64,000 bases of DNA from assembly GCA_943704425.1 (NCBI GenBank), contig CALSCP010002759.1, positions 57,217-121,216 on the forward strand. Direction: 5' to 3'. Position numbers and translations under genes: made by a program. Below the pieces are notes generated by a model. The model searched no databases. It saw only the letters and a list, made by a program, of their open reading frames with translations, and was not told the DNA's origin. The stretch comes from Ministeria vibrans ATCC 50519 (lineage: Eukaryota > Protista > Filasterea). Positions 1-64,000 of this stretch are shown piece after piece (position 1 is the first letter of the stretch; every line of letters begins with the position of its first letter).

Positions 1-103
1 GAGAGAAACAAAGTGATAGAGAGAGAGAGAGAGAAGAATGGACACTCACACATTTACACACTCATTCACTCACTCGCATACTCATTCCCTCAAACACTCT
101 CAG

Positions 104-5955
<5,852 letters not shown>

Positions 5956-6155
5956 GCCGCTATTCCTACTATCATTATTTTGTTCTTCCGAGTGACAGAC
6001 AGAGAGAGTGAGTGTCTTTCCTTCTTTTTACAATACAAACACCGTTTCCCGATAATAATATTCTCATATCTCTTGGAGCATTTCTTTTTTATTATAATTA
6101 TATACATCGTTCAAGTTGAAAGAAGAGAAAAGAGAGTGACCTCTAAACCACCATA

Positions 6156-9100
6156 TCAAAAAGCCATTGGTGCTGAAGAATAAACAACTCCACGAGTGCG
6201 CCCTAAATGCAAAAAAAAATAGGGTAAGCTCAACGTCACTCGAACTCAGACACATGCATACTCGGGCACTCGGCACCCAGACACTTGAGTCTCCTCTTCA
6301 CTCAACTCTCCATACACTCGCTCACTCAAACACACATCACAAGCTTTACACATGTCACACCCAATCACTCAGTCACCCACTGACACGCGACGTGTTGTGT
6401 ACCTGAAAGTTCATGTTAACCATCATTTCAGGTGTTTCGTTTTCGGCTCTCATGAGCGTCGGACCAAACACAATCGCAAGATTGCTCGCAGCCATTTTGT
6501 TTTCTTCACACATCTCGCTCACACTAAACAGTGAGCGTCAGTCAGTCCCACTCATTCCTCCTTTTTCGTCCTCTCATGCTCCAGATCTATCGCTCTAGTT
6601 TATCTGAGACTCTTACCGGTACAAGTGGAGTGCGAGGTGTTGGAGCACACGCACGTTGACCATTGGCATTCGTGAAATGGTTGCTTTAATAGCAATGAGT
6701 CGGTCGTCGTATTTGGGAAGTTCTACAGAGCGGCACTGTCAATACACACACACACACACACAAACAGAAGTTTTATCGTACTGATTGCTATCATGAAATC
6801 AGCAAAAAACTCAAAGGGAATGAGCGGATTGGGGAGTTCGCGAAAGTACAATTTGAGTGCGCCAGTGATGCTGTTGATGTCAGAGTATTCGGGAGCAGAG
6901 AAGTCGGTTGGGATGTCTACAGGCATGACAGTTAGAAGAGTCTCTATCACATTATTTATATGTTGAATCTCTCTATACGTAATATCTTTTTCTCCTTTCT
7001 CTCTCTCTCCTTATTTCTCCTCTCTCTCTCTATTATTTAGTTGTTTTCTCCTCTCTCTCTATTATTCTGTTCCTTCAAACTCTCTCAAACTCTCAAACTC
7101 TCTTGAATACCGTGATCCCAATTGTAGCGAATCTTTTGAATGAGGGAAGAAGAGCCTGACAGTCGGTAGATACCCACAACATGAGTGCCTCTGAGATCAA
7201 CCTGCTCAATGCACGCCGTAATGAAGTGAGGCACAGGGACTCCATTGCGCTCCACAAGGGCCTCGAGTGAGCCCCCGAAGACAGTTTCTTGCAAAATGCC
7301 CGCTGACTTGAGTGTCTCCGCATCCACTCGTTCGTCCAGCAGCTTCTTCAGACGCTTCTTCACTTTTTTCTTCTTCTCTTCGCCGGCCGCATCGTCAAAG
7401 TCGGGATCGTTCACCGCCGTCTTCTGGATCTTCTTCAACTCCTTCTTGCGCTGCTTCTCTTCCTCCTTCATCTGTTTCTTGCTCAGCTCCGCTGTTGGGC
7501 CTCCTCCAACGCCACCGGTCGCCAAGGCACCACCAGAGGGGGCCGTGGCACCACCATTCCCGCTTGCCCCTGTCGCAGTTGCTCCGCCTGTGGCGCCACT
7601 CTGAAGAGACGTGGACGCAGCAAGGGCCGCGTCAAAGTCCGAGGGTGTCGTGTTGCTATTGGAGCTCATGGTGGACGTGGGACGCGAGGCGCCGCGCACC
7701 GACGCCCACGAGGCACCTACGTCGTACGGATTGGACAGTGCCGCAATGGCCATGTGCCACTCGAAGAGCTGCTCGCTGTTTTCGCACTGCAAGAGAAACT
7801 CGGTGCCATTCGACGTTTTGGAAGACAGCACATATTTGCGCTTATGGTCCGCCACAATGTCCACTGACGAGGCGGTCATGACAAACGACGAGAGAGGACG
7901 CCCATTGCTCGCCGATGCACGCTGGTCCTTGAAGAAATTCAACTCTTCGCCACGCAACGTCGCATACATTGAGGTCCAGTTGCGCGACGGTTTCTTCGAG
8001 CCGTCCGCAATAATCTTACGCACAACAGTACCCTCAAGCGTGCGGGATGGAGACGTCTCAGACATGGCAATGGACGAGGTGGCAAACGCGCCGGTGCTCA
8101 GCGCTTGTTGGGCCCCAAGCGCACGGTTGGGAGGTACCTGGAGGCGACGCTGTGACACCTGCGGCTGCGATTGTTGTTGTTGAAGCTGTTGTTGTTGTTG
8201 TTGTTGTTGTTGTTGAAGCGGTTGTTGTTGAGGCTGTTGTTGTGCTTGTGGCGCTTGCTTCTGCGGTTGAGGCTTGAGTGAAGGATGCACCCATGAAGTT
8301 TCGCGCGTGATGGAGTTGTAGTAGTAGACACGACCACGCGGATCGCGAGCCTCGCGCCAGGCAGCGTCGATCGGAGGCGGTGCTGCAGCAGCTGAGGCTG
8401 CGGACGAAGTAAGGGTGACGGCAGGTGCTGGAGTGACAGGAAGTGTGGGGGTGATGGACTGCTGTTGCAGAGAGGGAGTCGACGTGGCCGGAGGGGTGGG
8501 TGTGACGCTGGGCGAAGGGGCATCGAGTTCGGGGGGACGGTCCCATGTGGTCACGTTGGTCGTCGAGTTGTGGTAGTACACTTTGCCCTTGTCATTAACA
8601 TGTTCGCTCCAAACAGATCGCACCTCTGCTGCCGGGGAATTTGCTGTCGTTGCTGTTGGTTCTGTGTCACTTGCGGTTGTCGTATCCGCGCTCGTGTCCG
8701 TTGTTGGAACATCTTCAGCACTCGTAGACGTGTCGGGCTTGCGAGGACGTGGGGCGCCAAGTCCACCTCCGGCGGCGAGTATGTCGGCGAGTCCCGAAGG
8801 TGCACGGACAGACTTGGAGGGGGGAGGTGACTTGAGAGACGCAGAGGAGTCAATAGTGGCACCGTGCACAAGAGGCTTGCGGGCACGATGGCTTGGCGCA
8901 GCTGCATCGGATGTCTTGGTATCATCCGAGGGCACTTCAGTCGCGTCGGTGACGGTCAAGTCTGTTTCTGTCGCGTCAGCCTCCGTCGCTGCTTCAGAGT
9001 CGACTTGCGTCTGTGTCGCTTCGTCTTCGTTCAAGAGCGTTTCTGCCTCGAGATCGCGGTACGCCTTGGCACCGGGACGACGATGTGGCAAGGTTCTATT

Positions 9101-9626
9101 GAGTGGAGTGGCAGCGATCACAGCCGCTGCCGAGTCCGCCGACTCCTCACCCTGTTCGTGCGTCACCTCAAGTACAGCTGCGTCCTCCTCGGGCGTCGCC
9201 GTGAGGTCGCCGGTGAAACTCTTCTGTCGTGGGCGAATGGGACGCGGAGCCTTGACAGGCACAGGGCTACTGCGAGCAGGAGGATCGTTGAGGGTAGCGG
9301 CGAGAGCAGCAGCGGAAATGGAATTCTCGGAGGACGAGGTACCCGGCTCCATCTCAAGCGAGCTGGTGGAACTACGACGAGCCATGGGATCGCGGGCGTT
9401 TGCCGATAGATCACTTGCATGACGCGACACCACAAGAGCACTGCCGTCGAGAGGACTTGTTGCGGAAGCACTGGGAACACAGCTGAGTTCACCATCGACT
9501 TCGGTAAAGGCACGTGAGTTTGTTCGTGATGCCGAGCGCGACTGGGTCTGCAGACGCGAGCCTTCACGTGAGGGTGGCGGTGGAGGTTTGGATTTTTTCT
9601 TGCCAGCAGCAACGGCAGCGGCGGCG

Positions 9627-9657
<31 letters not shown>

Positions 9658-10783
9658 TTGCGGTGGCGTCGGCGACGGCAACATCAGTGGTGGTAGTGGA
9701 CTCGACGGAATTGAGAGAGGTGCTGCTTGTCGGGGGCGAGACGAGGTTGTCGTCGGGACAGGCATCGGAGGGGCGCAGTGGCTTGCGGGGACGCACAGGG
9801 CGAGGAGGAGTGGTTGTTACGGGGGAGAAGGCAGTGGGGTCTTCGCTGCAGGGGCGGGGCTTGGGAAGAACATTGAGACGCAGATGGGCGGAGGAATGGG
9901 GAGGCGACGGGGAAGGAACGGCCGCCGAAGTGGAAGCGGACTCACGCTCGTCGAGAGCGGCAAGGGTGGACGCGGGCGGGAGCATGATGGAGGGCATACT
10001 AGAGCGGGGTCGCATCATCCGAGGTTTCTTGGCGGGCATGGGTGCGGTGGTGGTTGCGGATGTGGTGGTGGGCGTCGAAGAGCTGAATGCCGGTGAAGAA
10101 GGTGGATGTGCAGCGGTGGAAGAGACGCCGGGGCTGTTTCGTGCAGAGGTGGGAGAGCCACGGCGTGCGCCAGGAGTGGTGCCGAAAGAGCTGGCCGCGG
10201 TGGCCAACGGAGACGATGACAACGACGACGACGACGACTCGGCCATGTCGAACATTCCGTCAAAACTCTGCGAGTGGCGGGTGATGTTAGAGCGGGGACG
10301 GGGACGTGGCACGGGCACAGGCAGAGGCTTTTTGCGAGCACGGCGGAGCGTAGTGGGGCTCTTGTCGCCACCCGTGTCATCCTTGGCCGCAGTAGGCAAT
10401 GGATTCGTTGCGGTGGTGTCGCGCGAAGACAAAGCGGTGGATGGCGGTGGCGCCGACGAGGGAGGTGGCGGTGTGTCTTCGCCCTCGACGACCACCTGGA
10501 CAAGCTGCATGTAGGAGGCGGGTACAAAGCCCTACAGGAACAAGACAAACCAGTGTGAGACAGGTAGCTGGGGCGAACACCACTATAGAAAACTGCAAGG
10601 ATAACCGACAAGAGGACACACACACAAGACACAGAAACTGGCTGTGCACAGCATTTTCTCTCTCTCACTCTCTCTCTCTCTCTCCTGACAAGTTCATAGC
10701 CCACCACTGTACAACACCATCCACATACCTCCTTGTCCAAGATGCTAACGTGCCACCACTCGTCGCTGGCGCGCTCTATCAGG
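6156..10783 (-). CDS. SH3-WW-WW-PH-RhoGAP protein (ARHGAP9/12/15/27-like); 5' end lost near the gap
   Basis: SH3 pieces ERASDEWW (10729-10783) and GFVPASYMQ. Two WW domains (WSEHVNDKGKVYYHNSTTNVTTWDRP; WREARDPRGRVYYYNSITRETSWVHP). PH domain (RNWTSMYATLRGEELNFFKD). RhoGAP motifs GIYRLSG, ITGALKLYFRELPNPL, ENKMAASNLAIVFGPTL. Stop at 6156. Confidence 0.9.
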
Positions 10784-10992
10784 CTAAGGAGAGAGGGAAG
10801 AGTGAGCGAACGATGAGCAGCTTGTTTTGAGAGTGCGCAGCAAAAACACCCTGTTAGCCACACGCAGACCACACCGACACCATGCGTATCCACACAACAC
10901 ACCACTCCATCAAAGCGCTGTCTGCTCTTCTCGACAAGAAGCGAAAAAAAAAAAAAAAAAAAAAAAAGATACCGAAAGAGATCTCCTTTTGC

Positions 10993-11598
10993 NNNNNNNN
11001 NNNNNNNNNNNNNNNNNNNNNNNNNNNNNNNNNNNNNNNNNNNNNNNNNNNNNNNNNNNNNNNNNNNNNNNNNNNNNNNNNNNNNNNNNNNNNNNNNNNN
11101 NNNNNNNNNNNNNNNNNNNNNNNNNNNNNNNNNNNNNNNNNNNNNNNNNNNNNNNNNNNNNNNNNNNNNNNNNNNNNNNNNNNNNNNNNNNNNNNNNNNN
11201 NNNNNNNNNNNNNNNNNNNNNNNNNNNNNNNNNNNNNNNNNNNNNNNNNNNNNNNNNNNNNNNNNNNNNNNNNNNNNNNNNNNNNNNNNNNNNNNNNNNN
11301 NNNNNNNNNNNNNNNNNNNNNNNNNNNNNNNNNNNNNNNNNNNNNNNNNNNNNNNNNNNNNNNNNNNNNNNNNNNNNNNNNNNNNNNNNNNNNNNNNNNN
11401 NNNNNNNNNNNNNNNNNNNNNNNNNNNNNNNNNNNNNNNNNNNNNNNNNNNNNNNNNNNNNNNNNNNNNNNNNNNNNNNNNNNNNNNNNNNNNNNNNNNN
11501 NNNNNNNNNNNNNNNNNNNNNNNNNNNNNNNNNNNNNNNNNNNNNNNNNNNNNNNNNNNNNNNNNNNNNNNNNNNNNNNNNNNNNNNNNNNNNNNNNN
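10993..11598. other. Assembly gap (N run), probably hiding the 5' exons of both flanking divergent genes
   Basis: 606 N; both neighbouring genes lack their start. Confidence 0.95.
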
Positions 11599-11664
11599 TT
11601 TTTTTTATCTTTGTCCTCTCTGTACTTTTTGCTCACACTCTTTTTATTGCCTCTATGCGCGCAG

Positions 11665-14490
11665 GCTTGGCCTTTCTCGCCATCATCCACCACTTCCACC
11701 CCTCGTTGATTGAGTACACGGAGCTCCATGGGCGCAGCGACGAGTATGAGTGTCTGCAGACGGCGTACGACGCAGCCAAGTCGCTGGGGATTGCGGTGCC
11801 TCTGACGGTGGAGGATGTGACGGACGTCGAGACGCCCAACCCCGACAAGATCAAGAAGTTCCTGGCCAATTTGGCTGCCAAGTTCTGTGGACTTGCCGAA
11901 GACGAGGACGCTGCCGGAGACGCAGCAGCAGCAGCAGCGCCCGTGACCGCGACCGAGTCAGTCGCACCGAGTACACCCAAGGCAGCGTCGGACACTTCGG
12001 CAGCAGCTGCCACTCCTGCTTCTCCCTCGTCCACCACGGCTACACCTACAAAGCGCTCGCTAATTCCCGCCCCCAAATGGATCACACCCGGTGCAGCCGG
12101 TGGAGCTGCTGCCGTGCCTGCCGCGCGCTTTGGAAAGGACGCCATTGCCGCTGCTGCCGCCTCGCCCAAGGCGTCGCCCGCAGCCAAGGCTGCCAAGGCG
12201 TCGCCCGCTGGTAGCAGTCCCTCGAAGATTGCAAAGCCCGTGGCAAGCACACTGTCTCCCAAGCCTGCGGCAAGTGCTGGCTCGCGCCTGTCCATGCCCC
12301 CCAAGGGCGCCGCCAAGGTGTGGCAGGAGAAGAAGGACGAGACACCCGTGGGTACGCCCAAGAAGACTCCTTCGTCGACACCCTCCAAACTGCCATCCAC
12401 TGCTGTGCCTGCGCCGCGTTCGTCGCCGGCACCACGACCGCCGTCGACGGTCGACACGTCGGGCAAGGTGTCGGCGAGCAAGGCTGCGCTGTCGTCGACC
12501 GCCGAGAAGTCGAGTGCGACCAAGACGAGTACGCGTGTGCCGTCGGTCATTGAGAGCACCTCGGGTAAGGTGTCGGCAAGCAAGGCGGCGCTGTCGTCAA
12601 CCGCCGAGAAGTCGAGTGCGACCAAGACGAGTGCGCGTGTGCCGTCGGTGATTGAGAGCACATCGGGAAAGGTGTCGGCAAGCAAGGCTGCGCTGTCGTC
12701 GACCGCCGAGAAGTCGAGTGCGACCAAGACGAGTACGCGTGTGCCGTCGGTCATGGAAAGCACCTCGGGTAAGGTGTCGGCAAGCAAGGCGGCGCTGTCG
12801 TCAACCGCCGAGAAGTCTGCAGCGACCAAGACGAGCAAACGCGCACCGTCGGTGATTGAGAGCACGTCGGGAAAGGTGTCGCAGACCAAGTCAGCACTGT
12901 CGTCGACCGCCGAGAAGTCTGCAGCGACCAAGACGAGCACACGCGCGCCATCGGTAATTGAGAGCACGTCGGGGAAGGTGTCGGCGACGAAGGCGTCGCT
13001 GTCGACGACTGCGGCCACGTCGGCGTCGACCAAGACAAGCGACCGGCCCAAGTCGAGCGTGCTTGAGAGTGGCAAGGTGTCGTCGGCCAAGTCGACGTTG
13101 GCGAACACGGCGACTGTGGCGGCCGCCGTGAAGACGAGCACGCGCGTGCCGTCCGTTGTTGATGCCGCTGGTCGTGTCAAGTTGACCACGTCGGCCATTG
13201 AGCATGGCGAGTTGAAGACCCCGTCGGGATCGCAACCGTCGTCACGTCCGCCGTCCATGGCCAACAAGGCGGACGTCGAGGAGATGATGCAGGCGCTCAA
13301 GGAGATGAACATGAACACGGTGAGTGAGGAGGAGAGCGCCGTGCCTGTGGTGAAAGACAACGACAACGGCGCGGCGGAGGACGAGGATGACGACGAGGAC
13401 ACGTCTGCCATGGAGGCGGCCATTGACGCGGACACAGCTGCTGTTTTGGACACTGTCGCTACGACCGTCGCCGAGGTGACTGCTGCCGCGGATGCGGCAT
13501 CACCCAAGTCGGACACGGCCGAGACTGAGGCGGCCATTGATGCTGACGTTGAGGCGGTGCTCAAGGCGGTAGTGGAGTCTACGCTTGCCGAGGTGACTGC
13601 CGCTGCGGATGCGGCCGCGCCCAAGTCGGACACGGCCGAGACTGAGGCGGCCATTGACGCTGACATTGAGGCGGTGCTCGAGGCCATGGTGGCTTCCACC
13701 GTTGCCGAGGTGACTGCCGCTGCTGAGGCGGCCGCACCAACACCCGACACGTCTGCGACCGAGGCAGCGATTGATGCGGATACGGAGGCGGTGCTCGAGG
13801 CCATGGTGGCCTCCACCATTGCCGAGGTGACTGCAGCGGCAGATGCGGCCGCGCCCAAGTCGGACACGGCCGAGACAGAGGCGGCGATTGATGCAGACAC
13901 CGAGGCAGTGCTCAGTGCCGTGGTGGCGTCTACGCTTGCCGAGGTGACGGCCGCGGCTGCGGCAGCCTCGCCACGACCCGAGTCGATGGTCATGGAGTCA
14001 GCAAAGACAGAGGAACACGCGTCGAGTGCGTCGGTGTTTGCTGACGTCCCCGCAGAAGAGCAGGGAGTTGTGGTAGAGGAAGCAGCGGCAGAGGCGGCGG
14101 CAACAGAAGAGCACGGGGATGACTGGGTCGGTGTTGAGGAGGACGTGCCAGCCGCGGACGATGCCGAGGTGAAGGTTGCCGCGAGCTGGACGGAAGAGGA
14201 CGCCAGCAAGTCGGCAGCCGCTCAACAGGACGCATGGGAGGAAGTACAGGAGTACGACTTGCCGCCGCACGATGCCGAGGATGTGCAGCGATCCATTTCG
14301 TGGAGCGACGAGATGGCCCTGGCAAGTGCGGAGCGTCAGACCAAGGGAGCAGCGGAGGCAAAGACTGAGACTGCTGAGACTGAGACTGCTGAGACGACGG
14401 AAGCGACTGAGACGACGGAAGCGACTGAGACGACGGAAGCGACTGAGACGACGGAAGCGACTGAGACGACGGAAGCGACTGAGACTGCTC

Positions 14491-14522
<32 letters not shown>

Positions 14523-15956
14523 TCTGCTGCTCCTGCTGTAACAACAGCAGCGACACTGCCAGTGGCGAAGAAGCCAATGATGCGACGCCCGACAGCGGAG
14601 GAAATTGCACGACCAGCGCCTATTGGAGCGGCTCGCGATGGCAAGCGGATTGTCAAGTTGACGATTAAGGGTGACAATGAGTTTGTGGTGGCGGCGACAC
14701 ATGACGCGAGTGCAGAGACGGACTGGCGCGCAGACTACAGTAAGCTGGCGGAGCTGGTGGACGAGGCGGCGCCGTCCTATCTGTTTGTGGACCGTGGGGC
14801 GCCCAAGAAGTGGCTCATGGTCATTTGGATGCCTGAGGGCAAGCTGCGCGTCAAGGACCGCATGGTGTACTCGTCGTCGGCCGGACGTGCCAAGGAGTTC
14901 TTTGGGCCGACTGACGTGACGGAGGAGCTGCACGCGACCACTGCGGACGAGCTGACACTGTCGCACTACAGCTTCTTGAAGGAAGGCGACAACTCGGAAG
15001 TGATGAGCATGCGCGAGTTGGCCATTGCTGAGTTGCAGTCAGGCGAGGCCGAGGCACGTGGGGACATGGCGGCGCGTGCGAGCCATGGTGCGCCCATTGC
15101 GGGTCCGTCCAAGGGTCCCGTTGGTGGGTACCACGAGGTGAAGCTGCCGCTGACGGACGCAGCCAAGGCGGCCGTGGCGTCGCTGCAGTCGCACGAGAAC
15201 AACTGGGTGCAGCTGTGTATTACAGCGGACGGCAAGTCCGTCGACAGCGTCCTGGCGAAGCACATTGAGGCGGCAGATGTCTCTGCGAACATTGATATCA
15301 ACTGGCCTCGCTACTACCTGTACGCGTTTGGTGGGGAGGAGAGGAAGATGGATAAGGTGGAGGAGGAAACGGAAGAGGAGGGTGAGGAGAAGGCGGAAGA
15401 GAAGCCTGAGGAGAAGACTGAAGAGAAGACTGAAGAGAAGGCTGAGGAGAAGACTGAGGAGAAGACTGAAGAGAAGACTGAAGAGAAGACTGAGGAGAAG
15501 ACGGAAGAGAAGACTGAGGAGAAGACTGAGGAGAAGACGGAAGAGGAGAGTGAGGAGAAGACTGAAGAGAAGACGGAAGAGAAGACGGAAGAGAAGACTG
15601 AGGAGAAGACTGAGGAGAAGAGCGAAGAGAAGACGGAAGAGAAGACTGAGGAGAAGACTGAGGAGAAGAGCGAAGAGAAGACGGAAGAGAAGACTGAGGA
15701 GAAGAGCGAAGAGGGTGAGGAAAAGGAGGAGACAGGCGCATCATCGGCATCGTCGAGTGGCGCACTCCGCAGCGTCGTGTTTGTCTACTGCTGCCCCCCC
15801 GCATCCAAACCACGCGACCGCATGGCCTACGCCACTGCCAAACCCGAAGTCTACAACTCAATCAACCAGTCGGGTCTTTCCCTCACCGCAAAGGTACAAC
15901 TCAAGAGAAAACAACTTTAATCAAATGCTAACACCTCTCTTTCACCCTATCACTTT

Positions 15957-16046
<90 letters not shown>

Positions 16047-16281
16047 AACTCTCTTGAACTCTCTGTAGTTTGAGGAATCAGACCCCGAGGACATCACGCA
16101 TGCGTGGATTGAGGTGGAGACGACGGCCGCACGAGGCAAGCAGCAACGCACCGCTGCCGAGTATGCGACTGCTGGCGGTGACGGTGCGCCTCTCGCTATC
16201 ACTGTCAAGCCAGGAACTATCCGCAAGTCCCATCCTGTCCCTGGCATGGTCGGTGCTTTCAAGCTGCCTTCTCTTCAGTAG
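11665..16281 (+). CDS. CH-domain / tandem-repeat / twinfilin-like (two ADF-H) actin-regulatory fusion protein, 5'-partial
   Basis: Exon 11665-15893 plus exon 16069-16281. CH C-terminal half GLAFLAIIHHFHPSLIEYTEL..AYDAAKSLGI. ADF-H1 (WLMVIWMPEGKLRVKDRMVYSSS), a twinfilin-like linker, and ADF-H2 (NNWVQLCI..PRYYLYAF..VVFVYCCP..PRDRMAYATAK). Confidence 0.8.
12459..13200 (+). repeat. 102-bp (34-aa) coding tandem repeat SGKVSASKAALSSTAEKSSATKTSTRVPSVIEST; ~6 conserved plus 2 degenerate units
   Basis: Unit starts at 12459, 12561, 12663, 12765, 12867, 12969, then degenerate copies. Confidence 0.9.
13398..13980 (+). repeat. 117-bp (39-aa) acidic Ala-rich coding repeat x5 (DTAETEAAIDADxEAVLxAxVxSTxAEVTAAADAAAPKS)
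   Basis: Unit starts at 13398, 13512, 13629, 13746, 13863. Confidence 0.9.
14363..14485 (+). repeat. 18-bp (TTEATE)n coding minisatellite
   Basis: GACTGAGACGACGGAAGC repeated. Confidence 0.85.
15360..15730 (+). repeat. 12-bp (EEKT)n coding repeat inserted within the second ADF-H domain
   Basis: GAGGAGAAGACT-like units in frame between PRYYLYAF and SVVFVYCCP. Confidence 0.9.
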
Positions 16282-16378
16282 TTTTGATCTTTCTTTTGTT
16301 ATTATTTTTTTTGTTCGTTATTTTGGAAGGGATTTTGTGTGTGTGTTACAATGAATATTATTTACACGTCATGATTGT

Positions 16379-17509
16379 TTAATCGCTATCGCTACTATCA
16401 CTACCACTGCTGCTACCACTGTTGCTGCTGCTTTTGTTGTTCTTGCTGCTGCTGCTTGTGGTGGAGGGACGAGATGGCGGTGAGTCGCCCTTGCTACTGG
16501 ACTCATCATTGGATGGAACGCCTGGGTGGTCGTCACTACTGCTGTCGCTTGAAACGACAGAGGCATCGTCGACGGTGGGCGTTGGTGGGAAGCCGAGACA
16601 CGCAAGAGAGGGATGCTCGGGTGGGAGAACTGGGAGAAGTTGGCTGAGGGATGCAAGGAGACTGTTGCGGAGTGTTTCTTTGCGCGTGTGATCGAGTGAG
16701 TAGCATAGAAAGAAGGGCGAGTGGAGAGTAGCTGAGCCAACAAGTGAACCGTTCTTTTGGCGCACGAGACGCACTGTAAAGCGCAATCGACACGCGTGTT
16801 TGCAGGTGCGCTTGTTGACCACGTCGAGACACTGGGGCTTGAGCGCGAGTGACTCAATGTGAGCCTTCTCCTCGACTGCCTCGCTCTCAAATGTGTCTCG
16901 CTTGAGAATTCTCGTCGAAATGTCGCGATCTGCTTCGCCTAACAGGCTCCACTCCATATCCTAATGTCCACGGGTTGGTGTGAGTGTGGATTGTGCCAGA
17001 AGAGCACGTCGAGACTGACCTTTCCCTTGACGAGCGTCGACACAAGGAAGGCAACTGAGACTTGTACCTTGAGCGCTTTGGTAGAGCTTTTCTCGACTAC
17101 GACGCTGACATTGCCGTTAATGTGACCACCATCGACCGCCTTGTATGTGGCGTAGCCTACGAGGCGCGACGAGTGAGCAAGGAGGGGAGGAGAAGCGCAG
17201 AGAGGCAATCCACATACGTTTGAAGCAGTCAAAATCAAAGTGAATGCGAAACTTGGAATCAGACCCGACAGCGCTGGTGAGGCGTTGAGAGAAGGTCTGC
17301 TCCTTGGGAATAAGCAGCGAGCGACGGCGTGACGGCTTGGCCCAGCCTACGACGGCAGTGCGGAGCGCACGGAAATTGCGCTTCTTGTCACGTTTGATTC
17401 GTGTCTGCAACTGCTCCTGAAGTTTGCGCAGCAACGCTGCGCGGAACTGGTCGTCGTCAAGGTGTGCCAAGTAGTCGTTGATGCCAATGGTCTTGTCCTT
17501 GCCGGACAT
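16379..17509 (-). CDS. Hypothetical protein (3 exons) with a beta-rich central domain and Ser-rich tail
   Basis: ATG at 17509. GT-AG introns at ~17157-17217 and ~16961-17020 join DCFKR-YATYK..KGK-DMEWSLL in frame. No family recognised. Confidence 0.6.
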
Positions 17510-17578
17510 TTCTCAACGACAAAATGAGAAACTTAAAATATAACTGATTATAAAAAAGAGAACAAACATTGGGTTTAT

Positions 17579-18514
17579 TTAATCAATGTGATTGGGCTCA
17601 ATGGGAGGAGGGCGCCAAAGAGGCAAGGTTGCGCGGAGAAGCTTAAAGGCAATGGTGAGTTTGGGCTTGTTGCGCTTGGTGTTGAAGGCAACCATGGCGT
17701 CGAGGAAGGGGCGCGACACAAAGGCATTTGCGAGGGTCGCTGACTCGCGAGCGTTCACTTTGCGCAAACGAAGAACTTCGGAGGCGTCGTAGCGACGGAC
17801 TCCGTTGCGCGCGAGAACCATTTCGGTGGCGCGCGAGAGAAGTTGGTCGGGCGGGGCAACGGCCTCGATGAGCCCAATGTCAAGGGCCTCCTGCGCCGTC
17901 GGCTTCCATGCCTCAGGCCCAAGGATGCGCTGGGCGGTCGCCTCGCCCAGACGCTCGGGGTAGGTGACGGAGGAGCAGCCCTCGGGAGGGACGCCCAGCG
18001 AGGCGAAGGGGGTGGACAGGGTGGTGGAGGGCACGGCGACGACCCCGTCGGTGAGCCCGCCCGTCGTGACGGCCGCCCCAATGGCCGGGCCGTTCATGGC
18101 CGAGATGATGGGCTTGGGGAAGCAGAGGAAGAGCTCGAAGACGGACTGGTTTGCGTCGCGAATGGTCGTGACAAGCTTTGCGGGTGGCATGGGCTGGATC
18201 ATCGCCGACAGATCAACGCCCGCACTGTAGTAGGCGCCCGTGCCCGTGACCACGACGCCCACGATATCGCGGCGGTCTGCCAGATCCTTCATGGTGGTGC
18301 GCAGCTGTAGTAAGAGTGGCATGGTCCAGGCATTGAGTCGCTTGGGGTCGTTGAAGGCGACAACGGCAACTCCGTTCGACTGCACCGTCACGTCCAGTAG
18401 CGATCGCGGCGCCGCTGCCGTCCCCTCCGCCGCCGTTGCCGCGTACGATCGACGTGCAAGGGCAAGCGTTCGCATCGCTCCCAAGCGACGAGACACCACC
18501 TTTGACAATAACAT
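17579..18514 (-). CDS. Enoyl-CoA hydratase/isomerase (crotonase; ECI2-like), probably mitochondrial
   Basis: Single exon. PKRLNAW, YYSAGVDL, PKPIISAMNGPAIG, TPFASLGVPPEGCSS. Arg/Ser-rich N-terminal presequence. Confidence 0.9.
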   Translation of the reverse strand: MLLSKVVSRRLGAMRTLALARRSYAATAAEGTAAAPRSLLDVTVQSNGVAVVAFNDPKRLNAWTMPLLLQLRTTMKDLADRRDIVGVVVTGTGAYYSAGVDLSAMIQPMPPAKLVTTIRDANQSVFELFLCFPKPIISAMNGPAIGAAVTTGGLTDGVVAVPSTTLSTPFASLGVPPEGCSSVTYPERLGEATAQRILGPEAWKPTAQEALDIGLIEAVAPPDQLLSRATEMVLARNGVRRYDASEVLRLRKVNARESATLANAFVSRPFLDAMVAFNTKRNKPKLTIAFKLLRATLPLWRPPPIEPNHID

Positions 18515-18730
18515 GTGAAACGAAGTAAAATGAATGATTATAATAATATTAAATCATAAATCGATGTCCGATGATCAATGATAGATAGTTGATAGTTGAT
18601 AGTTGAATAGTTGACTGACAAATTGCTGTTTATTCTGTTGGTCACTGAGGTAAATTCCGTAAAATAAGGTTAGCAAATCTAAATCAACAATAGCAATCAA
18701 TGATCAATGAAAATAATTATTTATTGTACA

Positions 18731-20026
18731 CTAAAGGTTTTGGAAGAGCTCTCGACAGCGTTCGGAGCGACACGAAGCCCTAATCTGGGCACAAAGACGT
18801 GGGTCGGCACGCAAGGCTTCGCGAACACGCGAGTCGGCGAGGAGGAGTGGGGCGATGGGAGAAGGGTCGGGAGCAGTGCAGGTGAGACGAAGGGCGAAAC
18901 AACGTTCTGCAGTGGGATTGACGCGAGGATCGCGGAGCAGCACGCGCACTGTGTCTGAGTGGCCCGCAACGCTTGCAAAGCGGACAGCATAGTCATTGCG
19001 ATAGTTTGGATCAACTGATGGCTGGGAGAGCAGCGCAGCGACAATGGACGCATGGCCCTGCGTGCTTGCTTTGCACAGGGCGTCGTGTCCGGCGCGGGAC
19101 AGGTCTAAGGTGTCTCGGGCGCGCGTGAGCATGTGCTCGACGACTGCCGTGTAGCCACGCTCGCATGCTTCAATAAAAATGGCGTTGCCGTTAGGCGAGA
19201 GCTCGATGCGGCCATCGAGGAGGAGAAGCAGGAGAATGTCGGGATGCGCCAAGGACAGGCGCACCGCGTCGCTGTAGTGGTCGCTCGGGTCGATACCATC
19301 GACGCTGAGAAGACGCTCGACAACAGCTGTGCGACCGCGGTCACAGGCACTCAGGAGACAGTTTGAGAGCACTGTTGGTGGAATGGACGGGTGCAAGCGT
19401 GCGTCGTCAAGGAGACGCTCCAGGAGCGGGACGAGCCCATGACGACACGCGTACAGCACGACTTGGTGCTCGCCGGCGCTCGGCTGAACAGTTGGCTGGT
19501 CCAAAAGGAGTTCGATGACGGCAAGGGAATCGGTGGCATCGCGCGAGGCAGCAAGGACCAGAGCAAAGTCATAATCTTGATGCCTGACAATTGCCAAGCG
19601 GTGCGCCAAATCATTGATTGTGAGGTGGGGACACGGAAAGCGCACACCAGCACTCAGATTGACCTTCGACAGACGCAACGCGTGCACCGTGTGCACACTC
19701 CCAAGTGCGCATGCGATCCACAGCAGCGGCAGTCGGTTTGAAACTCCCGGAAACGAAATGTGCGCTCTCCCGCGCGTTGAGTGCCAGATTCGCTCGCCAT
19801 CGGGGCCGTAGCGTGAACATATTCGAAGACACACCTCAATGGTGCGAACGAGCTTCTCGAGAAGGCTCAGGGATCCGCTCCAGTCGATTTCTTCCACTGC
19901 GTTGCACGACTTGAACCCATCCGACGCAACAAGTCCAAAAAAGCGTGCGCACGATCCGCGCAACGCCAGGGCCGTCGCCGGCGAGCATTTACACAGTATC
20001 TCTACCCACAACTCATCTGAGAGCAT
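18731..20026 (-). CDS. F-box-like plus ankyrin-repeat protein
   Basis: Single exon. N-terminal LSDELWVEILCKCSPATALALRGSC. Ankyrin repeats such as ACERGYTAVVEHML, ASVAGHSDTVRVLLRDPRVNP. Confidence 0.8.
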   Translation of the reverse strand: MLSDELWVEILCKCSPATALALRGSCARFFGLVASDGFKSCNAVEEIDWSGSLSLLEKLVRTIEVCLRICSRYGPDGERIWHSTRGRAHISFPGVSNRLPLLWIACALGSVHTVHALRLSKVNLSAGVRFPCPHLTINDLAHRLAIVRHQDYDFALVLAASRDATDSLAVIELLLDQPTVQPSAGEHQVVLYACRHGLVPLLERLLDDARLHPSIPPTVLSNCLLSACDRGRTAVVERLLSVDGIDPSDHYSDAVRLSLAHPDILLLLLLDGRIELSPNGNAIFIEACERGYTAVVEHMLTRARDTLDLSRAGHDALCKASTQGHASIVAALLSQPSVDPNYRNDYAVRFASVAGHSDTVRVLLRDPRVNPTAERCFALRLTCTAPDPSPIAPLLLADSRVREALRADPRLCAQIRASCRSERCRELFQNL

Positions 20027-21101
20027 GAGTTTTTGAACAAGAGTGAGAGTGACTTGAGTCGTAAAACTTTAAAGTTGAAATAAAGTATAAAAGAAATACA
20101 AACGGGTGTCGAATATTGTCTCAGATCCGATACCCGTCCAACCCTGGACAACAGGATGGCAATGAATGCTACCAGTGGTCTAATGCCGAGTCAGCCCGCC
20201 TCCGTCAGTCAAGCAGGCCGTGTCAGTGAGTGTGCTTCGACTAATTGTATCTTGACGAAGAATTTGGTGTGTGACGCACCATATTGGAAAACTTTTCAAA
20301 GCTAAAAATGTGTTTGTCTCGACAATACCAAGCAACTCAGAGGCTTCAAAGCTTAAAAGGATGGTGTGTACCCACGATACGGTTGCATTGAACGGTGCGT
20401 CAGTGACGGTGGAGTCCGCTACGACGCCGTGCAACGGACGTGTTGAGACCACAAAGACATTTTAGTCGAAGCAATGCTCTAATTGCGCATATCGCACACG
20501 TTTCCCTTGCCAACCGCGTAGAAATGCCCCCATACAGTCGTCTTGTTGCGTTCGGCGAGCACAGTTCTCCATTGGGAAGCAAAGTGACCGGAATGTGAAG
20601 GTGAGGTTATTTTTTTACGTGAGTGTAACTCCCCCACCGTGGTGTGCGCTTGAAAGGGAGAAAGGAAGGACATATCGGTGTTCAACTTCCGCCTCCCGTA
20701 CACACGTTTTACCTGGCTACCGTATGGCGGCGGAACATCGGACCGTACGACGCGCTATCTGTGAATTTGAACGGAGGAAGAATTTGATTTTTACGTCGAG
20801 CGGAGTAGACCAAATCGCGAAGCGAGCCGTTACGACACCCGCCTGTCGCACCCAGCACGCTACAGTAGCTAATGTTGGTCCTCGGCGGGGTTCGCTTTGC
20901 CGGACGCGTCCTGAGAACGACGCTATTTTGAAACATTCCGAGATGGCGCGGAAGCTCCATAGCGTCTCTCCATTCCACTCGGCGATCCGCAGTCCGAACT
21001 CGGCCCACTCGCACATTTTTTACCCTCACCGACCACACGCCACACCACCTCCTCGCTACCAAGCGTTCTTCAGCGTCTGTCGTGAGGCGGACCACCAGAG
21101 A

Positions 21102-22790
21102 ATGGAGCGAACTGCGTTCGGTAACGAGGAGGACAACACTCCATCTGTCGAAGAACAGTTCTTGTTGACGCGTGCCGACGCGCACTCGGGCAGCGGCGGC
21201 TCACCCAGCCCCCAGGTCCATACCCAACGTCTCAATGCAGGCGAGGGCCGTCTGCCAGTGCAGCCGCGTTCGCGAGTCAAAGAGCAATTATGGCTGCAGC
21301 GGTTTGCCGAATTGATGGCGTTCCGCGCCGTCTACGGTCATTCAAACGTACCGCAACGCTATGCGCCACACAAACAGCTGGGCACTTGGGTGGACACGCA
21401 GCGGCAGAGCCGTCGGTCAGGAACGTTGTCGGACACGCGCAGGCGACGCCTCGAATCAATCGGCTTTGGGTGGCGCGGAACGGGTTCGCGCGATCCGCTC
21501 ACGCCGCTGCCGGGACGCACACTCGAGCCGGATACCTTCACAAGTGCTCCGCTACGCTTCCAGGCAGACCTCTTACGCGTGCCATCGAGCACAGGCGACC
21601 CAATGCAGCGACGGCAGCACAGGCGGCAACCGCAACAAGCGGACGAGGGCGGCGACCAAGACAAAGACAAAGACGACGACGACGATCTCGGTCCGCTGCC
21701 CCATCCCAGCCGCTACACGTTGTACGCACGCCGCACCAGTGTCAGCCGCAGGGACAGCTCCTCTACCCTGCCCCTCCACTCGACGCCTTCCTCGTCGCTG
21801 CACGACCTGTTCGACAACGAGACGAACGAGCTTGACGAGCCGGACGAGACGGACTGCACCAGACCTTACCGGTCGAATAGCGACATGGGATTGCGAAAAC
21901 GACAGCGACTCGACGCATCCACCGCACAGGCGCACCACGAAGGGTATGTAGCGACACGACACGGCACGAGGGCTGGTGGAGGTGCCTGGGACAGGGAGAG
22001 GGGCGCCGCAGAGAGCTTTGAGGGGGAACTCCAGCGCGATGATGAGGAGGACCTCGACAACGAAGATCTATCAGGCGACGACGACGGCGAGGACGAGGAC
22101 GACGGCGAGGACTCCAACTGGGTCATGTGGCAGTCCAAGAAGACCTCGCGCAAGCGACCCCGCCGCAAACCCCGCTTCCTTCTCACCTACCGCCCCAAAC
22201 GACGTCCCTTTGTTGTCGTCGCCTCTCCATCAAAAGCGCCTCAAGACGACTCCCACACAGAAAATCCCCATGTCGCCTCCACACACATTTCTGCCCACCC
22301 ACACCCTTCCCAGTCCTTACAACTCTCTCCCACACACCCCATCTCCCCGCAACAACCCTCGCAGTCACTCGCACGGTCCTCTGTCGCCTCAGACAGAGTC
22401 AGCGCACCATGTCCACAATCGATGTCGCAAAACTTATCTGCTCCCTCCGATTCCCATTCCATCTCCGTCCAACGCGGCACAAACCCCAACCCGTACTTTG
22501 ACATGTACATCTTCCCGCCTCGCGAGTCGCTTGGCGCGTCTCCCTCTCCGTCGCTTCGTACACATTCCCCTGCGAATCCTCCCCCGCGTCCACCGCCTTC
22601 CGCCACCCCGCACTTGCCACCCCGCCACAACCACCACCACCATCATCACCACCACTACCAGGGCCGTGATGCCCCTCGCGTTGGCCATGGGGCCCTGCGT
22701 CACGCAGCAACAACATCGTTTTCGCTCCGTCCGACTCCTTACGGCCCTCCTCTCTCAACGCCCCCATTACCCGATCCTTCGTACCACTAA
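21102..22790 (+). CDS. Helicase-associated (HA) domain protein with disordered acidic, basic and Pro/His-rich tail
   Basis: WLQRFAELMAFRAVYGHSNVPQRYAPHKQLGTWVDTQR..LSDTRRRRLESIGFGW matches the HA domain pattern. The start is uncertain (alternative ATG at 20943). Confidence 0.75.
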   Translation: MERTAFGNEEDNTPSVEEQFLLTRADAHSGSGGSPSPQVHTQRLNAGEGRLPVQPRSRVKEQLWLQRFAELMAFRAVYGHSNVPQRYAPHKQLGTWVDTQRQSRRSGTLSDTRRRRLESIGFGWRGTGSRDPLTPLPGRTLEPDTFTSAPLRFQADLLRVPSSTGDPMQRRQHRRQPQQADEGGDQDKDKDDDDDLGPLPHPSRYTLYARRTSVSRRDSSSTLPLHSTPSSSLHDLFDNETNELDEPDETDCTRPYRSNSDMGLRKRQRLDASTAQAHHEGYVATRHGTRAGGGAWDRERGAAESFEGELQRDDEEDLDNEDLSGDDDGEDEDDGEDSNWVMWQSKKTSRKRPRRKPRFLLTYRPKRRPFVVVASPSKAPQDDSHTENPHVASTHISAHPHPSQSLQLSPTHPISPQQPSQSLARSSVASDRVSAPCPQSMSQNLSAPSDSHSISVQRGTNPNPYFDMYIFPPRESLGASPSPSLRTHSPANPPPRPPPSATPHLPPRHNHHHHHHHHYQGRDAPRVGHGALRHAATTSFSLRPTPYGPPLSTPPLPDPSYH

Positions 22791-23384
22791 GCTTCACAGG
22801 TTGCAGGCAACCTGTGCGGTTCGTCGACTCGCACACGAAGAGAGAGAACTTGTATAAAAAGAGTTAAAGATTAATCTAAGCCAAAAGAAGAAAGGGTCAA
22901 TGATTAAGTGTGATCTTTCAACGTCTGTAGGCTCTCTTTCGCCTGTTTATCCATCGTAAACCCTTGTACGTGTACATCTCCAGCTGATGGGTGCAGCGAA
23001 GGCGTGTCTAAGGCGAAATATACGAGGCGAGTGGCATTTTGTGTGACGGAACTGCATTTTCAAAATGGGCGCGCGGAAGAATGTCGCATTGACATTTCCC
23101 GATAGAGAATCGATCTCTCGCTCTCCCACTGCTCTCGTTCACTGCCTCGCCTGTTTCAGAACGTCTCTTGTAAACATGTTAATGCACAGATGTGCAAACG
23201 GCGCTGGAATAGGCGCTCTTGGGCGGCAGGTCAAGCGAAAAGTGCTCGGAACATATAAACTCCGAAAGACATCATCAATCACCTTTTTCACTGGCGCGTG
23301 ATCAGACACCAAATCCCGCATTCTTGTTGCACCCTTCCGCTGGCGCGTGGACCATTTGGTGTGGCGTGGTGCAGTGTGTGCTTC

Positions 23385-23430
<46 letters not shown>

Positions 23431-23449
23431 ATGCGGCCCAGAGGGCGTG

Positions 23450-24005
23450 ATGGATGGCTGTGCAATGATTGTGCAGTGTCGCAAGGCTCGCGATATGTTT
23501 CACCAAGTCTGCGCCCAATGCAACAAGAAACGCCCGTCGAACCTGACCACCCCCGGTCAACCGCTCAGTGTTCCCTCCTGGTGCCCCTTTTGCAACCGCT
23601 CAACAACTGGACGATTTGGCGTTGCTTTGAGCGTAAACTTATGCTTTTTTTTTTTCTATCTATCATTCACAATCTGTCTCTAACGTCTCTCTGTCCAATC
23701 CAGATTCAAGTGGTTCTTGAACACGAGCTTGTGTCAGTCATGGTCTTCGACGAGAGCGTACTGCGGCCGCTGCTTGGCTGCTCCCTGGCGCAGTTCATGG
23801 TACCGAATGTTCCAACGCACTCTCTCCCGTTTCGACCGTTTCCCTTGTCTTTAGGACCTTGCCGATCGATGGCCGGACGTCTGGCCCGCCTTTGAATCGC
23901 ACATCATGGGTGTCTGTTGTTTTCTGACCCTGAAACCTGCCAGAACATGGCGCACCATCGCGCACGTCAACACCACCAACCCAAATGGGCCGAGTGGCGC
24001 CACAG

Positions 24006-24064
<59 letters not shown>

Positions 24065-24520
24065 ACACCCTCAGTCCACGCCGAGGCTGTGACACCCAGC
24101 AACTTTTTCAGTCTCACCAAAGATCCCGTTGTGAAACACCTTGAGCCACTCTCGAGCGCATTTGCCCCATTTTACGCAATCCATAAACAACTCCAGCACT
24201 CTTGGACGGGAACGCAATCTGTCACCACCACCACAGCAGCAGCAGCAGCGGGGTTGGGTAGCAGCAGCTTTGCCTTTGGAAGTCTCCCCAGTGACACACT
24301 TCAAACTCCATGTGCCTCTGCGCACTCTGCGTCACCCGTGTGTGCCACGATGGCTGCTCCTCCCCAACCCTGGTCGCGCTCTCTTGCACGTCCCGCTTTC
24401 CCCGTCAAGTTTGTTCTCTCTACCCTTCAGGAACAAGTCCAGACCCACTGTGCTCGCAGAACTGGCGAGAAGGGAAAGGGCAAGAGGAAACGGAATGCCA
24501 CAAAGAGAGCCCGCGAGTAG
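23450..24520 (+). CDS. RPA1-C-type Zn-binding OB-fold protein (DDIAS/noxin N-terminus-like)
   Basis: Exons 23450-23632, 23704-23799, 23855-24520. CAQCNKK..CPFCNR zinc ribbon followed by VSVMVFDESVLRPLLGCS, then a low-complexity tail. Confidence 0.65.
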
Positions 24521-24920
24521 ATACCATACTGATATTGTTATATTTGTATTATTGTACTTTGGATAATTCTATATAATTTATTGTCTTTCTATTGTACTGG
24601 TACTGTTGTAGTTGTGCTTGACTGAGCGAATAATTGTCAGCCCAAATAAACTTAATCGTCAGGAAAATGAGTCCTGGACAGACTCCTGGTCATGCAATGC
24701 TGAATGTTCTTGTTGCCAAGAGTGTTACTCGCCTGTCTACCCACGTTGATTTTTTTTGACATTGGCACATCGAATTTTTATTAAATTGTTGATCGGCCGT
24801 CACTCAGTGTCAAAACTGTGAAACAACGTCCAACGAACAGAATTCAGAAAATACACTTCCACTGCTTTTTCCTCCTTCTTTTCCACGCGGTTTTGTGTCT
24901 CTGCCCCTTCCTCCATACCC

Positions 24921-27410
24921 ATGACGGGCGAGTGCAATTCCGACTCCAAAGAGACGCCGCAAAGTGAAAACGCCGGAGCGTTTGAAAAAGGACAATCAAC
25001 GAACGAACGGGCGCCGCGCGACACGCCAATGGCGTTGAATCCCACTCACAACACTCCCCCCACTGCCCCAGCAGGTACACTTGAAACTTTTTTTTCTCCC
25101 TTTTTTTTTCTGCAGTAAAACAAAAAAAAATAAAATAACATATCGCAATTCCCTGAACTACCTGTCCACTACTGACCGCTCCCCGTCCTTGCATGTCCTC
25201 TATACGCATTCCACATTCATGTTGCCGCGCGGTGTAGGGGGAACAGAGACCGATGGAGCGAGTCAGGAGGAGCAACCTTACTCGCACGAAAAACACAACG
25301 TCCTTTTGCCGTCTAAGACGGGCGCTTCTATCCACAGGGGGGTGCTGGATGGGCCACCAGCTGCAACTGCTACTAATACTGCCACGGCGGGGGCCAAGGC
25401 GGCCTCCGCGGAGTCCAGCGCAACGAGAAACGAAACAAACGAAAGTGCGGTGGTATTGACAGCAATTGACAACAGTGGCAACAACGAGACGTCTTTAACG
25501 GGAAACAGCGCACCCACCGCTGCGCACGCTGCTGCAGCTGGCACACCACCTTCCCACGCTGCTGCAGCTGGCACACCATCGTCCGCCGACGCTGCTGCGG
25601 CCACAGCAGCGACCCAGCAAATGCAAGCCGCGAGAGTGCTTCAGGACGCCGCACAGCACATTGCAGCGGCCATTTCCCTTCTTCAAAATCACTTTCCCTA
25701 CACTTGCATGTTGCCTCCACATGCACCGCATGTACGCTCTGGTGCGTCAAACGGAAGCACGTACCCAGTATTTCCAGCGCCACCGCATGTGTCCGCCTCC
25801 GGCCTTAATTTGCCTCCGGCCACCTTCCCGTATTCCACCTCAATGGCTATGCCACACGCCACCCTTGACACAACTCATCCTGCAACAGTTGCCGGTATCC
25901 CTCCTAATGGCTACGTCTTTCCATCGCCCGCGACTCTCCACCCGCCCATTCCGGCGCTGTCTCAATTCGCTCTCCGCTCGGGCAATGGGCTCCCTTTCAT
26001 GACCACAAATGGTCCCACCATCACCACCACCACCACCACCACCACTGCGACTAACAACGATAAGAATAACTCAGCCGCAACGTCAGCAGCGGTGACTCAG
26101 AATGCGCGCACTGCAAGTGCTGTTGATGACAGCAGCACCTCATCGCGCAAGCGCAAGCGGAAAGAAATGTATGGTGGAAGCAGCACCCGTGCTCCCGCTT
26201 CTGCCGCTGCTCGTATGCATCGCCACGGGCAGGATGATCCGGCGTACGAGCCAAGCGATGATGAGTATGAAGACGATGATGATGATGAGGATGAGGAGGA
26301 AGGAGAAGGGGGAGAGGAGGTGGAGGAGGAGCAAGACGATGACGCAGGCACTGTTGACGGGGAAATGCCTATTGGCGACTCCGTCTATCATCCGCAACTG
26401 CACCCGTACCATGGTCAGCTGTATCAACAACCACAGCAGGAGAGGCTACAGCAACAGCAGTACCCGATGTACTCTTCTATGCTAATGAGTGGTGCAGGCC
26501 AAGGGATTATGGGCTACCCTCTGCCTGCAAGTGAGTCGCATGTGGACGGTGGCAGTCATCCGCCAGTGCCGGTGAAAAGGGGACGCGGACGGCCACGGCG
26601 CTTAAACAACGGTGAGTCGCCATGCACGCCTGCCAGTGCGACAAGACCGCCCATGTCCAGTGCGGAGGAGTACGGTGCACGCAACAACGGCAGTGCAAGC
26701 AAGAAGCGCAAGGTGATCACATCGACAGAGGAAGCCGCGGCTGCAGTTGCAGAGGCAGTGGCTGCGCAGCGGATGATAATACCGGAGGAAGGATTGCTCG
26801 ATGTGCAACAGCACGAAGGACACTTGCACTCGCAGGCGGAGGTCAATATGGAACTAGGCCCGGGCTGGCGCAGCTACTGTGACGCATCCGCCGGCGGAAC
26901 GTATTGGAGGATTCCCGGCAAAAACGGTACGATAGAGAGAGGAAGAGGACATTAAGCTCCCCCTTATAATATCTATCACTCACACTCACACTTAGGACAA
27001 TTTGCGTGTGGAGAGTGTCTGAAAATTTTCACACGCAAACACTCAGTGGGAGTGCACCGGCGCACACATCGCGACCAGAGACCCTTTGTGTGCAAGTCTG
27101 GCAACTGTTCAAAGAGCTTTACCACGCGCTCTGACTTGGTGCGCCACTCGCAAGTTCACTCGAGCGCACAGGCTAGAAGGAAAATGACCAAAGTACGACA
27201 CACACGCAATACGACACACATTATATATGGAACACTGATCGACCACTCTATACATAGAGAACGCAAAACAAAACACAGTGGACCGAACAGGGGATGGATT
27301 CGGACGACGAAGAAGAAGAAGAGGCGTTTGAGACTATGAATGATGATGTGGAGGAGTACTCTGAAGGAGTCAGTGATGTAGATGTGGATGTGGAGAGCGA
27401 TGCGCCTTAG
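24921..27410 (+). CDS. C2H2 zinc-finger transcription factor with AT-hook
   Basis: Exons 24921-25074, 25238-26926, 26996-27192, 27258-27410 are phase-compatible. KRGRGRPRR; FACGECLKIFTRKHSVGVHRRTH-RDQRPFVCKSGNCSKSFTTRSDLVRHSQVH. Confidence 0.85.
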
Positions 27411-27593
27411 ACACACACTCGCAAAGTAGAGAGATCGAATTGAAAAAAAGGAGAGAGGTGAGTAAAACAAACAGGCACTTAGAGAGAGAAAGATGAGAAA
27501 CAGTACGACATACTGTCAATATAATTTATAATATTAATACGAGCAGACAGAGTAAAAGAAAAACTTAGGGAGGGTGGGGCATAGAGGGAAGAG

Positions 27594-27749
27594 TTAGTCG
27601 TATGGGTTTGAAGTGAAACTCTCCGAGAGTGTGTGCTGAGTGAGAAAGGACCACTCTGGTAAGGGTTTGGGGATCTGCGGGAAGGCTCGTCGGATGGGCC
27701 GGAATCGACGGTGAACGTGGTGCATGATCTCAACAATGTCCCTATATTA

Positions 27750-27800
<51 letters not shown>

Positions 27801-28980
27801 CTAATTATATGACTGTGTGTGAGAGGTGGATGGGTGTGCAAATTTATCCAATGTAAAACACGTATATGGCATGAAAAATGACGCCATGGACATGTCACAC
27901 GCACAAAATCACGACACAAACACAAATTCACATTATTCATACCGCTTTGACAAACGTCTTCCACGAGCACTGCGCCTGAGCACATCGTGACGCACCCACA
28001 ACATCTCCTCCAGAGCCCTGCGCACCCGCATGAGCACATTCCATGGCCTCTGGGGCCCCAAACGCACTCCAAAATGTCGCTCGTAGGCCTCCCATACTTC
28101 CTCATTGCCATTCCACCGCATCAGATCAATCCGAAGATCGCCAACCCCACTCTCTTCCCAGTCCAGCGCCACACTCAATGCTCCGTTCTTCACAATCATA
28201 TTGTCCCGATGCAAATCCTAAACAGCAAAACAATCGCAATCAGATGGAGAACAGAGAAGGAACTCGATACTTCCTATCACATTGTTTTCGTTTCCCTCTC
28301 AATCAGTCCATTTCGATATGCCATTGTCTCTCGTTTGTTCTTACTTTGTGGACTAGACAGGGTGTGAGTTCCGGCACAGTCTCCAGTTGAGCTGCCACTT
28401 CTTCTGCCACTTCTACACTCACTCGTCGTCAATCTGATTCCTCCATCTATACATCACTATTGTGCGTTGCTTTACCGGTGAGTGGAGCATAGTCAATCAG
28501 TCTGGTTCGTTCCAACAGCTGATGAACCAATCGATCTTTGGTCCACTAGATTGCACAATATTGTTCAGGGTAAGTTATGTTTTTCTTTTAAATTTCTCTC
28601 TTAGTCTTAATCGTACGACTCCATCAAAAACCGTCACATCAACATTGGTCAAGTCAAAACGGTGGATTTTCTCAAAGACAGGCTGGGCCAAAAGGTACTC
28701 TTGAAGTCCGCGGTTTGTGCCTCGTTTGCGCCGCGGTTTAGGCTCATCGCCCGATACAAACTCAGTGAGAGCCCACACATGATACTGTGGTCGCGCTGCT
28801 GCATCGTCGCCTGTTGTGGGCGGTTCTGATGACATGGAGTCCGATGAAGAGTGTGAAGATGAGCTGGTGCTCGACAGAGACGAGTCAGACGAGTCATCGT
28901 CCTTCTTTGCCATGGCCTTCTTCTTCTCCTTCTTGGCCTCCGCTCCATCGCCAAGAGCATCGTCGTCGTCTGACGACGAA

Positions 28981-29020
<40 letters not shown>

Positions 29021-29495
29021 ATGACGACGACGACGACGACGAGCCGTGGCGGCGACGCGGCCGCAAGGGACACGTTCCGCGCGCGACCAGCACGGGCGCC
29101 GCAACGCCCGCTGCGTGAGCCAACGCCAACGCTCTCAGCTCGATTTCTGCCGCCTCAACATGGCTGCGCGTCTGCATGTGCCACCAGTAGTCAGTGCCCT
29201 TCCAAATGCGCAACACAAGCGAACCTATCGAGGAGAGAAGTGACTGTTCGTGTTTTGTTTTTTTCCATCTCCTACCGCCACCCTGACTCAATTCCAATCG
29301 ATACATCTCGTGCTGACACCCGTGTAGATTGGCAACCCCGCTCAGTGCTGGTCTGAACAGCACAGGCCGAGAAAATGTTCAAACAACGAAAACCGCAAAT
29401 TGCGATTACCTTCCATTCTGGGCGAGCCAAGCGACCACCTCCTCTGGCACCAGCGTGATGTTTTTCGCTTCTGCTTTGCGATCGTGTCCAGGCAT
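27594..29495 (-). CDS. Aminoglycoside phosphotransferase/choline kinase-like (APH fold) protein with poly-Ser insertion
   Basis: Seven exons. VLRIW..ELRALALAHAAGVAAPVLV, WALTEFVSG, spliced catalytic LVHKDLHRDNMIV, and ALDWEESGVGD. Confidence 0.8.
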
Positions 29496-29772
29496 CGTAG
29501 AGTGTTTCAAGAAATAATGAATAAATAATATTTTAATGTTAAAATATTTTAGTAATAATTTTATTGCTCACTCTTCGACCAAAAATTGTAATAACAATAA
29601 TAAAATATATTATAACAATGGTAATAAAGTTTACTCAAGGGACAAGGAGGTTAAAAATAATACAATTCAATGAAGATTGAAGAGTAATACAATCGCCATA
29701 CGAATTACGATAATAATTGCTATTTTGATGATTTACATTCATACAACATGAATCGTATGACAATAGTATTTA

Positions 29773-30336
29773 TCATCTCGTGGAAATGACGGGCGGTGCA
29801 AAGCCCTGCTTGATTGTCGGGTCAGACGAAGACCAGGCCCACCGTTCACACGTGCCCAAATCAAACAAATCTACTGCGGTGGGGGATATGAGACCAATGA
29901 GAAAGGAGTGCGGGGGCGCTTGAAGAGACCCCGACGACATCTGCCGATCCATAGCAGCAGCGTCCACCGCAAGCGGCCCGTTGTCGTGGAAGAACTGCAC
30001 TCGAGCGCCTGTGTGCATGCTGTCCCAGACTTGCTGCCGCTGGTCGCCGCTACGGGCGTACGAGACAGTTCCGTGGAAGCGAAACTGAAGCGACGTCCTC
30101 TCCAGCCACCAGCAGACTTCGATGGACGGCGAGTCGGCGTCCAGCACCTTCTTACTGCGTCCATCCGTCGCAAACACCAGCGCAGGCTGCCCATTGGAGT
30201 CGTGTGCGAGTCCGCGGAACACAACAGTGCGCGCTTTGGGCTCACCCCCTTCCACCGTCGCAATCGTCATGAATCCCGCTCGGGGGTTGCTTCGAAGCGC
30301 ATCTTCCAGACGCAGAACCCATGCGGCGGAGGTCAT
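29773..30336 (-). CDS. Pyridoxamine 5'-phosphate oxidase-like FMN-binding protein
   Basis: Single exon. FMTIATV..PKARTVVFRG..FATDGRSKKV..IEVCWWLERTSLQFRFHG. Confidence 0.85.
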   Translation of the reverse strand: MTSAAWVLRLEDALRSNPRAGFMTIATVEGGEPKARTVVFRGLAHDSNGQPALVFATDGRSKKVLDADSPSIEVCWWLERTSLQFRFHGTVSYARSGDQRQQVWDSMHTGARVQFFHDNGPLAVDAAAMDRQMSSGSLQAPPHSFLIGLISPTAVDLFDLGTCERWAWSSSDPTIKQGFAPPVISTR

Positions 30337-30665
30337 GACAAGAAAACAAACAATATAATATGAAGAAGAAGAAAAAAATATGAATAAAATATTTAAGAGA
30401 ATCAAGGTGTACTACTCAAATATGAGTAAGAAAATTAATATTAAAAGAGAAAATAAATAGAGAATCGAGAGCTGTACTCAATGTCAAAAAAAAAACTATT
30501 TAGTATACACAAAACAAAGACTAATCACTAAAGAGGCAAAAGCAGTAAAATAAGTAAAGGGTCGAGATATTATTTGAAAATAGTTACCAGGTGAATTGAG
30601 AACCATGTTGAACAGAAGCGCCGCAATTTTTCGTTGGACAATTTTATGATTAATTTATTTTTCGA

Positions 30666-31776
30666 CTACAAATCGGCATCGGAGTGTCTTTGGGCCTCCT
30701 GGTGAGCTCGCTCGCAGCGATCAATGGCATAGGCAAGCTCAGGTGTATACAGAGCTGCCTGATGCTCAATCTGCCACTGGGGCGACCAGTGAACGCGGAA
30801 GCTCGCCTCGACGGTAAAGTGACAGGGCGCTTTGAGAGTGCGCCCTGTCACGATCTGCATAATAATTAATGTACGGGTGTGTGTGTGTGTCAGACGACAG
30901 AAGTATAGTGGCCATGAAACGTACGGCGTGAAAGGAAGAGGAGTAGCCGGAGCCGATGTAGTCACGGAGGGAGACAGTGATCGAGTTGGGTTCAATAGAG
31001 GCACTCAGGTCCTGGAGGTACTCCTCCAGCGCCGCACGGCTGCTTGACGCATGATGGTGCTCTTGTGAGTCGTGCACGTTGGAGTCGGCGTCGACGCTCA
31101 GCATGTCGTGGAGGTGCTCGGCAAGCGGACGCGCTCCTTCCCAGCCTGCAATGAGCATGCTGACGCGCGCGCGAGCTGTCTGCGAAATTGCGGCGTTCAG
31201 AGCACGCTCGTGTGTATGCTTGGCAATGATATCTTCAGCACCGGGCACGGGGTCTTCAATGGAGATTCCGTCAATGCCGCAGTGCGACGACATGAGCACC
31301 GACTCGTCCTCGCTTGACGATGTGATGGCGACCATGGAGACCATCTGCGAGTAATCGTTGTTCAGAACGAGTTCCAACAGCTCGTCGTAGACAATCCGAC
31401 AGCCGTGAACCGTAAAGAGAGTCACGGCAAAGCGGGCGTGGATCATGCGACGCGTGGCACTGGCAAAGAGTGTGCCAGTGCGCGTCATATGAAAACTCGC
31501 GACTGTATCGAAAATCTTCTGCGTCTCCGCCTGCATCTGTGCCTTGCCCGACAGCATAGACACCCGGCGCGAGTACCAGCGTTCGTAGTGGATCTCGTCG
31601 CCCACATACTGCATGCATTCGGGCACACTGCGGTCGTGAATGGCTCCCACAAGTTTGTCAACAAATTCGCTCGCGCGCGTCACAAAGATCGCCTGCTCGT
31701 CCTCCCCCTCGTCCGGAGACACTCCCAGAACAAAGGACGTGCACAAGACGAGGCACAGCAGCACAGGTTTTCGCAT
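30666..31776 (-). CDS. Secreted protein with two SnoaL/NTF2-like domains
   Basis: Signal peptide MRKPVLLCLVLCTSFVLG. One intron (~30855-30923). Two similar alpha/beta halves (e.g. YVGDEIHYE..GKAQMQAET). C-terminal DADL. Confidence 0.55.
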
Positions 31777-32341
31777 TTCTATGAAACTGTGTAAAACAAT
31801 TAGAGAATTGAGTTATTTGTAAAACAAGTCTATATAAAAAACTTCTACAAAACAAAGTGCAGCACAAAACAAAAAACATAAGTCATACGAGAGAGCGGCA
31901 CAATAACCAACTATGCTATGCGGGCGAAATAATTAATAAAATAGTAATAACGCAATAGCCAATAAGATAAACAGTTAATAGTGAATCGAGCTCAATGTCA
32001 AAACAAGCTACACACAAAACAAAGAGCCGTACAAATAATACAATACTTTCGCCGTAGAGTTCTAGACGAGAATGTCTCGAAAGAAGCCCATAGACCCACT
32101 GATACACCCATGAGAATAATAAGGCAATAGTTATTCAGATGAGTTCTCCGAAAGCAAACGGCAAACTCACCGCATCTCACAGGACGGTATGAGAACAGTG
32201 GGTTGTTCTGCACTGGTTCATTGCCAACGTCGCACACATAGCGGATTGTCTTTCTGGTCTTGGTCTGATTGTATTATGTACAGTGCGTCGTCTCCCCCGC
32301 CCGTCTGCCTGTCTCACCCTGGTGCACTACGGGTGCACTAA

Positions 32342-32956
32342 CTACACCAGCTTCCCGCCAGCATGCAACGGCCCGTAGCCATCGATGCCGCCGCTGACAA
32401 GCCAGCCAAAGACAACAGCAGCAATGATGAGGCCATTAAGGGGCGCCATCACCTGGCCAAAGTGCCACTCCTCGGGGGCGGCACTGCCATCGTCGTCCGT
32501 CTGCGGCCGGTAGCTGTCCACAATGTCATAGCCCCAAGAGAACAGACAGCAGCAAAGACCCGCAAGCGACGCAACCAGCGTCGCTCCCACCGTGCTCGTC
32601 AGTGTGATCGTCGACAGTGAGGCACACCGCAGTGTCGATCCTGCGAACAGTGTCACACAATCGAAACAAACACTCAATCGTCAAAACCTATCGAATGTTA
32701 TAAATAAAAAAACGCTCCTCAAGCGCACCTTGCTCATTCGCTTGCTCTATCACTTTCACAGAGGCATACACAGCAGCAAGTACAAACAGTGCCAGCGTTG
32801 ACAGGGAGCCAGCGCGATGGAGATGGGCAAGCCAGCTAAAAAACAGAGGAAATTGAGGTAAAATGGAGGACCCGCAAAATCTCACCTAGTGTGTCCTCCA
32901 GTAATCTGGAATCTGTGTCGCACAGTCACTGTCGGTTGGGTAGATCCATAAGGCAT
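32342..32956 (-). CDS. ARL6IP6: ARL6IP6-like small membrane protein
   Basis: Three exons splice in frame. [45 protein letters not shown] resembles the ARL6IP6 C-terminal domain (recalled as AGLSCCSFSW..DSFEP..FHMGYSMAILNG). Confidence 0.7.
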
Positions 32957-33081
32957 CTTTTCACACTCGATCAAACAAAAAAAAAGATGAAAGTCAAGTG
33001 AAAGCTGATCGGAAGATCAACCAAATTCAAAAAAAAATTGAAAAATCACTTTTTTGTTTCTTTCACTCCTCTCGTCTTACG

Positions 33082-34035
33082 ATGCATATCAAACAGATCA
33101 TCATCGACGGGTTCAAGTCGTATGCTAAGCGTACCGTCATCAGCGGCTTCGACGAACACTTCAACGCGATTACTGGTAAAAAAAAAAAAAAAAAAAAAAT
33201 TCAAAAACACACTACATCCCCTCGTCCAAGTCTTTCCCCTCTCTGTTTGACCCTTGACGCAGCACCATTGTGTTTAAACCTCTATATGAGCTCCTGTACA
33301 ACTTGCTCTACCGCAATACCGTCCGTTATTTGACTTGCAGGCGCAAATTGTCAAAATTGAAAAAATTCAAAAAACCCCCCAAAACATTTCAACCGCTCTC
33401 TCATTCACTTCAACGCTCTCCCTTTGCAAAGGTCTCAATGGGTCTGGAAAGTCAAACATCCTCGACGCCATTTGCTTTGTCCTGGGCATCTCGAATCTGT
33501 CTCAGGTACGACATTTGATGAGTTTTTGAAGAGCGCTCGATTTGAAAAAAAAAAAAATAACGAACTTTGAAATGTTTTAAAGGTGCGCGCGGGAAACCTG
33601 CAAGAGCTGGTGTACAAGCAGGGCCAGGCGGGTGTCACCAAGGCAACTGTGTCTATTGTCTTTGAGTATGTTGTTGTGTCTCGCAACGCAAAAATATGTT
33701 TTGATTTTTTTTCTTTTCTTTTCTTTTGTGTCTTGTTAGCAACATCGACAAGACAGGGAGCCCCGTCGGCTACGAGCACAACGACGAGATCACCGTGACG
33801 CGGCAGGTGGTCATTGGCGGGCGCAATAAGTATCTCATCAACGGACACAATGCACAATTGTCGCGCGTCCAAAACCTCTTCCACTCGGTCCAGCTCAACG
33901 TCAACAACCCCCACTTTCTCATCATGCAGGGTCGCATCACCAAGGGTAAGCGCACGACTAAAAAAAAAAAAAAAAGAACAGAAACCTCTTTTTGCATTGT
34001 AATAATGATTGTCACTCTCTATCATTTCTCTTCTT

Positions 34036-34089
<54 letters not shown>

Positions 34090-35555
34090 NNNNNNNNNCT
34101 TCCTCCTTTTCTATTTCTGCGTCTGGAAGTTACGGAATGGATAGTCTCACTTCCATGTCATTCCCCGCCCTCACTCAGACTTCCTCCTTTTCTATTTCTG
34201 CGTCTGGAGATAGGGGAATGTTTCGTCTCACTTCCATGTTATTCCCCGCCCTCACTCAGACTTCCTCCTTTTCTATTTCTGCGTCTGAAAATAACGGAAT
34301 GGAAGGTCTCACTTCCTTGTTATTCCCCGCCCTCACTCACACTTCGTCCTTTTCTATTTCTGCGTCTGGAACTAGCGGAATGGATAGTCTCACTTCCATG
34401 TCATTCCCCGCCCTCACTCACACTTCGTCCTTTTCTATTTCTGCGTCTGGATTTACGGGAATGGATAGTCTCACTTCCATGTCATTCCCCGCCCTCACTC
34501 ACACTTCCTCGTTTTCAATTTCTGCGTCTGGAGATAGGGGAATGGAAGGTCTCACTTCCATGTCATTCCCCGCCCTCACTCAGACTTCCTCCTTTTCAAT
34601 TTCTGCGCCTGGAAGTAGCGGAATGTATGGTCTCACTTCCATGTCATTCCCCACTCTCAATCATTCTTCCTCCTTTTCTATTTCTGCGTCTGGACATCAA
34701 GGAATGAATCGCCTCACTTCCATGGCATTCCCCGCCCTCACTCAGACTTCCTCCTTTTCTATTTCTGCGTCTGGAGATAGGGGAATGGAAGGTCTCACTT
34801 CCATGTCATTCCCCGCCCTCGCTCAGACTTCCTCCTTTTCAATTTCTGCATCTGACAGTGAGGGAATGGGTGATCTCACTTCCATGTCATTCCCCGCCCT
34901 CACTCAGACTTCCTCCTTCATCATATCAGGTGGTTCGGCCAGTTCTTTTACACAGTTCTCTTTACTCTCTTCGTTCAACAACCTCACTCATGTGACTGAC
35001 AGTGAACTGCGACTCACTCTCATTTCATCTCTGACATCCATTTCCGGTTTTGCCTCACTCTCGCGAGTCCACTCTCTGCGACTGGACACCCTTGCTGCTC
35101 TGACCAGTGTCCAAGGATTCAACAACCTTCAAACAATCGACACCACCCTCAAAATTGAGAACACAGGGCTCGTCTCCGCCGACTTCCTCTCCACTGTGAC
35201 ATCCATTGGCACAACAACCTCTGTGACTGGCAATTCGCGCTTGGCGCTCTGTCAGTCGCTACAGTCGAGTATACAGGCTGCCACAGCCGGGACGACCACC
35301 ATCTCGGGGTACGGGTCTCTCGAGCTTTGCTAGAGAGAAGCGGAATTATCACTCAACGAATAATAAAAAATATTATAATTATTGATAATCTTAAAAATAA
35401 TTATAATAATAATAATACCAAAAATAAAAAGAATAACAATAATAATACCAAAAATAAAAAGAATAATAATAATAATAATACCAAAAATAAAAAGAATAAA
35501 AAGAATAATAATAATAATACCAAAATAAAAAAAATAAAAAGAATAATAATAATAC

Positions 35556-35615
<60 letters not shown>

Positions 35616-37397
35616 TAATAATAACAGGGAACAAAATAGGAAAAAAAATGCCACTGAAAATGAGCTTGACAGGAACATTTAGTGGCGCTTACTCTGTACA
35701 TGTGAATATTCACGCAAGATACTATTAAGGACTCACCCAGCGCAGACCAGGTGAGCAGAATGTTCATAATATAACGCACACCGCTGCCGCTCGCTTTCCT
35801 TCTCTCGCACGGATCTCGCTCTCCTTATCTTCTTCTTTTCCACTCATTCCCCAGCATTAATATTGCACTGAAGTTGGCCCTAGTTATCACTCTTAAGCTT
35901 GTCCAATAATTAATATAATTATTTTATAAGCCAAAAATTCCTACTAGACTTGATCGATCATTCAATCTATCTACCGACCTACCTACGGTAGTTTCTATTA
36001 TTAAAAAATATTAATGATAAAAAATAACAATAATCATAATGATTAATTTTAATATTTTGGCTGAGTGATCGTGACAATAAATGATTGTTGTACAGAATTC
36101 AAACAGTGTGACTCGAATGAAACTCGGAGATGGAGGAGAGTCGTTGGATGACACCCGACAGAGAATGCGACGTAGCAGTGTCAATAAGCGTATCGACAAA
36201 ATCGCCTACAAAGAAGGGAGAGTAAGGGCGTGATGGATTGGAATTGGGAAGATGGGCGAACCTTCTTTCATCGGAATGAGATTGTGTGGATCCGCTTTGA
36301 CAATGACACGCATGTTACTATCAGAACGACCCACAAACGCATTGGGAGTGCGACGCGACGGCTGAAAATGTGCCACAAGGAAGATAGGGTTCATTAGGGT
36401 TAAGGGGCTACGCAAATTGTGTGTTTAAATTACCTTTTCGAGTAAAATGAGTTGACGAGTGCCTAACATCGCTCTGTTTAGTTCCAATGCTGTCTCAGTG
36501 TGCGTGGCAACCACTTCTTTCAGTCGTCGATTTTTCTCTTCTGCACTCACAGAGTCAGTCTAAAAGTATTGACGTGTCCATACAAAGTCAGTGTGAGTGA
36601 GAGATATCCAAACTGTTTTGATAAAAAAACGCAACAGAGAGCGATATAGCTCCTCCAGTAAAATATATAATTATGTTATAATTAATTAATTATGTAAGCC
36701 CTAACCCTAACCCTAATGACACGATGGCAATCCTAACACTAATGACAAGTTTTTACCAGTTTGCGGTGCGCATTTGTCTTTTCTCGCATTGAATAAGCAA
36801 ACATAAATGCCTGATTGAATCTCACTCGTCGCATCAGTGAAATTGTCTCCAAATGATCACCCTCCGTCTCGCCACAAAATCCTGATATAAAATCAGACGA
36901 AATCGAAACACCTACAAAGCACACAATAAGAAAAATAAAAGAAGAGAAACAGACTAGAAGGGCTGACCGGGAATCATTTCGCGAATATGATCCACTAGTT
37001 CAAGATAAGCGTCGCGGGAATACCTAAAAGGGGAAACGATGAGCGACATAATTCTTGTGTGAGTGAATGTGAGGTCGAAGAATAAATAAAAAGAGTTGGT
37101 CACTGAAGTAATGGAGTGAGTGTGTATGTGTGTGTATACCCTCTTCGCATTGATTTGAGCACTGCACTTGAGCCACTCTGCGCGGGCATATGAATCTGAT
37201 TGCACACATTGGGATAATCACTACAGACAACACCATACGCACACAATCGATCAATCATCCGACCCAATCACTCTCGCTGCCGGGCAGTCACCCTCTTTCA
37301 CTCAATCTCTCAATAGCACTCTCAGTCCACCCACTGTAACCCTCTCTCTATCACTTTGTTTCTTTCTCCCTCCTTTCTTTCTCTCCCCCTCTCTCCC

Positions 37398-37493
<96 letters not shown>

Positions 37494-40400
37494 TTTTGAC
37501 GTATTTAGTCCTCAACATGAAGCCTCCGGAGATTCTTGCGCTGATTGAGGAGGCAGCGGGCACGCGGATGTTTGAGACGAAGAAGGCTAGCGCACAGAAG
37601 ACGATTGAAAAGAAGGAAAAGAAGATTGACGAGATCAACGCGATTTTGAACGAGGAGATTACGCCAACACTGGAGAAGCTGCGGGGCGAGCGCAGCAACT
37701 ACCTCGAGTATCAGAATGGACAGCGCGAGATGGATCTGTTGATGCGCTTCTGCACCGCCTACGACTATATGACGAGCCAGCGACTGCTGACGGGTGGCAC
37801 ACAGGAGCTCGACGAGCTGCACTCGCAAATGGCCGAGCTTAAGTCTCGCGCGCGCAAGATTGACGCTGAGATTATCAATCTGGGGCAGAACGCGACCATT
37901 CTGGAGCGCAAGCGTGACACCGAGGCTGGCGGGAAGCTGACGGATCTGGAGAAAAAGGCGAACGTGTCGAGTCAGGAGCTGGTCAAGACGACAACGGAGC
38001 ACCAGCACCAGACGGAGGCGGTGCAAACAGAGCGGGCAAATCTGGCGTCGCTGCTCAAGACACGCGACGAGACGATCGCTGCCATTGCCGACAAGGAGCG
38101 CGAGCTGGCGGCTGCCGAGGTAGAGCTTGCGGCAGTGCAGACAGCGCATGGCGATGTGGTGTCGCAGCACGAGCAGCTCAAGCGTCAGGTACATGGCTTC
38201 TCGCTCGCCTCCAACGATGGAGGCGTCAAGACACAGACAGACGAGCTTATGGACGCCAAGAAGCAAGCGGGCGAGGCGGCCACCGAGGCCCAGCAGGCGA
38301 CTATGAAGATCAAACACGTCGAGGCAGAGCTGGCGGCCAAGCGCAAGGCAGCCAAGGCAACGGCAGGCGAGTACAGCACTACCAAGGCACGTCTCGAGGC
38401 GCAGCAGAGCGAGGCAATGGCCCTCCTAGCCGAGCTTGAGGCCATTCAGTACGACGGAAAAGCCGAGGCGGCCCTCACCAAGCAGACACTTGAAGAGCAC
38501 AAGCGCGTGGCGTCTCTGCGCGAGAAGGTAGATCAGATGGCAGCACAACTGCAGGCACTGGACTTCCAGTACGACAGTCCCTCTGCCAGCTTTGACCATG
38601 GTCGCGTCAAGGGACTCGTCGCACAGCTGATTGACGTGGCCGACACGCGCTATGCGACAGCACTGGAGGTTACGGCCGGCTCGCGTTTGTACAATGTGGT
38701 GGTGGACACCGAGGGCACCGGCAAGGCGCTGCTCGAGAAGGGCAATCTGAAGCGTCGCGTCACCATCATCCCGTTGAACAAGATTAGCGCACAGTCGCTC
38801 AACGAGTCGACTGTGGCCAACGCACAGCGCATGTGTGGCGCAGCCAATGTGCAGCAGGCTCTTTCGCTCGTGGGCTACGACGACCAGCTCGAGGCCGCAA
38901 TGAAGTATGTCTTTGGCACGACACTTGTGTGCGAGACACTCGACATTGCCAAGAAGGTGACCTTTGACAAGTCCATCAAGACGCGCTCGGTGACACTCGA
39001 CGGCGACACCTTTGACCCGTCGGGCACGCTCACGGGCGGTGCGCGTTCGCAGCAGCAGCCCGTGCTGTCACGTCTGCAGGAGCTGCGCGACGCACGCACT
39101 GAGCTTGCCGAGCGCAACAGTGCTCTCAAGGAGCTCGATGTGAGTCTGACCAAGATGCGCGAGGCGGCCAAGAGACGCGCGACGCTCGAGAAGAAGCACG
39201 AGTTGCTGGAGCATAGCAACGCGCTGTTTGCCGAGCGTGTGCAGTCGAGCCCGCACTTTCGTCAGATGGAGGAGCTCGATACGCTTGCGGCCTCCATTGA
39301 GACGCTCAAAACGGCCGTCGACGTGGCAAAGCAACAGGAGAAGCAGCTCAAGGAGCGCGTGAAGCGCATCGAGGACGACATGAAGCACGGCCAGGCGAAG
39401 AAGAAGGACGAACTGAAGAAGCTGCAGACCGCACTGGCAGCGGCTAAAAAGGCACTGACGCTGTCGCAGAAGCAGCACCAGGAGGCCGAGACGCATGTTG
39501 AGAGCCTGCGTCTCGAGCTGGCCGAGCTGCACAACGAGGTCAAGGCGCTTGGGGAGCAGGCGACTGCGTCGGAGGCGGCCATTGCCAAGCTGGTGAATGA
39601 CGTGGACAAGGCGGAGCGTGCGCGCGAGATGGCCGCGCAGCGTTACGATGAGGCCAAGGACGCACTGGACGAGGTCAAGGCAAAGCTGGCGGCGGCCAAC
39701 GATGAGATTGGCGGTCTGCGTGCGCAGTGCGAGGCGCTCGCAACGGAGAAGACAGACGGGGCGCTGCAGCTGAAGAAGAAGGAGCATGCGCTGCAGAAAC
39801 TGACGGTAGAGACCAAGGAGGCAGGCAAGCAGGTGGACGCACTGGCATCGCGCAACCCGTGGATCGCACAGGAGCAGGTGCACTTTGGCAAGGTCAACAC
39901 CGACTATGACTTTAGCAAGAAGAACCCAGCCGAGTGCCGCCGCAAGCTCAACAAGCTGCGCGACAACCAGAGCGAGCTGGCCAAGGGTATCAACATGAAG
40001 GTGATGAACATGTTTGGCAAGGCCGAGCAGGAGTACACGGATCTCCTGAAGAAGAAGACCATTGTTGAGCAGGACAAGGAGAAGATTGGAAAGGTGAAAA
40101 AAAAATAACACAAATATATAATTAATAATCTTTTTAATGGCATGATGAGAACAAAGAATCTAAACTGTGCGTTTTTTATATATATCATAGGCCATTGACG
40201 ATCTGGATGAAAAGAAGAACGAGGCGTTGCGCAAGACGTATGTGCAGGTGAACCGTGACTTTGGCAGCATCTTCTCAACGTTGCTGCCGGGTGCGAACGC
40301 TAAGCTGTCGCCGCCCGAGGGAGGCACTGTGCTCGATGGACTGTGTGTGCGTGTGGCGTTTGGAGATTCGTGGAAGGAGTCGCTAACTGAGCTGAGTGGA

Positions 40401-40811
40401 GGGCAAAGGTCTCTGGTGGCACTGTCCTTGATTCTGTCGCTGCTGTTGTTCAAGCCGGCGCCCATGTACATTCTCGACGAGGTTGACGCCGCTCTCGATC
40501 TGTCGCACACGCAAAACATTGGGCACATGCTCAAGACGCACTTTTCGCACTCACAGTTCATTGTCGTGTCGCTCAAGGACGGCATGTTCAACAACGCAAA
40601 CGTGCTCTTCAAGACCAAGTTTGTCGACAACATCAGCACAGTCACGCGCATCGCACAACAACAAAAGGCACTCGGTGCAAGCAGCGAGGAGGCCAAAGAG
40701 AACGCCAGTGCGTCCACCGCCGCCAAGGGCAAGGGCAAGGCACCCGCCAAGACAGCCGTCCGAGGACGAGCCGCTGCTGCCACGGCAGGTGCTTCAACCT
40801 CGTCTATTTGA
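33082..40811 (+). CDS. SMC2: Condensin subunit SMC2
   Basis: Exons 33082-33175, 33432-33505, 33583-33665, 33740-33945, 37509-40093, 40191-40811. [16 protein letters not shown], spliced [18 protein letters not shown], hinge domain, [19 protein letters not shown]. Confidence 0.97.
34101..34910 (+). repeat. 81-bp tandem repeat x10 with hypervariable codons
   Basis: TCCTCCTTTTCTATTTCTGCGTCTGGA-nnn-nnn-GGAATG-nnn-nnn-CTCACTTCCATGTCATTCCCCGCCCTCACTCAGACT with an exact 81-bp period. Confidence 0.95.
34101..35333 (+). CDS. L-domain/LRR-like beta-solenoid protein (ECM33/receptor-L-like), 5'-truncated at the gap
   Basis: Open frame with ten 27-aa units, then divergent units ([47 protein letters not shown]) and a two-Cys cap. 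Stop at 35333. Confidence 0.75.
   Translation, partial: SSFSISASGSYGMDSLTSMSFPALTQTSSFSISASGDRGMFRLTSMLFPALTQTSSFSISASENNGMEGLTSLLFPALTHTSSFSISASGTSGMDSLTSMSFPALTHTSSFSISASGFTGMDSLTSMSFPALTHTSSFSISASGDRGMEGLTSMSFPALTQTSSFSISAPGSSGMYGLTSMSFPTLNHSSSFSISASGHQGMNRLTSMAFPALTQTSSFSISASGDRGMEGLTSMSFPALAQTSSFSISASDSEGMGDLTSMSFPALTQTSSFIISGGSASSFTQFSLLSSFNNLTHVTDSELRLTLISSLTSISGFASLSRVHSLRLDTLAALTSVQGFNNLQTIDTTLKIENTGLVSADFLSTVTSIGTTTSVTGNSRLALCQSLQSSIQAATAGTTTISGYGSLELC
36099..37218 (-). CDS. CDK5RAP1: CDK5RAP1/MiaB tRNA methylthiotransferase, 3' half only
   Basis: Six exons: [78 protein letters not shown], then the TRAM domain. The N-terminal half is absent. Confidence 0.9.
36699..36716. repeat. 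(CCCTAA)3 telomere-like repeat in an intron
   Basis: CCCTAACCCTAACCCTAA. Confidence 0.6.
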
Positions 40812-40991
40812 ATGTATCACACGAATGCCCTCATTTGTGCGCGTGAGGGACGGCAGACTCGATGCGTATGTATGTGTGTGTGTGTGTGTGTGTGTGTCAA
40901 AGAGAAAGAGAGAGGATACAGAGTACAAAATAATCAAGATTTAATCATACAAAACAAACAGTACAAAACTTCCAAGAGTGTGAGTGTGTGG

Positions 40992-42912
<1,921 letters not shown>

Positions 42913-43031
42913 CAATTGAGCAAAAAAAAAATGCGTTGTTAATGTTTTTAGTTTTTAGTTTTGAAAATATGAAGACAGAAGAGTGAGAACAGCTCAGCTC
43001 AAGTGAATAAAAGTTAAACAATACACTTCTC

Positions 43032-44321
43032 ATGATCTTATTACTACTCGCGCTGAGCGGCAGCCTTGCATTCGGCGATCGCATTCCTATGAAAGTGATC
43101 GAGCACGCGGCGTCGCCCAGCGGGGCGGGACTTTCCGGTGGTTCGCTGGGGATCACCACGAACACTCCAGACTTGTCGTCCATGATCCCCCCGGCTCGCC
43201 ACAACGAGTTTACCGGCCCCGAAGACCTTCGGCCGCTTGTGGGCCGCTGCATGACAACGGTCCAACGCAATTACCACGTAAGTTGGGTTGGGAAAAGGCG
43301 TTTTTGTGTGACACTTTTCGCGATGCGTTTTGTGCCGTCTCTGCTTTAGTGGCGTGTGTGCCCATTCGACAACGTTACACAAGCAGATCTGTCGTCAGCG
43401 TGGGGTGCATACCGTGGCACACTGGGTGTGTTCGAGCAGTGGACGCTGGACCTCAGGGCGCGCGACGACGACGACTCTTCGCGCGCAGCTCCCGTCGCCG
43501 TCATGCAGTTCACCAATGGCGACGCCTGCTCTGCCAGCATCCGCCGCAGCGAGGTCCACTTCAGCTGCGGCCCCGAAGAGAAGATTCGAACGGTTGACGA
43601 GATCCAGACGTGTGTGTACGAGCTGTACGTGGAGACGCCTCTGTGGTGCAATGCGTCGCTCCTCGTCGACCACGCCGCCGAGTACATTTGCAATGTCAAT
43701 GCCACGGCAGGGCCCTTCTCGGACGAACTCGATGCAGCCATTGCGCTGCTTGACGAGCGTCTTGACGAAGGGGAGCTGACGGGACAGGGTTACCGACGAC
43801 GCAAGCTGGCTCTGTTACAACGCCATGGAGTGTGCGAGGGACGCAGTGTGGAGCGCACTGCGCCTGTTCCTGCCACTGCCGACTCGTCGTCGTACTCGTA
43901 CCAATATAAGTATGAGCCGGCGCGCACGCTTTATGACTGTGAGCTGGATCTCGTCAAGGTTAAGCGGCAGTTGGAGCGGGCAATGCAGCTCTTTAACTTC
44001 ACAGAGGAACAGCTCACGGAAGATGAGAGTGCTTCCAACGATGAGGTGGTGTCGAGTGGAGTGGAAGGAGGAGAAGGGAGTGTAGAGACGAATGGCACTG
44101 GTGTGAGGGTCGCGGGCAACTCGACTGTGGTTGAGGAAGAGAGCGCGCGTGCAATTGACTTGTCGCCCGAGCAACAGTATAACGCGAGTGCCAATGACAC
44201 CGCTGCGGTGGCGCTGACTGACGGCGAAAATGGTGCTGGGGTACCAGCGGAAGGTGAACAAGAGGAAATCGAAGAAGGAGTTGGAGTGGAAGAAGAAGAA
44301 GAAGAGGGAGAGAAAATTTAA
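43032..44321 (+). CDS. GNPTG: GlcNAc-1-phosphotransferase gamma subunit-like (MRH domain plus DMAP-binding domain)
   Basis: Signal peptide; intron 43278-43349. MKVIE..GPEDLRPLVGRC..CPFDNVTQ..WGAYRGTLG..NGDAC..RRSEVHFSCG..CVYEL; DMAP-type DERLDEGELTGQGYRRRK. Confidence 0.8.
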
Positions 44322-44477
44322 GACAGAGAGAAGAGTAATTTGTACAGAGCAAAATGATGTTATATTCTTTTTACAAGGCACATGCAATCACGATTAAATA
44401 TATATAATTATATAGAGAGCATTAAATATATATATATATATATATAAATTATAGAGAGAGAAGGGAGAACACAATGG

Positions 44478-44986
44478 TCAGCGTGACTCGTCGTTGAGTG
44501 TTTCGGGCGCAATCACTTTCATCACAGCATAGGCAAATTCGTCAACGACCGGATACGCTAACGCGGCCGACAGCGCCTTCTCCGGGTCGCTCGAGTTGGC
44601 AACATTTGTAAGCATGGTGCGCAGGTGGACGTTGTGGAGCTGTTCGCAGACTGTAGGGTCGTCAGCGAGCGAGAGGAGTTTTTCGCGTGCAACAATGTCT
44701 TCCTTGCGCTCGTCTTGTGCGACGTCTGGATGCGGCGCAGGCGGCACTCGCAGGTCGGCTGTGGCACGTGCTTTGGCATTGAGCAGCGGTACGGGGGCAG
44801 CCGTCGCGGCAGGAGCGAAGCAGGGCTGTTGCTGTTTGTGCACTCTACAGACAGAACACACTTAGAGTCGATTTGCGGACAGGTTTGATGTGGATACTTG
44901 TAACACGCGACGCAACAGTATCGGATGAGACATGTGGAGCACTTGTAGGCAGCCGAGTCGGCAGAGCAGACGTAGCAAGAGGGCAT
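44478..44986 (-). CDS. ZNHIT3: HIT-type zinc finger protein (ZNHIT3/Hit1-like)
   Basis: CYVC..YKCSTCLIRYCCVACYK|VHK. C-terminal helical domain LRTMLTNVANSSDPEKALSAA..DEFAYAVM. Confidence 0.8.
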
Positions 44987-45098
44987 GAGAACAGAGATAC
45001 AATTAGTGTGATAACTGATAAGTGAGTCTGTGATTATATGTGATTGATGCAAAATTGTAAACAGTTTTATTGTGTCTTCTTCTTCTTCTAAGTTTTAG

Positions 45099-48000
45099 TC
45101 ATCTTGTTTCCCTATTCGCGTGATTTTGACAACGACATTTGAACATGACACCAGTGGTAAGAGTTGGGGTCGTATGAGGCAAAAGAAACACTGCTGGGGC
45201 AACTCTCAGAGTAGACGGGCATAGAGGACACGATCCTCTTCGTCTCTGATAGCCTTCTATCGCTGACATTTGCGTTAAGTTCGCCCTGGACACAATTGTG
45301 TTGCACACAATGGCATCGGTCAGAGTGGCATCGCCAAATGCCGAGAGGGAAAAGTTGGTGTCGGTGAGATTGGCGGACGTCAAATTTGCGCTCTGCAGAG
45401 CGGCATTGGTGACTGTTGCCCGAGTCAGGTTCGCGGAAGTCAGATTGGCAAAAGCCAACTTGGCAAACGTCAGATTACAGTCAGAAAAGTCACACAAAGA
45501 TAGATTGCAGTTGCGAAAGTCACAACCCTCCAGTATCAACCCGGAAAAGTCGATTCCAGAAAAGTCAGTACCCTCAAACGAAGCCCCTTTCAACGACAGC
45601 GCACTCTTCAGGCTCGCAATCTCAATCGTCGCCCCCGTCAGAACAGCACGCGTCAATTCACTCCCTGTCAAGTCTGCGCACGCCAGGGTCGCCTCAGCCA
45701 TGTTTGCTTCTGTAAAATTGCAATTATTAGACAGGTCCGCAGCGGTCATATCGGCACCAGTCAACACTGCCTTGCAAAAGTCGGTCATGCCAAAAGTGCA
45801 CTTTGCAAACTGCGCCTTGGTTAGATTGGCGCAGTCAAAGTTGGTATGCCTCATATTGCAGTACGAGAAAGAGGCCCCCGACAGGTCTGCACCCGTCAGA
45901 TTCACGCGAGACAGGTCAATGCCAACCAGCTTTGCATCGACAAGCGTCGCGTGTCTCATTGTGCTCGTCACAGTCACGTTGGTCAGATGAACGCCAGTCA
46001 AGTTCGTTTTTTGCAGCACCGCGTTAGTGAGATTGGCACCACATAGTATCGCATCGGCAAGTGATGCGCAGGCAAGGTCTCCCTCGGTCACATCGGCTTC
46101 GGTGAGATTGGCACCCGTCAATGTCGCACTGCAGAGCTTCGCATGGGAAAGGTTCGTGTGGGACAGATTGGCGTACGACAGATCCGCACCGTTGGCATTT
46201 ACATGCGACAGATCGCACTCAGCAAAGAATGTCTTGACAGCGCTCACCCCAATCATGCTCGACCGTGACAGGTTTGCACGCGTCACATTGGCAGAGTTTA
46301 ATGTAGCTTGGTCCAGCAATACTCCAACGGCCGTTGCACAAGAAAGAGTTGCATCAGACAGATCCGCTTCCTTCAGTTTCGCAGACTGCAGGTCGGCCAT
46401 GGAAAATGTCGCATTGGTCGCAGTCACTCTGGACAGGTTCGCTTCGACAAGGTTCGCTTCGGACAGGTTTGTCTCGTGCAACGTAGCACCAAAAAGATCA
46501 GCGCTAAAGAGTTGGGCACGCGAGAGATCAGCGCAAGACAAATCTGCTTTGACAAGCGTCGCGCTCGTGAGCTCGGCCAACACAAATGTGGCACTGGTCG
46601 CCGACACCTGTGATAGATTCGCCCCCTCCATGTTAGCTTCTGTCAGGTTCGCCATGTGCAGTGTAGCACCGGCCAGCGTTGCGCGCTTGAGTGTTGCACG
46701 CGTCAAATCGGCATGAGACAATACGGTGGTCGTCAGGTTTGCGTCGGTGAGGTCAGCCGAAACGAGTGTCGCCTTGGTCGCCAGGGCGCCAGCCAGACTC
46801 GTCCCGACCAGATTCGCCTCGTTCAAGTTCGCTTCGTTGAGTGATGCGCCCACCAGCGTCGCATGGGAGAGCGTCGCACGCGACAGATCAGCGCACGCCA
46901 GTCGAGCATCGGTGAGATTAGCACTGGTGAGATCGGCCGAGGCAAGAGACACGTTGACGGCAGACACACCGGAGAGATTGGCGGAAGTGAGAGTTGCCAT
47001 GGCCATGTTCGACTCGTGGAGTGATGCGCCTTGCAACGACGCGCCAAACAGATTCGCCGATGACATGTCTGCATTAGACAGGTCGGCTCCGTCTAGAGTA
47101 GATTGCGCCAAGTTGGCCGAGACAAGTGATACTGAGGTCATAAGCGCGCGCGATATAGTGGCGCACGTCAGCACCGCATTAGACAAGTCAGCGCCCGTGA
47201 GCGTTGCGCCTGTGAGATCTGCTTCCGTCAGATTGCACTCAACAAGCGTTGCATTGGAGAGGTTGGTGCCTGATAGATTGGCACCAGTGAGCACAGCGCC
47301 ACTCAAGTCCACGCCACGCAGGTCACGGCCGCTCAGGTCACAGCGAGCAAGAGACACATGCGTCAACAGGCAGCCCGTCAGAGAAGCACCCACCACCACT
47401 GCATCGGCGAGACACGCTGTGCGCAGGTCTGCTCCTGCCAAGTTTGCATTGTGCAGGCGTGCTCCAGTCAAATCTGCATTGCCCAACAGTGCGTCGCGCA
47501 GGTCGGCACCGCGCAAGTCACACTGCACTAGAGTCGCGTCGGTGAGTGTGGCAGAACGCAGACACGCGTCAATCGCCACTGCACCCGTCAGGTCCGCCTC
47601 TCGCAGCTGTGCCCTGTCCAACAGCGTCTCGCGAAGCATCGCACTGGGCATCGACACGCCACGCAGGTCCATTGAGCTCATGACACAGCGCGGCAGTTGT
47701 GCACCCTTGCCGAAATTGAAGTAGGTGAGCTTGAGAGCACGCAGGTCGCAGCAGGGCAGGCGGGTGGGCAGCACCGACAGCGACAGCGCCATGCAGTCGT
47801 CGGAGAGCTGTGTGAGGTGCCGTCGTGCACTCAGCTCCGTCGCAAGATGGGTAAACTGAAAGAACTCACACTCGCATATGAGGTGTTCTAGATCGGCATT
47901 GGACGTCGCTTGTGGCGTCGCACCTGAGCGTAAGTATGACAAGAGTCGCGAGAATGTGACACAGTCGCGCTCAAAAAAGAGGACACCTTCTTTGCGTGAG

Positions 48001-48935
48001 GTCCACTCAACACGCGCGTCCATTATTTTGGCCAACAGACAGTCCGGTTCGCGCGCAACGACTGTCTCGCGTGTCAAATTGAACAGCTTTTCGCCCACAC
48101 ACACCGTGTCGTCGAGTGCAATCTGTCGCTTCTGCAACACCCGTGACAAGTTGGTCATCTCAAAAAAATCACACTCGCAGAGAAGACGCTCCAGTTCGGC
48201 ACGACAGGCTGCGGCGGGCACTATACCGGTGCGCAGGTAGGACAAGAGAGTGCGAAAGAGAACCGCGTCACGGTCAAAAAACACCTCGTCATCGTCGTAC
48301 TTGATGCACCCCTCTGCGATTCGCGCCAGCAGGCTCTCGGGCTCTCGGTCGGTCGCGGTGCGCCGTGACATTGTAAACGACTGTTCGCCAACAGTGACGG
48401 TGAAGCGTGTCTGCTTGAGGCGTGCAGCGTCCTCGACTTTGCTCTGCACCCGCACAAAGCACTCTTGTTGTGTTTGCAACTCTGCGCGGTGAGCGAGCAG
48501 TTGCTCGCGCTCGCTGTCAAGCTCAGCATTACGCTGGGCGCAACAAAGTGCGACCTCAGCGTCAAGCGAGTCGCGTGCGCTTGCTAGCTCGGCGTCAAGC
48601 TCGGCACGACGACGCGCCACTTCCGCGTCAAACTCTTCGCGACGTTGCGACAGTTCTCTGTCAAAAGCAACGCGCTCCGCTTCAATCGCGGCCCGTGACA
48701 GCAAAACATCATTGCGTTCGGCGTCGATCTGCGCCTGAGACTCTTCGAGACGCCGCTGGATTTCGGTGTCAGCGGCCTGTTTTGCCGCCTCAAGTCGCCG
48801 GTGAAACGCCGCCTCGTACGCCGCCAGTGCGGATTCCTTCTCCTCCCGTACGCGCGCAGTCGAAGCCGTCACCTCCTGAAGAATTGTGTCCAGTGCCTTG
48901 ATGTGACCCGCAAATGATGTTGACTGTGTAGTCAT
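45099..48935 (-). CDS. Coiled-coil / 2x BTB(POZ) / pentapeptide-repeat protein (KCTD9-like)
   Basis: Single 1278-aa ORF. Two T1-type BTBs (VGEQSFTMSRRT..EPESLL..FFDRDAVLFRTLLSYLR). About 820 aa of A(D/N)Lxx repeats. Confidence 0.9.
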   Translation of the reverse strand: MTTQSTSFAGHIKALDTILQEVTASTARVREEKESALAAYEAAFHRRLEAAKQAADTEIQRRLEESQAQIDAERNDVLLSRAAIEAERVAFDRELSQRREEFDAEVARRRAELDAELASARDSLDAEVALCCAQRNAELDSEREQLLAHRAELQTQQECFVRVQSKVEDAARLKQTRFTVTVGEQSFTMSRRTATDREPESLLARIAEGCIKYDDDEVFFDRDAVLFRTLLSYLRTGIVPAAACRAELERLLCECDFFEMTNLSRVLQKRQIALDDTVCVGEKLFNLTRETVVAREPDCLLAKIMDARVEWTSRKEGVLFFERDCVTFSRLLSYLRSGATPQATSNADLEHLICECEFFQFTHLATELSARRHLTQLSDDCMALSLSVLPTRLPCCDLRALKLTYFNFGKGAQLPRCVMSSMDLRGVSMPSAMLRETLLDRAQLREADLTGAVAIDACLRSATLTDATLVQCDLRGADLRDALLGNADLTGARLHNANLAGADLRTACLADAVVVGASLTGCLLTHVSLARCDLSGRDLRGVDLSGAVLTGANLSGTNLSNATLVECNLTEADLTGATLTGADLSNAVLTCATISRALMTSVSLVSANLAQSTLDGADLSNADMSSANLFGASLQGASLHESNMAMATLTSANLSGVSAVNVSLASADLTSANLTDARLACADLSRATLSHATLVGASLNEANLNEANLVGTSLAGALATKATLVSADLTDANLTTTVLSHADLTRATLKRATLAGATLHMANLTEANMEGANLSQVSATSATFVLAELTSATLVKADLSCADLSRAQLFSADLFGATLHETNLSEANLVEANLSRVTATNATFSMADLQSAKLKEADLSDATLSCATAVGVLLDQATLNSANVTRANLSRSSMIGVSAVKTFFAECDLSHVNANGADLSYANLSHTNLSHAKLCSATLTGANLTEADVTEGDLACASLADAILCGANLTNAVLQKTNLTGVHLTNVTVTSTMRHATLVDAKLVGIDLSRVNLTGADLSGASFSYCNMRHTNFDCANLTKAQFAKCTFGMTDFCKAVLTGADMTAADLSNNCNFTEANMAEATLACADLTGSELTRAVLTGATIEIASLKSALSLKGASFEGTDFSGIDFSGLILEGCDFRNCNLSLCDFSDCNLTFAKLAFANLTSANLTRATVTNAALQSANLTSANLTDTNFSLSAFGDATLTDAIVCNTIVSRANLTQMSAIEGYQRRRGSCPLCPSTLRVAPAVFLLPHTTPTLTTGVMFKCRCQNHANRETR

Positions 48936-49136
48936 TGCAAAAGAAAGTGGGGAAATTATTAATTAAAGCTGATTATTTTTCTACTAAATACTGAAATAGA
49001 AGACCCAGCCTTGGCGCACAGCCTTGGTGCACAGCCTTGGCTGCCTTGTCGACTTGCCGTTCTTCTCGACGAACTTCAACTCAATTCCCATTTTCTATTG
49101 ACTATTCCATTCTTATTCTTCTCATTTCAATTCAAC

Positions 49137-49957
49137 ATGGTGTTCTTTATGGCCTTTAGCGTACCTATCACCATTGCCGTGTCTAGCGGCCGCGCTGTGA
49201 TGAACCAGCACCTCAAGGAAGTCAGTAGATCAAACCCCGCACGCCAAGTGAACTTGACTTGACGAGCCGCTGATCTTGCGCCCCCGCTGCAGGGACGCCG
49301 CCAAAAGCTTGTGTCCGATTACGGTTTGGAGGATGCCGATTCCAAGGTTTCCTGCTCCTGCCGTCTTTTTGAGGTGAGAAGACTGATACACTGAAACGAA
49401 CGTTGATAAAACTCATTGATTGGCAATGTTAATTATAGGACGTGCACGTTACAGTTGCACTCTCGCCGATCCCGGCGCAGATTGGACGCCGCGCTTTCCA
49501 GGCCTATGGCATTCATAGTGCAAAGAAGGACACAGAGAGCCTGCCGGCCCTTGAGGAGGGTGCTCGGCAACGACTGAGCATTTTGCGCTCAGGACACATT
49601 GTGGTGGAGACGTTGAAGAAGGATGGCACGGACCCGAGAATATGCACCGAACTGGCGCGCAAAGGAGGCCAAGAGCTGCTTCATTTGGACGACTTGCTTG
49701 CTGTGCAACGCGAAGAGCTTCAGGACGGCCTCAAAGTTCTCTACACACTCTTTCGTGCGCGCTCTGGCTATCGGCTCGGAAAGACAACTTGGAACCAACG
49801 GCTGTGGATCATCGTCAATGCCGACGCCGACGAGAACATTCGCGATACTCTTGACGAAATGGCGCGCCTGCGACCCATTGAAGAATTGCACACGGAAGAG
49901 AGCCATCGCATCAAAATTCTTCCGGGGTTTCTTCTGAATGCTGTTCTTGGTAAATGA
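49137..49957 (+). CDS. Hypothetical 227-aa protein
   Basis: Exons 49137-49220, 49293-49373, 49439-49957 join with two phase-0 GT-AG introns. No family recognised. Confidence 0.55.
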
Positions 49958-50098
49958 AATTGTACGAATAAATTAATTATTATTATGATATGGTTCTGTT
50001 TTGACATTGAGTACAGCTCTTGATTCTCTATTTATTTATTTTTCTATTATTGCTATTACTGTTATTACTGTTATTAGTTGTGAAAATGGTTAAGTTTT

Positions 50099-52996
<2,898 letters not shown>

Positions 52997-53291
52997 GGTG
53001 GGTGTTGAAAGGTTAGGGAGGGGTTTTGTAAAGGAGGTAGTTATTTATTGTTATTATTTGATAACAGTTATGACTTCAGAGTTGATCACTAGTAAGGAAT
53101 GTGAAGGGAATCCTAATCATCCCCTTCCTGGAAAGGAACGTAACGACCCTCCCCGCCATAGGGACCGTAATGACTAATGAGTGACTGCAATTAGAACACA
53201 TGCACCGCGTGTCATTTTACGAGCAGGAAACAAAACCAATCATTTTGAATCAATGTCAAAAAAAGAAATGAGAAAAGTAATATGCACAATG

Positions 53292-54755
53292 TTACAGCGT
53301 ATCTAACAAGATGTTGTAGGCAACGTTAAACCAATAAGCAGTGCTCTTCCGCAGAATATCTACGCCCCACTGATTATGCCAGTGGAAGGTAAAGGCACCC
53401 GGAAAGAAATTGGCCATGACATCCTCTTGGATAGACGGGACGGCATTGCGCGCCTGGAAGAACATGCGGACGTGGGCGACGCCAAAGCGGTCAAGAGCGA
53501 CGGGTGAACCTTCGCCATAGGCATCCATGACAATCCAGAGGGGGTCAAAAAAGGCGGACGGAAGCACACGGATGGTGTGGGTAATGTTGAGACGGTGGAA
53601 CAGCAAGTGAATGTACTGCGGGAAGTACAGGTGGATGAGCTTCTTGGCGGATCCCCGCGCCGCATTGAGTCCGTATTGTAGAAGAACCAGTGCGTTGGGT
53701 GAGCCCAGTTTCAAATGCATTGCGGCCGTGTTGAAGTGCGCGGCAAAGGACCAGCGGTAAACAAAGTCAGAGTGAAGCAGAGGTGTCAGCGGACGCAACA
53801 GGAGCATATCACAGTCCAAGTACACTCCACCATAGGCGCTGAGCACAAACATGCGCACGAGATCGCTGAATTGAACGGGCGAGCCTGCGCTGCCTGTGCG
53901 ACCCATGCGTTCCGTCGCGTGTACCAGCTGCGGTTGAATGAGCGACAGCAGGGTGTCGAGCGATGGGTGGAGCTGAACAATGCGTGTACACATGTCGTTG
54001 AAGTCTAGTGGCACTACCTACAGACAATGCACTTAAACTGAACCCAAGGAAACTGCAAAACAAACTCAACAAATTACCGACAGGAGCTGTTTGTTGATGA
54101 GCTTGGCAAACTCGCCGTGGAGAGCTGCTCGAGTGACATTGTCGACAGTGTAGACTCGCACGTGGACACAGCCAGGCGGGTGAGCCAAGACAAAGCTGAG
54201 GATGCCGAGTCGGGCTGCGGCATGGACGGGTCCTTGCCACATTGTGTGGATGAGGGAGTGCGGTTGCGCACATTGCTCAGAGAAGTCGGGAAACGATTCG
54301 CGGAAAGCCTTCTGGGCTACTTCCAAGTCACGCATGCAGTTGACAAAGAGTGCCGGCGAATGGCGTGCCTGGAGTTGCTGCACTTGGTTGAGGTCGTCAA
54401 GGCGACGACACGACGCAAACGCACTGCCGCTCTCCGTCTCGTTGTCGTAGAAGAGTTCCACCCCCCGCCCCAACCAGCGGGCAGGAAGCAGATGCTGCTG
54501 ATCAGCGTGATCCTTGACCAGCGAGTCGTCGGAAGAAACGGCGGCAAAGTGTGAGAGAGTCGCGTTAGAATTGGTATTTACAACGCTCACGCCCACGCCC
54601 ACGGCAGCCACAGGCTCGTCTTGTGATTCGGGCACACGTATCCTCTTTGCAATGGGCAGCTCGACTGGCGCACTCGGAGCGGTGAGAGACGGATACACAT
54701 AGCAAACTTGAAGAATCACCACAAGCGCCACACACAGCTTTTCTCTCGTTTTCAT
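53292..54755 (-). CDS. GT32-family (DXD) type II membrane glycosyltransferase
   Basis: N-terminal transmembrane segment; one intron. IHTMW, FSDLVRMFVLSAYGGVYLDCD, FTFHWHNQW. Confidence 0.85.
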
Positions 54756-54931
54756 TCCCTCTTCTAAGTCTTCTTCGACTAAAACCGTTGTGGTTTGAGC
54801 AACCAGATTGATACGGAGACAGAAATTTTGAATTTTCTCATTCATTCAAACTCATCAAAAGTTCAAACGATTTGCGAATTGTTTCGTTTGTTTGTTATTT
54901 TTTACTCATTTCTCAATCGCTGGTCGGCTAG

Positions 54932-55171
54932 ATGGCCCTTCGGTGTTTTGCTGAGGCAATCGACCGCTTCCGCAACGACCTAAACACCACTTTGGGCTAC
55001 GAAGTGTCCTGTGTCTCGTGGTAGGCAGCCTGGGGTGTGTTGGTTGGTTTGCTCACAGGCACACACGCGCTGCAGGGGATGGACGTGCCACACGGTGTGC
55101 GGGCTGCTGCTGCAGTACTCAACGGGGCTCACCGAGGCGACGTTGCTGTGCGAGCTCAAACGGGCGGTATG

Positions 55172-55210
<39 letters not shown>

Positions 55211-57428
55211 GTGTGTTTTGCGTCTGGTTCCTGCAACTTCGCTTTGGTCTCCCGCCCTCCACAGTGGCAACAAGTCGTCGAACGGGCCTCGTCGCGTGGT
55301 GGCCTTCTCGTGGCCGCTCCTTCGTCTATTCTCTTTGCGAAACGGGGTTCTGCCAGCACGTCGCAAGTCAGGTCGGTCGACACGGCCGTTCGCGCTGGGA
55401 AAGGTGAGAGCACTCGTCCAATTCTCCCTCTCTCTCGCTCTACTCCCTCATCATACAAACTACTAGGAAAGCTCTCGTCGAAGATCAACTGTTCCAATGT
55501 ACTCGATGTGGTTGTGAGCAAAGTGGAGCGGCTGGCGGCGTCGTCGTCGTCTTCGTCTTCGTCAGAGCACACTACCGACCTGCTACGTCTCACTGTCACG
55601 GACGCGGACGGCGGACGACACGCCATGCAAATGTACCTACCTCCTCGCTTTGTGCGCAACTCTCTCGCCAGCGACACCCTGTCACAGTGGATTACATGCG
55701 CCGAAAAGGACAGCAAGTTCTTCAAAGAGGCGCCCGTTCACTTGCGCCTTGCAGGCTGTCGACTGGTTCGCGGCCAGCACGGTGTCACAGGTACAGAACA
55801 AAACACCAATCCTTCTTCTCCTTCTTGTTTTATTTTTTATTATTCTTCTTGTTGCTGTAGGCTTGCCAAGCGAATGGGTCTGCTTCATGCTCAGCGAGAA
55901 CCACCACAAGGAGATTCTTCAAGAAACAACGGCGCGCGACTGCCCCGTCTCAGACCTGGCCGCGAGTTGCGACACGACGGCAACAGTCGCGCACGACCGT
56001 CGTGTACGCGTACGTGTCTGCTCCGTGCCCGAATACAATTCGCCCATGGGCTCGTCCGGTGGTGACAGTGAGGCACTCGAGATGTCCGTGGTTGCCTGTG
56101 ACGTGACCGATGGTTCTCTTGGTGGTGGAGCTGGTCAGGGCGACTGCACCTTCCAGCTGCCTTTGGCGCTCACACGTCTCTTTGTTGCTGGTGACCTTCT
56201 TGTCATTGATCGACCCTCTTCGCGCTGGTCGGCTGATCAGCAGTTTGAATTGCACTACGACACGCGCACCACGACGCTCTTTGTGCACAGTGCCAGTGCT
56301 GCCCCATTGCTCATTCGCTCGACCGCGACACAGCCACAGCAACATGCTCCTTCTGCGAGACTTCAGCGCGACTACAGCAGTTGCATGAGCATTCTTGATG
56401 ATGACAATGATGGTGATAGTGCTGAGAAGGAACAAGGAGAGGAGGACAGCGTTGCAACGAGTGTGTCAGTGAGCGAACGAGAGCGACTGCCCGACGGTAT
56501 TTTTGATTCCACTGGCCAGGGCCATTCGCTTGATTGTGGCATGTGCGTGCGTCGGCTGCGAGTCGCTGAGATTCGACCGGGAATGCGCCATGTCACTCTG
56601 TTGGTGCGTGTGGTGCGTGTGATTGGTCACAATGTGAGTGAGGCGGACGAGCACGATCCTCATCCAGTGGTACTTGAGGTGGCAGACGAAGAAGAAAAAG
56701 AAAGTTCGACGTCGCGTCCACTCACGGTGGTTGTTCATGGACGATTGGCGCGGGAAAAGGGAGCACGACTGCACGTAGGCCAGCTTGTGTTGCTGAGCGA
56801 CCTGCTGGTGTGCGCGACTGACACAACAGCGGGTCGCAAGGCACACTTGCGACCCTCACACATGTCGGCTGTGTTCACGTTGAGTCGTCTCACGGGGTTG
56901 CTTCTGACACCACCGTTGCGTGTGTCGCTGGTGACCACACTGGCACAGGTGCACGCGCGTGGAGGTGGGGTGGTGAAAGCGGTCGTTGTCGAGTGTGAGG
57001 TGCAGCGTGACGAGGAGACGGGGGTGCCCCGTCAGCGTGCCACAGTGTCTGTGCATCGGGTGTGTGAGCGCGAGGTGCTCGCCAAGAATGGTCGTCTGCA
57101 CTGTGACCACTGCCAAGAGTATGTGGACACACACGAGCGCACACGACGGTACCAAGTGAGTGTTCGAGTGCGTCTTGACGACGGTACTGTGCACCAGGCG
57201 GATGCGTTGCTCGAGGGTGCCTGTGCCGAGCGCGTACTGGGCGTACAGGCGGTGCACCTGCGTGGCATTGAGGCGCCCGTGGACACTCTGCGCAGTGCAC
57301 TCTCCTCAGAGTGGTCCTTTCTGCTCGTGCCCATCTCGCCATCCCTCTTACGTGTCGATGCCGTTGAGACGACTGCAATCGATGCAGCTCCGCCCACCAA
57401 GAAGACCAAAGTCGATCCAACGCTCTAG
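54932..57428 (+). CDS. Cdc24-type multi-OB-fold ssDNA-binding protein
   Basis: Exons 54932-55020, 55076-55166, 55265-55403, 55467-55790, 55861-57428. WGW..YSTGLTEATLLCELKRAW, LRLAGCRL, LPSEWVCFML, GDLLVIDRP, and a C-terminal CDHC..VRLDDGT Zn-OB, resembling the CDC24_OB1-3 family. Confidence 0.75.
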
Positions 57429-57764
57429 TCAAAGTGTCTGTATATATCTTGTACAAGTGTAAAAAAAAAAAAAAAAAAACAAAGTACTCACACGCACAAT
57501 GTATGGTTGATTGGATTTGGTGCAGTTACGCCCATCAAGAGAAGACCCTACTTCGGATAACGGTTTGGCGCTCTAAGCAAAAGCGATTGCCTTTGTACAA
57601 TAATTTGTACACAAACACAATGAATGGTTGATGCACCAAATCCAAGAGAAGACGATCGTTGGCTTGGGGCTCTAGGCAAGAGTGGTAGTCCACATTTTTG
57701 GTTATAATTCAAAAATGCAAAAACAGAAAGTTTGGACAAAGGGGTATTGTTTTTGATGCTTCAC

Positions 57765-58548
57765 TCAAATGCTCGAGGGGTACATCATGATGCGGACCGA
57801 GGCACCAAAAGTCTGCGGGGGAAGGGGGTTGCTGAACTTTGCGCGGACGGAGCCGGTGTGTCCGTGGGTCTTGATGACCTTGCCCCAGATGCAGCGCACC
57901 TTGGTCTTCTCCTTGGTGACGCGGTTCTTGGTCTCACGCGTCGCCTTGTAGACGTAGGCGATCTTCTTGCCGCAGTAGAACTGAGCATCCTGCTTGGTGC
58001 TGCAGCCCTCGACCTTGATCAGCGACGTGTGCGGCTGGTGCTGGTGGTGCGATCGCTAGAAAAAGCACAAGTACGACATAGAATGAGATACAATAAGGTA
58101 ACGCAACCCATAAAAAATACAACAACAACAGCAACACGAGTGGCAAACAGAGAAAACACAGAAGTGACAGCAACACACGGGGAGCATGCCTCGTGGTGGC
58201 ATGCGACTGTGTAGGAAACATTCGTATTCGAAAAAAAAAAAAACTTTCTCTCCGTTGAACGCCCCTCCTCCTCCTCCCTGGCTCTCTCGCTGTCCACGCT
58301 CCCTGTCAATCTCCTCATTCCGTGCAGCTTCCCTCCACACCCCCCAAGAGCGGGGCGTGCGGGCGCGTTGGTCTCGTTGTGCGTCGACACGCGAAGAAAG
58401 TCATGTTCGACGACCCAAACGCATTGCAACACAGGCGAAACGGCGCCAGTAAAACGACGCCTGGCGCATTCAGTGCACCCCTGCCGCTATGCTCAATAGA
58501 TTCCAGCAGCGCGTTGCGCGTTACGCGCCAGACAAAGCAGAACGAGAG

Positions 58549-58583
<35 letters not shown>

Positions 58584-58656
58584 ATGAAAAAAAAATCCTC
58601 TTTACCTTGTAACCAGTGTGGACGCCCTTGGCGTAAAGTCGTGTGGGTCCAGTCAT
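57765..58656 (-). CDS. RPL35A: 60S ribosomal protein eL33 (L35a)
   Basis: [17 protein letters not shown]|[48 protein letters not shown]. Confidence 0.95.
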
Positions 58657-59861
58657 GTTGACGCTCTACGAAAGTGAATAAAAGGTGAGCAAAGGGATTC
58701 TGCACGAGGTTCGCATTTGCAAGGCGGGCGAGAGAGCCACGGACGCCCCGCCGCACCACGCCCATCGCCGCACTGCCACCCTAGGCTGCCCCTCGGCGCA
58801 GACGCGCAGCGAAAGGTCGTCGAGAAAACTTGCAACTCCAGATTTTCATTGCTAGGTAACACTCTGCGCCACAGAGAGTCCATACGACAGCAAACCCATG
58901 CACGACGTATCAATGCGACACACTTACCACAGATTTAGGCGAATTAAAGAGGTCTTTTGTGAGTTTCGTGATCGATTTACAATTCAATAGGAGTTGAGTG
59001 AAAAGTTGGTTGTTGTCCACTTCGACTCTACGAGGCGAGCATGCGTCATTTTGCATTGGAGTAAGTCAGCCAGAACCACTCTAGACAGACTAGTGGGCAT
59101 TAGATCACTCATAGGCGATAGATTTTACATACGTCATATCAATCCCTTCTTCTCCTTAACACTTCACAGTCTGAGAACTTGTCCCCTGTCCAAGTCTAAA
59201 TCATCTATGCGCACCACCACATTGATCATACCAGACCAACCAGAGCACAATGTACGTCTTGCAGTAGCGCAATAGACTGACTCTACGCCGAATTGTGCAG
59301 ATCATCTTGCGGTTGATTTCGACCTAAGTCAATCTGAGGTGAATCATGGGATCATCGTCATTTTTGCCATTTTTTTTCTTCTCGTCCTCCTTTCTTTCGA
59401 CGCTCTTTTGCTACTTCGCGCTTCTTAGGTAGACGATAATACACTCATGCCTAGCATGTGGTGTTCGCCGCTGCGCTCCTTGCGACTCGATAAACCCTCT
59501 TTTTCAATTTTGATTTTTTTTTGCTTTTTTCGTTGTCACTTTCTCTCTGGTCCCATCACGAGCAAACCACTCGAAGGAGTGTGGCGTCCAGTCGACATGG
59601 ATTTCCCCGTGCAGCGTGGTCTCGTGCCTCTGAGCCCCGCCCCTCGATGTGTCTCGATTCCCTTCTTTTTGTCTGTGCTGTCGTTTGCAGCAAAAAAAAA
59701 AAAAAAAAAAAAAAAATTGCGACAACCTTCGCGAAACGACGCGAAAAAATGCCTCTGCTGGGGTCGGGTTGAAGCCAAGTGCTAACGTGTGTTCCATTGC
59801 AGGACGAAGATACGCAGCTCGTTGACGAATCTACGTTTTTGAAAAAAAAAAGCAAACGGCA

Positions 59862-60411
59862 ATGTCCGAAAAACAGCCACCGTCGGGCGGCAGTGCCTCC
59901 GCATCCCCGACCCTCTTGCTGGCCGGCACATATCCGATTCTCTCCAGCAACTCGGCGAGTGCGGCGGCCCCTGGCGAAGTGGGCGTCGCCACGAGTCAAC
60001 CAACTGCCGTTGAGGTGCCGTCACACTCCACGCCAATGTCGCCGCCCAACGCCCCGTACAGCGCTGCTCACTACATGGGCGAGCTGTCCCATGAGCAATA
60101 CGCGGCGCAATGGCCTTCCGTGCACTCGCCCAATCCGGAGGAACTGAGCAACACCAACATCTACATTCGCGGCTTGCGACCCACCACCACCGATGAGGCG
60201 CTCAAAGAGATGTGCTCAAGGTATCCGCATCGCCTTACCAAGCCAGCCATTGGATAACTCTTGTTTGTTTGTGTGTGTGTGTTTCTCTCTCTCTCTCTAT
60301 CACTTTGTTTCTCTCTCTCTCTCTCTATCACTTTGTTTCTCTCTCTCTCTATCACTTTGTTTCTCTCTCTCTCTCTATCACTTTGTTTCTCTCTCTCTCT
60401 ATNNNNNNNNN

Positions 60412-60485
<74 letters not shown>

Positions 60486-61646
60486 AACTCTCTCTCTCTC
60501 TCCCACCTCAACTGACAACACACAAAACGGATAGGATCTTGAGGGAATGTTGAGCACATTTGGGACCATTGTGTCGACGCGAATTCTGCGGGACATCAAC
60601 GGATACAGTCGCGGGGTGGGGTTTGCGCGACTGGAGAGTCACGAAATATGTGAGACTATTATCCAGACTTTCCATAATACTCTGTTGGCGGGTTCGGTTG
60701 AGCCGTTGCAGTGTCGCTATGCCGATTCCGCTGTACAGGTAAGCAAGCACAAATAAGTAATTAGAATGAAAATGTGCTTATGATTGCATTGTGTGTGTCT
60801 GCATGTGTGTGTGTGTGGTAGCGACGTCAACGGTGGAACGCACGCGCAAGAGAAACACAGCGCACTGCCATGTGGAGTATGCAACATCAACAGCAACAGC
60901 AGCAGCAGACACCACATCACCATATGCACCATCACATGGGGGGTGCAGGTGTAGGCCTTGGTGGTGTTGGTGGTGGTGTGAGTGCGGGTGGTATGGGCGC
61001 TGCTGCAGTCGGTGGAGCCTATTTGGGTGCTGGGGGTGCATTGTTTGATGCGGCTGCTGCAATGCAAGCAGCTGCTGCCCGTGCCCCGCCACCAGGCTCG
61101 CCGGGTGCACTCTCTCACCACCCTTACTCTCACTCTCAACAACAACAACAGCAACAACAGGCACAGCAGGCACAACAGTCTCATTTGCTCTCTGTGTACC
61201 AACAACAACAACAACAGTCACACTCACAGCAGAACACCGCCTCACCCTCAGCCTCCCCTCAGCCCCAATCCGCCCATTCCCCATACGCTCTTGCCTCTCC
61301 TGCCGTCGACTACTACGGCCTCAACAACGCATGGCTCCAGCAACAGCTCATGAACCCTGCTGCTGCTGCTGCGGCCGCTGCCGCCGCTGCTGCCGCCGCC
61401 GCCGTCTCTCTTCCTTCCCCGTCTGCGCCCACTCCTCACTCCCCATACGCCCCCGTGCCCACGCCTCTCTCCTACGAGCAGATTATGGTTCTTCAAATGC
61501 AACAAATGCAGTTGCAGCAGCAACAGTACCAACAGGCCCTCAACACACCACAGCCCCCCTCCAATCCCCCTGCGACTGCGTCGACTCCCCCCGCTCAAGA
61601 CGAGCCCCCAAAGTCACCTTCACCTCCCACTCCTCCAACCGAGTGA
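59862..61646 (+). CDS. RBMS/MSSP/Shep-like RRM RNA-binding protein; middle exons missing in the gap
   Basis: EELSNTNIYIRGLRPTTTDEAL; FGTIVSTRILRD..SRGVGFARLESHEICETIIQTFH..EPLQCRYAD; Q/A/P-rich tail. The exons flanking the 60403-60411 gap are phase-incompatible. Confidence 0.85.
60293..60402. repeat. Intronic compound repeat [(CT)n-ATCACTTTGTTT] x4
   Basis: The same unit recurs at 1-25 (reverse), 1300-1410, 37345-37365 and 63825-63955. Confidence 0.85.
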
Positions 61647-61892
61647 GTTTTTTTATTCTTGTGTGTGTGCGCGTGTGAGACTACTTTTTATGTCTCGGAG
61701 CGAATGAAATGTGTACATTGCAATAATAATAAAGAATAATTCATTTTTGATGAAGAAGAACACACAATCACGAAGGATTGAAAGGATTTGTTTATTCAAA
61801 GGAAACGCCAGTTAAAGATACGCGACAGCTCACGACCACTCATTATTAATTTTTTCAGTTTTCGAAACTGAAAAAATTAATCGAGTTTTCGA

Positions 61893-61903
61893 TTTTGGGC
61901 GCG
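61893..61903 (+). promoter_or_regulatory. E2F-like site upstream of the RNR small subunit gene
   Basis: TTTTGGGCGCG about 110 bp upstream of the ATG in an AT-rich promoter. Confidence 0.35.
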
Positions 61904-62013
61904 TGATTTATTTTTCGATCTCTGAGTGACTTCAGACCCTCACTAAGTCACTTGTCAGTTCTTTCTTGATACACTACAGAACCAGCCGTTTCCCCACACT
62001 ACAGACCAACAGC

Positions 62014-63582
62014 ATGCTCAGCGACACCGAACCCATCACCGTGACGGCACAGGCCGTGAAAGACATTGTCACGAAACGCACTGAGGAAGAAGCACTCGCC
62101 ATTGACGCCGAAGAGCCCCTTCTGAAGGCCAACCCCAGGAGATTTGTCCTCTTTCCCCTCCAGGTTTGTCACTGGCGTGTCTTTCCCCTTTGTCTTGTGT
62201 TGTATCTGCCGATTCTTTTTTTTGTTCCCTTTTCACTTCAATCCCCCTCCCGAGTGCTAGCCGCTCCGCTTTGGTGTATGTACGGTCAGTCGTATTTAGG
62301 CGGTGCTACCGATCGCGCCCCTGAAGTATTGCGAGAACTCCGTTGCGTTGTTTGTTGTCAACAACAAAGTCAAGAAAAAAAAACTTTTTTTTCGTCCTAA
62401 TTCAAGAAATGCGTGGTGTATCTCGCTTGTCTTTAGCTGCATTTGCTGTGTGTATCGCTGTGTTGCACACTGGGAAAGCGCTGATGTGCGTGCATACCTG
62501 GATGACTGCCAAGCCAACTTGTGCCTGCTTTTGTCATTCCCGCTCGCTTCCACGCTCAACCCCCTTCGTTTGCTCTGTTCTTTGTAGCACCGGGATATCT
62601 GGGAGTTTTACAAGAAGGCTGAGGCGAGCTTCTGGTAAGACACCCTCTGCTTCCATGTTCGTCGCGAACGCGCTTTTGCTTTTCTTTTCGAAAAGCGCGC
62701 GCAAACGAAAAACGAACCTAATTGCGTGGGGTTTTCTCTGAAACGTGTGTATATGTGTGGTGTGTGTAGGACTGCGGAGGAAGTGGACTTGAGCAAAGAC
62801 CTGGACCACTGGGCGGCGCTGGACGATGGCGAGCGCCATTTCATTTCACACGTCCTTGCCTTCTTTGCCGGTACCCTCTCGACGAGTGCACCCCGTTGGA
62901 TGTGTGTTCATTGTGTGTGTATGTGTGTGTGTGTAGCGTCGGACGGCATTGTGAACGAGAATCTCCTTGAGCGATTCTCAAGCGAAATCCAAATTCCTGA
63001 GGCGCGATGCTTTTACGGATTCCAAATTGCCATTGAGGTACTAAATTTTTCACTTCCTTTATTCCTAGTGCGCGTTGTTTTTCTTAATCCGGTTTTTTGG
63101 GTTGTTAGAACATACACAGTGAAATGTACTCGCTTCTGATCGACACGTACGTGCGCGACACAGCCGAGCGCAACCGTCTGTTTGACGCGATCCACACAAT
63201 GCCGTGTGTTGCCAAGAAGGCCGAGTGGGCCATGAAGTGGATCAGTGACCGGACGTCGACCTTTGGCACGCGTGTCGTTGCCTTTGCCGCTGTCGAGGGC
63301 ATCTTTTTCTCAGGCTCGTTTGCCGCTGTGTTCTGGATGAAGAAACGTGGTCTCATGCCTGGTCTGACCTTCTCCAACGAGCTCATCAGTCGCGACGAAG
63401 TAATGGGAGAAAAAGAAAAAGTTTTTGTGTGTGGTGGATTGATTGTATAACGATAGGGATTGCACTGTGACTTTGCGTGTCTGCTGTTCAATAAGCTGCA
63501 GCACCCGCCCACGCCTGAGGAGGTCACAGCCATCATTGCTGACGCAGTCGCAATCGAACAGGTATGAGTGTGAACAATTTTA

Positions 63583-63616
<34 letters not shown>

Positions 63617-63777
63617 AGTTGTGTGTGTTTTGTATGAAGAGTGTGTCGTCAGATTGAGTGTTTTATATGTGATGAATCTTTAAACTTTTCTTCTTTCTCG
63701 CGTCTCTTTATTAGGAGTTTTTGACTGAGGCACTTCCCGTCCGACTCATTGGAATGAACGAAGAACTGATGAAACAG
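62014..63777 (+). CDS. RRM2: Ribonucleotide reductase small subunit (class Ia R2), 3'-partial
   Basis: [91 protein letters not shown]. Confidence 0.96.
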
Positions 63778-63952
63778 GTTAGAAAGGAACCAAAACACAC
63801 ACACACACACACACACATCTCTCTCTCTCTATCACTTTGTTTCTCTCTCTCTCTCTCTATCACTTGTTTCTCTCTCTCTCTATCACTTTCTCTCTCTCTC
63901 TCTATCACTTTGTTTCTCTCTCTCTATCACTTTGTTTCTCTCTCTATCACTT

Positions 63953-64000
<48 letters not shown>

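Follow-up and report, generated by a model that had tools for sequence, protein, structure and literature searches.

The locus

The window analysed here is a stretch of 64,000 nucleotides from the filasterean protist Ministeria vibrans ATCC 50519 (GenBank assembly GCA_943704425.1, contig CALSCP010002759.1, positions 57,217 to 121,216 of the forward strand), and positions without a contig name are counted from its first letter. Its DNA is eukaryotic, with spliced genes and introns rich in microsatellites. One exon in the window encodes part of SMC2, with 44% identity to the SMC2 of Capsaspora owczarzaki and 38-43% to animal SMC2, and no database entry is near-identical to it; it ends at 33946 in GG before the donor gtaagc, and the next SMC2 exon starts at about 37503 after tttag. 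Between the two lies a 3.2-kb block (34099-37341) that holds part of a repeat gene and part of a CDK5RAP1/MiaB-like gene, and both of its junctions run through (CT)n (Table 1). Further assembly gaps occur elsewhere in the window, at 10993-11598 (606 N) and 60403-60411 (9 N).

Table 1. Features of the block and its edges, followed by family members elsewhere in the assembly
Feature	Location	Strand	Remarks
(CT)n of the true SMC2 intron	34015-34089	.	left edge of the chimeric insert
9-N scaffold gap	34090-34098	.	cuts the gene within its array
Ten 81-bp (27-aa) solenoid units	34101-34910	+	in-frame units cut at 34101
Hypervariable bases per 81-bp unit	each of the ten units	+	25-33 (codons 9-11), 40-45 (codons 14-15)
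C-terminal cap	34911-35333	+	degenerate turns, Receptor-L-like; two conserved Cys including the last residue
TAG stop of the repeat ORF	35331-35333	+	
(AAT)n microsatellite	35359-35624	.	about 89 copies, directly 3' of the repeat-gene stop
3' exons of CDK5RAP1/MiaB-like gene	36206-37220	-	convergent with the repeat gene
(CT)n of the wrong join to the next SMC2 exon	37342-37489	.	(GA)n intron of CDK5RAP1 on the other strand
5' half only	C1706		2410 bp
Paralog B	C2362		699 aa, complete ORF, array uninterrupted
Paralog C	C2362		751 aa, head to head with B
Copy lacking its array	C1339		whole array replaced by a 140-N gap
Paralog E	C1656		895-aa open frame, about 15 diverged turns
Paralog F	C408		
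Weak match	C1494		
Relic	C2427:2156-2389		last ~78 codons only, without upstream family sequence

The repeat array and its variable codons

Tandem Repeats Finder detects 10.1 copies of an 81-bp unit at 34099-34918 (score 1163), as well as a super-period of 243 bp (score 1295). An earlier note, made from the sequence alone, had described ten near-identical units with two variable blocks, and all of the residues that it listed were recovered exactly (GSY/DS, GDR/FR, ENN/EG, GTS/DS, GFT/DS, GDR/EG, GSS/YG, GHQ/NR, GDR/EG and DSE/GD), along with the pairings of the blocks (DR with FR or EG; DS with SY, TS or FT) and the NNT form of codon 10, present in 10 of the 10 window units. Codons 12 and 13 (GGA ATG), lying between the two blocks, are invariant in all units. 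Mean pairwise nucleotide identity among the ten units is 94.3% in the framework of 22 codons and 58.4% in the five variable codons, and whole units share an average of 77.7% of their amino acids (pairwise range 63-96%) over 270 aa. Changes are limited to 15 of the 81 bases in each unit, and the substitutions in the variable codons involve all four bases. At codons 10, 14 and 15, third positions stay T while positions 1-2 change, and NNT was found there in 43 of 48 cases when the window gene and paralog B were taken together. A ten-unit pattern with its variable codons so confined is far beyond chance; the number and order of units are minimum estimates here and below, the short-read assembly having broken or left a gap in every highly conserved array.

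The gene family and the 5' half of the gene

Whether the array stands alone or belongs to a family was a question raised by the earlier note, and the answer is a multi-locus family. Within the 29.7-Mb assembly, the DNA of the array matches four loci only, all of them family genes or gene halves, and a six-frame protein search of the assembly uncovered further members, bringing the family to about seven members and one relic. Gene birth and death left the partial copy on C2427 behind as a relic. The copy on C1339 is closer to the window gene than any other paralog (cap dS 0.12; flanks 92% identical in amino acids), and its last visible unit (..N GM YG) has a loop unlike that of the window's last unit. 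Adjoining paralog C (C2362:35000-44999, local positions 3060-6770 and 1318-1968, both on the minus strand) are two ORFs of animal-type signalling: the larger, of 1237 aa, is adhesion-GPCR-like, with five EGF domains and a secretin-family 7TM domain (7tm_2), and the other is tyrosine-kinase-like. The earlier note had also allowed for assignment of the contig to a contaminant. This was rejected: family members are spread over at least seven contigs, the block splices to CDK5RAP1 with the same microsatellite-rich introns, and the genes beside the paralogs are of holozoan type.

The 5' end of the gene, given as missing in the earlier note, lies on C1706. The last 93 nt of this contig, which holds only the 5' half of a family gene, are identical to window 34099-34191; C1706 ends in two GSY/DS units, and the window begins with one. 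As the genome contains no other orphan halves, the simplest view is that C1706 and the window fragment make up a single gene of at least 11 units; the two were analysed as separate pieces in all searches and folds. The C1706 product starts with a short hydrophobic stretch, MVVIFPFTATA, which is very short as a signal peptide; paralog B has a canonical signal peptide. Thrombospondin type-1 (TSP1) domains were identified on C1706 in two stretches, with 86.1 bits for TSP1_spondin (PF19028; gathering score 41) and 48.9 bits for TSP_1 (PF00090; gathering score 21.6). They occur above the Pfam gathering score in paralogs B, C, E and F as well, and the window fragment itself has none. C1706 also encodes the first L-domain/solenoid turns and a probable coiled coil, in keeping with the N-terminal helix of paralog B (residues 56-100) and weak matches to coiled-coil families. 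Beyond the cap there is neither a transmembrane nor a GPI-type tail, and all family members end in a conserved Cys.

From these pieces, the window sequence at 34101-35333 would be the 3' part, or about the back two-thirds, of a gene without introns whose product is secreted and at least ~760 residues long. In the predicted protein, a short signal peptide is followed by the probable coiled coil, then by two TSP1 domains and lastly by a long Receptor-L / LRR_5-type solenoid, of which at least 11 central turns would be recently amplified 27-residue units.

Fold and position of the variable loop

The window fragment was modelled with AF2 using five paralog rows, and the predicted structure (pLDDT 89.3, pTM 0.84) is a regular, strictly 27-periodic solenoid. 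Each unit of the model consists of a ten-residue strand (positions 26-27 and 1-8), a nine-residue loop (9-17) and a three-residue strand (18-20), and the variable residues sit in the loop, flanking an invariant G12-M13. In the model of full-length paralog B, a long N-terminal helix of low confidence (56-100) is followed by the TSP1 domains and by a confident solenoid spanning about 230-690.

Several comparisons bear out the earlier proposal of an L-domain- or LRR-like solenoid. Foldseek returned LRR proteins only, with the LRR_5 structures 4gt6, 4fs7 and 4h09 at E ~2e-3, and the best matches of VIA-align among 48,161 chains were InlJ (Z 18.8), the LRR of RPP1 (18.3) and LRIM1/APL1C (16.7), followed by beta-helix tailspikes. 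The cap (model residues 269-410) can be superposed on an L domain of rat HER2 with a Z of 11.1 and an rmsd of 2.6 Å over 122 residues. At the level of sequence, Pfam Recep_L (PF01030; gathering score 21.8 bits) is reached by paralogs C (24.7), E (52.7) and F (37.7 bits), and the window fragment (18.8) and paralog B (21.5) both fall just below it; PF13306 (LRR_5) gave no Pfam match in the window fragment or B at E values up to 1.

Residues T17, S18 and S20, which occupy the canonical concave face of an LRR, are invariant in the units, and the variable site is therefore not the classical LRR binding face. Judging from the strict 27-residue register and the position of the loop, the variable residues would instead share one exposed face, where the loops of stacked turns may form a single continuous ridge about 50 Å long beside invariant Ser/Thr ladders.

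Concerted evolution and the order of units

Comparison of the window gene with paralog B points to concerted evolution of the array. Between their framework consensus sequences there is one silent difference in 17.7 sites (dS 0.06), against a dS of 0.38 for the upstream flank (TSP1 and N-terminal L domain) and of 0.64 for the C-terminal cap (binomial p = 0.005 for array versus flank), which shows that the framework has been homogenised both within and between paralogs. The same process left the loop differences between paralogs in place. Homogenised arrays with sites that stay different are a regime already described for the repeats of fungal NLRs (PMC4986451). Unequal crossing-over or gene conversion, acting within the gene and between paralogs, would be the means by which the near-identity of units is kept.

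The earlier note went further and read the pairings of the two variable blocks as a sign of recombination between units. This is not required by the data. At the nucleotide level, 32 of the 66 informative site pairs are incompatible; at the level of the variable blocks there is no four-gamete violation among the window units, and a PHI-type permutation over the 81 bp was not significant (p = 0.92). The listed combinations can be explained by stepwise change, one block at a time. Recombination among units is thus unproven, and recurrent selected mutation and conversion are indistinguishable here.

A shuffled order of units, for its part, rests on a short-read assembly that broke in this very array, and it is conceivable, albeit unlikely, that the shuffling and part of the order and number of units are products of assembly, with short reads threaded arbitrarily and possibly drawn from paralogs too. 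The contig breaks exactly at two adjacent, identical GSY/DS units, the array of the C1339 copy is replaced by 140 N, and a (CT)n tract is the site of a demonstrable chimeric join in the window contig (see below). Against this, a unit carries its two blocks within a span of 21 bp, such that each pairing is spanned by single reads or k-mers, and private framework differences permit the units to be ordered. Moreover, the pattern recurs in paralog B, which is complete and has an unbroken ORF. Misassembly would consequently touch the order and count of the units and not the existence of hypervariable loops.

Excess of replacements at the loop codons

Selection on the loop was assessed by counting the minimum number of changes in each codon column, with the neutral expectation taken from the silent rate of the framework. 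In the window gene, replacement and silent changes number 21:1 in the variable codons and 10:7 in the framework (Fisher p = 0.013), and the 21 replacements compare with 4.8 expected (Poisson p = 5e-8). The six units of paralog B on C2362 gave 18:0 against 7:8 (Fisher p = 5e-4), or 18 replacements with 5.2 expected (Poisson p = 1e-5). Repeat units are not independent samples, however, and recombination can inflate such site-wise tests and confounds trees. Pairwise Nei-Gojobori estimates for the window gene are dN 0.74 and dS 0.22 in the variable codons (omega 3.3), compared with dN 0.049 and dS 0.090 in the framework (omega 0.54). When both paralogs were pooled, at most 1 of 40 changes in the variable codons was silent, versus about 20% expected (p = 0.0015), the silent counts in these codons being small. 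The dN/dS ratio at the variable codons, which the earlier note had proposed to compute, accordingly exceeds 1, with an excess of replacements in two paralogs. Codons 9-11 and 14-15 have taken replacements several times faster than the framework changes silently (about 3-4.3 times its silent rate), and only a few sites in each repeat are under positive diversifying selection. The arrays of paralogs C and E, which are older and diverged, also reach their maximum entropy at this loop, and the length of the loop differs among paralogs B, C and E.

That variation in loop length, together with a Ser/Thr-rich framework that could be a mere glycosylated spacer, would also suit a structural or adhesive matrix protein with recently duplicated turns, the loops of which vary by neutral drift and have no role in recognition. 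Such an explanation is distinctly unlikely, as drift cannot exceed the silent rate and the replacements do so by the factor just given, at 21:1 and 18:0 in two paralogs. Drift likewise fits poorly with the T kept at the third positions of codons 10, 14 and 15 while positions 1-2 change, and with a homogenisation that wiped out framework differences between paralogs but spared those in the loops.

Placement in the SMC2 intron

The position of the repeat gene within SMC2 is an artefact of assembly. The N-terminal UPF0004 domain of CDK5RAP1 lies at the very end of another contig, C2822 (C2822:71348-74112), which stops in (GA)n after CG and the donor gtaagg; the frame continues in the window, across the acceptor tgtag before T at 37220, into the expected MiaB/CDK5RAP1 motif. 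The CDK5RAP1 exons of C2822 and of the window were used as separate pieces and never joined. Because both missing 5' halves fit as contig ends, the true order is C2822, the block in reverse complement and then C1706. On the strength of these junctions, 34099-37341 is a chimeric insert in the SMC2 intron, and its location there an assembly error. The true intron is probably a few hundred bases long and carries (CT)n, in place of the 3.5 kb (33946-37503) seen in the scaffold.

Read literally, the scaffold would represent a genuine nested insertion of two truncated genes into an SMC2 intron, with the repeat ORF a dead, 5'-truncated pseudogene, and the right-hand junction does indeed lack an N gap. 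This is very improbable, given that both absent 5' halves exist as exactly fitting contig ends (the 93-nt overlap of C1706; the donor and frame of C2822) and that the rest of the block occurs only once in the genome. The block was also considered as a haplotig or duplicate of the C1339 locus, which was rejected, 35640-37341 having no second genome copy. CCCTAA-type interstitial repeats are found at 36699-36742, inside a CDK5RAP1 intron. In practical terms, the SMC2 model and the repeat-gene model both need correcting.

Proposed function

Taken together, it is reasonably probable that the locus represents a gene for a secreted protein with a coiled coil, TSP1 domains and a solenoid, that its loops form a fast-evolving binding ridge, and that its site in SMC2 is a chimera. 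The diversified binding ridge is the best-supported reading of the loops, as a candidate function only. The product would be a germline-encoded, fast-evolving extracellular binding protein, either an adhesin or a pattern-recognition-like molecule, which might oligomerise via the coiled coil and use its TSP1 domains as a second attachment module. The role suggested in the earlier note, that of a receptor for prey, pathogen or kin, is unproven. It is possible, if somewhat doubtful, that this small family of secreted proteins, with oligomerising coiled coils, TSP1 domains and amplified L-domain/LRR turns, provides a germline, rapidly re-assorting array for the recognition of bacteria, prey, pathogens or kin, akin to the repeat arrays of fungal NLRs but acting outside the cell, in which the gain, loss and exchange of units would make new specificities between strains.

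Targeted mutagenesis (DGR-like or deaminase-like) as the writer of loop diversity is hardly credible: the NNT design in 43 of 48 cases at codons 10, 14 and 15 would avoid stops, NNT never being one, and the changes are confined to 15 of 81 bases, but the surroundings contain neither a template copy nor an extra near-identical array (four array-DNA loci only), all four bases are substituted, and a conserved third position is also the look of young codons under positive selection. No mechanism of this kind is known in eukaryotes.

Comparison with known systems and relatives

Relatives of the family are distant. Word searches with paralog B returned TSP1-only matches or remote LRR_5/Recep_L proteins (best E = 1e-27, with 38% identity over 38% of the query), and none of these matches combined TSP1 with a solenoid. 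The distant relatives with PF13306 or PF01030 share the turn motif 'LTSxSFPxLT' (E down to 1e-27). A search of the PDB by sequence gave only LRIG1 (E = 0.013), and the ESM Atlas gave no usable match. Metagenome scans with protein patterns and a degenerate DNA pattern, which may leave out records near this genome, detected no relatives, and neither these scans nor the protein-database searches yielded another isolate or close relative. Three metagenomic proteins (P0009, P0012 and P0016) are distant and probably bacterial or phage; they are built of 'LTS(M/L)SFPALTT(I/V)GGxF' turns in which the residues separating F from the following LTS differ between turns, implying the same variable loop in remote LRR_5-like solenoids.

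In fold class, the solenoid resembles Receptor L (PF01030) and BspA-type LRR_5 (PF13306) proteins, with a single-stranded, right-handed beta-helix like that of the L domains of EGFR and the insulin receptor. It differs from these in that a 27-aa unit has been amplified to near identity and fused to two TSP1 domains and a coiled coil. Mosquito LRIM1/APL1C are likewise secreted and combine a signal peptide, an LRR solenoid and a coiled coil (Z 16.7 for 3oja_B and 16.0 for 4xgo_B), but their coiled coil is C-terminal rather than N-terminal, and they have neither TSP1 nor amplified, near-identical units; judging from the model, this resemblance is at the level of the fold only.

The variable lymphocyte receptors (VLRs) of lampreys and hagfish are also extracellular solenoids of LRR type, whose binding surface is made up of variable residues contributed by stacked modules. 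Diversity in VLRs is somatic, however, with flanking cassettes copied into an incomplete germline gene, whereas here a complete ORF is present in the germline (paralog B) and the array units occur at four loci only. Furthermore, the variable residues of VLRs lie on the concave strand, and those described here lie in the loop before the LRR strand. TAL effectors show a comparable logic, with near-identical tandem units, few adjacent variable residues and a register-stacked reading ridge, yet they are injected, DNA-binding bacterial effectors made of alpha-helical repeats of 33-35 aa, without any relation in sequence or fold. Targets of diversity-generating retroelements, which have a template repeat and a reverse transcriptase beside the variable region and show adenine-specific changes, differ in both respects already named, namely the absence here of a second array copy nearby and the changes in all four bases.

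The repeats of the HET-E/HET-D/NWD family of fungal NLRs are reportedly treated in work by Paoletti in 2007 and Dyrka in 2014, and they offer the closest parallel in mode of evolution. Near-identical tandem units with few hypervariable positions per repeat and an excess of replacements are common to both, as are homogenisation within and between paralogs and arrays that are hard to assemble. The fungal high-internal-conservation repeats are of the WD40, ANK and TPR types (PMC4986451) and are defined by at least 85% amino-acid identity over at least 100 aa (Dyrka 2014; PMC4986451), and the window array lies below this value, at 77.7% over 270 aa. Dyrka et al. reportedly found LRRs to be absent from fungal NLRs, and the repeats described here form an LRR/Receptor-L-type beta-solenoid in a holozoan-like protist, not a fungus. 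In addition, the protein is predicted to be secreted and has TSP1 domains, and the full-length paralogs gave only TSP1 and Recep_L-type domains in Pfam, with no NOD domain (NACHT or NB-ARC). In short, the array works like the fungal high-internal-conservation repeats without being a member of that class, as indicated by its fold, its lack of a NOD, its extracellular nature and its identity of 78%.

In fungi, bacteria and jawless vertebrates, recognition molecules (NLRs, TAL effectors and VLRs, respectively) are marked by arrays of near-identical repeats in which a few residues change fast. Here this evolutionary mode occurs in an extracellular solenoid of Receptor-L/LRR type that is fused to thrombospondin repeats. 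If the ridge is a binding site, the family would provide a tractable case of a single-celled lineage, close to the root of the animals, with a diversified system of recognition outside the cell, built from domains that were later used in animal receptors and matrix proteins.
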